64,000 nucleotides of DNA from the NCBI GenBank assembly GCA_947169385.1, contig CAMVPR010000011.1:1534-65533 (forward strand), written 5' to 3'. The position numbers and the translations under genes were made by a program. The notes beneath the pieces are model-generated. The model was not told the DNA's origin. It ran no database searches and was given only the letters and a program-made list of their open reading frames with translations. Shown here piece by piece: positions 1 through 64,000 of the stretch (its first letter is position 1; each line of letters starts with the position of its first letter). This DNA comes from an uncultured Lachnospiraceae bacterium. Its GTDB lineage: Bacteria; Bacillota; Clostridia; Lachnospirales; Lachnospiraceae.

Positions 1-1
1 A

Positions 2-610
2 GAGGTTAACTACTACCGTGACAGCGACAACGCTGTGGATATCACCAAGTTAAAAGAAAGAAAGATGACAGATATCAGAATCAGGGACTTTGGATTTGTC
101 TTTCAGCAAATGCATCTTGTCAGTAACCTTTCTTTGTTGGAAAATGTAGCTGTCAGCGGCTATCTTGATAAGAATGCAAATGCAAAAGAGGTTAGAGCTA
201 AAGCTAACAAACTTCTTGACAGGATGGGTCTTAAAGACGTTAAGGGTAACCTTCCTTCAAGGGTATCGGGAGGAGAACAGCAGAGGTGCTCAATTGCAAG
301 AGCGGTAATCAATTCTCCTAAGGTATTGTTTGCAGATGAGCCTACAGGTGCGTTGAACAGGAAGAATACAACAGAGGTTCTTGATCTTCTGACTGAACTT
401 AACGATCAGGGGCAAAGCATAGTGATGGTAACGCACGACATTAAGGCTGCATATCGTGGCAACAGACTTTTGTATCTTGATGACGGCAAAATCGTTGGAG
501 AGTTAAAGCTTCTTAAGTATAACGAGCTTGACGAGAAGGGTGAGAGAGTCTTGAGTGACAAGGCCAGAGAAGCGCAGGTTAACGCTTGGCTTGAGTCACT
601 TGACTGGTAA
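2..610 (+). CDS. ABC transporter ATP-binding subunit (LolD/MacB-like), 5' end outside the window
   Basis: Signature SGGEQQR, Walker B VLFADEPTGAL and H-loop VTHD. The frame is open from nt 2, so Walker A lies upstream of the window. Confidence 0.9.
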   Translation, partial: EVNYYRDSDNAVDITKLKERKMTDIRIRDFGFVFQQMHLVSNLSLLENVAVSGYLDKNANAKEVRAKANKLLDRMGLKDVKGNLPSRVSGGEQQRCSIARAVINSPKVLFADEPTGALNRKNTTEVLDLLTELNDQGQSIVMVTHDIKAAYRGNRLLYLDDGKIVGELKLLKYNELDEKGERVLSDKAREAQVNAWLESLDW

Positions 611-645
611 GATTTTGGTTGAAGATTACGAAAGGAATGAATGTT

Positions 646-3069
646 ATGGATATATTTACGCTTGTAAAAGCCGGAATAAAGAACAGATGGAATGTTTTTT
701 TGGGCTTTACATTTCTAACAATGATTATGGTTGTAAGCGTTGTTACCATGCTTGGTGTAAGGAAGAATTTTAACGCTTCTAAGGAGACGGCATACGCTAT
801 TGAAGATAAGGGAGTGATTGCCGGACAGTTTAGATATGGATATTTTACTCCTATGCTAAAACAAAAGCTCGAAAAAAACGATCAGGTAGACAGTTTAGAG
901 ATTTATGACAGCGTTGTGGGTAAAGGCATTAAATGTAATGGTAATAGTGAAGGCAACGGATATTATTTTATGAAAAACTTTGGTAAGCTTCCTATATTCA
1001 ACGAGGATTCAACCGGATTTATCAACTATAAATATGAAGATGGAAAGTATGTTGAGATAAAGGATTCCTCATATGATTTAAAGAGCGGAGAGATCTATCT
1101 TCCTTACGGGTTAAAGGATAGATTTGATGCAAATGTTGGAGATAGGATAAGTGTTAATTTCTTAAGCGGACCTAAGACATTTACCATAAAAGGATTTGTT
1201 CAGGAACCGCTAATGGGTTCTAATATCATTGGAATTAAGATGGTGTTTATAAGTGATGAGGATTTTGACAAGATATATAGCGATTGTACTAAAATGATTG
1301 AAACGGATGATGATGTTTGGGGAGCAGGAAATGTTGTGTTCGTGCATCCGACAGGTAAGGCTGACAAATCATCAGATATATTTCTTAGAGATCTTAACCT
1401 TAAGACCAAGATAAATGACATGGCATTTTCTGTAATGACCAAGGATCTTTCTGAGCACTATACCGGAATGTTTATCAATGTTATTATGGCGATGATTGTG
1501 GGAATAACCGTAATCTTAATGGTGATTTTCCTTATTGTTGCAGGACATAGTATAACAACTGAGCTTGATATTGACTATAAAGATCTTGGAATCCTTAAAA
1601 GCCAGGGTGCAAGCAGTTCGTTGATTAGAACTGTTTATATCGTTGAATATATATTTGCTCAGTTAGTTGGGTGCTTATTGGCATTTGTCATATCTATACC
1701 TTGCGAGAGAAAGTTAAGTGATGTATTTTTTGAAATGACAGGTATGTTGCCGGAGAGGAATTTTCCTGTTATCGAGGGTATACTAATAAGTTTGGGACTG
1801 TTTATAATAACAGGTATCTACATTTTCATGTTTACAAGAAAAGTTGTTAAGACTACTCCTGTCAAGGCTATCACAAGCGGGCATGATGATTTTTATTTCG
1901 ACAGCAGATATAATGCGCCGGTTACAAAGAGAGGCTTAGGTTTTATGATGGGCCTTAGACAGATTACTTCCGCACCAAAAAGGTATATAAGTATTGTTAT
2001 CGTGTCGTCATTATTGATATTTTCTGCAATTACTGTGGAACTGATGTCGGTTTACATAGAGTCAAGAGACGCGTTATCTTCGATGGGGACACCGATATGC
2101 GACATTGAGTTTGGATTTACCAATTCAGAACCTAAGTGTGAGGTTAAGGATGTTGAAAATGTCATTAACAAGTACACTAAGATTAAGGCTAGATCATACA
2201 TTTCGCATGTATATATATCAGTCAACGGCGAGCCGATATTAGCTGTTGTTAAGGGATATCCCGACGAGCTAAGTTCAGTCTACAAGGGACGAGAGATTAA
2301 GTATGATAATGAAATAGTTATAACCGAGCAGGTAGCTAAGCTTCTTGATATTGATATTGGGGATACTGTTTCTATTGGAAGATTCGAGAATAATGAAGAC
2401 TACGTTGTCGTAGGAATCTTTCAGTCAGTATCTGATACCGGCAAATGTATATCGATGTCGTTAGACGGTCTCAGCAGATTAAGAAATGATCCATCGGATA
2501 AATACACTATCAATAATCTCGGTGGATACGGGGTAGTTCTTGAAGATGCCTCATGTGCTGATAAAATAGCCAAAGAGGTTAAGGATAAATATGGCGAGGA
2601 TATCAAGATCAAGGCAATCCCATATGAAGACTTTATGGAGCAGATAGGTGACAGCTTTTACATGGCTGCTGATGCAAGTAAATACCTGATTTATGCGTTG
2701 GCGATAATATTTGCCGTAGTTACGGTTATTATGGTATGTCTAAAGGTGTTTATTCAGGAGAGAACTGACATCGGAATTATGCGAGCCGTAGGTTTCAGCG
2801 TTTCAAGAATCAGGAGACAATTTGCTGCTAGATTTGTTATAATCGGAATTATAAGTGGTGTTATAGGAGCGGTTATGGCAAGACTTTGGGCCGGGGCCTT
2901 GATGGAGGATATATTCTCTATGTTTGGAGTTCCGCATATCGAGTTGGAATATTCTATTTTAGCATTTGCAAAACCGGTCGTACTCTTTATAATAATGTAT
3001 ATGATATTCGGTTATCTTTCATCAAGAAAGGTTAAGAAGGTTAGTGCAAGAGAGCTTATCAATGAGTGA
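646..3069 (+). CDS. FtsX/MacB-type ABC permease with two FtsX repeats
   Basis: Multiple TM segments and two FtsX motifs (DLGILKSQGAS, DIGIMRAVGFS). Start chosen from RBS AAAGGA at 631-636; the ORF track starts at 619. Confidence 0.85.
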   Translation: MDIFTLVKAGIKNRWNVFLGFTFLTMIMVVSVVTMLGVRKNFNASKETAYAIEDKGVIAGQFRYGYFTPMLKQKLEKNDQVDSLEIYDSVVGKGIKCNGNSEGNGYYFMKNFGKLPIFNEDSTGFINYKYEDGKYVEIKDSSYDLKSGEIYLPYGLKDRFDANVGDRISVNFLSGPKTFTIKGFVQEPLMGSNIIGIKMVFISDEDFDKIYSDCTKMIETDDDVWGAGNVVFVHPTGKADKSSDIFLRDLNLKTKINDMAFSVMTKDLSEHYTGMFINVIMAMIVGITVILMVIFLIVAGHSITTELDIDYKDLGILKSQGASSSLIRTVYIVEYIFAQLVGCLLAFVISIPCERKLSDVFFEMTGMLPERNFPVIEGILISLGLFIITGIYIFMFTRKVVKTTPVKAITSGHDDFYFDSRYNAPVTKRGLGFMMGLRQITSAPKRYISIVIVSSLLIFSAITVELMSVYIESRDALSSMGTPICDIEFGFTNSEPKCEVKDVENVINKYTKIKARSYISHVYISVNGEPILAVVKGYPDELSSVYKGREIKYDNEIVITEQVAKLLDIDIGDTVSIGRFENNEDYVVVGIFQSVSDTGKCISMSLDGLSRLRNDPSDKYTINNLGGYGVVLEDASCADKIAKEVKDKYGEDIKIKAIPYEDFMEQIGDSFYMAADASKYLIYALAIIFAVVTVIMVCLKVFIQERTDIGIMRAVGFSVSRIRRQFAARFVIIGIISGVIGAVMARLWAGALMEDIFSMFGVPHIELEYSILAFAKPVVLFIIMYMIFGYLSSRKVKKVSARELINE

Positions 3070-3088
3070 TAAGGGAGATGATTCTTAG

Positions 3089-3763
3089 ATGTGGAAGATT
3101 CTTATTGTTGACGATGATCAGGCGTTGTCTGATATTACGAAGGACATGCTTGAGTCGTATGATTATGAAGTAGAGCAGGCGGGCAGTGTGGACGAGGCGT
3201 TCACGCTGCTTACCGATAACAGATATGATCTGATTATATTGGATATTAATCTGCCGGATGGGACGGGATTTGACGTGTGTGAGGAACTGCGTGAAGTCTC
3301 GTCTGTTCCTGTTGTTTTTGCGAGTGCGAGGACAAGTGTGGATGACAAAGTTGTAGGATTCGAAAAGGGTGCTGATGATTATATCCCTAAGCCGTACTCA
3401 ATGAAGGAGCTTCTTGTCAGGGTAAATGCAATAATCAGAAGAACCTATGGGCATAATGAGGCTGAGGAGAAGGTTGAGTTCGGAGATGTTGTCGTTAATC
3501 TTTCGGCAAGGAGTGTAATGAAAGGTGGCAAGATAATTTCCCTTTCACTAAAGGAGTTTGATCTGCTTGCATTTTTATGCCGCAATAAAGGTGAAGCAAT
3601 CGAGAAAGACAAGCTTATATCTGAGGTTTGGGGTGCATTTAGCGAGGTTGACAACTCGACACTTACGGTTCATATAAGGTGGCTTAGAGAGAAACTTGAG
3701 GACGATCCGTCTAAACCTACGCATATTAAAACGGTATTTAAGGTCGGCTATATCTTGGAGTGA
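3089..3763 (+). CDS. OmpR-family response regulator
   Basis: Receiver motifs ILIVDDD, LIILDINLPDG and KP, plus a winged-helix C-terminus (VHIRWLREKLE, IKTVFKVGY). Confidence 0.95.
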   Translation: MWKILIVDDDQALSDITKDMLESYDYEVEQAGSVDEAFTLLTDNRYDLIILDINLPDGTGFDVCEELREVSSVPVVFASARTSVDDKVVGFEKGADDYIPKPYSMKELLVRVNAIIRRTYGHNEAEEKVEFGDVVVNLSARSVMKGGKIISLSLKEFDLLAFLCRNKGEAIEKDKLISEVWGAFSEVDNSTLTVHIRWLREKLEDDPSKPTHIKTVFKVGYILE

Positions 3764-3778
3764 TGATGGAGGTGCGTG

Positions 3779-4924
3779 ATGGACAAAAGATTGAGCGCAA
3801 TTGCAGGTGTATATATACTGCTTATGATTGCTGTATTTCTGTTAATTGCCGGTGGAATAAAGAAGCAGGAGAATGAGAAGTTATCTGAATCAGCCGAGTT
3901 GAGTGTTATGGCAAATGAAATCAGACAAAGCGCTGAAGCAGGAGATAAAGAAGAGGTGCTTAGACTGTGTGATGAACTGGATGAAAGACATAGCAGCAAT
4001 AATAAACCATTATTAATCATTATCATTCCTGTGATAATAAGTATTGCAGGCGTATTAACTATGCTTGGTTATCTTAATGCCAGAGTGATTAGACCATTCT
4101 CTAATCTTGAAGATTTTGCAGGCGAGATAGCAAAGGGAAATTTCGAAACACCTCTTATGGTAACGAGAGAGAATTTCTTTGGAGATTTTACGTGGGCATT
4201 TGACAATATGCGTCACGAGATGATTAAGAGCAGAGCGAGAGAGCGTGAAGCGATTGAGAATAACAAGACGGTTATAGCTACGCTTTCTCACGATATTAAG
4301 ACCCCGGTTGCATCGATAAGAACGTACTCTGAGGCGTTTGAAGCCAATATGGACAGCACGCCTGAAAAGAGACAGAAGTACCTTTCGATTCTTATGGCTA
4401 AGTGTGATGAAGTAAGTAAGCTGACTAACGATCTATTTCTTCACTCGATTTCTGAGATGAACAGGTTAGAGGTTAGCAGTGAGGAGATTGAGATAGTTTC
4501 ATTTGTAAATGAAGAAGTTGCTAAGCTTTTCGCAAATGAAGAGGATGTCGTACTAAACCTTCCGGATAGTGAGATTGTTGTAAATGCTGACCCTAAGAGG
4601 CTTTTACAGGTGTTTGAGAATCTTAAGAACAACGCCGATAAATACGCGAAGACTAAGATTGAGATAAGTCTTGACATAGGTGAAGAAGTGAAGATTCATT
4701 TTCGTGACTTTGGAAATGGCATACCCGAGGAGGATATTCCTTTTATTACCGATAAGTTCTATAGGGGAAGAAATGTTGGGGATGAGAATGGCTCGGGATT
4801 GGGGCTTTATATAGTAGATGAACTGATGAATAAGATGGGTGGCAAGGTGATTCTGATTAATAAGAATCCGGGACTTGATGTGGTGCTTGAGTTATCTACA
4901 GGTCACCTTCATAAGAAAGCATGA
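3779..4924 (+). CDS. HAMP sensor histidine kinase
   Basis: Two TM segments, HAMP, H-box LSHDIKTP, N-box NNADKY and G-boxes DFGNGI and GSGLGL. Confidence 0.93.
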   Translation: MDKRLSAIAGVYILLMIAVFLLIAGGIKKQENEKLSESAELSVMANEIRQSAEAGDKEEVLRLCDELDERHSSNNKPLLIIIIPVIISIAGVLTMLGYLNARVIRPFSNLEDFAGEIAKGNFETPLMVTRENFFGDFTWAFDNMRHEMIKSRAREREAIENNKTVIATLSHDIKTPVASIRTYSEAFEANMDSTPEKRQKYLSILMAKCDEVSKLTNDLFLHSISEMNRLEVSSEEIEIVSFVNEEVAKLFANEEDVVLNLPDSEIVVNADPKRLLQVFENLKNNADKYAKTKIEISLDIGEEVKIHFRDFGNGIPEEDIPFITDKFYRGRNVGDENGSGLGLYIVDELMNKMGGKVILINKNPGLDVVLELSTGHLHKKA

Positions 4925-5324
4925 TTTTTAGTAATCTTATAAGTTCTAAAGTGTCTTTGCGGCCAAGTTTTTTAAGGAGCCCCTGGTATTCTTTTCTGAT
5001 TGAGTCACGTCGTTTCTTCTCTTCGGTGATACCGTCCTTGGTGATGTTGACAACTACGCGTCTTCTGTCGGCTTTGTCACGTGTTCTTACTATATATCCT
5101 TTGTATTCGAGACTTGATAAAATGTCTGTCATTCTTCCCGGAACTATGTGTAGGTACTTGGATAGTTCGCCGGCACACTCGCCGTCCTTGATGTAGGTAA
5201 GATAGTGAAGCGTGCCGTATTCACCACGCACGCTGTCCTGAACGGATCTGTTGACACGGCGGTTAAGCATTTCTGCCAACAGCATATATAACTCTTCTCC
5301 TAAGTTGTCCTCTTTTTTGCTCAT
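4896..5324 (-). CDS. MarR-family transcriptional regulator
   Basis: Wing motif LEYKGYIVRTRDKADRRRVVVNITKDG. ATG at 5324 has RBS AAGGGAG. Divergent from the NRPS-like gene. Confidence 0.88.
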   Translation of the reverse strand: MSKKEDNLGEELYMLLAEMLNRRVNRSVQDSVRGEYGTLHYLTYIKDGECAGELSKYLHIVPGRMTDILSSLEYKGYIVRTRDKADRRRVVVNITKDGITEEKKRRDSIRKEYQGLLKKLGRKDTLELIRLLKIMLSYEGDL

Positions 5325-5413
5325 AGTGTTACTCCCTTTTATTATCAATTTGGGTATATGATACCACAAAGAGCGTTTTAAGTATAGATGTATTGAGCTT
5401 CTTTAAAGGTTAA

Positions 5414-5446
5414 AGATCCTTCGGAACAAAGTTCCTCAGGATGACA
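5414..5446 (+). repeat. REP-like palindromic repeat (AGATYCTTCG...CTCAGRATGACA family), variant copy
   Basis: AGATCCTTCGGAACAAAGTTCCTCAGGATGACA. Ends match the copies at 9214, 41691, 58528, 58635 and 59706. Confidence 0.75.
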
Positions 5447-5467
5447 TTAAGTAATCCTTAATAAAAT

Positions 5468-5492
5468 ATTTATTTCGCGTTGCGAAATAAAT
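5468..5492. promoter_or_regulatory. Perfect 11-3-11 inverted repeat, likely MarR operator
   Basis: ATTTATTTCGC-GTT-GCGAAATAAAT, lying between the divergent marR and NRPS-like genes. Confidence 0.65.
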
Positions 5493-5522
5493 TCAACTGT
5501 GTTATATGTATTGTGTTGCTAG

Positions 5523-5543
5523 TTATTTCGCAGTACGAAAAAA
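5523..5543. promoter_or_regulatory. Second, imperfect operator copy abutting the RBS
   Basis: TTATTTCGC-AGT-ACGAAAAAA has the same left arm and 3-nt spacer, and runs into AAGGAG. Confidence 0.55.
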
Positions 5544-5557
5544 GGAGAGTATTATAA

Positions 5558-8500
5558 ATGATAACACGCGAAAACACTAAGACACTTTATGATTTGTTGA
5601 AAAATGCCGGAACACAGTATGCTTCGAGAATATTCCTAAAGTACGAGCGCGCGGAGGTATTCTATTGCAATACATACAGCGAGCTTTATAAGGATAGCTG
5701 CTCTTTCGGTGCATGGGTAAGTGAACAAGGGGATTGCCCGCATGTTGCACTTTTGGGTGATTGTAGTTACAGATATTTGAATGCGCTTTTCGGTACGGTG
5801 AGCGCGGGAGGAATTGCGGTTCCTATCGATACGAAGGCCGGTACTGCAAGTATTATTGAGCGTATCAACAAGGCGGAAACCGACATTTTATTATATGACT
5901 GGGATTTTCATGATGAGATAGATTTATATAAAGAGAAATGTCCGACGGTTAAGGAGTTTATCTGCATTCAGAATATGCAGGAACAGTCGGTACATAACAT
6001 TTGCAAAAACTACAGAAACAATTCTTTTGAACCTAAGGCAGAAGAAGATAAATGTGCTCTTATTATCTTTACATCAGGTACGACAGGTAAGGGCAAAGGC
6101 GTTATGCTTTCACACGGCAACCTTATTGACAACATTTTCAATAGTACAGAGGTTGAGAAGCAGGACAATGAGGTTGCGCTTAATGTGCTTCCGATTCATC
6201 ACGTGTTTTGTTTGAGCGGAGATGTTTTTCTGACTATGAGATATGGAAGCAAGCTGTGCTTGTGTCCTGATGTTTCTAAGTTATTCCACTATATTACAGT
6301 GTTTAAGCCGACTGTTCTGCGTGCGGTTCCAATGATCAGTAAGACGATTTATAATAGAATCGTTATGTTACACAGGAAGAATAAGGATGCAACAAGAAGG
6401 CAGATTAAGGACGAACTGTTGGGTTCTGATTTTCATAAGATAATAAGCGGTGGTGGCTACCTGGCTAAGGAGCTTGCGCTTAATCTTATCGGTCTTGGGA
6501 TATCCATCGGACAAGGTTATGGAATGTCTGAGTGTTCGCCTAAGATTGCGGCGCCTGACTACGAGCGACTTGAGAAGCTTGATTCTGTAGGACGGTTGGT
6601 AGAGGGTTGCGAAGTAAGATTTGTTGACGGCGAGATTCAGGTTAAGAGTCCGTCGGTTATGATGGGGTATTATAACGATGAGGAGCTTACCAAGGAGACT
6701 TTGACAGAAGACGGCTGGCTCATGACGGGAGATTTGGGTTATGTAGATGATGAGGATTTCCTCTATCTTACCGGACGCAAGAAGAATCTTATTATTCTCA
6801 GCAACGGTGAAAATGTTGCACCTGAGGGAATTGAGAACATGTTTGACGATGAGGTTCTCATTAAAGACATTATGGTATATGGTGATGGCGATACAATAGC
6901 AGCCTGCGTTTATCCTAATTACGAGTACGCTCAAGCTCAGAATATAACTGATGTTGAAGGTGCGGTAAATGATATCGTTAACATCAAGAATGTTGCACTT
7001 CCAACCTCCTCACAGATTATGAAATGTTCGGTTAGAAAGCATCCGTTTAAGAAGACATCTTCCAACAAGATTATTCGTGAACAGTTCTTTGAGGACCTTA
7101 AGAACGAGGAGGCAAGAAAGAGCGAGCTTACTCTTCCTGTTAATGACATGCAGAAAGAGCTCTGCCAGCTTATTGCAGATATTACGGGTAACGATACAGT
7201 CGGAACAACCGAAGACTTCTACGATATCGGTCTTGACTCAATGGGCAGCGTTATGCTTATTGAGGAGCTTGACGAACGCTTTAGCGTCAATATTTCCCTA
7301 AGCGAGCTTATCGAGAACAACACCGTTCTCTTGCTTGAAGAGTTCATTAACAATAAGGCAAATGAAAATGAAGACGGCATTGATTACAGTGTTAGAGAAG
7401 AGTATCCGCTTACCAATATTCAGATGTACTTCGGATATATCATCAAGGGCAACACAACGGGTAATCTTCCTTTCCTATACAAGCTCGGAGACAAGATTGA
7501 TCTTGTTAGACTTAAAGACGCAATACTTAGAGCATTTGACGCGCATCCAATACTAAAGGCCAACATTCATTTTAATGGACAGATGCTAATGACCTACAGA
7601 GATGATTCTAAGGTTATTTCTATTCCGATTGAGAAAATGAGTGAAGCTGATTGGGAAGAGAAGAAGAAGACGCTTGTTACTCCGTTTAAGTATACCGAAG
7701 ATGATGATCTTGTGCATGTATTCTTATCAGAAACTGAGAGTGGCAAATACTTCTTTATTGATGTTGCGCACATTATTGGTGACGGAATATCTATCGGTAT
7801 TTTGCTTAAGGACATCAATAAGGCTTATTGTAATGAAGAGGTTGAGCCTGAGAAGTTTACCTTCTTTGATTTCGCACTTTTGGATAATGCCAGAAGGACC
7901 AACGGTGTAAGAGAATCTGATATTAAGAGAACCGGTGAGCTTATGAAGGGTGCGTTGCTTAACAGAAGTATACTTAATAAACGCCTTGCACCGGATACAT
8001 TTGAGAAGAAATACGGTGTTATCACAAGCAGATTTGAGCACCTTACAAGAAAGGAGATTCTATACTATTGTAAGCAGAACGGTGTGTCAGAAAATGTTAT
8101 GTTTTTGACTGCTTTTAATTACCTGATATACCTGTTCTCTGATCAGGATGATGTATTTGCCAACAGCATTCACAGTGGTCGTACCGACAGCCGTTACGCT
8201 CATATGGTAGGCTCGCTGTTTATTACATACTTCTGTAGATTTACCAGAAAGCCACATGAGACTGTCATTGACCTTCTTAAGAAGACAGGAGCACAGATTA
8301 TGAAGACTATGAAGAATTCTGTGTCAAATGCAAGACAGGGCGAGATGTTCTTCCAGTATCAGGGTGACATTTTAGGACTCAAGGAAATCGGTGATGCCAA
8401 GGCTACAAGGTATCATTTGCAGCTTGATTCCCTTCCGTTCCATATGCAGGTGTTTAACGATGACAAGGGATATTATCAAGAGCTTAGATTCTGGGAGAAT

Positions 8501-9139
8501 CGTTTTGATGAGGAGCAGCTTAAGATATTCTTGACCTGTTACGAGTATATTTTGCTTGCGATGCTTCATGAGACGTCTGTCAGAAGGCTTAAGAGACATT
8601 TGCCTGAGGAGGTATTCCCTAAGCATTTCATCATTTCTACCAAGAAGTTGAACGAGGAGGCAGGAGTAAGACTTGTTGATGCGAGAAGACGCGAATGCAA
8701 GGTGTATGTGCTTGATGAGAGCTATCAGAAGAAGCCTTACGGAGCGTGGGGTAAGCTATATATCAAAGATATGGTTCCGACCCAATATAGCAAGGTAGTT
8801 GCGAGTCGTTACAGCGAGGGTGACCTCTACGAGACTGATATAATCGCAAGGATATTGCCTGACGGAACCTTGGATATGCTTGAGAATAACGGTAGAACTG
8901 TAATTACCGACGGTGTTCATGGGCTTAGAAAGTTCCCTCTTAAAGATGTTGAAAATGCAATCAACTCGATTGATAATGTCGAAAATGCAGACGCTTATCT
9001 ATACTTTGATTCAGAGATCAATGAGATGAGTCTTGCTGTCAATGTAGAGACAGATGGTGTAAATGCAGACGAGATTATAGCCTACATGACTGAGAACCAT
9101 GATCCTAACTTGGTTCCTAAGGTTGTTAATGTAAAATAA
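5558..9139 (+). CDS. NRPS-like multidomain protein: acyl-adenylating domain, carrier (T) domain, condensation domain, vestigial A-domain fragment
   Basis: A motifs FTSGTTGKGKG, GYGMSE, TGDLG and GRKKNLII. Carrier motif GLDSMG. C motif AHIIGDG. The C-terminal KVYVLDE..GAWGKLYIK..LYETD..ARILPDGTL resembles a decayed A domain. Confidence 0.85.
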   Translation: MITRENTKTLYDLLKNAGTQYASRIFLKYERAEVFYCNTYSELYKDSCSFGAWVSEQGDCPHVALLGDCSYRYLNALFGTVSAGGIAVPIDTKAGTASIIERINKAETDILLYDWDFHDEIDLYKEKCPTVKEFICIQNMQEQSVHNICKNYRNNSFEPKAEEDKCALIIFTSGTTGKGKGVMLSHGNLIDNIFNSTEVEKQDNEVALNVLPIHHVFCLSGDVFLTMRYGSKLCLCPDVSKLFHYITVFKPTVLRAVPMISKTIYNRIVMLHRKNKDATRRQIKDELLGSDFHKIISGGGYLAKELALNLIGLGISIGQGYGMSECSPKIAAPDYERLEKLDSVGRLVEGCEVRFVDGEIQVKSPSVMMGYYNDEELTKETLTEDGWLMTGDLGYVDDEDFLYLTGRKKNLIILSNGENVAPEGIENMFDDEVLIKDIMVYGDGDTIAACVYPNYEYAQAQNITDVEGAVNDIVNIKNVALPTSSQIMKCSVRKHPFKKTSSNKIIREQFFEDLKNEEARKSELTLPVNDMQKELCQLIADITGNDTVGTTEDFYDIGLDSMGSVMLIEELDERFSVNISLSELIENNTVLLLEEFINNKANENEDGIDYSVREEYPLTNIQMYFGYIIKGNTTGNLPFLYKLGDKIDLVRLKDAILRAFDAHPILKANIHFNGQMLMTYRDDSKVISIPIEKMSEADWEEKKKTLVTPFKYTEDDDLVHVFLSETESGKYFFIDVAHIIGDGISIGILLKDINKAYCNEEVEPEKFTFFDFALLDNARRTNGVRESDIKRTGELMKGALLNRSILNKRLAPDTFEKKYGVITSRFEHLTRKEILYYCKQNGVSENVMFLTAFNYLIYLFSDQDDVFANSIHSGRTDSRYAHMVGSLFITYFCRFTRKPHETVIDLLKKTGAQIMKTMKNSVSNARQGEMFFQYQGDILGLKEIGDAKATRYHLQLDSLPFHMQVFNDDKGYYQELRFWENRFDEEQLKIFLTCYEYILLAMLHETSVRRLKRHLPEEVFPKHFIISTKKLNEEAGVRLVDARRRECKVYVLDESYQKKPYGAWGKLYIKDMVPTQYSKVVASRYSEGDLYETDIIARILPDGTLDMLENNGRTVITDGVHGLRKFPLKDVENAINSIDNVENADAYLYFDSEINEMSLAVNVETDGVNADEIIAYMTENHDPNLVPKVVNVK

Positions 9140-9213
9140 TAATATAATTGATCAATGTGGACAGATCGAATGTTATTTAGATAAGATTTCACCACACTAA
9201 TACATACCAATAC

Positions 9214-9244
9214 ATGTCATCCTTCGCTTCGCTCAGGATGACAT
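9214..9244 (+). repeat. REP-like repeat forming a 10-bp hairpin; may also act as terminator
   Basis: ATGTCATCCT-TCGCTTCGCTC-AGGATGACAT followed by TTTT. Confidence 0.75.
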
Positions 9245-9275
9245 TTTTAGTAATGAAATTCTTTATCTTAATGGC

Positions 9276-9305
9276 ATTGGGCCTGTCCCCGTTGATCACT
9301 AAGCA
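9276..9305 (+). repeat. Left copy of the imperfect direct repeat flanking the HipA-like gene
   Basis: ATTGGGCCTGTCCCCGTTGATCACTAAGCA versus ATTGGGCCCCATTGATCACTTAGCA at 10488-10512. Confidence 0.6.
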
Positions 9306-9315
9306 ATTTTTAATG

Positions 9316-9344
9316 TTTACTTACAATAGTTAGTATAGTAGAAT
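9316..9344 (+). promoter_or_regulatory. Possible sigma-A promoter of the HipA-like gene
   Basis: TTTACT-17 nt-TAGAAT. Confidence 0.4.
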
Positions 9345-9396
9345 TGTGTATGTAGTTAGTGGATTACATGTGCATTTAACATAAGAAGGTGCTATT

Positions 9397-10431
9397 ATGT
9401 ATAATATTTATTATCAAGATATATTCGTTTTTTCAATTGATAACGGATTAGTTAATATTATATCTCCTAAATATATGCCTTTCGATATTTATTTGGAAGA
9501 AAATGATGACATAGACACAAGGGTTAATAATCAAACTAATTTTAACGCTTGGTGCGCAGGGCGAATCTTGCCGTTAGACAGAGAATATGCAAAAGAGATT
9601 CTTAATTATTTCGGTTATAATCAAAGTCTAACCGATAAAGAAAGAGCCAAAATAGCTATTGCTACAAGATGTCTTTCTATTAATGATTGTTTTTGGTTAA
9701 AAAGTGAATCTGAGGAATTAACATGGAAAGATGTTAATTTATTTGAGAATAGCTTACAGGATGGTATTTTCGAGACCGCCTTAACCGGTAAATCAATAAT
9801 AGTGACGAATAAAGAATTAGTAACACCTGACATTTCTACGGACGGTGTTGCTCCTAAAGCATGGTTGAGAAAGAATAATGAATTTTACTTGTTGAAGGGC
9901 GATAAAAACGATTCTGTAGTTAAGGAAACCGAAGCTTCTCAGATTCTTAGTTATTTAGGGTTTAAGAATGCGGGATATAAAATATCTGATTTCAAGGGTT
10001 CTCTTGTATCTACAACTGAATGTTTTACTAATCAAAGTGTCAATTTTGTTAAGGCTGAATGGTTTAATATATGGTGTATGAACAATAATCGCAGTATCAA
10101 AGATTTCATTGATGAAGATGAATTTGATAAGATGAACTTGGCTGATTATCTGATTGGCAATAATGATGAACATTCATATAATTGGGGATTTTTATATGAT
10201 AATGAAATGAATATATTATCTCTTAACCCTATGATGGATTTTGATCACGCATTTGAAAGTACAGACGAATCGCCATGTTTACCTGAAAAACTTCTTGGTA
10301 ATAATACAACACAAAAAGAAAATGCTATAAATATAGTGAAAAAGCATCCTGATTGGATAAAAAAGGATGTAGATTTATCAAAATATAAGTATGGTGAATA
10401 TGTTAGTCAGAGGTTAAACTTATTATTATAA
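9397..10431 (+). CDS. HipA/CtkA-like Ser/Thr kinase
   Basis: P-loop-like DGVAPKAW, catalytic loop DYLIGNNDEHSYNWG and Mg-binding PMMDFDHAF. Visibly more AT-rich than its neighbours. Confidence 0.7.
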   Translation: MYNIYYQDIFVFSIDNGLVNIISPKYMPFDIYLEENDDIDTRVNNQTNFNAWCAGRILPLDREYAKEILNYFGYNQSLTDKERAKIAIATRCLSINDCFWLKSESEELTWKDVNLFENSLQDGIFETALTGKSIIVTNKELVTPDISTDGVAPKAWLRKNNEFYLLKGDKNDSVVKETEASQILSYLGFKNAGYKISDFKGSLVSTTECFTNQSVNFVKAEWFNIWCMNNNRSIKDFIDEDEFDKMNLADYLIGNNDEHSYNWGFLYDNEMNILSLNPMMDFDHAFESTDESPCLPEKLLGNNTTQKENAINIVKKHPDWIKKDVDLSKYKYGEYVSQRLNLLL

Positions 10432-10447
10432 GAGCTAAGTGAATATC

Positions 10448-10512
10448 GGGAACAGGTTCAACTGGGTAATTAGGAACTAATTTACCAATTGGGCCCCATT
10501 GATCACTTAGCA
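10448..10512 (+). repeat. REP-doublet-like hairpin containing the right copy of the direct repeat
   Basis: GGGAACAGGTTCAACTGG ... CCAATTGGGCCCC with inner stem GGTAATTAG/CTAATTTACC. Confidence 0.5.
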
Positions 10513-10552
10513 TTTTATTTTAAGAAATACAAAAAAGGCTGAGAATACTGTT

Positions 10553-10585
10553 ATCACCACGAGCAGAGCTCGGGGTGATTTTTTT
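10553..10585 (+). terminator. Rho-independent terminator
   Basis: ATCACCACGAGC-AGA-GCTCGGGGTGAT followed by a T run. Confidence 0.7.
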
Positions 10586-10720
10586 CGATATAAAATACTA
10601 TACTACGTATAGCATTTTATATGTATACGGTTTAATGATATTAGTATTTAATGTGCATACACATGGATAAAAATATGTTATAATACATATTGTATTACAT
10701 CAATATTAGGAGGAATGATT

Positions 10721-12175
10721 ATGAGATGTTATATTAATTCATATAATGTGTCAATCAGGCGATTTGTAAGCTTATTAACAGCGTTTGTATTAGTGACTGG
10801 GTTGATTTCATTTGCACCGGCAAATGCTGCAGGTGCGCCTGCATTTGACGCTGAATTGACAGATGACAATATTATAAGTTTGCTGGATGTGTATGACAGT
10901 GACGCTGCACACATTCTTAAAGCCCAAAAGAAAAAAGGCGATTCATTTGCATCGTGGTATTTTGGTGCTAATAATTTGGCAGAAGCAGTAGATACAACAG
11001 TTCACGAAGAGTTTCATGCATATACATTCTATCAGTCTAGTAAATTTAACGCTGAGCGTTTCTACTTAGGGGATGGTAAGGATGTTGAGGTTAGTGAGAC
11101 GGATGTTTTTACAACGTATGACGCAACTAAATCCATTCCTGACAAATATCGTACATTTCGATATGATACCTATGTAAGCGAGACGTCAAATAGCAGTTCA
11201 AACGTATCGGGCGTTTATGGATTGATTAATGAGTTTTGTGCATATTACTGGGGAATGCATGCCTCTGAGTCGTTATATGATTACATTCACGAGAATTCCA
11301 ATACCATCAACAGTTGGAGAATGTATTATTCGGATTATAATAACAACAGAAATGCGTACGCAGAGTTTTATTACTATACTTTGGTCTATCTTAAGTACGC
11401 TAAGGAGAATAAACCTAACATTTACAAAGATATAATCAATAACAGTAACTATATTAAGGTTTTCTCTACCATGGAGAAGAAATATCGCCAGTTAATGAGT
11501 GAATACGAATCCGATTTAGATAAGATTTCGTATGAATATAACGGCAGTGGGTTTAAAGATAACTGTGAAGATGGTATGTTTAAGCTTAAGAACTACTCAT
11601 TCGGATCAGATGATGACTATGCGCTTTTGATGCCGTTGATTAATTCTGATGAGTATAAAGAATTCAGGGTTGCTCTTGGGGTTGAAGGTAATGAATCTAA
11701 ATCGACCGAGTCAACTGTTACGACAGAAGTGCCTACAACAACCGAAACCGTAGGTACTACTGAAGCTGTTTCAACCACCGAAAATGAAGCTACTACAGAA
11801 GCTGTCACGACTACCGAAACACCAACCACCACAGAGGCTACTTCAACAACTGAGGCAGCAAGCACAACAGAAGCCACAGACACGCCTAAGGCTAAACAGA
11901 AGAATCCGCTTAAAGTAAAAGTTACCAAGAAGACATACAAGAGAAAGAAGTTGAAGAAAGCTACGAAGCTTAATATAGGGCTATCTAATATAGAAACGCC
12001 GATTACGTATGTATTTAATTCTAAAGTATATGGTGCGGGATTTAAGTTATCAAGTGATGGGAATATCATCATCCCGAAGAAGTGTAAGAAAGGTACATAT
12101 AAGATTACTATAAAAGCAAGTGCGACAAAGGAGTATAAAGCAACGACCAAGAAGATAACAATAGTCGTTAAATAA
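10721..12175 (+). CDS. Secreted protein, putative zinc metallopeptidase, with Thr/Glu-rich linker and basic C-terminal domain
   Basis: Signal peptide (…FAPANA), HEEFH motif, downstream NEFCAY, TTE-rich linker and Lys-rich C-terminus. RBS AGGAGG at 10708. Confidence 0.6.
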   Translation: MRCYINSYNVSIRRFVSLLTAFVLVTGLISFAPANAAGAPAFDAELTDDNIISLLDVYDSDAAHILKAQKKKGDSFASWYFGANNLAEAVDTTVHEEFHAYTFYQSSKFNAERFYLGDGKDVEVSETDVFTTYDATKSIPDKYRTFRYDTYVSETSNSSSNVSGVYGLINEFCAYYWGMHASESLYDYIHENSNTINSWRMYYSDYNNNRNAYAEFYYYTLVYLKYAKENKPNIYKDIINNSNYIKVFSTMEKKYRQLMSEYESDLDKISYEYNGSGFKDNCEDGMFKLKNYSFGSDDDYALLMPLINSDEYKEFRVALGVEGNESKSTESTVTTEVPTTTETVGTTEAVSTTENEATTEAVTTTETPTTTEATSTTEAASTTEATDTPKAKQKNPLKVKVTKKTYKRKKLKKATKLNIGLSNIETPITYVFNSKVYGAGFKLSSDGNIIIPKKCKKGTYKITIKASATKEYKATTKKITIVVK

Positions 12176-12181
12176 AAAGAT

Positions 12182-12224
12182 AACAAAAAGGTTAATCAGG
12201 CTTGCCTTGATTAACCTTTTTGTT
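12182..12224. terminator. Bidirectional terminator
   Basis: 17-bp arms AACAAAAAGGTTAATCA / TGATTAACCTTTTTGTT. Confidence 0.85.
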
Positions 12225-12273
12225 GTAAAAAGTACGAAAAAGTACGAATTTGCCCACTTTTTTAAGAAAATGC

Positions 12274-12302
12274 TTGCTATGGATTTTACTTTGTGATAGA
12301 AT
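12274..12302 (+). promoter_or_regulatory. Sigma-A promoter of rpsF-ssb-rpsR
   Basis: TTGCTA-17 nt-TAGAAT with an extended -10 TG. Confidence 0.7.
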
Positions 12303-12320
12303 AGCCGAGTGTGATAAATA

Positions 12321-12370
12321 TTCCTTGCTCTCTTTATATGTAAGAAGAGGGCCAGAGACCAAAAGGAGGT
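12321..12370 (+). ncRNA. S6:S18 ribosomal-protein-binding leader (cis-regulatory RNA)
   Basis: TCCTTGC...hairpin...GGCC...AGACCAAAAGGAGGTG. The anti-SD TCCTT can pair with AAGGA. Matches the Firmicute rpsF leader pattern as I recall it. Confidence 0.7.
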
Positions 12371-12382
12371 GCGATAACAACT

Positions 12383-12667
12383 ATGAAGTATGAGTTAGCG
12401 TTGGTTGTTAATGCAAAGATCGAAGATAACATTAGAACCGCTACAGTTGAGAAGGTTAAAGATACCATCACAGCAGCAGGCGGAGACATCACTAATGTTG
12501 ATGAAGTTGGTAAGAAGCAGCTTGCTTACGAGATTCAGAAGATGAATATCGGCGATTACTATTTCATCCAATTCGATGCTGAGTCTGAGGCTCCTGCCCA
12601 GATCGAAGCTAAGCTTCGCATTCAGGACAACATTCTCAGATTCTTATGCGTTAGACAGGACGCATAG
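12383..12667 (+). CDS. rpsF: 30S ribosomal protein S6
   Basis: MKYELALV, GKKQLAYEIQK, ILRFL. Conserved rpsF-ssb-rpsR order. Confidence 0.97.
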   Translation: MKYELALVVNAKIEDNIRTATVEKVKDTITAAGGDITNVDEVGKKQLAYEIQKMNIGDYYFIQFDAESEAPAQIEAKLRIQDNILRFLCVRQDA

Positions 12668-12687
12668 TCGACGAGGAGGAATTTAAT

Positions 12688-13116
12688 TTGAATAAAGTTT
12701 TCTTAATGGGTAGATTAACCCGTGATCCAGAGGTAAGATATTCCTCAGGAGCAACACAGACAGCAGTTGCAAGATTTTCTGTAGCTGTTGACAGAAGATT
12801 CAAGAGAGATGGTCAGCCTGACGCAGATTTCTTTAACTGTTCTGCATTTGGCAAGACCGCAGAGTTTGTACAAAACTATTTACATCAAGGAACTAAGGTT
12901 GTTGTTGAAGGACGTATCCAGAATGACAACTATACTAATAAGGATGGCGCTAAGGTATATTCAGTGCAGATCATTGTTGAGAACGTTGAATTTGCCGAGA
13001 GCAAGAAGACTGCAGACAGCTACAATCCTAGCGATGTAGCACAGCCACCAAGTGCTGATGCAGGAGATGGATTCATCAATATTGATGAAGGTGTTGAGGA
13101 TTCGCTTCCGTTCTAA
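12688..13116 (+). CDS. ssb: Single-stranded DNA-binding protein
   Basis: MNKVFLMGRLTRDPEVRY and acidic C-terminal tail ending DSLPF. Confidence 0.97.
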   Translation: MNKVFLMGRLTRDPEVRYSSGATQTAVARFSVAVDRRFKRDGQPDADFFNCSAFGKTAEFVQNYLHQGTKVVVEGRIQNDNYTNKDGAKVYSVQIIVENVEFAESKKTADSYNPSDVAQPPSADAGDGFINIDEGVEDSLPF

Positions 13117-13148
13117 GATGTGAATGAACTAATTAAGGAGGTTCAATC

Positions 13149-13412
13149 ATGGCTTACAATAAAGGTGATCGTTCAGATTCTCCTATGAGAAGAAGACCAG
13201 GTCGTAGAAGAAAAAAGGTTTGCGCTTTCTGTGCAGATGAGAGTGCTGTTATCGATTACAAGGACGTTAATCGTCTTAGAAAGTACATTTCAGAGAGAGG
13301 TAAGATCCTTCCTCGCCGTATTACCGGTAACTGTGCAAAGCATCAGAGAGCATTGACAGTAGCTATCAAGAGAGCTCGTCATATTGCCCTTATGCCATAT
13401 ACGACAGATTAA
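13149..13412 (+). CDS. rpsR: 30S ribosomal protein S18
   Basis: [33 protein letters not shown]. Confidence 0.98.
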
Positions 13413-13425
13413 TATGTTTTTATTC

Positions 13426-13457
13426 GGGATGTGCATGTTATGCATGTCCCTTATTCT
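13426..13457 (+). terminator. Terminator after rpsR
   Basis: GGGATGTGCA-TGTTA-TGCATGTCCC followed by TTATTCT. Confidence 0.65.
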
Positions 13458-13478
13458 TATTTATAGAGGTTTATTATT

Positions 13479-14204
13479 ATGCTTAAAACAGTTATACTTG
13501 CAGCAGGCAAGGGTACCAGAATGAAGTCTGATCTTCCTAAGGTACTTCACGAAATCAATGGCAAAGCGTTAGTTGAATACGTCATAGATGCCGCTAAAGA
13601 AGCGGGTTCCGATGATATTTGCATAATTGTCGGACATAGAGCAGAGCTTGTTAAGGAGCGATTGGGAGACAGCTATACTTATGCCGAGCAGAAAGAGCAG
13701 TTAGGAACAGGACACGCTGTTAAGTGCGCCAAGGATTTTATCGGAGATTCCGGAGATGTTCTTATCCTTTGCGGTGATACTCCACTTATTGACGGCGAGA
13801 CGTTAAAGAAGCTCTATAATGAGCACATTCTAAACAACCACACCGCAACCCTGCTCTCGACTATTGTTGACGACCCTACAGGATATGGAAGAATTATAAG
13901 AGACTCGAACGGAAGCTTTGTTAAGAACGTCGAGCACAAGGACGCTAGCGAAGATGAGCTTAAGTCTAAGGAGATTAACGGTGGCATGTATCTTTTCGAT
14001 GCGGCAGCTTTATCAAGTGCTTTAGATAACCTGTCAAATGACAACGCGCAAGGAGAGTACTATCTTCCTGACACGCTAGAGATTATCAAGAATGCAGGCG
14101 GTAAGGTAGAGGCTTACGTGGCTGAAGATCCAACCGTTATACTAGGTGTTAACGATAAGGAGCAGCTTAATACAGCGGCTGATATACTAGAGGGCAGATC
14201 ATGA
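13479..14204 (+). CDS. glmU: GlmU N-terminal (UDP-GlcNAc pyrophosphorylase) domain only
   Basis: ILAAGKGTRMKSDLPKVLH, QLGTGHAV, TGYGRIIR, GEYYLPD and GVNDKEQL. Ends at 241 aa with no left-handed beta-helix. Confidence 0.8.
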   Translation: MLKTVILAAGKGTRMKSDLPKVLHEINGKALVEYVIDAAKEAGSDDICIIVGHRAELVKERLGDSYTYAEQKEQLGTGHAVKCAKDFIGDSGDVLILCGDTPLIDGETLKKLYNEHILNNHTATLLSTIVDDPTGYGRIIRDSNGSFVKNVEHKDASEDELKSKEINGGMYLFDAAALSSALDNLSNDNAQGEYYLPDTLEIIKNAGGKVEAYVAEDPTVILGVNDKEQLNTAADILEGRS

Positions 14205-14260
14205 GCCTGATAGACAAGATATTTGATTGGTTAGAAAGAGATGTCGAAAGGGAGGATATC

Positions 14261-14827
14261 GTGAAGATTATTGCCGGTCTTGGTAATCCGGGGATGGAGT
14301 ATGTAGGAACGAGACATAACGTGGGCTTTGATGCTATTGACAGGCTTGCTGATGAATATAACATTTCCATGAATCAGGAGAAGTTTAAGGGAGTCTATGG
14401 CACCGGTATTATAGGCGGAGAGAAAGTTTTGCTTGTTAAGCCTATGACATATATGAATAACAGTGGAGAATGTATCGGCGAGATAGTGAGATTCTATAAG
14501 CTTGATCCTTTTGATGTCGTAGTAATCTCTGATGATATCAATCTCAATGTTGGAGGATTAAGAATCAGGGATAAGGGTAGTGCAGGTGGACATAATGGCT
14601 TGAAGAGTATCATTTATCATTTGCATAGTGAAGACTTCTTGAGGGTAAGAGTAGGTGTCGGTATGAAGAAGCAGGGTCAGGATCTTGCGAAGCATGTGCT
14701 CAGCAAGGTTTCCAAGGAAGACGAGGAGCTCATGGCAACTTCTATCGACAACGCGGCTAAGGCGGCGGCTATGTTAATTACTGAAGAACCAACAAAGGTT
14801 ATGAATAAATACAATTCAAAAGGATAG
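14261..14827 (+). CDS. pth: Peptidyl-tRNA hydrolase
   Basis: GLGNPG, TRHNVGF, KPMTYMNNSG and GSAGGHNGLKSI. GTG start follows GGGAGG; an alternative ATG lies at 14201. Confidence 0.96.
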   Translation: MKIIAGLGNPGMEYVGTRHNVGFDAIDRLADEYNISMNQEKFKGVYGTGIIGGEKVLLVKPMTYMNNSGECIGEIVRFYKLDPFDVVVISDDINLNVGGLRIRDKGSAGGHNGLKSIIYHLHSEDFLRVRVGVGMKKQGQDLAKHVLSKVSKEDEELMATSIDNAAKAAAMLITEEPTKVMNKYNSKG

Positions 14828-14831
14828 TAAG

Positions 14832-18344
<3,513 letters not shown>

Positions 18345-18366
18345 ATATATTAGTTCGTTATATCGG

Positions 18367-18395
18367 TTGTTTTAAGGGGCATTTTATAGTATAAT
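18367..18395 (+). promoter_or_regulatory. Sigma-A promoter of the prsA-rml cluster
   Basis: TTGTTT-17 nt-TATAAT. Confidence 0.6.
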
Positions 18396-18436
18396 ATAGG
18401 TTGCGATTTTTTGGATATTTTAAGGAGATTGATACT

Positions 18437-19528
18437 ATGTTTTATAAGGTTAAGAGGCTACTTGCATTTGCACTTGTTTTGACACTTACATTCACGGTTG
18501 TTCCGGGATGTGGTAAGAGCGAGCAGTCAGGTAAGATTGTTTTAAGCGTGGCAGGTCAGAATGTTGCACTGGATGAGGTGTGGTTCTACTGCCGTTCGGT
18601 TCAGGAATATTATGAGTCATATTATTCTTCAATGTTTACAAGTCCTGATGTTTGGACTTCGAGCTATCCTGTTACCAAGGACGACGGTTCTACTGAGGAT
18701 TCAACATTGGAGGAGATTGCTAAGCGTTCGGCAATCAAGCAGATTAGAGAGATTAAGCTTGCGTATAGTCGTAGAGATGATTACAACGTTTCCCTCACTG
18801 AGAAGGAGAAAGAGGAGGTAGCCAAGCAGGCTTCAGATATGATGAAGAAGGTTACCAAGGAAGAGAAGAAGACCATGGGTATCAGCGAGGATACTGCTAT
18901 TAAAGTATTTACCGAGTCTATGGTTGTTGCTAAGTTGAGAAGCAAGATCGCTGAGAAAGAGGGCGTTGAGATTTCTGATGAGGAAGCTAAGACCTCGAAG
19001 ATTTATTACATTTACTTCCCAACAAGTGCTAAGGATTCTTCCGGCAACGCTGTTTCGGCAAGTGACAAGAACAAGAAGCAGGCCAAGGAAGATGCCGAGA
19101 GCGCACTTAAGAGAGTTAAGGACGGCAATGATATTGCTACTGTAGCTCAGGCGTACGGAATGGGTGGAACATCAGGAGAGATGACAATTGATGCGGATTC
19201 TAACATTCCTGATGAGTTGAAGAAATCAATTGATAACTTGAAGGACGGAGAGTTGCTTGATAAGGTTGTCTCTGCTCCGGACGGTTTCTATATTATCAAG
19301 ATGATAAATGTTGTCGACGAGAGTGCTACTGCAGAGAAGAAGGAAGAGTTGTTATCTGACAAAGAGCAGGAGCTCCTTTCAGACAAGATTAAAGAGTGGT
19401 CTAAGGATCAGGATTTTGATTACGACAAAGATGTTAAGTGGGAGTTCATGAGCGAGATTAATTTCGTAAATGAATCCACAGTTAAGGCGTCTAACGCGTC
19501 TGATGATGCGTCTAAGGGCTCTAAGTAA
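18437..19528 (+). CDS. PrsA/SurA-like parvulin-type foldase lipoprotein
   Basis: Lipobox VVPGC, helical SurA-like N domain and rotamase-like region (DGFYIIK). Typical position after mfd. Confidence 0.75.
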
Positions 19529-19538
19529 GGAGGAAGTT

Positions 19539-20423
19539 ATGAAGGGTATTATTCTTGCAGGAGGCAGCGGAACCAGATTATATCCGCTTACAATGGTTAC
19601 TTCTAAACAGCTTTTGCCAATATATGATAAGCCTATGATTTATTATCCGTTGTCGGTTCTTATGAATGCAGGGATAAGAGATATCCTTATCATTTCCACA
19701 CCTACTGATACGAGAAGGTTTGAGGAGCTTTTAGGAGACGGCCATCAGTTTGGAATTAACTTGTCATATAAGATTCAGGAGAGTCCGGATGGACTTGCGC
19801 AGGCGTTTATTATCGGTGATGAGTTTATTGGTGGTGATTCTGTTGCAATGATTCTTGGCGATAACATTTTCCATGGACACGGACTTAATGACTGCCTTAA
19901 GAGGGCTGTCGCTAACGAGTCGGGCGCTACTGTTTTTGGATATTATGTTGATGATCCGGAGAGATTCGGTATCGTAGAATTCGACGCTGAGGGCAAGGCT
20001 ATCTCAATCGAAGAGAAGCCGGAACATCCTAAGAGTAATTATTGTGTAACGGGACTTTATTTTTACGATAACAGGGTTGTGGAATTTGCTAAGAATCTTA
20101 AGCCTTCTAAGCGTGGAGAACTTGAGATTACAGATCTTAACAGCATTTACCTTGACATGGGTGAGCTTAATGTAGAGGTGCTCGGTCAGGGATTTACTTG
20201 GCTTGATACCGGAACTCACGAGTCTTTGGTTGATGCCACTAATTTTGTCAAGACGATAGAGACGCACCAACACAGGAAGATTGCGTGCCTTGAAGAGATT
20301 GCATATCTTAACGGATGGATTAATAGAGAGGATCTTTTGAGAACCTACGAGACATACAAGAAGAACCAATACGGAGAGTATCTTAAGGATATAATCGACG
20401 GTAAGTACTTGAGTGAGAAGTAA
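19539..20423 (+). CDS. rfbA: Glucose-1-phosphate thymidylyltransferase (RmlA)
   Basis: [34 protein letters not shown] and WLDTGT. Confidence 0.97.
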
Positions 20424-20436
20424 TCGGAGGAATGCT

Positions 20437-21285
20437 ATGAAGGCGTTGGTCACAGGAGTCAAAGGTCAGTTGGGCTTTGATGTTATGAAGGTATTAGAGG
20501 CACGAGGCTATGAGGGCGTCGGTGTTGATGTTGAGGATATGGACATTACTGATGAGGCAGCGGTTAAGCGTGTGATTGGCGAAGTTGCTCCTGACGTTAT
20601 AGTTCATTGTGCTGCTTATACTGCGGTTGATGCGGCTGAGGACAACGTTGACTTATGCAGAAAGATTAATGTTGACGGAACCCTTAACATTGCTAAACAG
20701 GCCAAAGAGCTTGATGCCAAGATGATATACATAAGCACTGATTATGTGTTTAACGGTCAAGGTGAGGAGCCTTGGGAGCCGGATGATCCTAACAAGGAGC
20801 CGCTTAATGTTTACGGTCAGAGTAAGTATGATGGTGAGCTTGCGGTTATCAATATGCTTGACAAGTATTATATTGTGCGTATTTCGTGGGTGTTCGGAGA
20901 GAATGGCAAGAACTTTGTAAAGACTATGTTAAGAGTCGGCAAGGAGAAGGGTGTTGCCAAGGTTGTAGACGATCAGATTGGATCGCCTACCTACACAGCA
21001 GATCTTGCCGAACTTTTGGTTGATATGGCTGAGCGTGAAGAGTATGGTACATATCATGCAACCAACGAAGGACTTTGCAGTTGGTATGAATTTACCAAGG
21101 AGATATATAAGCAAGCGGGATTAGATGTTAGTTTAAGTCCGTGTTCCAGTAATGAATTCCCTGCCAAAGCCAAGAGGCCTTCCAATTCAAGGATGTCTAA
21201 GGATAAGCTTGAAGAGCATGGCTTTAACAGGCTTCCGACATGGCAGGATGCACTATCAAGATTTCTAAAATGTATTGAGTACTAA
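20437..21285 (+). CDS. rfbD: dTDP-4-dehydrorhamnose reductase (RmlD)
   Basis: GVKGQLG, ISTDYVF, YGQSK and VDDQIGSPT. Confidence 0.95.
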   Translation: MKALVTGVKGQLGFDVMKVLEARGYEGVGVDVEDMDITDEAAVKRVIGEVAPDVIVHCAAYTAVDAAEDNVDLCRKINVDGTLNIAKQAKELDAKMIYISTDYVFNGQGEEPWEPDDPNKEPLNVYGQSKYDGELAVINMLDKYYIVRISWVFGENGKNFVKTMLRVGKEKGVAKVVDDQIGSPTYTADLAELLVDMAEREEYGTYHATNEGLCSWYEFTKEIYKQAGLDVSLSPCSSNEFPAKAKRPSNSRMSKDKLEEHGFNRLPTWQDALSRFLKCIEY

Positions 21286-21296
21286 GGAGACTAATT

Positions 21297-21863
21297 ATGG
21301 GTAAGATTAAAGTTACAAGATGTGACATCGAGGGATTGTGTGTAATAGAGCCTACAGTCTTTAGAGACGAGAGAGGATATTTTGTTGAGACGTATAACCG
21401 CAATGATTTCGAGGCTGAAGGCCTTGACATGACATTTGTTCAAGATAATCAATCAATGTCAACGAAGGGCGTGTTAAGAGGATTACATTTCCAAAAAGAA
21501 TACGCACAGGGTAAGCTGGTCAGAGTTGTAGACGGTGAGGTATTTGATGTTGCGGTTGATTTGAGAGAAGGCTCTCCTACTCTTGGCAAATGGTTCGGAG
21601 TGAGATTGTCATCAGAGAATCAGAAGCAGTTTTATATTCCTAAAGGATTTGCTCATGGATTTATAGTTCTTTCAGATATTGCTGTATTTGCATACAAATG
21701 CACAGATTTTTATCATCCCGGAGATGAGGGAGGACTTAAGTACGACGACCCTGACATCGGGATTGATTGGCCGATTCCTGAGGGGATGACCAAGAACGAC
21801 TTAATTATTTCCGAGAAGGACACCAAATGGGGTGGAATCAAAGAGTATCTAGCTAGGAGGTAG
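21297..21863 (+). CDS. rfbC: dTDP-4-dehydrorhamnose 3,5-epimerase (RmlC)
   Basis: DERGYF, VLRGLHFQ, QGKLVRV and GFAHGF. Confidence 0.96.
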   Translation: MGKIKVTRCDIEGLCVIEPTVFRDERGYFVETYNRNDFEAEGLDMTFVQDNQSMSTKGVLRGLHFQKEYAQGKLVRVVDGEVFDVAVDLREGSPTLGKWFGVRLSSENQKQFYIPKGFAHGFIVLSDIAVFAYKCTDFYHPGDEGGLKYDDPDIGIDWPIPEGMTKNDLIISEKDTKWGGIKEYLARR

Positions 21864-21864
21864 T

Positions 21865-22884
21865 ATGAAAGTATTAGTTACCGGCGGTGCCGGATTTATC
21901 GGAGGCAATTTTGTTCATCATATGGTGAACAAGTATCCTGATTATGAGATAGTTAACCTTGACCTTTTGACATATGCAGGCAATTTAGAGACATTGAAGC
22001 CGGTTGAAGATAAGCCTAATTATAAGTTCGTCAAGGGTGATATTGCCGACAGAAAGTTTATATTTGATTTATTTGAGAAAGAGAAGTTCGACATTGTTGT
22101 CAATTTCGCTGCGGAGTCGCATGTTGACAGGTCTATTGAGAATCCGGAGATTTTTGTCAAGACCAATGTTTTAGGTACGACTACACTTCTTGATGCATCT
22201 AAGGAGTATGGTGTTAAGAGATATCATCAGGTTTCAACCGACGAAGTATACGGTGATCTTCCGCTTGACAGACCTGATTTATTCTTTACCGAGGAGACAC
22301 CTCTTCACACATCAAGCCCTTATTCATCAAGTAAAGCCAGTGCGGACCTTTTTGTTATGGCTTATTATAGGACGTTCGGTCTTCCTGTTACTATATCAAG
22401 ATGTTCTAACAACTACGGGCCTTATCATTTTCCGGAGAAGCTTATACCACTTATGATAAGCAGGGCTCTTAATGATGAGTCGCTTCCTGTATATGGTAAG
22501 GGTGAGAATGTCAGAGATTGGCTTCACGTTCACGATCACTGTGAAGCTATTGATCTTATTATTCACAATGGTAAGGTCGGAGAGGTTTATAATGTCGGAG
22601 GACATAACGAAAGAACCAATCTTGAGGTTGTTAAGACTGTTCTTAAGGCACTTGATAAGCCGGAGAGTCTTATTACATATGTTACTGACAGACCTGGACA
22701 CGATCTCAGATATGCAATCGATCCAACCAAGTTAGAGACTGAGCTTGGATGGAAGCCACAGTATACATTTGACACAGGTATTAAGATGACTATTGAGTGG
22801 TACTTGAATAACCGTGAGTGGTGGGAGAATATCATTTCCGGTGAGTACAAGAATTACTTTGAGAAGATGTACGGTAATAGATAG
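21865..22884 (+). CDS. rfbB: dTDP-glucose 4,6-dehydratase (RmlB)
   Basis: TGGAGFIG, AAESHVDRSI, STDEVYG and SPYSSSK. Confidence 0.97.
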   Translation: MKVLVTGGAGFIGGNFVHHMVNKYPDYEIVNLDLLTYAGNLETLKPVEDKPNYKFVKGDIADRKFIFDLFEKEKFDIVVNFAAESHVDRSIENPEIFVKTNVLGTTTLLDASKEYGVKRYHQVSTDEVYGDLPLDRPDLFFTEETPLHTSSPYSSSKASADLFVMAYYRTFGLPVTISRCSNNYGPYHFPEKLIPLMISRALNDESLPVYGKGENVRDWLHVHDHCEAIDLIIHNGKVGEVYNVGGHNERTNLEVVKTVLKALDKPESLITYVTDRPGHDLRYAIDPTKLETELGWKPQYTFDTGIKMTIEWYLNNREWWENIISGEYKNYFEKMYGNR

Positions 22885-23006
22885 TTAGTTTCGCAGTATA
22901 TATTTGTATAGCGTATATATCTAGATATATATACTCTAAATATACCTGCTCTTTGCAGAGAATGTGGATGGCTTTTAGTTGTTAGTATGGTTAGGAGGGT
23001 AATTGA

Positions 23007-25259
23007 ATGAGAAAATGGCTAGCGTGGGTTATGTGCATGACACTGGTGTTTAGTTTGGCCGGATGCGGCAAGAGCAATTCGTCTTCAAGTAAAGCGGATG
23101 CCACTGAAGAAGAGGTTACCGAGGAATTAGCAAGCGCATCTAGTGACAATATGATCATGAACGGTGATTTTTCGGATGGCACAACAGGCAAATGGAACAC
23201 TTATACCAACGGTGGAGATGCTTCTCTTTCTGTTAAGGACGGCGAGATGGCTATCCACATTTTAAAACCCGGAACTCTTGATTACGCAGTTCAGGCATAC
23301 TATGATGGATTTGCTTTAGACAGTGGATGTAAGTATGATTTTTCATTTGATGTACACTCTGATGTAGACAGATTTGGCGAGTGGAGAGTGCAGATTAACG
23401 GTGGAGATTACCACGCATACACCTCTGATATCGTGGAGATTAAGAATGATGTATCTCATGTTCAGATGGAATTCGAGATGACAGAGGCGTCTGATCCGGC
23501 TCCGAGATTATGTCTTAATCTTGGCATGGTTGAAGGATGTCCTAGCGATCTTGGAGAGCATACAGTTTATGTTGATAATTTCAATCTTCACCTAGTTGAT
23601 GATTCCAATAAAGTTGCTGACGCGGAGGAAGTGGAGAAGCCTGACATCAATGTCAATCAGTTAGGTTATAAGACCGGCGATGTCAAGAAGGCTGTTGTCA
23701 GAGGAGATGACCTCAGTGGCAAGGCATTTAAGGTTGTTAATATTGATACCGAAGAGACAGCATTTGAAGGTAAGTTATCAGATGAGCAACCTAATCCTAC
23801 GAGTGGAGAGACGGTTGCGATAGCAGATTTCTCTGATGTTAAGGACGCCGGAAGATACAAGATTGTTACCGATGATTTCGGAGAGTCTTATGAGTTTGAG
23901 ATTGGCGATGATGTGTATGACAGTATTGCCAAAGCAACGGTACAGTGGTTTTATTCACAGAGATGTGAGTGCGCAACTGGCAAAGATATAGTCGGAGATT
24001 TCGCACATGATGCTTGTCACACCGGTAAGGCTAAGTTGTATGGCACCGACAAGGTTGTAGATGTAGAGAAGGGCTGGCATGATGCCGGAGATTACGGAAG
24101 ATATGTTGTTGCAGGCGCTAAGGCGGCTTATGATCTCATAGATGCTTACGAGAACAACCCTGATAAGTTCGGTGACGATCTTGGAATGACATACAGTGGC
24201 AACAGGATTCCTGATGTTCTCGATGAAGTAATGTACGAGCTTGATTTTATGGTTTCTATGCAGGCCAAAGATGGCGGAGTATACCATAAGGTTACAACGG
24301 CAGCATTTGCAGACGCAGTTATGCCGGATAAGGTTGACGCGGATCTTGTTGTGTGTCCTGTATCTAATACTGCAACCGGAGCGTGTGCAGCGGTTATGGC
24401 TAAGGCGGCAAGGGTTATCAGAGGCTTCGATAAGGAAGCGTATTGTAAGTATAGAAGTTGCGCTGAGAAAGCGGAAGAATATTTAAAGAATCATGTCAAT
24501 GATCCGGGATTTAAGAATCCGGAGGATGTGACAACAGGTGAGTATCCTGACGACAACGCGATGGATGAGCTTTTCTGGTCGCTTTCCGAGCTTGTTAAAT
24601 TATGTCAGGCTGATAATGATAATGAAACAGCCACGAAGTATCTTAAGGACATCAAGGAGCTCGTTAAAGTCAAGAGCGCAACGAGCGGTATGGGTTGGCA
24701 AGGCGTTGGATACTATGCAGCATTTACCTATCTTTCATGCGATGGAATTGACTCAGGAATTAAGAAAGAGGTAGAAGATTACCTTGATTATGCAAGAAAG
24801 AATATAATAAAGAATATCGACGAAGACGGATATCAGTCCGCAATGGGTGAGACATATTATTGGGGCAGCAACATGTCTATCTTGAATAACGGTATGTTTC
24901 TCATGAAGAGTGCGGCGCTTGATGAGTCTAAGAAGGGTGAGTATTATGAGCTTGCCAAGGAGCAGATTAATTATGTTCTTGGTAAGAATCCTACAAGTTA
25001 TTGTTTTGTTACGGGATTTGGTTCTCTATCTCCTGAGAATCCACATCACAGGCCATCTCAGGCGGTTGGCAAGGCGTATCCCGGCATGATAGTCGGCGGT
25101 GCCAACTCTAACTTAGAGGATCCATACGCTAAAGCGACACTTAACAAAGAAGCTGCAGCTAAGTGTTATGTTGACAATGTACAGAGTTACTCTTGTAATG
25201 AGGTTACTATATATTGGAACTCGCCACTTGTTAATTTATTAAGCTATTATATTGACTAA
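23007..25259 (+). CDS. Lipoprotein cellulase: CBM4/9, Ig-like domain, GH9
   Basis: Lipobox LAGC, CBM4_9-like N-terminus (MIMNGDFSDG), VNQLGY Ig start, and catalytic motifs GWHDAGDYGRY, HHRPS and SYSCNEVTIYWN. Confidence 0.9.
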   Translation: MRKWLAWVMCMTLVFSLAGCGKSNSSSSKADATEEEVTEELASASSDNMIMNGDFSDGTTGKWNTYTNGGDASLSVKDGEMAIHILKPGTLDYAVQAYYDGFALDSGCKYDFSFDVHSDVDRFGEWRVQINGGDYHAYTSDIVEIKNDVSHVQMEFEMTEASDPAPRLCLNLGMVEGCPSDLGEHTVYVDNFNLHLVDDSNKVADAEEVEKPDINVNQLGYKTGDVKKAVVRGDDLSGKAFKVVNIDTEETAFEGKLSDEQPNPTSGETVAIADFSDVKDAGRYKIVTDDFGESYEFEIGDDVYDSIAKATVQWFYSQRCECATGKDIVGDFAHDACHTGKAKLYGTDKVVDVEKGWHDAGDYGRYVVAGAKAAYDLIDAYENNPDKFGDDLGMTYSGNRIPDVLDEVMYELDFMVSMQAKDGGVYHKVTTAAFADAVMPDKVDADLVVCPVSNTATGACAAVMAKAARVIRGFDKEAYCKYRSCAEKAEEYLKNHVNDPGFKNPEDVTTGEYPDDNAMDELFWSLSELVKLCQADNDNETATKYLKDIKELVKVKSATSGMGWQGVGYYAAFTYLSCDGIDSGIKKEVEDYLDYARKNIIKNIDEDGYQSAMGETYYWGSNMSILNNGMFLMKSAALDESKKGEYYELAKEQINYVLGKNPTSYCFVTGFGSLSPENPHHRPSQAVGKAYPGMIVGGANSNLEDPYAKATLNKEAAAKCYVDNVQSYSCNEVTIYWNSPLVNLLSYYID

Positions 25260-25270
25260 GGAGTGTCTTT

Positions 25271-27352
25271 ATGGACAATGTAAATGATGTTTTTTCGAGA
25301 TCATTTGAAAATGTTTTAGGAAGTCTGTTCACAAGTATTTATCAGGTTAATCTTGAGACGGGAGAGCTTAAGGCTTTTAGAGTGTCTGAGGATGTCAAGG
25401 GGCTTGTCGATCATGAGCAGAATGCCAATGAGTACATCAAGATGATGTCCGAGGCGTTCTATCACAGTCACAGTCAGGGAGAACTGGTTAATACTTTCAG
25501 TGTTGAATCTCTCAAGAAATGTCAGGAAGAGGGCATTGAAAAGGTTGAGAGAGAGCTTGTGAGGATGTGCAAAGGAAGCTACCACAGCGTTACTCTCATC
25601 GCTTTGTTGGGAACAAGAGCTGATCCTCAACCGGAGATTATTATCGCGGTTCAGGATAACGATGCCGAGTACTCCGACAGGAAGACCAATTCTCACATGT
25701 ATCAATCCATTTCAAATGTTTACGATACGATGTATTACGTTGATGTGGATACCGACATGATTACAGCGATTGACAACCGTATGGATAGTGATATTATGCT
25801 TACCAATCACGGCAGATTCTCTCACATTATGAGAATATATGGCAATAACTGTATCTTCTACGAGGATCAGGACAGCTTCTTCCATTTCATGTCATTAACA
25901 CATTTGAGAAAGAATCTCACATTTGACAATCCTGTATTAGAGCTTGAATACAGGCGCGTCTATGATTATGGCCTTGAGTGGATAAGAGGCGAGATGATAC
26001 TTGTCAATATGTCACAGGGTATGCCTTCAAGGGTTGTCTATGTGACAAGGAATATCACCGCCGTTAAGAATAAAGAGATGGCTTATAAGCAGGCTGTTCA
26101 GATAGTTGAAGAGATTGATAGAGATGAAGTTATCGGTTCAGGTTCTGCAGTTCAGAATTTTTACAAGAAGACGGATTTCTTAAAGAGATTGGCGCGTCAG
26201 CTTCAGTTTCCGATTAACGCTTACTTAGGATTAGCTAACATTATCGAGTTAAATGTTACCGATCCCGAGAAGGTGCTTTTATACACTAACGAGCTTAGAA
26301 AACACGGAGCAGAGATGCTTCATATCACCAACGAGTTCAACGAGGTCGGTGAGATAGAGAGAGGACAGATTAATATTCTCTATGAGCCGGTTCCTGCGAC
26401 TGATTTCTTCTACAGCATTGTTGAGGAGTGGAGAGAAGACGCAGAGAGCAAAGGTCACAGCTTTGTCAACGAGTCGAGACCATTTGACAAAGACTTGATA
26501 ATGGTTGACAGAAGGCGTATGAAGGAAGCTATAGATGCGATCATCGATAACGCTATCAGATATACACCTGAGGGTGGAAGAATTACTGTAACGATAGAGG
26601 AGAAGGTTGGAGTTTCTTCTGAGGAAGTCGAGTATGACATTATTGTAAGGGATACCGGATATGGTATGACGCCTACATTTTTGGAGCATGTCTACGAGCC
26701 TTTCCTTCCTGTTGTTGACAATAGAGTGTCAAGCGAACAGGGTATGGGATTAGGACTTGGCATTACCAAGTCTATGGTCACTGCCATGAGAGGAACCATG
26801 GATATTCAGAGTCAGGTGGATGTCGGAACTATCGTAAGTATCCATATGAAGAGTAAGAATGCGAGAATTCAGACCGAGGCGTTTATACTAAATGATACCG
26901 AGAGCACCGCGGGTAAGGAGGCTAAACTTGCACTTCCGACCTACACGGAGCTCATTGATAAGAGGATATTGTTCTACGGCAATGATGGTATTGGTGCAAT
27001 CTTAGATAGGACCAAGATTATCTATGACAAAGTTAATTGGAGTGACGATGTTGTAGAATGGTTCGTCAGATCAAGATTAGATGACTATCAAATGATAATA
27101 GTAGACGTTACCAATACCGATCAGAACGAGTGGAGTATTGCCAAGGAAGTTCATTCTATCAACAGAGAAGATGCTTCTGATGTGCCGGTGGTTGCTTTGG
27201 TTGATTTTGATCACTACAAGCGAACTCACGACAATAATTATGATAAGCAGGATATTATCGGCGAGCTTGAATCAAGAGAGTTCTGCGAAGTGCTGTTTGC
27301 ACCTTATGATATGAGTGAATTGTTAAGAGTTATTGGATGGTGGATTAAGTAA
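25271..27352 (+). CDS. Cytoplasmic hybrid kinase-like protein with degenerate H-box and receiver
   Basis: PAS-like N-terminus. H-box reads FLKRLARQLQFP (no His). HATPase boxes are intact (DNAIRYT, DTGYGM, GMGLGL). Receiver-like tail lacks the acidic pair and the Lys. Confidence 0.7.
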   Translation: MDNVNDVFSRSFENVLGSLFTSIYQVNLETGELKAFRVSEDVKGLVDHEQNANEYIKMMSEAFYHSHSQGELVNTFSVESLKKCQEEGIEKVERELVRMCKGSYHSVTLIALLGTRADPQPEIIIAVQDNDAEYSDRKTNSHMYQSISNVYDTMYYVDVDTDMITAIDNRMDSDIMLTNHGRFSHIMRIYGNNCIFYEDQDSFFHFMSLTHLRKNLTFDNPVLELEYRRVYDYGLEWIRGEMILVNMSQGMPSRVVYVTRNITAVKNKEMAYKQAVQIVEEIDRDEVIGSGSAVQNFYKKTDFLKRLARQLQFPINAYLGLANIIELNVTDPEKVLLYTNELRKHGAEMLHITNEFNEVGEIERGQINILYEPVPATDFFYSIVEEWREDAESKGHSFVNESRPFDKDLIMVDRRRMKEAIDAIIDNAIRYTPEGGRITVTIEEKVGVSSEEVEYDIIVRDTGYGMTPTFLEHVYEPFLPVVDNRVSSEQGMGLGLGITKSMVTAMRGTMDIQSQVDVGTIVSIHMKSKNARIQTEAFILNDTESTAGKEAKLALPTYTELIDKRILFYGNDGIGAILDRTKIIYDKVNWSDDVVEWFVRSRLDDYQMIIVDVTNTDQNEWSIAKEVHSINREDASDVPVVALVDFDHYKRTHDNNYDKQDIIGELESREFCEVLFAPYDMSELLRVIGWWIK

Positions 27353-27364
27353 GTCAGGGGGACT

Positions 27365-30300
27365 TTGTTGATGATATCTGATCAGGATATTCAGGTTTTA
27401 TGTACCAGAGTACAACTTGTTAGAGGTAAGGCCTTGACTGCAAGTAAAGCGGTTGAGATTGTAAAGAAGAGTCAGATAGATGTAGACAGATATGATGTTG
27501 AGGCAACGGTTAATGACGAGGGTGAATACCATGTTGTGCTTAACATTGATGAGAGCAAGACCGGAGGAGCGAAGTTCGTTTCATTTTCTTGCGATCAGTG
27601 CGAGGTCTTCTGTAGACATTGTGCAGCCGTTGCCCATCAGCTTGTTCTCGACAGGCTTGACGATGAGTTGAAGGGTAAATTAGTCTCTGCTAAGGAGATT
27701 GAGGAGCACAATATTGAGCGTATGAAGAACACTCAGGTACTTAATACGCCTAACAATCGTCCGGACGAGAGTGCTACTAAGAGGGCATTATCAAGCTCTG
27801 CTACTGTCAACAGAATTATCAATGCCTATTCAGGCGTTAATCAAGCATTTAAAAATGATAGCATGATAGACGACAAGGGTATGGTTACTCATAGCCTTGT
27901 TTCGTTGTACCCTAAATTACACATATCTTCAAAGGGTAAGCAGGAAGTCGAATTTCTGATAGGTGCGGATGACAGGACTTATGTAATTAAGGACCTTTAT
28001 GAGTTTTTGGATAATATCGATAAGAAGGCGTTTCATAAGTACGGCAAAGCGTTAGCATTTGTCCATGATTACGATAATTTTACTGAAGATGGCAAGTATT
28101 ATATCAGCATACTTAAGGATCTTAAGAGCAGCAAGGTTCCTAACAGCTACTATTTTAGTGCTGTTTCCAATTCCAAGACTATGAAGATATCGGATGGTTA
28201 TGTCGAGGAGATTTTGGTTAGAAATGTCGGCAAGAGCATCAACTTAAACGGAATCACCATGGAAATTAAAGAGGGTAATCCTTCACTTAAACTAACGGTT
28301 TATAAGGAGGAAGAGGGCGCTCTTTTAAAGGTTGATACGACTACTGTCATAAGAGGTAGAGATAGGAAGTTCGTCGCTGTTAATAAGGATTACACGATCT
28401 ATGTTGTTAGTGACGACTATGTTCAGAATGTGATCCCTTTTTTGGAGGAGTTTAATGCCGGAGATGATATTCCTTCGCTTAACAGGCTCAAAAACGAGCG
28501 GGGTGTGTACATTGATTCGTTAGACTACGAGATGTTTTGCGGTCATGTATTAAGAAGGCTCATGAATTACATCGCGCTTGAGGAACATGATATTAAACTT
28601 GAAGAATTCATGCCGCCTCCTTGTGATATAAAGATATATTTGGATGCTCCTAATGAGCACGCAATAACCTGCAACATCAAAGCAGAGTATGGCACCGAAG
28701 TTTATAATGTCTCTGATTGGACCACGAGGAATCTTGGAAGTTTCAGGGATATAGAGAAGGAGCAGAATGTTTATTGGGCTGCCAAGAGATATTTTTATGA
28801 CGAAGAGAGAAGCGGTGCAGATTATCTGCTTAAGACAGAGGATGAAGATAAGATATATGATTTCTTAATCAGCGGACACGAGGAGTTGGAGAAATACGGC
28901 GAGATGTTTGTCTCTGACAGCATCAGGAAGATTAACATTTCCTCTACTACCAAAATCACTGCGGGTGTGCAGATTAAGGGTAATCTTCTTGAGATGACTC
29001 TTGATATGCCTGATATGAGTGAAGATCAGATTAGTGATATCTTAGCTGCGTATCGTGCCAAAAAGCGTTATTACCGCATGAAGAGTGGTGACTTCCTGAA
29101 GCTCAAGGATACTGCTATCGAGACTGTATTTGAAATGAGTGAAGGACTCGGTATTACCGAAAAAGACTGGGATAAGGGAGTTGTTGAGCTTCCACTTTAC
29201 AGAGCTAACTACATCGATTCGATTGTCAAGGATAAGGGTAAGAGACTGAACCTTGTAAGGTCCTCAGAATTCAAGTCTGTTATCAGAACTATGAGGGAGA
29301 TTGAGGACAGTGATTACGAGATTCCTGACGGTATTAACGCAGAGCTTAGAGGTTATCAAAAGACCGGCTTCCGCTGGTTAAAGACTTTATCATATTATGG
29401 TTTTGGCGGAATACTTGCTGACGATATGGGTCTTGGTAAGACGTTGCAGATTATCACACTTTTGGAATCTGCTGTAAATGAAGAGGGATATGACAGACAA
29501 GGTAACATTTCCCTGATTGTGTGTCCTGCATCTTTGGTTTATAACTGGGAGAGCGAGTGCGGCAGATTTGCTAAGAACTTAAGAGTTACGGTTATTGTAG
29601 GAAATGCAGACGCTAGAAAAGAGATTCTTAATAACCTTGAAGATGTTGATGTTATCGTTACTTCTTATGATCTTTTAAAGCGCGATTTTGACATTTACAA
29701 GGATATGAAGTTCGATTACGTGGTTGCTGATGAAGCACAGTATATCAAGAATTCAAGAACACAGGTTGCAAGAACTGTTAAGGCTGTTATAGGCCGACAT
29801 AGATTTGCATTAACGGGTACACCTGTTGAGAATCGTCTATCAGACCTTTGGAGTATATTTGACTTCTGTATGAAGGGATATCTCTTCTCTTCTAAGAGGT
29901 TTACGAGCGAGTTCGAGAAGCCGATTGTGACAGATCATGATGAGGATGTTCTTAATCGACTCAAATCAATGACGTCTCCGTTTATATTGAGGAGAAAGAA
30001 GAAGGATGTGCTCTTAGATCTTCCTGATAAGATTGAGCAAGTAGTATATACCTCGATGACAGACGATCAGAAAGATTTCTACAACGCGAGATTCTTGAAC
30101 CTTAAGAATATGATTGCTTCTATGGATAGCAAGCAGTATAAGGACAATCAGATTGCGATTCTTTCCGAGATAACAAGGCTCAGACAGTCATGTCTTGACC
30201 CTTCGCTTTTCGTTGAAGGTTATAAGGGTGGTTCCGGCAAGGTTGACGCATTTTATGAAATGGCGGCCGAACTTGTAGATAACGGAAGCAATGTACTTGT

Positions 30301-30748
30301 ATTCTCTCAATTTGCGACTATGCTTGAAGAGCTGAAGAGTGGTCTGGAGAAAGAGGGCATTAAGACTCTTATTCTGACGGGTTCTACCTCCAAGGAGGAG
30401 AGAAGAAGGCTTGTTGATGAATTCCAGTCACAGAGTGAGCCTACGATATTTTTGATCAGCCTTAAGGCCGGAGGTACCGGACTTAATCTTACTGCTGCCG
30501 ATACGGTCATTCACTTTGATCCGTGGTGGAATGTTGCAGCTCAGAATCAGGCGACTGACAGAGCGCACAGAATAGGTCAGGAGAAGGTGGTTAATGTTAT
30601 TCAACTTGTGACTAAGAATTCCATTGAGGAGAGAATCATCGAACTCCAGAACAGAAAGAAGGAGTTGGTTGATGATGTAGTTGAAGGTGAGGGCGTTTCA
30701 GATGCTTCGCTTTCAAGAGAAGAGGTTATAAAACTTTTAGAACTATGA
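27365..30748 (+). CDS. SWIM-domain SNF2-family helicase
   Basis: CDQC..CRH SWIM motif, GILADDMGLGKT, DEAQ, TGTPVEN, SLKAGGTGLNL and QATDRAHRIGQ. Confidence 0.93.
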   Translation: MLMISDQDIQVLCTRVQLVRGKALTASKAVEIVKKSQIDVDRYDVEATVNDEGEYHVVLNIDESKTGGAKFVSFSCDQCEVFCRHCAAVAHQLVLDRLDDELKGKLVSAKEIEEHNIERMKNTQVLNTPNNRPDESATKRALSSSATVNRIINAYSGVNQAFKNDSMIDDKGMVTHSLVSLYPKLHISSKGKQEVEFLIGADDRTYVIKDLYEFLDNIDKKAFHKYGKALAFVHDYDNFTEDGKYYISILKDLKSSKVPNSYYFSAVSNSKTMKISDGYVEEILVRNVGKSINLNGITMEIKEGNPSLKLTVYKEEEGALLKVDTTTVIRGRDRKFVAVNKDYTIYVVSDDYVQNVIPFLEEFNAGDDIPSLNRLKNERGVYIDSLDYEMFCGHVLRRLMNYIALEEHDIKLEEFMPPPCDIKIYLDAPNEHAITCNIKAEYGTEVYNVSDWTTRNLGSFRDIEKEQNVYWAAKRYFYDEERSGADYLLKTEDEDKIYDFLISGHEELEKYGEMFVSDSIRKINISSTTKITAGVQIKGNLLEMTLDMPDMSEDQISDILAAYRAKKRYYRMKSGDFLKLKDTAIETVFEMSEGLGITEKDWDKGVVELPLYRANYIDSIVKDKGKRLNLVRSSEFKSVIRTMREIEDSDYEIPDGINAELRGYQKTGFRWLKTLSYYGFGGILADDMGLGKTLQIITLLESAVNEEGYDRQGNISLIVCPASLVYNWESECGRFAKNLRVTVIVGNADARKEILNNLEDVDVIVTSYDLLKRDFDIYKDMKFDYVVADEAQYIKNSRTQVARTVKAVIGRHRFALTGTPVENRLSDLWSIFDFCMKGYLFSSKRFTSEFEKPIVTDHDEDVLNRLKSMTSPFILRRKKKDVLLDLPDKIEQVVYTSMTDDQKDFYNARFLNLKNMIASMDSKQYKDNQIAILSEITRLRQSCLDPSLFVEGYKGGSGKVDAFYEMAAELVDNGSNVLVFSQFATMLEELKSGLEKEGIKTLILTGSTSKEERRRLVDEFQSQSEPTIFLISLKAGGTGLNLTAADTVIHFDPWWNVAAQNQATDRAHRIGQEKVVNVIQLVTKNSIEERIIELQNRKKELVDDVVEGEGVSDASLSREEVIKLLEL

Positions 30749-30754
30749 TTTTAC

Positions 30755-30782
30755 ACCGCGTCGATTTCGACGCGGTTTTTTA
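30755..30782 (+). terminator. Rho-independent terminator
   Basis: ACCGCGTCGA-TT-TCGACGCGGT followed by a T run. Confidence 0.85.
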
Positions 30783-30794
30783 AAAAAACTTTAC

Positions 30795-30875
30795 TACAGG
30801 AATAAATAGAAATTCGTACTTTATTCGACCTAAATTCGACCAAAAAGTACAGGAATGGATAGAAATTCGTACTTT
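30795..30875 (+). repeat. 28-bp direct repeat, 53-bp period
   Basis: TACAGGAATAAATAGAAATTCGTACTTT (30795-30822) versus TACAGGAATGGATAGAAATTCGTACTTT (30848-30875); 26/28 identical. Confidence 0.85.
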
Positions 30876-30983
30876 TATACCGTTATTTTGCTTGATTTTG
30901 ACAACTAACAGGTTTTAGACGAGAGGTATAAACGGTGCTATCATATGCTAACAACAGACAATAAACTATGAAAGGAGATTGTT

Positions 30984-33900
30984 ATGAAGAAGTTTTTATG
31001 TTGGTTGTTAGTGGTGTGCATGGTGGGAGGTTTTATACCGGAGCATAGCACTACAAAGAGTGTGTGTGCGGCAGAAAGTACCATGTCGGCTGCGCCTAAG
31101 TACAAGGCAAATGAATTTGTCAATTATATGTCATTTGCGCATAATAACAGTGATTATGAAGTGTATCCGGTTGATGTCAAGAATACTAATCTTGCCAATT
31201 ACCTAAATGGAACCTCCTCTTTAGGTGATTTGCTGGGAGAGGGTGGCGATTATAGATGTACTAGAGAGAACGTCACAGGTAAGATTGGTTATGTTGGCCG
31301 GATGGATAGTATTTCTATTAATTTGGCGTCTGCATTGAATATTATGAAAGCAGACAAGATTTATGCTGAGGAAGGTATTCACAAAGAACTGTGGGGAGGA
31401 GGAGCTGAGAATCTTAACACAGTCAAGCAATACGATATAATTGTGTTTCTGGATACTTGTGACAGATATAATATGTCTTCTGAGGTGTTTCAGTATCTTT
31501 TAGAAGCGGCGAAGAATGGGGTTATCATTATCTATGATACAGCAATCACAAAATGGTGGTATTCCGGAGAAAATGACGGCAACAGATACATGTATGACTC
31601 GTTGAAGAATACTCTGTATTTAGGAAATACATCAAATGGTGTTATTCCACATGACACTACTATGATGAATTTTGGCGGTGTTAATACCAAGATGTATAAT
31701 TTGGCGGCGACAACTAAGATTGTGTTTCTTCCAACATTTAAACACGGAATGATAAGCAGGGCTTCAAGCATGCCTTTTGGAAATCTCAGGCAAGTTGTGT
31801 TTAATGAGAATATAAAGAGGATTGGGGATTCTACATTTTCACATTGTGTCTTTCTAGATACAGTTAATCTAGAGTATATCAAGACGATTGATTATAGGGC
31901 TTTTTATAACACTAGTGTCAAGAATCCGACATTTTACAGTATTGAAAGCATCGGGCAGGAGGCTTTTTGCTCCGGTGAATATATGGGGCTCGGAAGTGGT
32001 TATGTAACGGGAACGTTAGCAATAGCGAGCGGTGATTCGATTGTTATCGGTCAAAATGCTTTCAAGGGAAATGAAATTGTAAAGATTGATGTGGCTGAAT
32101 CGATTAGCGATATTGAGTTTGGAGATTACTGTTTTGCCAATAATCGAAAGGGAATTACGTCCGTTGATATACTGTCTTCTAGTTCTTATGGAGTAGGAGT
32201 GTTCCAAAATGATACAATTACTCGGATGACTCTTAAGCCGATAAGCTTTAGCGAGAATTGCTTTAATAAGGTTAATAACTGTGCAAGTATGGTCTTTTAT
32301 GTTCCTAAGGGCGAGGAGCTAAGTGTTGACAAGGATGCATTTAAGGGATGTGGTATTAGTGATGACGTCGACTTTTGTATTCTTCCTTATAAGGGAGCAG
32401 AGCCGGCTTCGTATGTCCCGTTTAATGAGCGAAACGATGACATTTCCTTATCTAATCTTAAAGCGTATACCGCTGAAGACGACTGTGTTATTTATTGTAA
32501 AGAGATATATACAATAACCCTTGATGCGGATGGTGGAATTGTAGGTGTTGATAAAATCAGAGTTGAAGACGGAGACGTCTATGATGTTCCTACTCCGGTT
32601 AAAGAAGAGTATAGATTTAAGGGTTGGTACATAGGCGATGAATTGATTACAAACGGAGAAGAAATTAATATTGACGGTGATGTAACACTTAAGGCTATGT
32701 GGGAGAAGATTACAACTGAGGCTAAAGCGACTACTGAGAAATCAGTGACTAGTTCACCTTCCGGTAATTCTTCATTTGTATCAAGACCGTCTGAATATGA
32801 TGATGAGTTGGATATTACGGCTGATCCGGATGAATTTGGCGATAATAAAAGCACATCAGGTGATGCCGAAGTTAATGGAGACAAGGCGAAAATAGCCAAT
32901 GTCTCAGACAAAGGCTTGGAATTACATACAGCAACTTTTATGGACACTCAGGCAGGAACGTTAGTAAACAAAGGATCTCGCAAGGTTCAGAACGGAAAGA
33001 AATGGAGAGATTACCTTCCCGATATCGTAGTTAAAGATACATCGGACAGAGGATATACGTTGATTTTTGATTACTGGGAGCTTGATGGAGACAAGGTAGA
33101 TTCGGATGATGAGATAAATATAGATAGAGATGTAACTCTTTATGCGCACTACAAAAAGATAGGTAGGGGGCGTAAGTACACTTTGAGTTTTGTGGAGTAC
33201 AATAAAACTATTGAGGTTGAAGAAGGAGATTGTTTATCTGAATATGATGTTCCGTTGCCTAAGAAATCGAATGATACATTTGCAGGATGGACTAGAATTG
33301 ATAATTATCCTGTGGTGGAAGTAGGCAGACTGACAATAGAAGTGAATGGGCGTATAGATGGCTCAAAACTAAATGGTTTTTCTGACGGCGATGTGATAAA
33401 ATTATATGGGATATGGCTTTCGAGTATTGAGAACCATAATATTACAACCTCAGAAACACTTACTATGAAGCCGATTTATTATACCAATGAAGAATGCCTT
33501 CCATATATATGGAGAAACGGGGATGCGGACACGGTTGAGATAACCAGTTACTCGTATGATGATGTTAAAAACGTTGAGAATATTTATAAAGAGATAAGGG
33601 AGTATGAAGGGAAGGCTAAGAATGTTGTGCTTCTTCCTAAAAACTATGCATTTGACGTTACTAAACATAAGAAATGCGAATATATAAGAACTAATCTAAG
33701 CGGAGAAGATTTTATAAGAGCGGCCAATCTTTTGTTTCTTATTCATACTCAACATGCGTGTATGGCGTCAGCGAGTATTGATATTACGATAGAAGAACTT
33801 CTAAAGGACGCGGTTATAGATGATCCTACCAATAGATACGGTAAAATTGGGGTTATATATCAGCCGTGGAACACAGACCCTTATATTGAGGAAAAGGGCA

Positions 33901-34760
33901 TGTATTGCGCATTTAACAGGAAGGAATTCATAAAAGCGTGTGATTATAACGATGAGTTAGACAGTAAGTTAGATCAATTAATAGATAAGCTTGGATTCAC
34001 AACTGATACAACCATAACTGATGCAGTTATGAGGCTCAATAAGTACTTTTTCGAGACCACAGGATATGATAGATATTATGTGGCGTGTGATTCGAAGAGT
34101 GCATTTGTAAATGCTGATAAGAGTAAATATTATTATGATGATAAGAATCATCATGTTATATGCATAGGATATGCAAAGCTTACTACAGAAGTATTTGCCA
34201 GGTGCGGATATGCAGCGAGATTGGCGGATAACCAAGCATATGTAGATACGGAAGGAGGTCATGCATTTAATCAGCTTATAATAAATGGTAAGACATTGTA
34301 TATTGATTATACATGGAATTCTTGGAGAGGTCCTGATAGTCGAGACGTACTTTATCTTGATTTGGATAGCATGAATAAGTATGGAAGTCACAAGTCACCT
34401 GGGTTGCTTTTGTCTGGAAAAGGAGCATACAGGTACACTACATTCGATCAAGAAGCGAAAGTGACAGAAAAACCTTCAAAGCCTACAATTAAGAAGATTA
34501 ACAATAAGACAACCAAAAAGCTTATTATCACTCTTAAGAAGGTAAACAAGGCTAAAGGCTATCAGATACAGTACAGCAAGAATAAGAACTTTAGTAATTA
34601 CGATAGTATAAATGTTAAGGACAATAGTGCAGTTATTAAGGCCCTTTCAAAGAAAAAGAAATATTATATAAGGGCAAGAGCGTATAGATATTCTGATTAT
34701 GATTCATTAACCAAGATTTATGGAGACTGGTCAGATGTAGTTAGCAAAACAACAAAATAA
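30984..34760 (+). CDS. Surface protein: BspA-type LRRs, InlB B-repeats, transglutaminase-like domain, Fn3-like C-terminus
   Basis: Signal peptide, IG..AF LRR repeats, PTPVKEEYRFKGWY B-repeats, triad motifs CIGYA, HAFN and IDYTWN, and GYQIQYS..YYIRARAY. Confidence 0.75.
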   Translation: MKKFLCWLLVVCMVGGFIPEHSTTKSVCAAESTMSAAPKYKANEFVNYMSFAHNNSDYEVYPVDVKNTNLANYLNGTSSLGDLLGEGGDYRCTRENVTGKIGYVGRMDSISINLASALNIMKADKIYAEEGIHKELWGGGAENLNTVKQYDIIVFLDTCDRYNMSSEVFQYLLEAAKNGVIIIYDTAITKWWYSGENDGNRYMYDSLKNTLYLGNTSNGVIPHDTTMMNFGGVNTKMYNLAATTKIVFLPTFKHGMISRASSMPFGNLRQVVFNENIKRIGDSTFSHCVFLDTVNLEYIKTIDYRAFYNTSVKNPTFYSIESIGQEAFCSGEYMGLGSGYVTGTLAIASGDSIVIGQNAFKGNEIVKIDVAESISDIEFGDYCFANNRKGITSVDILSSSSYGVGVFQNDTITRMTLKPISFSENCFNKVNNCASMVFYVPKGEELSVDKDAFKGCGISDDVDFCILPYKGAEPASYVPFNERNDDISLSNLKAYTAEDDCVIYCKEIYTITLDADGGIVGVDKIRVEDGDVYDVPTPVKEEYRFKGWYIGDELITNGEEINIDGDVTLKAMWEKITTEAKATTEKSVTSSPSGNSSFVSRPSEYDDELDITADPDEFGDNKSTSGDAEVNGDKAKIANVSDKGLELHTATFMDTQAGTLVNKGSRKVQNGKKWRDYLPDIVVKDTSDRGYTLIFDYWELDGDKVDSDDEINIDRDVTLYAHYKKIGRGRKYTLSFVEYNKTIEVEEGDCLSEYDVPLPKKSNDTFAGWTRIDNYPVVEVGRLTIEVNGRIDGSKLNGFSDGDVIKLYGIWLSSIENHNITTSETLTMKPIYYTNEECLPYIWRNGDADTVEITSYSYDDVKNVENIYKEIREYEGKAKNVVLLPKNYAFDVTKHKKCEYIRTNLSGEDFIRAANLLFLIHTQHACMASASIDITIEELLKDAVIDDPTNRYGKIGVIYQPWNTDPYIEEKGMYCAFNRKEFIKACDYNDELDSKLDQLIDKLGFTTDTTITDAVMRLNKYFFETTGYDRYYVACDSKSAFVNADKSKYYYDDKNHHVICIGYAKLTTEVFARCGYAARLADNQAYVDTEGGHAFNQLIINGKTLYIDYTWNSWRGPDSRDVLYLDLDSMNKYGSHKSPGLLLSGKGAYRYTTFDQEAKVTEKPSKPTIKKINNKTTKKLIITLKKVNKAKGYQIQYSKNKNFSNYDSINVKDNSAVIKALSKKKKYYIRARAYRYSDYDSLTKIYGDWSDVVSKTTK

Positions 34761-34771
34761 AGGAGAAGATC

Positions 34772-36028
34772 ATGAGAACATTTAAAAGTATATGCTTAAC
34801 TATATTTACTTTGGTATTAGGGGTTGTAATGTCCTGCGGTTATGTATTTGCGGAAGGTGATACTAATTATGTGAAGGCAGCTGACGGTCAGACTATTCAC
34901 GTAAAATGCTATAAAGATTTTACTGATTACGGTCATGATGTGCTTTATCAGACTATAGATGTTCCTTATGGTACGTCTGATATCAGCGGATATATTAATG
35001 CTCCTCTGAGAGAGTACTGTACTTTTATAAGATGGCGTTTCTTTGATGTCAACACTGAGAGCTTCAATGTAGACAAAATCACCGGTGAGAATATTATTGT
35101 ATATGGAGTGTGGTCGGATTATAAGCCTGTATCCTCTGAGGCAGATACATCATCAGAGGACAGCGAATTTGCTAAATTAACATGTTATCTTGACTATGAT
35201 TCATATAAAAGCGGCATTAGTTACGGTAGTGTTAACATTAAGAAAGCTTACAATGCTGAAAGTATTTTGGATGTTCCAAGGCGTGATAACTATATTTTCT
35301 ATAAATGGGTATTTATAGACGGTGATGGTAATCCAACCGACAGTATGACGAGCGTGAACAAGTCTGCTTATGCAGAATGGCTTGGACCGGTGCCAAGCTC
35401 GGGAGTGTCGGAAGATACAAGTTCTGATGCCAGCGTAGATGCATCCGGTAATCCACTTGTTAAGATAACCTATTACGAAACCTTTGATGATTACAAGAGA
35501 GGTGTTCCGTATAAAGAGCTATATGTGGGTAAGTCCATAGATTTATCAAGTGTAATTGCTAATCCTGAACGTGAATCATATAAGTTTAAGTATTGGAATT
35601 ATGTTCAAAACGGAGTGCTGGTTGATGATCCGCTATTTAACAAGAGAATCTATGCTTATGGTGAGTGGCAGGGACCAATATCAGAATATGATTCTAATAT
35701 CATCACCTATACTAATTTGAGAGACTATTCCAAAACTCGAGTTAGAGTCTTAAAAAGCAAGAAGAAGCAGATTAAGGTAAATGTTTTTAGCAACAATCAG
35801 AGTAATATTGGTGTCAAATGCAAAATCTGCTACTGGATAAAAGGTAAGTCAAAGAACAAGAAGACGGTAACATTTGACGCAAGTTCTTCTTCTCATAACA
35901 CGCAGTTCACACTAAAGAAGCTTAAATCCAAGAAGAAATATTGTGTAAAGGCAAGAGTTGAGGCAACTTACAAGGATGTTGAATATGTAAGCAAGTGGAG
36001 CAAGACTGTTACTTGCAAGACTAAATAG
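34772..36028 (+). CDS. Secreted protein with three B-repeat-like modules and a basic Fn3-like C-terminus
   Basis: Signal peptide, P.RE.Y.F..W repeats and LKSKKKYCVKARV..SKWSK. Confidence 0.65.
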   Translation: MRTFKSICLTIFTLVLGVVMSCGYVFAEGDTNYVKAADGQTIHVKCYKDFTDYGHDVLYQTIDVPYGTSDISGYINAPLREYCTFIRWRFFDVNTESFNVDKITGENIIVYGVWSDYKPVSSEADTSSEDSEFAKLTCYLDYDSYKSGISYGSVNIKKAYNAESILDVPRRDNYIFYKWVFIDGDGNPTDSMTSVNKSAYAEWLGPVPSSGVSEDTSSDASVDASGNPLVKITYYETFDDYKRGVPYKELYVGKSIDLSSVIANPERESYKFKYWNYVQNGVLVDDPLFNKRIYAYGEWQGPISEYDSNIITYTNLRDYSKTRVRVLKSKKKQIKVNVFSNNQSNIGVKCKICYWIKGKSKNKKTVTFDASSSSHNTQFTLKKLKSKKKYCVKARVEATYKDVEYVSKWSKTVTCKTK

Positions 36029-36034
36029 TTAATT

Positions 36035-36073
36035 AATCCCACACGACTTAACAGGTTTGAGTGTGGGATTTTT
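36035..36073 (+). terminator. Terminator
   Basis: AATCCCACAC ... GTGTGGGATT followed by TTT. Confidence 0.7.
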
Positions 36074-36107
36074 GTGGGCTAAGTGTAGCTATTACGGAGA
36101 TGTCTAC

Positions 36108-36136
36108 TTGAATACAGACCGAAAATGATTTATAAT
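36108..36136 (+). promoter_or_regulatory. Sigma-A promoter
   Basis: TTGAAT-17 nt-TATAAT. Confidence 0.6.
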
Positions 36137-36206
36137 ACTTATGTTAAGAGTTTTAGCTCTTGACGTGACCTAATTAACAATTCAACTAAAGGAAGGGGAT
36201 AGTATA

Positions 36207-36851
36207 ATGGATACAACTAATATGATTAAAGTACCTGCTAAGGTTAATTCAAGCATCAATCTAAAGCTTTTAAAGGGTCATTTTGCGACATCACATTCTC
36301 ATATCAGTCAGTATGTTGATATGACTACGCTTAAGTGTCGTTTCAATGAGGCTTCTCAGGCCGCTAAAGTGTTGGCAGACAAGTACACCAACTCAACTTA
36401 TGTAGATACTATTGTCTGTATGGATGGAACAGAGGTTATCGGTGCATTTATGGCTGAGAGGATGACACAGCAAGGTGTTATGTCTATTAACACTCACAAG
36501 ACAATCAGCGTTGTAACTCCTGAGATTCATTCAACCGGACAGCTTATATTCCGTGACAATCTTCAGCCTATGATTAAGAACAAGCATATAGTTCTTCTTA
36601 TTGCTTCTGCTACAACAGGTAAGACCATTCTTCACAGTGTTCGCTGTCTTGAGTTCTACGGTGGTATTATTGAGGGTATATCAGCTCTCTTCTCTGCATC
36701 TAACAATGTCGGAGGACATGAAGTTGATTCGATATTCACCGTTGAAGATCTTGACAATTATCATTCATATGATGCGGCAGATTGTCCTCTATGTAAGGAA
36801 GGCAAGAAGCTTGATGCTTTGGTCAATGGATATGGATATTCTTTATTGTAA
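36207..36851 (+). CDS. Type I phosphoribosyltransferase-fold protein (PyrE-like) with atypical PRPP loop
   Basis: LLKGHFATSHSH.SQYVD resembles PyrE. The PRPP loop reads VLLIASATTGKT. Confidence 0.65.
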   Translation: MDTTNMIKVPAKVNSSINLKLLKGHFATSHSHISQYVDMTTLKCRFNEASQAAKVLADKYTNSTYVDTIVCMDGTEVIGAFMAERMTQQGVMSINTHKTISVVTPEIHSTGQLIFRDNLQPMIKNKHIVLLIASATTGKTILHSVRCLEFYGGIIEGISALFSASNNVGGHEVDSIFTVEDLDNYHSYDAADCPLCKEGKKLDALVNGYGYSLL

Positions 36852-36868
36852 TTAATAACCATATACAA

Positions 36869-36898
36869 AACCCCTCCGGTTGATTAGCCGGAGGGGTT
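36869..36898. terminator. Bidirectional terminator between convergent genes
   Basis: AACCCCTCCGG-TTGATTAG-CCGGAGGGGTT. Confidence 0.85.
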
Positions 36899-36902
36899 GT
36901 TT

Positions 36903-37712
36903 TTAGCTCAAATGACTGATTACCTCTTGAGTAATGGACTCCATACTCTCGATGTCTTCAAATACTTTATTAAGTGATTCCTTGTGAGCATCCTGGGTAT
37001 CTGTCTGCTGTTTTAAGTTGTTCTGCATCTCCTCGATATCTTCTGAGAACTTACCTAAGATATTAAGAATCTCTTCGGAAGATACCTTGGTATCGTTAGC
37101 GAGCTTGCGCATCTGCTCAGCAACAACCGCGAAACCTCTTCCTGCCTCGCCGCTTCTTGCAGCCTCAATAGATGCGTTTAGAGCAAGCATATTGGTGTTG
37201 CCTGATATCTTCATAATGGCCTGAGTGAACTTCTGAACCTCGTTCATGTTGTTAACAATACTCTCGGCAGCGGCCTTGATATTGTTAGAACACTCTTCTA
37301 TGGTGTTGTTGAAATCTTCTGACTGTGTCATCTCATTATGAATCTGGCCTAAGGTTTCTAAAAGCTCGTTGGATTTAGACTTGGTAAATGTCTCGTTCTC
37401 CATGCTGATTGCAATTCCCATAGTACCAACGATGTTCGTGCCGTCTTTAATAGCTATTGTGATAGCTCTAAATTCAAATCCATACACGGTAGCCGGAACA
37501 ACCTGCTCAAGTTTCCTACCGGTGGTAAAACTTGTGTACATTGGATCATCATGGCTTAATACGTCTCCGACGTTAATATCTGCAACCATCTTCTGGCCCG
37601 GCCAGTAGGCAAGGAATTCGGTACCGTTGGTAACAGACATCATTATATCCATGCCAAGTGCGTCCTTGATAACAGGAACAATCTTGATATACTGTTCTAA
37701 TACTTCGTTCAT
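36903..37712 (-). CDS. Soluble methyl-accepting chemotaxis protein
   Basis: [32 protein letters not shown]; no TM segment. Confidence 0.9.
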
Positions 37713-37843
37713 GTTTCGCCTCCTACTCTTATTATCAGATTAATTATTCTATGATTGATAATTATCACATAACAATAGTTTAACACACAAAAATATGCAC
37801 TACAACAGTAATATAATTAAATTTGTGTTAACGAATTAAGGTC

Positions 37844-37872
37844 TTGCTATATTTATGCTTGTAATTTATTAT
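37844..37872 (+). promoter_or_regulatory. Possible sigma-A promoter of dtd
   Basis: TTGCTA-17 nt-TATTAT. Confidence 0.5.
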
Positions 37873-37911
37873 ATATTATGAGAGATTATCTGCATTTACG
37901 GAGGAAGAGAC

Positions 37912-38358
37912 ATGAGATTTGTAATTCAAGTGTGTACTGATGCACAGGTTAGCATAGACGGCGATGTTGTAGGTAAGATTGGCAAAGGCTTTATGGTTCT
38001 CATAGGAGTCGGACAGGATGACACTAGAGAGATAGCCGACAAGATGATTAAGAAGCTTATTGGTATGCGTATATTTTCTGATGAGAACGGCAAGGCCAAC
38101 CTGGCTCTTAAGGATGTAGGTGGGGAGCTTCTTTTGATATCACAGTTTACCCTGTATGCAGACTGCAAAAAGGGTAACCGACCAAGCTTTATAAAAGCAG
38201 GAGCACCGGATATGGCTTCAGATCTCTATGAGTATATAATTGCGGAGTGTAAGAAACAGATAGATGTTGTTGAAAGGGGACAGTTTGGTGCTGATATGAA
38301 GGTCAGTCTAACCAACGACGGACCGTTTACAATCATACTTGATTCAGAAGATTTATAG
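37912..38358 (+). CDS. dtd: D-aminoacyl-tRNA deacylase
   Basis: [23 protein letters not shown] and NDGPFT. Confidence 0.96.
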
Positions 38359-38396
38359 TGCGTTATCTAAACAGATAACAATTCGGAGGTATAATA

Positions 38397-41300
38397 ATGA
38401 GCAAAAAAAAGAGTGCTGGGGTAATAATAGCAATCGCTACACTGCTACTAATCTGTATAGTAGCAGCTGTTTGGATGGTTTTTAAACGTAATAAGCAGCA
38501 GACTAAGGCGTCAGGTATGTATCAGCTTGAGTCAATCAGTAGCGATTTTGAGAAAATGATTTCGGATTCTGAAGAACTAACTTTAAGGACAGCACTGTCT
38601 GCAAGTGAACTCGTGCATAACAGAGTCTCACTGCAGTTCTTTATTCAAGAGCAGAAGAAGAGGGTTATAGAGGATGATATAGGAGCGTTTAACGTATATA
38701 TAGCCAACCCTAACTGGTACATTATTCCTGGGTTTGATCCGGAGAGTGGATTCATTCCGACAGAGCGATTATGGTACAAAGGTGCTATAAAGAATCATGG
38801 AGTTCCTTATGTTTCATATCCTTATCAAGATGCCGTAACCGGTAAGATATGTTATTCTGTAGCGGTAATGCTGGGTGATAACGAGACTGTATTGGGAATC
38901 GACTACAACATGGATACTATCCAGTCTCATATAGCGCAGATGAATGATGATGAAATGATTAACGCTGTTATTGTTACGGAGGATGGTGTCATTGCGGGCT
39001 GTTCGGATGAGACGATTATAGGTGAAGATATTGCGGAAGCGCTTCCTGAGTATACGGGAGTGTGGTCACTTTCAAAGAATACCAATGGTGTAGCAACTGC
39101 CCGGATTAAGTCTGATAAATTATATGAGAATCTATTTGCTGCCAAAGCCAGTAATGGATGGTATTTTATAGTCGGGGAGAGTGATTGGGGACTTTATAAG
39201 AGTTCTTATATTCAGCTTGCTGTAACCGCAGCTCTTTTGCTGATTCTATTTACTATAATATCTATTCTGTATGTTCTTGCGTCCAAGAGCAGACGTGAGA
39301 CCGAGGAGGCTCTTTACGCCAAAGAAGAGTTTTTAAAGGGAGTCTCATCAAGGCTGATGGAGCCTGTTTCTAAGATTTTAAATTCATCTAATCTTGAAAA
39401 TGATAAAGATATCCAAACATCAATGGCTAGCATTCATGAATCCGGAGAGAAACTCTCGGAGATGATAGAGCAGATTTTGTCTTATTCTAATATAGTCAGA
39501 ACAGAGAAGAATAATGATACCATCAAACCGGTTAAAGGCAGTAGGCGTGTAAATAAGCATTACCGTGCGGTTATCCTTGCCATCATGATTTTTGTTATGG
39601 TTATCAGTTTATACATGAATCTCAGAATGTCGTACAATTGGGGCAATGCCAGTATGAAGAGTAAGGCTGAGAGTTACGGCTATAAGCTTTCGGAGTGGGT
39701 TGATACTCAAAAGGGCATACTTGACATGTTTGTAAGCAACATTTCCACTAATCCCGGAATCTTGGAAGATTATGATAGGACAGTTAATTACTTGAATGAT
39801 ATAACAAGTCAATATCCGGAGATTTCAGTAACTTATATGGCCAGTCCTGACCTGCATCCTACAGTGTTTATGAATAATGGATGGCTTCCGGAAGATGAGA
39901 ACTGGCACGTAGAGGATAGAGAATGGTATAAGACATCTCTTGCATCCGAGACCGGATGGAGTGTGTCGGAGCCGTATTACGATGAGCAGACGGGTGGATA
40001 CTGTATAACTATATCTGAATGTGTATATGATTCTAAGACCGGAAAGTTTTTAGGTATATTCGGTATTGATTTCTTTATGGACAAGTTAGTGGAGATATTA
40101 GGTGACAGTTATACTAACAGTGGCTACGCTTTCTTAGTCGATAAAGAAGGAGATATTATTAATCATCCGTATGGAAGTTATCAGATGTCTGAGGAATCTA
40201 TGACTAAAGTATCGGATTTGGAATATAACAAGGTAGAATTAAACGGAGAGCGTAGCGAGCTGATTAAAGACTACGATGGTTCGACTAAGATGTTGTTGGC
40301 TATTGAAAATGACATATCCGGATTTGGTGTCTATGTGGTTTCTGATATTTGGTCGATTTACGGGCAGGCAATAGTATATACGATAGTCTGTCTTGTAGCA
40401 TTTTTGACATGTATTATTCTGATAGCCAAGACACTTTCTGAGCTTATCGCATGGCAGGATGCAACCAATGCAAGGATGAGAGAAGCAACTGAGATGGCTA
40501 TTGCAGCAGGCCGTGCTAAAGGACATTTCTTGGCTCAGATGTCTCACGAGATAAGAACTCCGATTAATGCGGTTCTTGGAATGAATGAGCTTATTCTAAG
40601 AGAGACGGATGATGATAATATCAGGGAGTACTCAACCAATCTTGAGATTTCGGGCAAGACGCTTTTGTCGCTTATTAATGACATCCTTGATTTCTCTAAG
40701 ATCGAGGACGGTAAGCTGGAGATTATCGCGGTTAAATACAATGTTTCTGCTATAGTTAACGATTTGGTCAACTCTATTATAGAGCGTGCTAAAGCTAAGA
40801 ATTTAGAGCTTGTTGTTAATATTGATGACAAGATTCCTTCTGAGCTGTTTGGCGATGAGATAAGAATTAAACAGGTTATAATGAATATTCTTACAAATGC
40901 TGTCAAATATACAGAGAAGGGCAGTGTCACCCTCAGCATGAGTTACGATAAAGCGGGAGAAGAGGGAACCGATATAATCTTGCATGTGTCGATTAAAGAT
41001 ACCGGTATCGGTATAAAGCCTGAGGATATGAAGAAACTGTTCTCTGAGTTTGAGAGAATTGAGGAGGACAGAAACAGGAATATCGAAGGTACGGGTCTTG
41101 GTATGGCTATCACTAAGAGCCTCTTAGAGATGATGGGAACTTCTCTTAAGGTTGAGAGTGTATATGGAGAGGGCTCTAACTTCTATTTTGATCTCAAGCA
41201 GCCGGTTGTTAATTGGGAGCCGGTCGGTGATTACAAGAAGATGTATCAGAATATAGTTAAGGTTAGGAACGAGTATAAGGAGCAGTTTACCGCGCCTGAT

Positions 41301-41681
41301 GCTAAGGTTTTGGTTGTGGATGATAATTCCATGAATATCAAGGTGTTTACCGGTCTTGTCAAGAAGACCAAGATAAAGGTTGATTCTGCCGAGAGTGGAG
41401 ATGAAGGCTTAGCACTTATGAAAGAGAACAAATACGATATCATTTTCCTTGATCACATGATGCCTAACAAGGATGGTATTGAGACACTTAAGGAGCTCAA
41501 GGAAGACGAGGGCAATATTAACATGGATACTCCGGTGCTTTGTCTTACTGCAAATGCTATCTCCGGTGCCAGGGAGGAGTATATGGCGGCAGGATTTACC
41601 GATTATCTTACCAAGCCGATTAAACCGAAGGAACTTGAGGATACACTTATGAAGTATTTACCTCATGATATGATTAATTAA
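38397..41681 (+). CDS. Hybrid sensor histidine kinase with two Cache-like sensor modules
   Basis: Two TM-Cache-TM blocks (ERLWYKGA..PYQDAVTG and DREWYK..EPYYDEQTG), H-box MSHEIRTP, HATPase, and intact receiver (VVDD, FLDHMMP, KP). Confidence 0.9.
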   Translation: MSKKKSAGVIIAIATLLLICIVAAVWMVFKRNKQQTKASGMYQLESISSDFEKMISDSEELTLRTALSASELVHNRVSLQFFIQEQKKRVIEDDIGAFNVYIANPNWYIIPGFDPESGFIPTERLWYKGAIKNHGVPYVSYPYQDAVTGKICYSVAVMLGDNETVLGIDYNMDTIQSHIAQMNDDEMINAVIVTEDGVIAGCSDETIIGEDIAEALPEYTGVWSLSKNTNGVATARIKSDKLYENLFAAKASNGWYFIVGESDWGLYKSSYIQLAVTAALLLILFTIISILYVLASKSRRETEEALYAKEEFLKGVSSRLMEPVSKILNSSNLENDKDIQTSMASIHESGEKLSEMIEQILSYSNIVRTEKNNDTIKPVKGSRRVNKHYRAVILAIMIFVMVISLYMNLRMSYNWGNASMKSKAESYGYKLSEWVDTQKGILDMFVSNISTNPGILEDYDRTVNYLNDITSQYPEISVTYMASPDLHPTVFMNNGWLPEDENWHVEDREWYKTSLASETGWSVSEPYYDEQTGGYCITISECVYDSKTGKFLGIFGIDFFMDKLVEILGDSYTNSGYAFLVDKEGDIINHPYGSYQMSEESMTKVSDLEYNKVELNGERSELIKDYDGSTKMLLAIENDISGFGVYVVSDIWSIYGQAIVYTIVCLVAFLTCIILIAKTLSELIAWQDATNARMREATEMAIAAGRAKGHFLAQMSHEIRTPINAVLGMNELILRETDDDNIREYSTNLEISGKTLLSLINDILDFSKIEDGKLEIIAVKYNVSAIVNDLVNSIIERAKAKNLELVVNIDDKIPSELFGDEIRIKQVIMNILTNAVKYTEKGSVTLSMSYDKAGEEGTDIILHVSIKDTGIGIKPEDMKKLFSEFERIEEDRNRNIEGTGLGMAITKSLLEMMGTSLKVESVYGEGSNFYFDLKQPVVNWEPVGDYKKMYQNIVKVRNEYKEQFTAPDAKVLVVDDNSMNIKVFTGLVKKTKIKVDSAESGDEGLALMKENKYDIIFLDHMMPNKDGIETLKELKEDEGNINMDTPVLCLTANAISGAREEYMAAGFTDYLTKPIKPKELEDTLMKYLPHDMIN

Positions 41682-41690
41682 TTTAATATA

Positions 41691-41717
41691 AGATTCTTTG
41701 CTTCGCTCAGGATGACA
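41691..41717 (+). repeat. REP-like repeat copy
   Basis: AGATTCTTTGCTTCGCTCAGGATGACA followed by a T run. Confidence 0.8.
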
Positions 41718-41735
41718 TTTTTTTATAAATAATCC

Positions 41736-41764
41736 TTTACATCTTGCTTTCTTTGTAGTATTAT
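41736..41764 (+). promoter_or_regulatory. Possible sigma-A promoter of the fliD-like/jetABC unit
   Basis: TTTACA-17 nt-TATTAT. Confidence 0.5.
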
Positions 41765-41874
41765 TAAGTTAGGATAGTAGCGTTAATTAGTAGAAGTGGA
41801 TTTTCTGCTCGCTACACACTTAGATTATTTAGTTTAAGTGCGGACCTAATCATCCAAGGAAGGAGGAGATTGCT

Positions 41875-43158
41875 ATGGCACTGGATCTTAACCCGGTTTA
41901 TAACTATTATAGTTCGACCATTTATCCAACTACATCTCAGTCGAAGTACGACAGCCATAAGACCAGCGATCTTAAGAAGGTCTATAACAACATGGTCAAG
42001 AATAATACCAAGTCTCCTCTGTTCAAGGTGAAGGTGAGCGAGAAGATGCAGGATTATGCTATCGGTCTTAAGAGCGCAGCAGTAGGTCTTAGGAATTACT
42101 CTGAGCTTTTGTCAGACAAGGAAGAGGACGCATTCTCTAAGCTTATGGCAACAAGTGAAGATCCGAGCGTGATCACGGGAAGTATTATTACGACAGACTA
42201 TGGTTCACTTCCTCAGTCACTTGATATTGATGTAGATCAACTTGCAACTACCCAGATTAACACAGGATATAACGTTTCCAGCAACGATTTAGATATTGAG
42301 CCAGGTGCTTATTCATTTAACATTAAGACTGACGGCCGTAGCTATGGTTTCAATCTTAAGGTTAGAGATGATGACACCAACTTGGCTGTAGAGCAGAGAC
42401 TGTCTGATTTTATCAATCAGTCCAATGTCGGAATTGAGTCGAGAGTTGAGGCAGGCGGTGGTATGTCCAGACTTGTGCTTGAGTCCGAAGACACAGGTAA
42501 GGATGACACTGTAGAGGGCAGACTGTTCTCTATCACAGATGGTTTTGGCAAGAGTACGGGACTTGTTGAGACTTACGGCCTTGACAATGTTACACAGTAT
42601 CCGGACAATGCCATTCTTTCAATCAATGGCAATCTTACAGAGTCAAGTTCTAACGATATTACAGTTAACCGCATGATTGAGCTTGAGCTTAATTCAATCA
42701 GCAACGGTCCGGTTACTATGGCATTTGTGCCAGACACCGACGATATAGTTGACAAGCTTAAATCATTTGCAGATTCGTACAACAAGGTTATCGATATTGC
42801 CAATGATAACGCAGATACCGAGCGCGGTGCCAAGAAACTTCTTCATGAGGTTCAAGGAATCGCCAACAGACATCAGTCCGCACTGGAGGCGGTGGGACTG
42901 GGCGTTGACGAGAGCGGTCATATGGTGCCTGATGATGCACTTCTTTCTCAGAGCGTTTCTAACGGTAGTGCGACCGAACTCTTTAGTGACATTTCCGGAT
43001 TCAAGGAGGATATTATCGGCAAGACAGACGATATAAGCCTTGATCCTATGAGCTATGTTGATAAGACTGTTATTACATACCCTAATCCGGCTAGGACCTT
43101 CAACAATCCTTATATGCCATCTATGTACAGCGGTATGTTATACAATTACTACGTATAA
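41875..43158 (+). CDS. FliD (flagellar cap)-like protein, outside any flagellar cluster
   Basis: DQLATTQIN, SRLVLESEDTG, NAILSING and FADSYNKVI resemble FliD segments. Confidence 0.6.
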   Translation: MALDLNPVYNYYSSTIYPTTSQSKYDSHKTSDLKKVYNNMVKNNTKSPLFKVKVSEKMQDYAIGLKSAAVGLRNYSELLSDKEEDAFSKLMATSEDPSVITGSIITTDYGSLPQSLDIDVDQLATTQINTGYNVSSNDLDIEPGAYSFNIKTDGRSYGFNLKVRDDDTNLAVEQRLSDFINQSNVGIESRVEAGGGMSRLVLESEDTGKDDTVEGRLFSITDGFGKSTGLVETYGLDNVTQYPDNAILSINGNLTESSSNDITVNRMIELELNSISNGPVTMAFVPDTDDIVDKLKSFADSYNKVIDIANDNADTERGAKKLLHEVQGIANRHQSALEAVGLGVDESGHMVPDDALLSQSVSNGSATELFSDISGFKEDIIGKTDDISLDPMSYVDKTVITYPNPARTFNNPYMPSMYSGMLYNYYV

Positions 43159-43169
43159 AGAGGTTATGA

Positions 43170-44675
43170 GTGGCCATGAATATTACAGAAGAACTTACTA
43201 TGCCTCTTAAGGAAGTTAATTATCTGAATGTTGATAATACTAAGAGATATCGTCCTATACTTAGATTCTTTTATATTAATCATGAGCAGATGAAATATTG
43301 GTTAAATGCAGAGGATGTTTATGAAGCTATTAGTAAACATCCTTTTTTTGGTGATTACACAATGGACCAATGTTTGTCTGATCTTAGTGCCCTGGTTAAC
43401 TGGGGGAATCTTTCTACAATTCAAGACACAAGAAATATCTCCACAATAGAAGAATTCAAGAACCGTAAGTTTAGATATCAGATGACAGAACGTGCGATAG
43501 CTGTCGAGAGAATGGTTATCCATTTAGAGAAACTTAACGTTGAAACTGCAAGTTTAGAGCCTAATCTAATCGAGCGTATCAAACGCTATCTCGTTGACAT
43601 TTGCATAATTAAAGATAAAAATGAAGATGAGATTTATGCTTGGTGGAGAGATCTTAATCACGATTTTCTTAGACTTAATCAGAACTATCAAGACTATATG
43701 CTTATGCTCAATTCTGCCAGAGCGGACGAGCTTATGAAGGCCAAGGAGTTCTTGGTTTATAAGGACAATCTGGTTGGGTATTTAAGAGATTTTATCGTAG
43801 TTTTACAGAAGAACATTTCACCTATCGAACAGAAGTTGAAAGCAGTGTCAGAGGAGGATGTTAACCATATTATCGAGATTGTTACCAAGCACGAGTTCGA
43901 CATTCCTAAGCTAAATGATAATGAGGTTGACATTGACATTTTAAGAGATGCTAACAGCAGTAGATTTTATAACATCTATACATGGTTTGTTTCTAAGAAT
44001 GGCAATGAGGTGGAGATTAACAGAGTTCTTGATGCAACTAATGATGTTATCAGGCGCATTACGAGGTACGCCAACAGAATCAGCGAGAATATCAATATCA
44101 GTACCAACAGAAGAAAGGAATACAGGCACATTGCGGATTTGTTTATGCAGTGTGAGGATATAAAAGACGCGCATATACTATCGGCTTACGTATTTGGAAT
44201 TAAGGAGAGCATGCACCTTAAAGGAAGAATGCTTAGAGAGTCTGACAGCATTAATCAGAGTGTGTACGATGAGCAACCTTACTATGTAGAGTTAGAGCCT
44301 CGTATTCGTACATATAAGTCCAAGGCACACAGGAATAAGATAACAGACAGAAGTAAAGAGAAGGAAGAGATCAGGCGTAAGAGTTTAGAGCGCATAAAGA
44401 TTGAGCGCCAAATGATAGACAAGTATATTAACAATGACAAGGTGGAATTAGCGAAGCTTGCGGCAGCTTATACACTTGAACCGAATGTAAGAGATATCAT
44501 TTTAAAATGGATATCTAAGGCATTAGAGAGAAGCAATAAAAGCGCTGTTACCGAGGACGGAATGATGTACCATCTTGAACTGGTTGACGGCGAGAGATGC
44601 ATGTTAAAGTCGACGGACGGTGTACTTGATATGCCTGCCTATACGATTGTATTTGACAGGGAGGTGGTATCGTGA
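43170..44675 (+). CDS. jetA: Wadjet type II JetA (TIGR02677/DUF2397-like)
   Basis: N-terminus YLNVDNTKRYRPILRFFY..L.ALVNWGNL, 501 aa, first of three coupled genes. Confidence 0.8.
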   Translation: MAMNITEELTMPLKEVNYLNVDNTKRYRPILRFFYINHEQMKYWLNAEDVYEAISKHPFFGDYTMDQCLSDLSALVNWGNLSTIQDTRNISTIEEFKNRKFRYQMTERAIAVERMVIHLEKLNVETASLEPNLIERIKRYLVDICIIKDKNEDEIYAWWRDLNHDFLRLNQNYQDYMLMLNSARADELMKAKEFLVYKDNLVGYLRDFIVVLQKNISPIEQKLKAVSEEDVNHIIEIVTKHEFDIPKLNDNEVDIDILRDANSSRFYNIYTWFVSKNGNEVEINRVLDATNDVIRRITRYANRISENINISTNRRKEYRHIADLFMQCEDIKDAHILSAYVFGIKESMHLKGRMLRESDSINQSVYDEQPYYVELEPRIRTYKSKAHRNKITDRSKEKEEIRRKSLERIKIERQMIDKYINNDKVELAKLAAAYTLEPNVRDIILKWISKALERSNKSAVTEDGMMYHLELVDGERCMLKSTDGVLDMPAYTIVFDREVVS

Positions 44676-45790
44676 ATGCGTTAGAGATATTACTTTCCAA
44701 GAGAATGATAGTAAAGGACCTTGACAAGGAGACATACTACAAGGTTCGTGACGAGGTCGGCAAGTACAAGGAATTTATAACCGAGAAATTAGGATATCAA
44801 TTAACTGTCAATCAGAGTCTTGTAAAGCTTGATAAGATTCCTGCGAAGGCGGAGAGCTTCATGGGAATTAAGGAGTTTACTGAGGTTAGCGATTACATTT
44901 TCTTCTGCTTTATATTGATGTTTTTAGAGAATATGGAGAAGGAGGACAGGTTCGTTCTATCGGGACTTATTGAATTTATCCAGACGGAATGGGGGAGCGA
45001 GGCGGTTGACTGGACTGTTTATAAGACCAGAAGAAGTCTCGTTAGAGCCCTAAAGTACGCGGTTTATGAGAACCTTATTATCATAAGAGACGGAGATGAG
45101 GACAGCTTTACATGGAGCCAGGATTCCGATGTTTTGTATGTTAATACAGGGCTTTCGAGATATTTTATGAGGAATTTTAGCACGGATGTCTTAAGGTGTA
45201 AGGATGTTGATGACATCGTAAAAAGCGAATGGATTGATGTTGACGAGAACCGAGGTGCATTTAGAAGACACAGGATATATAGACAGCTCATTATGTCGAT
45301 GGGAATGTATAGAGACGACGATAATGATGATGATTTCCTTTATGTCAGAAACTACAGGAATCTTATTAGAAAAGATATCGAGGATGCCGGCATTGACGGA
45401 GATTTGCAGGTTTACAAGAACAGCGTGTATCTCGTGCTTGATGAGGCATCTGAGCTAGGAAGATCATTTCCCGAGAACAACGCAATGAGCGACATAGTCC
45501 TTCTCTTTGCAAATGATATAAGAGAGGTCTTGATTATGGACAAGCTAAAGGTTGATATCAACGAAAATGTCATAATGAGTCAGGACGAGCTTAGCATCAT
45601 CTTAATCAATCTTAAGAAGAAATATGACAAAGGTTTCCCTAAGAAGTATAGGGAGATTGGATTTAGCGATTTTATCGATGAGGTTAAGGAGTACATGATT
45701 TATCATGGAATTATCGAGGAGACAGGCGGAGTGATATGCGTTAGACCTGTTCTTGGTAAGATAGCCGGAGGGTACCCTAAGGATTTTTAG
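44672..45790 (+). CDS. jetB: Wadjet type II JetB (TIGR02678/DUF2398-like)
   Basis: 372 aa, overlaps the jetA stop (GTGA), RRSLVRALK motif, position between the JetA-like and SMC-like genes. Confidence 0.78.
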   Translation: MNALEILLSKRMIVKDLDKETYYKVRDEVGKYKEFITEKLGYQLTVNQSLVKLDKIPAKAESFMGIKEFTEVSDYIFFCFILMFLENMEKEDRFVLSGLIEFIQTEWGSEAVDWTVYKTRRSLVRALKYAVYENLIIIRDGDEDSFTWSQDSDVLYVNTGLSRYFMRNFSTDVLRCKDVDDIVKSEWIDVDENRGAFRRHRIYRQLIMSMGMYRDDDNDDDFLYVRNYRNLIRKDIEDAGIDGDLQVYKNSVYLVLDEASELGRSFPENNAMSDIVLLFANDIREVLIMDKLKVDINENVIMSQDELSIILINLKKKYDKGFPKKYREIGFSDFIDEVKEYMIYHGIIEETGGVICVRPVLGKIAGGYPKDF

Positions 45791-45805
45791 GTTAGGAGGA
45801 TTAAC

Positions 45806-48800
45806 GTGGATAACAGATGGATTCCGAGTAAGATCGGACTTTTGGATTTCTGGTATTACGATAGTCAGGAATATAGTTTTGACAACGGAAGAATGATGCT
45901 TAGAGGCTCTAACGGTTCGGGTAAATCTGTAACCATGCAGAGTTTTATTCCGCTTATATTTGACGGAGACATAAGACCTGAGAGGATTGATCCGTTTGGT
46001 TCTAAATCAAGAAGGATGGATAATTATCTTCTTGAGGAGGGCGATGATTTAGAAGAGCGAACCGGCTATCTATATATGGAGTTTAAGAGGAGATCTCTTG
46101 ATCAATACTTAACTATTGGAATCGGTTTAAGAGCGAGAAAGAACAAGAAATTAGAGCGATGGTATTTTGCCATAACTGACGGAAGAAGAGTTGGCGTTGA
46201 CTTTAATCTTTATAAGAACGTCAACAATAAATTGGCGCTTTCTAAGATAGAACTAAGGAATCGTATAGGCAGCGGTGGAAGATTCGTTGAGACTCAATCG
46301 GAGTATCTGCATATTGTCAATGAGTTGCTGTTTGGCTACGATACCGATGAGGAATATAAGGAGATGCTTAATCTTCTTATACAGGTTCGTGCGCCCAAAT
46401 TGTCTAAGGATTTCAAGCCTAGCATAATCAATGATATTCTTGGCAAATCCTTAAAGACCTTGAGCGAGGATGATCTTCGTCCTATTGCGGAAGCTATCGA
46501 GAATATGGACAAGATTAAGGACAATATCGACGAGCTAAAGAACAGCCTAAAGGCGGCTAAAGATATCAAGAAAGTCTATGACGATTACAACAAGAAGATG
46601 TTGTATGACAAGGCAAATGCATTTATTAAGGTGTCAGATGAACATAAGCTCAAGCTTTCTGAACTTGAAGAAGCTAACAAAGACATGGCTTTAAAAAACG
46701 CCGACATAGACATTCATACCAGGAGGAAGGAAGAACTCGATAAGGAGGCGGAGTCTCTTAATTATGAGCTTGATACGCTTAGCAATAATGATGCGACATT
46801 TTTAAAGAATGAGGAGACGAGAATCACTGACGCCATTAAGGACAATGATGATAATCTCAATCGCAAAAGCAAGCAGATTGACGATAAGAATGAATATAGA
46901 CGTGACAAGGAGCGTAGCCTTCAAGCTAAGGAGTCGGAGGTAGAGAACCTTAAAGACACGATAGACGCATATATTGCTGATTTGAGTGAAGCCCTTTTAG
47001 GTGCTCACTTTGTCGACGGAGAGTATGTCTTGGGGCTGTTAACCAAGGACGCTTTGTCTTCATTTGACTATGAGGCACATGAATATGAGATTGAGGAATT
47101 CATAAAGAAATTAGACGAACTTGCGGATTGTATCAAGGAATCCGACAAGGCTAAAGAGGAATATAATCTTGAACTCTCACTTTACGATAAAGGCAAGGCG
47201 AAGCTTGATGAGGCGTATAAGGCGTACAATCAGTCGGTTGATGATGTGGCGTCTTTAAAGGGAGATTATATCGAGAATATGTATATTTACAGGGATAAGC
47301 TTAAGCACATAACCTTAAATGACGAGGCTATGAAGGAGATGGCGGTTCTTGTGGAGGAGTATTCTTACGGGGATGATTTCTCTAGTGTTAAGGCTTATGT
47401 CAATAGAGCCAAGGATGCAGAAGTTTCAAGGCTTACCTTGGAGAGGAGAAAGCACGAGAGAGAACTTGAAGATGTATTGATAGATTTAGATAAGGTGTCT
47501 TCAAAGATAAAAGAGGTTAAGGAGGAGAAGGATGTTGCTCCTTTTATAAGTGAGGAGAGTATCGCTAACAGAAAGCTCTTAGACGAGATGGGAATAGCCT
47601 ACACGCCTTTATATAAGGCTATTGATTTTGAAAATGAGTTGGATGACGATAAGCGAAATCGCTTAGAAGCTGCGCTTAACAATATGGGTATTCTTAACGC
47701 GCTCTTGGTTAATATGAGCGATAGGGACAGGGTGCTTAGCATTAAAGGGAACGTTTCAGATAAGTATATATTTAATGACGCGAAGCTTGCAACTAAGAGT
47801 CTTATTGATGTTATGAAGGCTGATGGCGGCAACGACGATATACTCTTGCTACAACAGATTGCCAGCGTGCTTAACTCCATCGGATACAACGACGATGATA
47901 AGGAGAGCGCGATAAGAATTGACAGCGACGGAAGATACAGAATCGGAATTGTCGAGGGTAATGTGTCCGAGAATTATCAGGCTTCATTTATCGGAAGCAG
48001 TGCTAGGAAGCGCTTTAGACAGCAGAGACTTGCTGAACTTACTGAGGAAGAAACAGAATTAGATAATCATCGAATGTTGATTGAGAGGATTATCAAAGAG
48101 GTTGATGATCAGATTGCAAATGCAGAAACTGAGGCAGACAGTTACATAAGTGAGGAAGCGCTAAGAGAGGCTATAAGGCTTTCATACACCAAAGAGCATG
48201 AATACGAGCTTATAAAGATTGAACTCGATCATAAGAAGGAAGCCTTAGATAAAGCTGCAACAAGGCTTGACGAGTACAACAACAAGTCAAAAAGGCTTTC
48301 CGATAAGTATGAGCTTCCGCATAATTATGATGAGATTATAAGCATTGTTGACAGGATTAAAGAATACAAGAGATTAATCAGTAAGGTCAACAGTTCTGTC
48401 AGCATTTACAAAGATAAGCTTGTCATGATAGAGGGGATAAAGGACGAGATTGCAAGGATTGATGTGGATCTTGATGATATGTTTGAAGAGAAGCGAGCAC
48501 TTAAGAACAGTGCAATGAGTTTATCTTCGGAGCTTACTAAGATTCAGGAGAGACTAAAGCTTGCTGATGCTCTAAGTGTTCTTAGCAGATATGAAGAAGT
48601 CAGAAGAAGACTTAAGGAGATTCCTAAAGAGACTGAAGAAGAGATTAATTACATATCAAGGTTCTTGAATGAAGTCGAGCAGGATATAGTAAGAATTGAA
48701 GAATTGACTCCTGAGATAGAACTTCTTGACAGAAAGCTAACTGTCCTAGAGGAGATATTTATGCTTGAATATAGGCTTAATCTCGTTCAAGACGAAAGGC

Positions 48801-49903
48801 TTGTTAGGGTAGTTTCTCCGCTTGAGATTGCATCATGTGTTAAGTCTTCATTTGCAAATGATATAGCTAGACTTAAGAAATCTGACTTGAGTGACAAGCT
48901 TCAGCAGGTGTACTATCAGAATGCACCTGCGCTTGTTAAGTATCAGGTTTCGTTAAGCAGGTTGTTTGAGGACGTTTTAAATAGCTTGGATGGAGCGGAT
49001 TCATTTGATACGGATGATGTTATTCTTACAAGGATAGATATTAAAACCAAGTATAATGGTGTTGATATAGGATTTATGGAGCTTCTTAAGTATCTTGAGG
49101 ATGATTATGAGAGCCTTAATAAGATACTTGGTGAGGAAGACAGAAGGTTGTTTGAGGACATTCTGTCAGATACCATAAGCAGGAAGATCAGAGATAAGAT
49201 AAAGGACAGCAAGACTTGGGTTAAGCAGATGAACTCTCTTATGGAGTCGATGGATACTTCAAGCGGATTGAAACTCAGTCTTCGCTGGGTTCCGAAGAAG
49301 TCTGATGCCGAGGATCAGCTTGATACCAAGGAATTGGTGGATATCTTGCAGGTGGATCCGGAGCTTATGAGACAGGAGGATATGGACAGATTAACCGGGC
49401 ACTTTAGGTCTAGGATATATGAGGCCAGAAGGATGGGCGAGGAGCTAAACAACACCGAGTCCTTCTATAAGCTTATGAGAGATACTTTAGATTACAGGCA
49501 GTGGTATGAGTTTAGGTTATACTATAGCAAGACCGGGGAGAAGAAGAGAGAGCTTACCAACCACATCTTCTTCGCTTTTAGTGGCGGTGAGAAGGCGATG
49601 AGTATGTACGTTCCGCTTTTCTCTGCAGTTAAGGCTAAGTACATGGGTGCTAAGGAAGATGCACCTCTGGTTATTGCGCTCGATGAAGCATTTGCGGGAG
49701 TTGACGACAACAACATCAAGGATATGTTCAGACTTGTAATTAAGCTTGATTTCAGCTTTATTATGAACTCTCAATATCTTTGGGGAGATTACGAGACGGT
49801 ACCTAGTCTTGCGATTTATCAGTTGTTGAGACCGGAGAATGCTAAGTGCGTCGGAGTCATTTCATATACATGGAACGGGCATGTTAAGAGGATGATTACT
49901 TGA
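45806..49903 (+). CDS. jetC: Wadjet type II JetC SMC-like ATPase (TIGR02680-like)
   Basis: Walker A GSNGSGKS, long coiled coil, signature FSGGEK and Walker B/D-loop LDEAFAGVD; 1365 aa. Confidence 0.85.
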   Translation: MDNRWIPSKIGLLDFWYYDSQEYSFDNGRMMLRGSNGSGKSVTMQSFIPLIFDGDIRPERIDPFGSKSRRMDNYLLEEGDDLEERTGYLYMEFKRRSLDQYLTIGIGLRARKNKKLERWYFAITDGRRVGVDFNLYKNVNNKLALSKIELRNRIGSGGRFVETQSEYLHIVNELLFGYDTDEEYKEMLNLLIQVRAPKLSKDFKPSIINDILGKSLKTLSEDDLRPIAEAIENMDKIKDNIDELKNSLKAAKDIKKVYDDYNKKMLYDKANAFIKVSDEHKLKLSELEEANKDMALKNADIDIHTRRKEELDKEAESLNYELDTLSNNDATFLKNEETRITDAIKDNDDNLNRKSKQIDDKNEYRRDKERSLQAKESEVENLKDTIDAYIADLSEALLGAHFVDGEYVLGLLTKDALSSFDYEAHEYEIEEFIKKLDELADCIKESDKAKEEYNLELSLYDKGKAKLDEAYKAYNQSVDDVASLKGDYIENMYIYRDKLKHITLNDEAMKEMAVLVEEYSYGDDFSSVKAYVNRAKDAEVSRLTLERRKHERELEDVLIDLDKVSSKIKEVKEEKDVAPFISEESIANRKLLDEMGIAYTPLYKAIDFENELDDDKRNRLEAALNNMGILNALLVNMSDRDRVLSIKGNVSDKYIFNDAKLATKSLIDVMKADGGNDDILLLQQIASVLNSIGYNDDDKESAIRIDSDGRYRIGIVEGNVSENYQASFIGSSARKRFRQQRLAELTEEETELDNHRMLIERIIKEVDDQIANAETEADSYISEEALREAIRLSYTKEHEYELIKIELDHKKEALDKAATRLDEYNNKSKRLSDKYELPHNYDEIISIVDRIKEYKRLISKVNSSVSIYKDKLVMIEGIKDEIARIDVDLDDMFEEKRALKNSAMSLSSELTKIQERLKLADALSVLSRYEEVRRRLKEIPKETEEEINYISRFLNEVEQDIVRIEELTPEIELLDRKLTVLEEIFMLEYRLNLVQDERLVRVVSPLEIASCVKSSFANDIARLKKSDLSDKLQQVYYQNAPALVKYQVSLSRLFEDVLNSLDGADSFDTDDVILTRIDIKTKYNGVDIGFMELLKYLEDDYESLNKILGEEDRRLFEDILSDTISRKIRDKIKDSKTWVKQMNSLMESMDTSSGLKLSLRWVPKKSDAEDQLDTKELVDILQVDPELMRQEDMDRLTGHFRSRIYEARRMGEELNNTESFYKLMRDTLDYRQWYEFRLYYSKTGEKKRELTNHIFFAFSGGEKAMSMYVPLFSAVKAKYMGAKEDAPLVIALDEAFAGVDDNNIKDMFRLVIKLDFSFIMNSQYLWGDYETVPSLAIYQLLRPENAKCVGVISYTWNGHVKRMIT

Positions 49904-50012
49904 ATATAAAAATACTGGAAATCTTATTTAATATATGTTAAAATAGCCTTACATTTGTTATATTAAAGGGAGTTATACTAATTACAATTAAAGTAATATA
50001 GGAGTGAGTATT

Positions 50013-50414
50013 ATGGCTGACAGGCACGCTAGAGAGAACTATTTAAAGGCGATTTTGGCAATCAAGGACAAGAAGGGATATGTGAGATCCATCGACATTG
50101 CCAATGAATTAGGTGTTTCAAGACCGAGTGTGAGCTATGCTACTAAACAGCTTAGAGAAGACGGATTGATTACGGTCAATGATGACGGAATGATAGCACT
50201 TACGGATGCGGGACTTGATATTGCGGAGGATGTTCAGGAGAAGTACGATACACTTTCTCAGTTCTTTATTAATTTGGGGGTTGATGAGGAGAAGGCGAGA
50301 GAGGATGCTCATAAGATTGAGCATGACATCAGTCAAGAGACATTTTCAGCATTACTGAAATTCGTTACAACCTGCGAGGTTCTTACCAAAGGCAAGGGCA
50401 GATGCAGTAAATAA
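50013..50414 (+). CDS. mntR: DtxR/MntR-family metal-dependent regulator
   Basis: ENYLKAI, VRSIDIANELGVSRPSVS and EDAHKIEHDIS. Confidence 0.88.
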   Translation: MADRHARENYLKAILAIKDKKGYVRSIDIANELGVSRPSVSYATKQLREDGLITVNDDGMIALTDAGLDIAEDVQEKYDTLSQFFINLGVDEEKAREDAHKIEHDISQETFSALLKFVTTCEVLTKGKGRCSK

Positions 50415-50434
50415 CTGTCAGTGTACTGGATAAG

Positions 50435-50456
50435 GCGGGTTTATGCCCGCTTTTTT
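50435..50456 (+). terminator. Terminator after mntR
   Basis: GCGGG-TTTATG-CCCGC followed by TTTTTT. Confidence 0.75.
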
Positions 50457-50471
50457 ATTAAATTTATTAAT

Positions 50472-50505
50472 ACCCCATTTTTTTATGTTCCTCCTTCGTA
50501 TATTT
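50472..50505 (+). promoter_or_regulatory. Candidate SigI-dependent promoter
   Basis: ACCCCA-19 nt-CGTAtattT, resembling the Bacillus SigI pattern ACCCC..N19..CGAA....T. Confidence 0.45.
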
Positions 50506-50566
50506 GAGTATAAGATAATAATTTATTATCTGTATCAATAATTTATTACGTTAGGAGGACAACAAT

Positions 50567-51277
50567 ATGAAGTCAACGTTAATCAAGAGGTTAGGTATTA
50601 CATTGCTTGTAAGTGCAGTGGTATTGACCAATGTAATACCTGCAAGTGCGAAGACATCCGGCAAAAAGGCTGTGAACAAGGCAACAGTCAGTGCCGATGC
50701 CGGGCAAAAAGCTGCTGATAAGACAGCTAAGGCCAAGTCGTCAGATTCTAAGAAGGCCACAAAGTCCAGTGATAAGACCACAAGTAAGGACTCTTCTAAA
50801 GCCCAAAAAGCTAAGAATAAGGTGACGAAGGATACTAAAGCAACAGCATCAAAGGATGCTAAGAAGGCTAAGAGAAAGCCATCTAAGAAGCCGTCTAAAG
50901 CTAAGAAACCATCTAAGAAGACCAAAGCTTCAGCGGATGCTAAGAGAGCTAAGAAGAATGCAGCTTCTAAAGATGCCAAGGAAGCTGTGTCAAAGGACGC
51001 TAAAAAGAATACGGTATCTAAGGATGTAACTAAGAATACAGCATCTAAGGATGCCAAGAAGAAAGCTAAAGCTTCTTCTGATGCTAAAAAAGATGTTGTT
51101 TCAAAGGATGCTAAGAAGCCTTCTAAGAATATTGTATCTAAGGACGCCAAGGCTGCTCTTTCTGCAGACGCTAACAAGAATATCAATCAGGGTAAAGCAA
51201 AAAGCAACGCTGTTATTGACTTTTTTAAGAGTTTATTCAAGAAGCTTTTTGGTGCCGGCATAGTGAATTCCAAATAA
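50567..51277 (+). CDS. Secreted Lys/Ala/Ser-rich low-complexity protein with SKDAKK repeats
   Basis: RBS AGGAGG, signal peptide (…VIPASA), repeated SKDAK(K), and amphipathic C-terminus VIDFFKSLFKKLFG. Confidence 0.75.
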   Translation: MKSTLIKRLGITLLVSAVVLTNVIPASAKTSGKKAVNKATVSADAGQKAADKTAKAKSSDSKKATKSSDKTTSKDSSKAQKAKNKVTKDTKATASKDAKKAKRKPSKKPSKAKKPSKKTKASADAKRAKKNAASKDAKEAVSKDAKKNTVSKDVTKNTASKDAKKKAKASSDAKKDVVSKDAKKPSKNIVSKDAKAALSADANKNINQGKAKSNAVIDFFKSLFKKLFGAGIVNSK

Positions 51278-51325
51278 CCGGAATTTATAACGCCCTGATT
51301 ATGAATATGTGATTGGAGCGTTTTG

Positions 51326-52051
51326 ATGGACAATAAGGAGCTTGAAATTATTCTTGACGCTGCTGTAGACAAGGATGTTAAGAATGATTTTCTGATGAGA
51401 GAAGAACAACATATTCTTAAATTGACTGCTAAAATATGCGGTAAGTCGTTGAGCTTTAGCGATGATGAATGGTCGGTAGGACTTAATGCGGTGTCGTATG
51501 CCATAGATACATTTGACCCTGACAAAGGCGAATTCTGGGGATATGCGGGTATAGTTATCAAGAGCAGACTGACTGACCATTACAGGAAGATAAAGGGCAG
51601 TGAGATACTTGTCGATGAGGATTCATTTGCCGGAGTATTAGATGAAGAGGTTAATGATTCAGGACTTAGAAGAGAGATTGCTTCTAAGACCATGGTGACG
51701 GACGAGAATCCTATAAGGGACGAGATTGAAGCACTGACTACGGAGCTTTCTGATTATAACATATCGTTTTTTGATTTGGCAGGTAACTCGCCCAAGGCGG
51801 GTAAGACCAAGGAGACATGTGTAGGTATCTTAAAAGCGATATTTACACCGCCGCCTCTTACGGACATTATTAAGAATACTAAATCAATACCTGTTAGGGA
51901 GCTTTCTAAGAGGTATAAGTTCTCAAAAAAACTGACTGACAGATATAGGAAATACCTGATTGTTTCTACACTAATCCTGTCCGGAGATTATCCGGAATTG
52001 TCTGAGTATTTATATGATGCCAAGATGGCGATTAAAGAGATTGAGTCGTAA
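51326..52051 (+). CDS. sigI: Alternative sigma factor SigI
   Basis: SDDEWSVGLNA..AID.FD..KG.F..YA..VIKSRL.D, I..L..EL..Y.ISF.DL and RKYL. Adjacent to an rsgI-like gene. Confidence 0.85.
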   Translation: MDNKELEIILDAAVDKDVKNDFLMREEQHILKLTAKICGKSLSFSDDEWSVGLNAVSYAIDTFDPDKGEFWGYAGIVIKSRLTDHYRKIKGSEILVDEDSFAGVLDEEVNDSGLRREIASKTMVTDENPIRDEIEALTTELSDYNISFFDLAGNSPKAGKTKETCVGILKAIFTPPPLTDIIKNTKSIPVRELSKRYKFSKKLTDRYRKYLIVSTLILSGDYPELSEYLYDAKMAIKEIES

Positions 52052-52066
52052 AGGAGGTGACAAAGG

Positions 52067-53260
52067 ATGAACGCTGTTGTTATGGAGTTGAAAGATGGTA
52101 AGGCTGCTGTCCTTACGGCTGAAGGCAATTTCGAGTGTATAAAGGACTTAGGTTATACGGTTGGGCAGAAGATTGATGTTGATGCGTCAGCATTTGCCAA
52201 AGCAGACGTAGTGAGCTTTGATGCGTATAAGGGCAGAAAGAAGAGAAGCGTTACACGGCGTATTGCCGCTGTGGCAGCGGTTTTTGTTGCAATAGTAACC
52301 GCCTCTTTGGTGACTTCCTATGCGGTTCCATGTACGGTTGTAACCATGGACATCAACCCGTCCATCTCTTTGTCACTTAATGTCTATGATAAGGTTATCT
52401 CTGTTGACGCGTATAATGATGATGGTGCTAATATTGCGTCAAGTATTAAGAGCAGGGCAAAGGGCAGAGGTCTTGATTATGCGGTTGGTATTGCTCTTGA
52501 TGCTTTAAGGGATGGCTCTTATATTGATGGCGAGGATACCGATATCGTGACCAGCGTTAATTCCCGTTTTAAGAAGCCTGACGGTGCCGAGAAGGTTATG
52601 GCGAGGGCTGTAGATGATTGGAATAAAAACGCGATGGATGATATGGATGTCAGTGTTGCTTTAGAGTGTATTGATGTTCCTTCGGATGTTGCCAAAGAAG
52701 CCAGGGAAAAGAAGGTTTCACCTGCCAAGCTTGCTATCGTAAGGGAAGTAAAAGCTAAGAAGCCGCCTAAGGAATTCGATGAAGACGTGTGGATGAAGAA
52801 GTCTGTTAAGGAGATTAATGAGGTTAGGCGACCTCAGCCTCCTTCCAATCAGACCAATACCGTTAAGAAGAGCAGCACCGATAAAACAAAGTATTATGAC
52901 GAGGATGATGACGATTTTGACGACGATAATGAGGATGACGATAACAAAACAATAGTCACCAATCCGAATAAAAATGCTAATCAAAACGCCAATAATCAGC
53001 CTAAGAATAATACCAACAACAAGACCAACAACAAGACCAAAAAGAAGGAGAACAATGCCAAAAAAAGTGACAGCAATGTTGCTCCGAAGAATAACAATAG
53101 TACCAATAAAAAGAAAAATGTCAAAGAACCGGAAGATGATGATTTTGATGATGTTCCGGATGAAGATGATTTTGACGAAGATGAACGTATGAAGCCGGCT
53201 CCCCACAATGAGGGGGAGCCAATTCCTGATGTAAGAAAGCCGAAACCCGAGGAGGTGTGA
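52067..53260 (+). CDS. rsgI: Anti-sigma factor RsgI with acidic and Asn/Lys-rich tail
   Basis: RsgI_N (VVMELKDGKAAVLTAEGNF), one TM segment, and conserved MDINPSI..N.YDKV..V.A.NDDG. Confidence 0.85.
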   Translation: MNAVVMELKDGKAAVLTAEGNFECIKDLGYTVGQKIDVDASAFAKADVVSFDAYKGRKKRSVTRRIAAVAAVFVAIVTASLVTSYAVPCTVVTMDINPSISLSLNVYDKVISVDAYNDDGANIASSIKSRAKGRGLDYAVGIALDALRDGSYIDGEDTDIVTSVNSRFKKPDGAEKVMARAVDDWNKNAMDDMDVSVALECIDVPSDVAKEAREKKVSPAKLAIVREVKAKKPPKEFDEDVWMKKSVKEINEVRRPQPPSNQTNTVKKSSTDKTKYYDEDDDDFDDDNEDDDNKTIVTNPNKNANQNANNQPKNNTNNKTNNKTKKKENNAKKSDSNVAPKNNNSTNKKKNVKEPEDDDFDDVPDEDDFDEDERMKPAPHNEGEPIPDVRKPKPEEV

Positions 53261-53346
53261 GCGTAGAGGCAAACATTGTTCGCCAAAAAATGTGGAGCAC
53301 AATGTGCTCCGCTACTTGATATATGGATAAATATTTAATATAATGG

Positions 53347-53378
53347 TGAGGTGCTTTTTTAAGCACCTCATTTTCTTT
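53347..53378 (+). terminator. Terminator after rsgI
   Basis: TGAGGTGCTT-TTTT-AAGCACCTCA followed by TTTTCTTT. Confidence 0.65.
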
Positions 53379-53398
53379 ATATTAAGGGAGGAATTAAG

Positions 53399-53854
53399 AT
53401 GTCTGATGTCAACGAGAGCGCAGTAACCAAAGATATATTGATGATGGCGAGAGTCAGCTCTAAGTTCGATCTTAAGGATCCTAAGTATGCCAAGGCAACT
53501 CTCAACTACATCAAGAGAGAGGACCCGTTTAAAACCAAAGAGATAGAGGATATGTTTGTCAAGCGTATGAAGTTATACGCTGATGACAATACTTCCGACA
53601 CAACTTGTCTAGTGTGCAGAAGGTTTCCTGCTGTCAACGGAGTGGTCTGCGAGTCGTGCCTCAACAAGGTTTATCCGGAGGGCGTTTCTGAGCAGATATT
53701 CAACATGGACTCCCCAATGACCGAGAACGAGAGCCTTGTTATAGCAGGTAATATGAGAGAATCAAGAAACAGATGGAGAAGATTTGCGATTATTGAATTG
53801 GGTATGATAATAGGTCTTGCTATCTTAGAAGTGCTTCAATTCATTTTGAAATAA
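53399..53854 (+). CDS. Hypothetical Zn-ribbon protein with C-terminal TM helix
   Basis: CLVC-x10-CESC, hydrophobic C-terminus, RBS GGGAGG. Confidence 0.65.
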   Translation: MSDVNESAVTKDILMMARVSSKFDLKDPKYAKATLNYIKREDPFKTKEIEDMFVKRMKLYADDNTSDTTCLVCRRFPAVNGVVCESCLNKVYPEGVSEQIFNMDSPMTENESLVIAGNMRESRNRWRRFAIIELGMIIGLAILEVLQFILK

Positions 53855-53887
53855 TATATATTATATACAAGTTAGGAGGACTGGTAA

Positions 53888-55321
53888 TTGGAAAACATTA
53901 TTGAACTAAAAAACATTAACAAGTCTTATGATGGAGTACGCGAAGTGTGCTCTAACATTAATCTTGAGATTAAGAAGGGTGAATTCGTTACCCTCCTTGG
54001 TCCGTCGGGCTGCGGTAAGAGTACAACTCTTCGCATGATAGCAGGGTTTGAGCAGCCAACTTCTGGAGAGATTCTATTAAACGGTGAGAGTATTCTTGAT
54101 CTTCCGCCTAATCTTAGGCCAATCAACACCGTTTTTCAACGATATGCATTATTCCCACATTTGAATATATATGACAATATTGCGTTCGGACTTAAGCTTA
54201 AGAAGCTTGATAAGAACACAATTAAAGAAAAAGTCGAGAGAGTTCTACGAATAGTTGACCTTGAAGGTATGGAGAAACGTCCTGTTTCTACGCTTTCGGG
54301 AGGCCAGCAGCAGCGTATCGCGATTGCGAGAGCTATTGTAAATGAGCCTAAGATACTGCTTCTTGACGAGCCTTTGGGCGCGCTTGATCTTAAGATGCGT
54401 CAGGAAATGCAGCTTGAGCTAAAAGATATGCACGAACGCCTCGGAATTACATTTATCTATGTTACGCATGATCAGGAAGAGGCTATTACAATGTCTGACA
54501 AGATTGTTGTTATGGCGGACGGTAAGATTCAGCAGATTGGTACTGCAGAGGATATATATAACGAGCCTAAGAATGTATTTGTTGCCGATTTTATCGGGGA
54601 CAGCAACATTTTCAATGGTGTTATGAGTGGCAAGATGAAGGTTAACTTCCTTGACGCTGATTTTGAGTGCCTTGACGATTATCCGATTCATTCTGACGCC
54701 GATGTTGTTGTTAGGCCGGAGGATGTTGTCGTGGTAAATGACGGCTCGGGTCAGATAACCGGTAAGGTTGATTCCTGCATTTTCAAAGGAATACATTACG
54801 AGACTACAGTTATTATGGGCAAGAATGAGATTGTGCTTAAGAGCACCAAGGAGTCTAAGGTTGGCGATATGGTCAATCTTTATATCGATCCGGACGGAAT
54901 TCACGTTATCCCTGCGCCTAAGAACATGAATCATTTTGAGGGTGTTATTACCAAGTATCATACTCTTAACTTCGCAGGCGGTGAGATTACTTATGATGTT
55001 ACGAAGCTCTTTAAGGGTTCCACTCATGATGGTAAGCACTTGTTTGGCGCTGACGGCGAGAGGATTCATTTGACAGATATGCCTATAACGGTTGAAATTC
55101 CGGTTGAGGCGCTTGATATGAGTGATGATTTAGATGAGAGCAGCATCAACGGTGAGATTATCTCTCTTATCTACGTTGGTGATCACTATAGATACAAGGT
55201 TCGTACGGAGAATGGTAGCGATTTCACAATTGTGGATGAGGATTTGTGGAATGAGTTCGATAAGGTCAGTGTGCTTATTGACTCGGACAAGATTAATGTA
55301 AGTGTAGGTGAGAAGAATTGA
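53888..55321 (+). CDS. potA: Spermidine/putrescine ABC transporter ATPase
   Basis: GPSGCGKST, LSGGQQQR, LLLDEP and TOBE-like C-terminus; operon context. Confidence 0.9.
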   Translation: MENIIELKNINKSYDGVREVCSNINLEIKKGEFVTLLGPSGCGKSTTLRMIAGFEQPTSGEILLNGESILDLPPNLRPINTVFQRYALFPHLNIYDNIAFGLKLKKLDKNTIKEKVERVLRIVDLEGMEKRPVSTLSGGQQQRIAIARAIVNEPKILLLDEPLGALDLKMRQEMQLELKDMHERLGITFIYVTHDQEEAITMSDKIVVMADGKIQQIGTAEDIYNEPKNVFVADFIGDSNIFNGVMSGKMKVNFLDADFECLDDYPIHSDADVVVRPEDVVVVNDGSGQITGKVDSCIFKGIHYETTVIMGKNEIVLKSTKESKVGDMVNLYIDPDGIHVIPAPKNMNHFEGVITKYHTLNFAGGEITYDVTKLFKGSTHDGKHLFGADGERIHLTDMPITVEIPVEALDMSDDLDESSINGEIISLIYVGDHYRYKVRTENGSDFTIVDEDLWNEFDKVSVLIDSDKINVSVGEKN

Positions 55322-56106
55322 TATTTAAAAGAAGACAACTGTCTATTCCATATGTAATATTTATGCTCGCCTTCATGGTTTTGCCGCTCCTTGTGATTAT
55401 CTATTATGCATTTACAAATGCAGAGGGCGAGGTAACAATTGACAATTTTAAAGCGTTCTTTACTAGCGGTAACACTATTGGAACGCTTATCTATAGTTTT
55501 GTTATCGCTTTTGCGGTGACGGCGGTGTGCTTGCTCATTGCGTATCCTGTATCTTACGCGCTCGCAGTTTCTAAAGCGAAATATAGAGCGGTGCTTTTGA
55601 TGCTTTTTATAATTCCGATGTGGGTTAACTTTACACTTAGGATTACTGCGGTTAAGGAGATTCTTACATTTGTTGAGGGAAGCTTGGCGTTCCATCCGTT
55701 TCTCAATACGGTTATCGGTATGTGTTATGATTTTCTTCCTTTTATGATTCTTCCGATTTATACTTCTCTTGAGAAGATTGATGTGAGCCTTGTTGAGGCT
55801 GCTTACGATCTTGGGGCAACGGGAAGGGAGACCTTCATAAAGGTGATTCTTCCGCTTTCGGTTCCCGGTATCATATCGGGTATGACGATGGTGTTTCTGC
55901 CATCGATGACTAACTATGTTGTTCTTGATATGCTCTACAATTCAACCTATATCATGGGTAGCCTTATCGGAAGCTATTTCTCAGCGTACGATTGGCATAA
56001 TGGCTCGATGATTTCTATGGTACTCTTTGCTATTATTGTTGTCATTTCCATGATTACAAGTAGATTTGGAGAGAGTGACAGTGACGAGAGGGGGGCGTTG
56101 TTATAA
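55318..56106 (+). CDS. potB: Spermidine/putrescine ABC permease
   Basis: EAAYDLGA EAA loop and PFMILPIY. Confidence 0.88.
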   Translation: MIFKRRQLSIPYVIFMLAFMVLPLLVIIYYAFTNAEGEVTIDNFKAFFTSGNTIGTLIYSFVIAFAVTAVCLLIAYPVSYALAVSKAKYRAVLLMLFIIPMWVNFTLRITAVKEILTFVEGSLAFHPFLNTVIGMCYDFLPFMILPIYTSLEKIDVSLVEAAYDLGATGRETFIKVILPLSVPGIISGMTMVFLPSMTNYVVLDMLYNSTYIMGSLIGSYFSAYDWHNGSMISMVLFAIIVVISMITSRFGESDSDERGALL

Positions 56107-56900
56107 TGAAGAAAATGATACCGCCGATAATATTAGGTCTCGGTCTAATATTGTTATATTGCCCTATTGTCATACTCATGGTGTACAGTTTTACAGACTC
56201 AACAACCATCGGTGCAATAAGAGGATTTTCTTTCCACAATTATGTTACGCTCTTTACGACTGATGAGCTCAAATCAATGATTATCGGAACTCTTATTTTA
56301 GCGCTTGGATCTTCGGTTCTGGCTACTGTTCTTGGAACATTGGGTGCTATCGGCTCTTTCTACAGCAACAGGAAGATGAGAGCGTTCATTAACAGCACCA
56401 ACCAGCTTCCGGTTGTCAATGCGGATGTTGTGACCGGTTTCAGCTTATGTATTCTGATGATTATTGTTATGGGGATTGATAAGAGTACCTACATTCCTCT
56501 GGTTGTAGGACATACGGTCTTGTCGGCACCATTTGTCTACTTATCCGTACTTCCTAAGTTAAAGAGTATGGATCCTAATTATTACGAGGCAGCTCTTGAT
56601 CTTGGTGCTACTCCGTTTCAGGCTCTTATGAAGGTTATTGTTCCTGCGATATCTTCGGGAATCGTGTCGGGATTCTTCCTTGCGGTGACTTTGTCTCTTG
56701 ATGATTATTTTATCGCGACTTACACCAAGCCGGCTACATTTGACACAATAAGTACCTATGTTGTCAATGCTACCAAGGGTGCGCAGACAGAGATTAAGAC
56801 GGCACTTTGGGCACTGTCTACCGTGATGTTTGTCGTTGTTGTTGCTGTTACCTTGTTGGCTAACAGACCTTCTAAGAAGGAGGTCAATGGCGATGTATAA
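56106..56900 (+). CDS. potC: Spermidine/putrescine ABC permease
   Basis: EAALDLGA and LSLDDY. Confidence 0.88.
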   Translation: MKKMIPPIILGLGLILLYCPIVILMVYSFTDSTTIGAIRGFSFHNYVTLFTTDELKSMIIGTLILALGSSVLATVLGTLGAIGSFYSNRKMRAFINSTNQLPVVNADVVTGFSLCILMIIVMGIDKSTYIPLVVGHTVLSAPFVYLSVLPKLKSMDPNYYEAALDLGATPFQALMKVIVPAISSGIVSGFFLAVTLSLDDYFIATYTKPATFDTISTYVVNATKGAQTEIKTALWALSTVMFVVVVAVTLLANRPSKKEVNGDV

Positions 56901-58302
56901 GAAAATGTTATTGATAATCAGTTTATGTTTGGTAAGCGTTTTTATTTGCTCTTGTGATAAGAAAGATGACGATGTGCTTACTCTTCGCATATGCAACTGG
57001 GAGGAGTATATTGACGAGGGCGACTGGGACGAGGAGGAGACCATCGACCTTCCGAGCGGAGATATCATCGGAGAGAACTCAATGATTGAGGACTTTGAGG
57101 AGTGGTATGAGGATACTTACGGCGAGAAGATTAAGGTTGAGTATTCGTGCTTCGGAACCAATGAGGAGCTCTATAATCAGCTGACTTTGGGGGATGAATT
57201 TGACCTTGTATGTCCTTCGGAGTACATGATTATGAAGCTGTTAAATGAAGATAAGCTTGTTAAATACGATGACAGCTTCTATGATGCTTCTGACGATAGT
57301 AACTACTATGCTAAGGGTGTTTCGCCTTACATCAGCAATTATGTTAAGGATATTAAGGTAGAAAATGTCTCTATAGCCGATTATATTGCGGGCTATATGT
57401 GGGGTGTTACCGGTAGTGTTTACAATCCTGAAGAGGTCAGTGAGGAAGATGCTTCAACCTGGAAGCTTATGATTAATCCTAAGTATAAGCGCAAGGTTAC
57501 CATGAAGGATAACGTCAGGGATGCTTATTTTGCGAGTCTTGGTATGCTTAAGTCCGATGAGCTTGTTAAGCTTTTTGATGATTATAAAAGCGGAAAGATA
57601 ACATTTGACGAATATCATAAGATTCTCAATCAGGAGATGAATGATGAGGATCCTAAGACTATTCAAGCAGTTGAGAATCTTCTTCAGGACAATAAGGACA
57701 TGTTTTATTCATTTGAAACAGATAACGGTAAGTCTGATATTGTGACCGGTAAGATTGTTACTAACTATCAGTGGTCCGGTGATGGTGTTTTTGCGCTTGA
57801 TCAGGCCGAGGAAGATGGGGTATATCTTAACTTTGCGGTTCCTAAGGAGTGTACTAACCTTTGGTTTGACGGTTGGGTTATGCTTAAGGACGGTATCGGG
57901 GGCGACGATAGGAGAAAGATTGCGGCTGAGAGGTTCGTTAATTTTATCTCGCGTCCTGACAACGTGGTTAGGAATATGTATTACATTGGATATACTTCTG
58001 CGATTGCGGGTGGTGATGACAGCACTATCTTCGACTATGCGGATTGGTGTTACGGCGCCGAAGATGACGAGGAGGATGTTGTCGATTATCCGCTTGATTA
58101 CTTCTTTAGCGGTGATTCTGAGGGTGATGAGTATGTGATTACGGCTCCTCGTGAGCAGCTTAAGAGGCAGCTTTTTGCGCAATATCCTACGGTTGATGTG
58201 CTTGAGAGGTCGTCGATTATGGAGTATTGTGGGGGGGAGACGACGAGTGAGCTTAATCAGATGTGGATTAATGTGCGTTGCTTTAATCCTTTCAGGAAAT
58301 GA
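56893..58302 (+). CDS. potD: Polyamine-binding lipoprotein
   Basis: Lipobox ICSC, NWEEYI, TNEELY, PSEYMI, YMWG, QWSGD and WFDGWV. Confidence 0.88.
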   Translation: MYKKMLLIISLCLVSVFICSCDKKDDDVLTLRICNWEEYIDEGDWDEEETIDLPSGDIIGENSMIEDFEEWYEDTYGEKIKVEYSCFGTNEELYNQLTLGDEFDLVCPSEYMIMKLLNEDKLVKYDDSFYDASDDSNYYAKGVSPYISNYVKDIKVENVSIADYIAGYMWGVTGSVYNPEEVSEEDASTWKLMINPKYKRKVTMKDNVRDAYFASLGMLKSDELVKLFDDYKSGKITFDEYHKILNQEMNDEDPKTIQAVENLLQDNKDMFYSFETDNGKSDIVTGKIVTNYQWSGDGVFALDQAEEDGVYLNFAVPKECTNLWFDGWVMLKDGIGGDDRRKIAAERFVNFISRPDNVVRNMYYIGYTSAIAGGDDSTIFDYADWCYGAEDDEEDVVDYPLDYFFSGDSEGDEYVITAPREQLKRQLFAQYPTVDVLERSSIMEYCGGETTSELNQMWINVRCFNPFRK

Positions 58303-58318
58303 AAGGTAGATTTAAAGT

Positions 58319-58455
58319 GAGCATAATGTATTATTTCTTAGGGACGCCTCTCGGCTCGGGTGTGCGCAGCTCGCGTTACTAAACTCACACGACTATCATC
58401 GTGTTCGTTAAGTAACGAGGCGCACATACGCCCTCAGAAATAACACAATATGCTC
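58319..58455. repeat. 137-nt imperfect rod-like hairpin
   Basis: Nested stems GAGCATA/TATGCTC, TTATTTCT/AGAAATAA, AGGG/CCCT, TGTGCGC/GCGCACA, CGTTACT/AGTAACG and ACACGA/TCGTGT. Confidence 0.75.
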
Positions 58456-58464
58456 TTTATAATC

Positions 58465-58612
58465 CTCAGGGTGGCTTAAGCTACCGGGATTTGGGTTTTT
58501 ATGCCGTTGTCATTCTGATTCCCCCCTTGTCATTCTGAGCGAAGCGAAGAATCTTTATCCCGAGTGAAACGAGGGATAACAGCAACTCAGGGTGGCTTAA
58601 GCCACCGGGATT
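58465..58612 (+). repeat. 27-bp direct repeat with palindromic core (two copies)
   Basis: CTCAGGGTGGCTTAAGC(T/C)ACCGGGATT at 58465-58491 and 58586-58612. Confidence 0.85.
58528..58580 (-). repeat. REP-like copy fused to a TTATCCC...GGGATAA hairpin
   Basis: TGTCATTCTGAGCGAAGCGAAGAATCT followed by TTATCCCGAGTGAAACGAGGGATAAC. Confidence 0.85.
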
Positions 58613-58634
58613 GGTTTAATATATAACGGAGGCT

Positions 58635-58661
58635 TGTCATTCTGAGCGAAGCGAAGAATCT
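58635..58661 (-). repeat. REP-like copy
   Basis: TGTCATTCTGAGCGAAGCGAAGAATCT, identical to 58528-58554. Confidence 0.88.
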
Positions 58662-58719
58662 TTGTTTATTGGCGTCGGTGGGTTGATATTAGTTTAGTTT
58701 ATGTTTTGGGAGTAGTGAG

Positions 58720-59598
58720 ATGCAAACTCTTAATATGTACTTGAGAAGTGAATATGGTAGGAAGTTATATAAGTTAGCTTTAGATGCTGATTTCACCTGC
58801 CCGAACAGGGACGGGAGTATTGGGTATGGTGGGTGCTCTTTTTGTTCTGCGAGCGGTTCGGGGGATTTTGCGGCAAATGATACCGATATTGCGCAAATGA
58901 TCGAGAACGCTAAAAGTCGCGTATCTTCCAAATTCAAGGAGACTTTAGGTGTCCCTAATTACATAGCGTATTTCCAGGCGTTTACCAATACTTATGCTCC
59001 GATTGACAAGCTTAGGGCAATCTATACTGAGGCGATTAATCATGAGGATGTTGCTATTCTATCTATCGCCACTCGTCCGGATTGTGTGTCTGATGAGATT
59101 ATAGGTCTTTTAAAAGAGTTGAATGATATCAAGCCTGTCTGGGTTGAGTTAGGACTGCAGACCATTCGTGATGATATAGCGGATTCATTTAACAGATGCT
59201 ACAAGACCGAGGTGTATGATGATACTGTAGCACGGCTTAAGGCGGCAGGTATAAAGGTGATTACGCATGTTATATTGGGGCTTCCGGGAGAAGAAGAAAA
59301 CGATATGCTTAACACCATTAAACATGTGATTTCAGTGGGTTCCTGGGGTATTAAACTCCAGGTTCTTCATGTCTTAAAAGGCACGAGATTAGCGGAAGAA
59401 TATGAAAGAAATCCTTTTCATATTTTAACATTTGACGAATATCTAAACATAATTTCTAAGGCAAATGATATCATCCCCGACGATATGGTTGTTCACAGAT
59501 TGACGGGAGATGGGCCTAAAAGCCTTCTGATAGAGCCTTTGTGGACTGCTGACAAGAAGCGGGTGCTCAATTCTATAAATCAGATAATTTGTAGGTAA
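58720..59598 (+). CDS. Radical SAM protein, TIGR01212/YhcC family
   Basis: CPNRDG....GGCSFC (CxxxxxxxxxxxCxxC), YFQAFTNTY, ATRPDC, WVELGLQT and VVHRLTGDG. Confidence 0.9.
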   Translation: MQTLNMYLRSEYGRKLYKLALDADFTCPNRDGSIGYGGCSFCSASGSGDFAANDTDIAQMIENAKSRVSSKFKETLGVPNYIAYFQAFTNTYAPIDKLRAIYTEAINHEDVAILSIATRPDCVSDEIIGLLKELNDIKPVWVELGLQTIRDDIADSFNRCYKTEVYDDTVARLKAAGIKVITHVILGLPGEEENDMLNTIKHVISVGSWGIKLQVLHVLKGTRLAEEYERNPFHILTFDEYLNIISKANDIIPDDMVVHRLTGDGPKSLLIEPLWTADKKRVLNSINQIICR

Positions 59599-59679
59599 AT
59601 TCCTTGTATTTCTAGTTAATTTTTACCTTGAATTATCTTGTGTATAAACATATAATTTACATGAATTATAATATTAGGT

Positions 59680-59735
59680 GTTATCCCTCATTTCATTCGG
59701 GATAAAGATTCTTCGCTTCGCTCAGAAGAATCTTT
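59680..59735 (+). repeat. Inverted copy of the composite REP unit, ending in an 11-bp hairpin
   Basis: 59680-59725 is the reverse complement of 58535-58580 at 44/46 positions. AAAGATTCTTC/GAAGAATCTTT forms the stem. Confidence 0.85.
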
Positions 59736-59780
59736 GACCTTCGATAGAAGGTAAATTAACTATTATTTGGAGGCGGCAGT

Positions 59781-61139
59781 ATGAACGTTATAATTGCTGG
59801 TTGCGGTAAGCTTGGAATGACTATAGCAGGTAATCTTTCTGCAGCAGGATATAATATGACATTGATTGACAGTAGCGATATCATCCTTGAGCACGCTATT
59901 GAGGTGGTTGACGCTATGGCGGTTAGGGGTAACTGCGCAACAATGGCGGTATTAAATGACGCAGGTGTTGCTAACGCAGAGCTTTTGATAGCGACGACAG
60001 GTTCTGACGAACTTAATCTTCTATGCTGTATGACAGCAAGGTCGCTTAATCCTGATATACACACAATTGCAAGAATCAGGAACCCTGAGTATTATGAGCA
60101 GACCAGGGAGATGAGAGAGTCATTTGGTCTCTCGTTGATGGTTAACCCTGAGAAGAAGGCAGCTAAGGCTATTCACAAGCTCATATCTTTACCGGGATTC
60201 ATGAAGAGAGATACATTTGCCAAAGATAAGGTTGAGGTAGTGGAGATCAAGGTTGATGAGGGGGGCATCCTAGCAGATGTACCTTTGATTGACCTTTATA
60301 AGATTGTCAAATGCAAGGTCTTAGTGTGCGTAATACTTAGGGATGGAGAAGTTATCACTCCCGATGGTAGCACAGTATTAAAAGTTAATGACAGGCTTTT
60401 TGTTACAGCGCAGACCAATGATCTTTCACTTCTTTTAAAGAACTTAGGAATAATCAGTAAGACAGCCGATAAGGTTATGCTTATCGGAGGAGGAGGAATC
60501 AGCCTTTATCTTGCTGAGGAACTTATAAACAGCGGAATAAGCGTTGAGATTATTGAGCAGAATCTTGCAAGGTGTGAGGAACTTGCAGAGCTTATTCCTC
60601 AGGCAGAGATTATACATGGCGATGCCGGAAAGCACTCAACATTAGAGAGTGAGGGTCTTTCTACATGTGACGCAATAGTGTCACTTACCGGTATGGACGA
60701 GCTTAATATAATCACATCGCTTTACGCATCGGATCACGGTGTTTCACAGGTAATTACTAAGGTTGGCTACGCAGATGACTATGGTATGCTTGACAGACTT
60801 CCTATCGGAAGCCTTGTATGTCCTAAAGAACTCAGTTGTAACACAATTGTCAGGTATGTCAGGGCAATGACTAACAAGGAAGGCGCTGCGCTCTCTGTTC
60901 ACACAATAGCCGACGGTTTGGCAGAAGCCGTAGAGTTCAAGGTTGATGACAGCACTTTGAATATTAATGTGCCTCTTAAGAAGATTAAACTCAAAAAAGG
61001 CATAATTATTGCGAGTATCATCCACAAGGATATTCCGATCATCCCTAACGGTGATTCTCATTTTGAAGCGGGAGATACTATCATTCTTACGACTAATGCA
61101 GACAAGGCTGTCTTAAGTCTTAATGATATCTTCTTGTAG
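59781..61139 (+). CDS. trkA: Trk K+ uptake NAD-binding subunit
   Basis: Two RCK_N motifs (IAGCGKLG, IGGGGIS) and two RCK_C domains. Confidence 0.93.
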   Translation: MNVIIAGCGKLGMTIAGNLSAAGYNMTLIDSSDIILEHAIEVVDAMAVRGNCATMAVLNDAGVANAELLIATTGSDELNLLCCMTARSLNPDIHTIARIRNPEYYEQTREMRESFGLSLMVNPEKKAAKAIHKLISLPGFMKRDTFAKDKVEVVEIKVDEGGILADVPLIDLYKIVKCKVLVCVILRDGEVITPDGSTVLKVNDRLFVTAQTNDLSLLLKNLGIISKTADKVMLIGGGGISLYLAEELINSGISVEIIEQNLARCEELAELIPQAEIIHGDAGKHSTLESEGLSTCDAIVSLTGMDELNIITSLYASDHGVSQVITKVGYADDYGMLDRLPIGSLVCPKELSCNTIVRYVRAMTNKEGAALSVHTIADGLAEAVEFKVDDSTLNINVPLKKIKLKKGIIIASIIHKDIPIIPNGDSHFEAGDTIILTTNADKAVLSLNDIFL

Positions 61140-61154
61140 AAGGGAGTTACATAA

Positions 61155-62609
61155 GTGAACTATAAAATGGTTGGCAAGTTCTTAGCCGAGATTCTTGCCT
61201 TAGAAGCGATATTCATGTTGCCGTCTTTGATTATAAGTCTCTGTGATAAGGAATACTCGCTTTCATTTGATTTCTTAATAACGATTTTAATTATTATGGC
61301 ATCTTCCGGAGTGCTTATGTTTCTTTGCAGAAAAGCCAAGATGGGCTTTTATCAGAGAGAGGGGTATGTGTGTGCGGGTGCATGTTGGATAATGCTCAGT
61401 TTATTTGGTGCTTTACCGTTCTTCTTTTCAGGTAGAATACCTAATTACATAGATTCGCTTTTTGAGATTGTTTCCGGATTCACAACTACTGGAGCTACAA
61501 TTCTTAATGAAGTTGAGAGTATGCCAAGAGCTCTTCTTTTCTGGAGAAGCTTTAGTCACTGGATAGGTGGTATGGGAGTTTTGGTGCTCCTTTTGGCACT
61601 TGTGTCAATGGGCAAGAACAACAACGGTTTTACTCTTCACATTTTAAGAGCAGAGTCTCCGGGCCCTGACGTATCAAGGATTGTGCCTAAGATGCGACAG
61701 ACTGCGGTTATTCTTTATGTAATTTACCTTGTATTGACGTTAATCAATTATATAATGCTTCTTTTGGGCGATATGGATTGGTTTGAGGCTCTCTGTACCG
61801 CTCTTGGTACTGCCGGTACGGGTGGTTTTGGAGTTAGAAATGATTCGCTTGGCAGTTATTCGTCTTATATTATCTGGGTTACGACCATATTTATGATGCT
61901 TTTTGGTATCAACTTTAGTCTTTATCATTTGATTGTAACCAAGAAATTCAAGGTGGCTATTAAGGATCAGGAGCTCCATGTCTATCTGTTCATTATCTTG
62001 GTTGCGACGACTCTTATAACATTTAACATAAGAGGCAATTACGGCGGGACTTTAGAAGCTATTAAGCATGCTGCTTTTCAGGTGAGTTCAATTGTTACGA
62101 GTACAGGTTATTGTACGGTGGATTTTAATCTTTGGCCGGATTTTTCAAGAGGAATTCTTCTCTTCCTGATGATAATCGGTGCTTGTGCAGGCAGTACCGG
62201 TGGTGGTTTTAAGGTGATTAGACTTATCCTTCTTGTCAAATCGGCAAGGCGTGGTCTTAAGCAAATGTTATCGCCTAATCGTGTTGAAGTCATAAGAGTT
62301 AACGGACATCAGATAAGCGAGAAGGTAATGAACACTCTTAACATTTACCTTACTGTTTACGTGCTCATGATGCTTGTCAGTATATTCTTGATATCATTTG
62401 ACGGCAATTCAGTACTAACTAATGTTTCAGCAGTGATGGCTTGTTTTAACAATATAGGTCCGGGTTTTGATATGGTTGGGCCACTAAGTAACTTTGCAGA
62501 TTTCTCAATTCCATCGAAAGTTGTTTTGATATTTGATATGCTTGCCGGAAGGTTGGAGATTATGCCGATTTTGGCAATGTGTAGCTTAAGTACATATAGG
62601 AGAAGATAA
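61155..62609 (+). CDS. trkH: Trk K+ uptake membrane subunit
   Basis: Pore loops SGFTTTG, GTGGF, TSTGY and NIGPG; also GSTGGG and GRLE. Confidence 0.93.
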   Translation: MNYKMVGKFLAEILALEAIFMLPSLIISLCDKEYSLSFDFLITILIIMASSGVLMFLCRKAKMGFYQREGYVCAGACWIMLSLFGALPFFFSGRIPNYIDSLFEIVSGFTTTGATILNEVESMPRALLFWRSFSHWIGGMGVLVLLLALVSMGKNNNGFTLHILRAESPGPDVSRIVPKMRQTAVILYVIYLVLTLINYIMLLLGDMDWFEALCTALGTAGTGGFGVRNDSLGSYSSYIIWVTTIFMMLFGINFSLYHLIVTKKFKVAIKDQELHVYLFIILVATTLITFNIRGNYGGTLEAIKHAAFQVSSIVTSTGYCTVDFNLWPDFSRGILLFLMIIGACAGSTGGGFKVIRLILLVKSARRGLKQMLSPNRVEVIRVNGHQISEKVMNTLNIYLTVYVLMMLVSIFLISFDGNSVLTNVSAVMACFNNIGPGFDMVGPLSNFADFSIPSKVVLIFDMLAGRLEIMPILAMCSLSTYRRR

Positions 62610-62612
62610 TAT

Positions 62613-63545
62613 ATGAGTATTCTGTTTTTAAATCCTGTTTTAAAGGATACAATATGGGGTGGAACAAGGTTAAAGGAATTCGGGTATGATCTGACCTCGG
62701 ACCATGTTGGAGAGTGCTGGGGCATAAGTGCTCATCCTAACGGAGATTGTGAGATTGCTTCCGGTGAGTTTAAGGGCGCTAAATTATCAGAGATTTGGGC
62801 TAATCATAGAGAGCTCTTTGATAATGTTGAAGGCGATACATTTCCACTGCTCACCAAGATAATAGCAGCTGAGGATGATCTCTCGATTCAAGTGCATCCT
62901 GACAATTCGTATGCATTTGAACATGAGAACGGTTCACTTGGCAAGATGGAATGTTGGTATGTTCTTGATGCTGACCCGGGTACCACCATTGTTGTGGGTC
63001 ACAATGCAAACACTAAAGACGAGCTTAATTCTATGATTGACAATCATCAGTTCAAGGAATTGATAAGAGAGACTCCGATTAAGAAAGGGGATTTCTTCCA
63101 GATTAATCCGGGTACCGTTCACGCAATCAAAGGTGGAACGGTTATCCTTGAAACGCAGCAGAGTAGCGATATAACTTATAGACTATACGACTACGACAGG
63201 CTTGATAATGGGGTTCTTAGAGAGCTTCATCTTGATAAGAGCAAGGATGTTATCGTGAGTCCATATAAGGAGCCCGAGCTTCATGTTGGCGGCTTTAAAG
63301 AGACCGTTAATAAAGCGTTTCACGAGCTTGTTAACACAGAATATTACACAGTATGGAAGTTGGAGGTTGACGGTGAGGCAAATGTCACAGAAGACCAACA
63401 CTTTATGCTTGTTTCCGTAGTTGATGGGGACGGGTATGTTGATGATTACAAGATATCAAAAGGGTCTCATTTTATCATATGTAAGGATCAAGATGAGGTA
63501 ACATTTAAAGGCGATATGAGCATTGTCATATCTACTGTAAATTAA
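62613..63545 (+). CDS. manA: Mannose-6-phosphate isomerase, class I
   Basis: IWGGT.L, GECW.ISAHP, LSIQVHP, ECWY, GTVHAI and SDITYRLYD. Confidence 0.93.
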   Translation: MSILFLNPVLKDTIWGGTRLKEFGYDLTSDHVGECWGISAHPNGDCEIASGEFKGAKLSEIWANHRELFDNVEGDTFPLLTKIIAAEDDLSIQVHPDNSYAFEHENGSLGKMECWYVLDADPGTTIVVGHNANTKDELNSMIDNHQFKELIRETPIKKGDFFQINPGTVHAIKGGTVILETQQSSDITYRLYDYDRLDNGVLRELHLDKSKDVIVSPYKEPELHVGGFKETVNKAFHELVNTEYYTVWKLEVDGEANVTEDQHFMLVSVVDGDGYVDDYKISKGSHFIICKDQDEVTFKGDMSIVISTVN

Positions 63546-63550
63546 AAAAC

Positions 63551-63580
63551 AGGCTGTTAAAGTTTATATTTTAACAGCCT
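63551..63580. terminator. Bidirectional terminator
   Basis: AGGCTGTTAAA / TTTAACAGCCT between convergent genes. Confidence 0.8.
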
Positions 63581-63585
63581 TATTA

Positions 63586-63999
63586 TTATCTTCTTCTGTT
63601 GGCGTGGCGGCTTATTCTGCCCTCGTTCTGTTTCTTCTCTTTCTTGGCTAAGCTTGCCTCCTCCTCGAATATCTCTTTATTCTTAAGAGTCTCGGCATCT
63701 AAATACTTCTTGAAAATGTAATTAAACCATAGCGATTGTAACACTGCAGCTGCAGCGCATCCGAATGCCAGAAGAATAACCTTGGCAGGAAGCGTGTAGT
63801 AAGCAGGTACAACACATATAAACAGCACTCCAAGATTTAAAAATGTGAACGGCAAGTTGGCAACCGCCATAAGCGCGCTGTTTCTAAAGAGGTCCTTTAT
63901 AGAGACGGTGAACTTGGCCAAAATAGGATATGTGTATGTAATCGTTGCTGCATAGAATACATCGAGTACAACGAATACAACCTTACCTAGATACGACTC
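63586..63999 (-). CDS. YesL/DUF624-like membrane protein, 5' end outside the window
   Basis: The frame is open to the window end (…YTYPILAKFTVSIKDLFRNSALMA…) and carries hydrophobic helices. Confidence 0.6.
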   Translation of the reverse strand, partial: ESYLGKVVFVVLDVFYAATITYTYPILAKFTVSIKDLFRNSALMAVANLPFTFLNLGVLFICVVPAYYTLPAKVILLAFGCAAAAVLQSLWFNYIFKKYLDAETLKNKEIFEEEASLAKKEKKQNEGRISRHANRRR

Positions 64000-64000
64000 G

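Follow-up and report, generated by a model that had tools for sequence, protein, structure and literature searches.

A stand-alone, single-protein NRPS-like synthetase family with a conserved adenylation-domain stub in Lachnospiraceae and Clostridium: candidate enzymes of acyl amide formation

The window analyzed here is a 64,000-nucleotide stretch of contig CAMVPR010000011.1 from an uncultured Lachnospiraceae bacterium. One of its ORFs encodes a synthetase in which four parts follow each other from the N-terminus to the C-terminus: an adenylation (A) domain, a carrier (T) domain, a condensation (C) domain and a 148-aa stub of another A domain (Table 1). The initial annotation of the region had arrived at the same four parts (an A domain, a carrier with a GLDS serine, a C domain with an AHIIGDG motif and an A-like C-terminus), and Pfam searches together with alignments confirmed this reading. 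Judging by its sequence, the ORF appears to be an intact, single-protein, stand-alone NRPS-like enzyme of one module. No membrane segments were found in the protein, and the AlphaFold model of the full-length sequence has a pLDDT of 87.5 and a pTM of 0.84.

Table 1 Features of the synthetase locus (positions refer to the 64,000-nucleotide window)
Feature	Position	Strand	Details
MarR-family regulator	4896..5324	-	divergent; Pfam MarR and SarA/Rot matches
Operator O1, predicted	5468..5492	.	perfect palindrome ATTTATTTCGC-GTT-GCGAAATAAAT in the MarR/synthetase intergenic region (palindrome scan)
Operator O2, predicted	5525..5541	.	ATTTCGCAGTACGAAAA; second copy of the O1 motif, abuts the ribosome-binding site
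Single-protein synthetase ORF	5558..9139	+	1193 aa; ATG start; AAGGAGA ahead of the start
A domain, acyl-/aryl-CoA-ligase branch of the ANL superfamily	5558..7117	+	aa 1-520 (Pfam, NCBIfam)
Carrier (T) domain	7145..7357	+	aa 530-600; PP-binding residues 534-597, E = 1.6e-11
C domain	7385..8692	+	aa 610-1045; Pfam Condensation residues 613-920, E = 1.7e-29
Stub of NRPS amino-acid-type A domain	8693..9136	+	aa 1046-1193, about 148 aa

Full-length relatives of approximately 1200 aa are present in the genomes of at least 593 species, mostly Lachnospiraceae and Clostridium from the gut or the rumen; strains of Lacrimispora, Catenibacillus scindens, Brotaphodocola catenula and Oribacterium are among the carriers. 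More than 850 proteins matched in a word-index search, the best 120 of which are almost all about 1200 aa long, and a representative search with a C-plus-stub profile, dominated by giant multi-C NRPSs, recovered roughly ten full-length clusters of the family at 50 % identity along with a few fragments. The catalytic motifs of the A, T and C domains are intact and invariant in 70 relatives that reach down to 48 % identity, and each of the four parts evolves under purifying selection, as judged by the contrast between pN (0.07-0.34) and pS, which is saturated (at 0.64 or above) in most pair-by-domain comparisons. The distribution of the gene is patchy and accessory: it was found in 2 of the 7 other genomes of the same genus that were searched and in about 3 % of the sampled Lachnospiraceae genera. 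Members of the family are currently annotated only as 'AMP-binding protein', and no paper dealing with them was found by full-text literature searches.

The divergent MarR gene most likely starts at the ATG at position 5324 (MSKKEDN...), with AAAAGGGAG ahead of the start, and its NCBIfam matches, to HpaR, BilQ and FabT, are all weak. In 20 of the 82 related loci, the gene immediately upstream of the synthetase encodes a MarR regulator from the same cluster. The pattern TTTCG[CT]N3[GA]CGAAA occurs upstream of the synthetase in 13 of the 19 MarR-adjacent loci, compared with 4 of the 55 others, and only twice in the remaining 1.07 Mb of locus DNA; at three loci (L009, L021 and L018) a second site occupies the position equivalent to O2. 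By these comparisons, the MarR regulator appears to be the only recurrent partner of the synthetase, with a conserved palindromic operator. Neighbor clustering across the 82 loci revealed no conserved gene cluster, only MarR and occasional two-component systems, and the other recurring neighbors are housekeeping genes and transporters (SpoIVB, GyrB, nucleoside hydrolase, ABC, MatE). The BceAB-like ABC transporter and two-component system located upstream in the window were considered as partners and rejected, being not conserved beside relatives. The hydrolase, SCP2 and PPTase genes typical of the fatty-acid-amide (FAA) clusters of gut Clostridia are found neither beside the gene nor elsewhere in the window nor in the 82 related loci, and these loci likewise provide the synthetase with no partner carrier or A domain. 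The description of a stand-alone A-T-C protein given in the initial annotation is borne out, as is its remark that thioesterase, PPTase and tailoring genes are missing from the neighborhood. The host genome, which is 100 % complete, encodes no other C domain, no other NRPS and one other ANL enzyme, a weak match.

On balance, and with slightly more confidence than doubt, we favor the view that the synthetase is a self-contained acyl-transfer enzyme in which a fatty acid, held on the enzyme's own carrier, would be joined to a free amine or amino acid to form an amide. The domain anatomy, the intact catalytic motifs, their conservation, the predicted fold, the kinship of the A domain and the regulator with its operator are read directly from the data; what the donor, acceptor and product are, and what the stub does, we infer as follows. 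The N-terminal ANL domain would adenylate a carboxylic acid without an alpha-amino group, for which a medium- or long-chain fatty acid is the most likely choice; the acid would then be thioesterified to the phosphopantetheine arm of Ser561, the arm being supplied by an Sfp-type PPTase. The carrier would present its acyl load on the donor side of the C domain, where His738 would promote attack by a free, diffusing nucleophile; with a primary amine or an amino acid, the likeliest candidates, the outcome would be an N-acyl amide. The attack itself would free the product and regenerate the carrier, so that neither a thioesterase nor a second carrier would be required. With neither an acceptor carrier nor a thioesterase at hand, the simplest chemistry is for the C domain itself to pass the acyl group to a free nucleophile; and as the complete genome has one C domain and no other NRPS, the acceptor cannot be an NRPS-bound aminoacyl group. 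The stub may be the leftover C-terminal piece of an A domain that once followed the C domain in an AL-T-C-A lipo-initiation module, kept as a folded element that braces the C domain and possibly shapes its acceptor side. The adjacent MarR repressor would control expression through the palindromic operator in about a quarter of the 82 loci, an arrangement that would suit induction by a small ligand of acidic or lipid nature.

The C domain carries the predicted catalytic His738 (codon 7769-7771) in the AHIIGDG motif; His738, Asp742 and Gly743, which correspond to the second His, Asp and Gly of HHxxxDG, are invariant in 70 relatives, and the motif of the family reads [AS]Hxx[GA]DG. Selection on this domain is purifying (pN 0.09 versus saturated pS). 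The best PDB matches are the C domains of TycC, LgrA and BmdB, neither OaaC nor VibH is among the PDB sequence matches, and Foldseek comparison with solved C domains gave TMt values of 0.69-0.80. In the phylogeny, the C domains of the fused family form their own clade with 100 % support, apart from the FAA-type C proteins with their DH/NHxxxDA motif; placement of all these sequences in a single clade was rejected by the tree and by the AU test (p = 0.0116), and BLASTP alignments to FAA-like C proteins cover fewer than 90 aa at 26-33 % identity. The initial annotation had viewed the protein as a single-chain version of the FAA system. As a statement of descent this did not survive, because the C clade is separate and the domain order is A-T-C rather than C-T-A; as read from these sequences, the synthetase appears to be an analogue of the FAA pathway and not a fusion of its proteins. 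The case for a free amine as the acceptor of the C domain is one of elimination rather than of homology.

It is conceivable, but unlikely, that the same activation and carrier chemistry ends in an ester, the C domain acylating the hydroxyl group of a hydroxy acid, a glycerolipid or lysolipid, a sugar or an envelope polymer, in which case the protein would be a lipid- or envelope-remodeling acyltransferase. Such a role would agree with the position of the C domain outside the amine-using FAA clade, with the presence of PapA5 (1q9j) among its weak PDB matches, and with the Abhydrolase_3 esterase/lipase gene that adjoins the synthetase in one deep subclade (L056, L057, L065 and L066). Within the C superfamily, PapA5, SgcC5, the T-C didomain of Fum14 and WS/DGAT enzymes all make esters by the same HxxxD chemistry. 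However, the protein lacks membrane segments, no lipid or polysaccharide genes lie nearby, the patchy, accessory distribution argues against a core envelope role, and elongation-type C domains ancestrally accept an amine; we continue to prefer amide formation.

The initial annotation had described the A domain as of the fatty acyl-CoA/AMP-ligase type, and its assignment to the carboxylic- or fatty-acid type is supported. Pfam detects AMP-binding at residues 38-372 (E = 1.4e-54) and AMP-binding_C_3 at residues 410-516, and the set of core motifs is complete (TSGTTGKGKG 172-181, QGYGMSE 319-325, TGD 390-392, GRKKN 406-410 and K504); the A3, A5, A7 and A8 motifs and the A10 lysine, K504, are invariant in 70 relatives. 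Its nearest free-standing relatives are the A proteins of FAA-type clusters, at 36-42 % identity and E-values of about 1e-107 to 1e-126. The clusters compared (L117-L121), likened to the Oaa/ecf pathway by published description, have the gene order hydrolase-C-T-A, sometimes with additional SCP2, PPTase or TetR genes. This kinship supports a fatty acid as the probable donor. An identity of 36-42 % does not fix the substrate: 4-coumarate, succinylbenzoate, feruloyl and fatty-acid ligases all score similarly in the PDB, where the best matches are 4CL and MenE (E about 4e-30) and CAR is also found.

A donor that is not fatty at all is to be weighed, namely a hydroxycinnamic or phenyl-substituted acid or a bile acid that would be sensed by the MarR regulator and conjugated for detoxification or signaling. 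The top solved structures for the A domain (4-coumarate-CoA ligase, MenE and feruloyl-CoA synthetase) point in this direction, as do the identities of HpaR and BilQ as weak best NCBIfam matches of the regulator and the plant-fed guts that relatives inhabit; phenolic acids are common ligands of MarR regulators. Yet the A proteins of FAA clusters are far closer to the A domain than are the aryl-CoA ligases, which match at about 1e-30, and we judge a non-fatty donor to be improbable, leaving a fatty acid as the preferred substrate.

The carrier is predicted to be modified at Ser561 in the GLDS motif (codon 7238-7240); Gly558, Asp560 and Ser561 are invariant in 70 relatives. We propose that Ser561 receives its arm from the only PPTase of the genome, a Sfp-type enzyme with an AASDHPPT_N domain encoded on contig 47 and not on the contig of the synthetase. 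Three other PP-binding proteins are encoded in the genome, and one of them belongs to an operon that consists of an ACP, an unknown protein of 352 aa and the Sfp-PPTase. The synthetase could then be a trans-acting loading module whose acceptor is held on a separate carrier such as this small ACP, in line with the descent of the C domain from an elongation-type C domain that once used a carrier-bound acceptor. We consider this very unlikely, given that no carrier or A-domain partner accompanies the gene in the 82 loci and that the genome offers only the one weak ANL enzyme and no second C domain; a freely diffusing acceptor remains the preferred one.

The C-terminal stub comprises the last core strands (A6 and A7) and the small C-terminal subdomain through A9, and is homologous only to the A6-A9 region of amino-acid-type NRPS A domains. 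As a single sequence it matches McyB with E = 3e-4, and the family profile matches residues 787-937 of SrfA-C (E = 1.9e-17) and 354-503 of PheA (E = 3e-11). The possibility of an internal duplicate of the protein's own first A domain was rejected, with hhalign giving E = 0.17 as opposed to 1e-17 for NRPS A domains. Motifs A1-A5 (including the A3 P-loop and the A4/A5 pocket), the A10 lysine and a second T domain are absent downstream of the C domain, here and in all 47 aligned relatives, and the A7 'TGD' is changed to 'TDI', so that the stub, as judged by its motif content, cannot adenylate. At the same time it retains conserved motifs (KKPxGAWG, ARILPDG and GR) and evolves with pN of 0.13-0.34 versus pS above 0.7. 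AlphaFold predicts the stub confidently (pLDDT 83-96) and packs it on the C domain; the C-plus-stub model reaches a pLDDT of 92.3 and a pTM of 0.90, and its top structural matches are C-A didomains (TMq 0.68-0.72), whereas structures that align with just the C domain score 0.54-0.61.

The decayed second A domain of the initial annotation is thus real in its NRPS origin, its altered TGD and its missing P-loop, but it is not decaying, and the epithet 'dead' does not suit a segment that is under purifying selection and has a confidently predicted fold. Truncation of a longer NRPS fares similarly. Descent from such an enzyme is plausible because the stub derives from an NRPS-type A domain; the A-T-C-stub architecture, however, is old and family-wide rather than the outcome of a recent truncation, and, as far as the motifs tell, loss of everything past A9 would be insufficient on its own, an internal deletion of A1-A5 being needed as well. 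That the whole protein is a decaying, functionless relic of a longer NRPS, as the incomplete second A domain and the lack of a release domain might suggest, is extremely improbable in view of the same architecture in hundreds of species, the invariant catalytic residues, pN values that stay far below a saturated pS throughout the protein, stub included, the confident predicted fold, and the regulator and operator conserved beside the gene.

A more far-reaching proposal, which we put forward tentatively and think may well be wrong, is that the family gives gut and rumen Lachnospiraceae a second way, independent in its architecture, of making N-acyl lipid signals or detoxification conjugates, switched on by a MarR regulator that would sense the free acid, with the stub repurposed to gate the acceptor side of the C domain or to set its specificity. 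Gating of a C domain would be a new role for a fragment of an A domain. Whatever its exact function, the stub offers a natural experiment on which part of an A domain a C domain must retain for stability or function, and a compact A-T-C unit that needs no partners is attractive for biocatalytic amide formation. To our knowledge, the FAA producers studied so far have split A/T/C clusters only. Searches built on the FAA C protein probably miss the fused family, a large uncharacterized group spread over hundreds of gut and rumen species that could yield a different set of acyl conjugates. Because a stand-alone C protein of FAA size and the fused family co-occur in at least one sampled genome (G139), the products of the two systems probably differ. 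Host GPCRs are targets of the fatty-acid amides that gut Clostridia produce, and a link of these compounds to IBD has been made (PMC13310621, PMC10871352).

In the FAA pathway, an A protein activates fatty acids and a C protein uses free amines (PMC10871352, PMC13310621), the examples being the Oaa A protein, OaaACP and OaaC of Coprococcus eutactus and the ecf/ebf systems of Enterocloster (Chang et al. 2021, summarised in PMC13310621, PMC10871352). The fused family shares with this pathway its taxa and habitat, the closest free-standing kin of its A domain and, as proposed here, the adenylation of an acid, its transfer to a carrier and C-domain release without a thioesterase. It differs in that a single 1193-aa A-T-C-stub chain takes the place of separate C, T and A genes, that hydrolase, SCP2 and PPTase genes do not lie alongside, that the C domain, from a different clade, has [AS]HxxGDG instead of (D/H)HxxxD(S/A), and that a stub of an A domain is present, a part absent from FAA systems. 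Lipo-initiation modules (acyl-ligase-T-C-A-T..., for example the first module of PvdL) show the same succession of an acyl-ligase-type A domain, a T domain, a C domain and NRPS A sequence, and matches by sequence and fold include PvdL and other C-A structures. A module of this kind is the most plausible ancestral architecture of the synthetase. Unlike in these modules, the downstream A domain lacks A1-A5 and A10 and with them the pocket, the P-loop and the catalytic lysine, and there is neither an acceptor T domain nor a further module, the gene standing alone.

VibH, which accepts a free amine, norspermidine, in the vibriobactin pathway, and the terminal C domains of rhabdopeptide and xenortide synthetases resemble the system proposed here in combining a carrier-bound donor with a soluble amine acceptor and no thioesterase, but VibH shows no detectable specific sequence kinship to the C domain of the synthetase. 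These C domains are free-standing or terminal in multi-module lines, and we know of none that carries an A-domain stub. In monomodular A-T-X enzymes such as those of the Ebony (A-T) and CAR (A-T-R) types, a non-canonical acid is likewise activated and loaded onto the carrier of one and the same polypeptide, and the product leaves through a single C-terminal catalytic domain, which is AANAT-like, a reductase or a thioesterase; in the synthetase described here, by contrast, the release domain would be an NRPS C domain accompanied by a vestigial A domain.

The 1193-aa synthetase lies exactly where the initial annotation placed it, on the plus strand, and the features described there, namely an A domain, a carrier with the GLDS motif, a C domain with the motif AHIIGDG and an A-like C-terminus, were all recovered in Pfam searches and alignments. 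The NCBIfam comparison assigns the first domain to acyl-CoA ligases, not to amino-acid A domains, and among solved structures it is closest to 4-coumarate-CoA ligase, MenE, feruloyl-CoA synthetase and fatty-acyl-CoA synthetases (E about 1e-25 to 4e-30). A word-index search detected more than 850 relatives of the protein, the best 120 of which are nearly all about 1200 aa in length, align with 97-100% of the query and contain the same four Pfam domains, with identity going down to 48%; where relatives are named at all, the only name given is 'AMP-binding protein'. When each GTDB species was represented by a single genome, at least 593 loci encoding a relative were detected, and the 80 best of these all belong to Lachnospiraceae, Clostridium, Eubacteriales or Oscillospiraceae from the gut of humans, mouse, chicken, rabbit and, above all, ruminants. 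The distribution is patchy: the gene is present in 2 of the 7 other genomes of the same genus searched, several of them 97-99% complete, and in about 4 of the 151 genus representatives searched in the bacterial family.

Invariant or nearly invariant positions in an alignment of 70 sequences include the A-domain motifs TSGTTGxxKG, QGYGMSE, TGD and GRKKN along with K504, the carrier residues G558, D560 and S561, and H738, D742 and G743 of the C domain (family motif [AS]Hxx[GA]DG). In six pairwise comparisons between relatives, synonymous differences are saturated (0.64-0.90) whereas non-synonymous differences amount to 0.07-0.29 in the A domain, 0.18-0.38 in the carrier, 0.09-0.24 in the C domain and 0.13-0.34 in the C-terminal stub (residues 1046-1193); thus, purifying selection acts on all four parts of the synthetase, the stub included. 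Relaxed selection on the C domain, which the initial annotation named as an argument against its own reading, was accordingly not observed.

The stub retains motifs A6 (KVYVLDE...GAWGKLYI), A7 (LYETD, where YxTGD is canonical), A8 (GRTV...G..G) and A9 (LVP), and the protein ends ahead of the A10 lysine position. A profile built from the last ~150 residues of 47 relatives matches amino-acid-activating NRPS A domains only (see the table), and hhalign gives only a trivial match (E = 0.17) with the first A domain of the same protein, which rules out an internal duplication. As judged from these profile matches, the stub is the remnant of an NRPS-type A domain formerly located downstream of the present C domain. 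Motifs A1-A5 (P-loop and amino-acid pocket), the A10 Lys and a downstream carrier are missing in every relative aligned, and the A6-A7 loop is also lost in some members (locus L083, proteins P0250 and P0346); by its motif content, the stub is unable to adenylate. The view of this region as a dead second A domain holds insofar as it is A-like, lacks a P-loop and has an altered A7, but the stub is conserved, most strongly in the blocks KKPxGAWG, ARILPDG, GR and LxxLE, is constrained by selection and is confidently modelled (AlphaFold pLDDT 83-96). The models reached pLDDT 87.5 and pTM 0.84 for the full-length protein, and 92.3 and 0.90 for the C domain plus stub. The best Foldseek matches of the latter are the C-A didomains Txo2, LgrA, AB3403 and SrfA-C, aligned over about 925-960 columns with TMq 0.68-0.72, compared with 0.54-0.61 for structures aligned over the C domain alone; this suggests that the predicted placement of the stub approximates that of the corresponding A-domain part on the C-A platform. 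Given its conservation and the confident joint model, we propose that the stub may act as a structural brace and possibly as an acceptor-side element. The metagenomic protein P0250 (1158 aa, N-terminally cut) continues past the stub into ~200 residues that correspond to the N-terminus of a further AMP-binding enzyme; this could reflect a natural fusion, read-through in gene calling or a second ligase next to it.

The absence of a thioesterase, PPTase or tailoring gene nearby, remarked upon in the initial annotation, extends to the family: the clustered neighbours of 82 loci include no conserved thioesterase, carrier, PPTase, decarboxylase or tailoring enzyme, and hence no conserved biosynthetic partner. 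The sole recurrent neighbour is a MarR regulator gene directly upstream (20 of the 82 loci), usually co-directional with the synthetase. The motif TTTCG[CT]N3[GA]CGAAA precedes the synthetase gene at 13 of 19 loci with an adjacent MarR gene and at 4 of 55 others, with only 2 occurrences elsewhere in the remaining 1.07 Mb of locus DNA, which is good comparative evidence for a unit of MarR, putative operator and synthetase. The best NCBIfam matches of the regulator (HpaR, BilQ, FabT) all fall far under the cut-off. The BceAB-like module just upstream of the MarR gene (2-4924) is not conserved beside synthetase relatives and, therefore, is probably an independent peptide-antibiotic sensing/efflux unit. 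Downstream, a 344-aa ORF with a sub-threshold Pfam match to HipA_C (E = 1.3e-4; 22 bits, cut-off 30.5) has no NCBIfam match and is not a conserved neighbour; it is followed by a 486-aa secreted protein that matches nothing in Pfam or NCBIfam, with a repeat linker rich in Thr, Glu and Ala (TTTE...STTE) and a C-terminus rich in Lys. In the deepest subclade, about 41% identical to the window protein, the synthetase gene is adjoined by a gene for an Abhydrolase_3 enzyme (HSL-type esterase or lipase), upstream and divergent at loci L056, L057, L065 and L066 and downstream at L064; this enzyme could supply the free acid substrate.

Features of the synthetase and its surroundings (window coordinates unless residues are indicated) and matches of the stub profile
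Feature	Position	Details
ABC ATPase	2-610	BceAB-like module
FtsX-type permease	619-3069	BceAB-like module; 816 aa
OmpR-type response regulator	3089-3763	BceAB-like module
Histidine kinase	3776-4924	BceAB-like module
MarR gene	4896-5324	divergent from synthetase
Perfect palindrome ATTTATTTCGC-GTT-GCGAAATAAAT	5468-5492	MarR/synthetase intergenic region
Second copy of palindromic motif, ATTTCGCAGTACGAAAA	5525-5541	same intergenic region; abuts ribosome-binding site
Synthetase ORF	5558-9139	+; 1193 aa; ATG start, AAGGAGA just before
AMP-binding domain	residues 38-372	Pfam, E = 1.4e-54
AMP-binding_C_3	residues 410-516	Pfam
PP-binding	residues 534-597	Pfam; with GLDS
Condensation	residues 613-920	Pfam, E = 1.7e-29
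ORF, HipA_C-like	9397-10431	344 aa
ORF, secreted protein	10715-12175	486 aa
Stub profile match	SrfA-C 787-937	E = 1.9e-17
Stub profile match	LgrA	E = 3e-15
Stub profile match	TycB	E = 9e-15
Stub profile match	PheA 354-503	E = 3e-11

In the proposed mechanism, the A domain would adenylate a carboxylic acid (a fatty acid being most likely) and load it onto holo-S561, and the C domain (His738) would then move the acyl group to a free nucleophile, releasing the product. The donor is suggested by comparison with the fatty-acid-amide (FAA) pathway of gut Clostridia, which employs separate A, T and C proteins. Lachnospiraceae genomes encode numerous free-standing C proteins (about 470 aa; motif DHMTMDA or NHLIMDA), and we compared five FAA-type regions, three found via such proteins and two via A proteins. 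All five share the order hydrolase, C, T, A; three also contain a PPTase gene or an unannotated one of matching length, at least two a TetR regulator and at least one an SCP2 protein, with a small gene at the equivalent position in two more. The FAA cluster has been described with this arrangement (PMC10871352; PMC13310621). The window A domain aligns over the full length with the A proteins of these regions (36-39% identity, E about 1e-107 to 1e-114), and its best free-standing matches database-wide (40-42%, E about 1e-117 to 1e-126) are again FAA-type A proteins, two of them with confirmed FAA-type gene context. The A domain is thus far closer to FAA A proteins than to any aryl-CoA ligase, and the case for a fatty-acid donor mainly rests on this; a non-fatty acid, as the coumarate and feruloyl ligases among the solved relatives might recommend, appears unlikely.

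With regard to the acceptor, the window's genome (2.76 Mb, 100% complete) encodes no C domain besides that of the synthetase, a single other, weakly similar ANL enzyme, four PP-binding domains and a single PPTase-family gene, so that one Sfp-type enzyme must serve every carrier protein there. This 231-aa PPTase is encoded on contig 47 in an apparent three-gene operon (about 2407-4509; L126) with a 113-aa ACP-like carrier and a 352-aa protein, which may represent a separate carrier-dependent system. Release would most simply occur onto a soluble acceptor, since the genome lacks any further NRPS carrier or A domain and the protein has neither a thioesterase nor a reductase. The likeliest acceptor is an amine or amino acid, given that C domains of the elongation type have been shaped by evolution to place an alpha-amine and that free-amine acceptors have precedents in VibH, OaaC and the terminal C domains of rhabdopeptide synthetases. 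On these sequence-based grounds, we lean, by somewhat more than an even chance, towards loading of a fatty acid on S561 followed by C-domain release onto a free amine or amino acid. Formation of an ester or acylation of a lipid departs from the amine that is ancestrally the acceptor of such C domains, and we give it a small share of the probability. An acceptor bound to a carrier in trans, for which the ACP-like protein of contig 47 might come to mind, is a distinctly poorer candidate in a genome with no other C domain and only one further, weakly similar ANL enzyme. That the synthetase is a non-functional relic is scarcely credible for a protein constrained in all its parts.

With FAA C proteins, BLASTP aligns the C domain over fewer than 90 residues, at no more than 26-33% identity. 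In a maximum likelihood tree, the C domains of 14 family members fall into one clade and 5 FAA-like C proteins into another, each fully supported and with a long stem, and uniting these is rejected (AU test, p = 0.0116), which places the C domain outside the FAA clade; the nearest neighbours of the family in this limited tree are, with weak support (SH-aLRT 81), N-terminal starter-position C domains of Lachnospiraceae NRPSs. At least one sampled genome, G139, encodes both a stand-alone C protein of FAA size and a member of the A-T-C family. Furthermore, the order is C-T-A in FAA clusters but A-T-C in the window protein, and TetR lies beside at least two of the FAA-type clusters L117-L121 (Lachnospiraceae, Ruminococcus and metagenomes) whereas the fused family uses MarR. 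The idea of a single-chain version of the FAA pathway is therefore not supported, and the window protein is best seen as an analogue that apparently combines an FAA-like A domain with an NRPS-derived C-A piece. Its derivation from a longer NRPS by truncation agrees with the NRPS-type A remnant behind the C domain but does not account for the additional loss of A1-A5 in every aligned relative; the most economical origin would be an AL-T-C-A-T lipo-initiation module that lost most of the second A domain and everything downstream. A literature search found no paper on the fused A-T-C-stub family. NRPS-like acyl transfer is established chemistry; the new elements are the fixed A-T-C architecture with an A6-A9 stub, the unit of MarR and operator, the family's breadth and a C clade apart from that of the FAA pathway.
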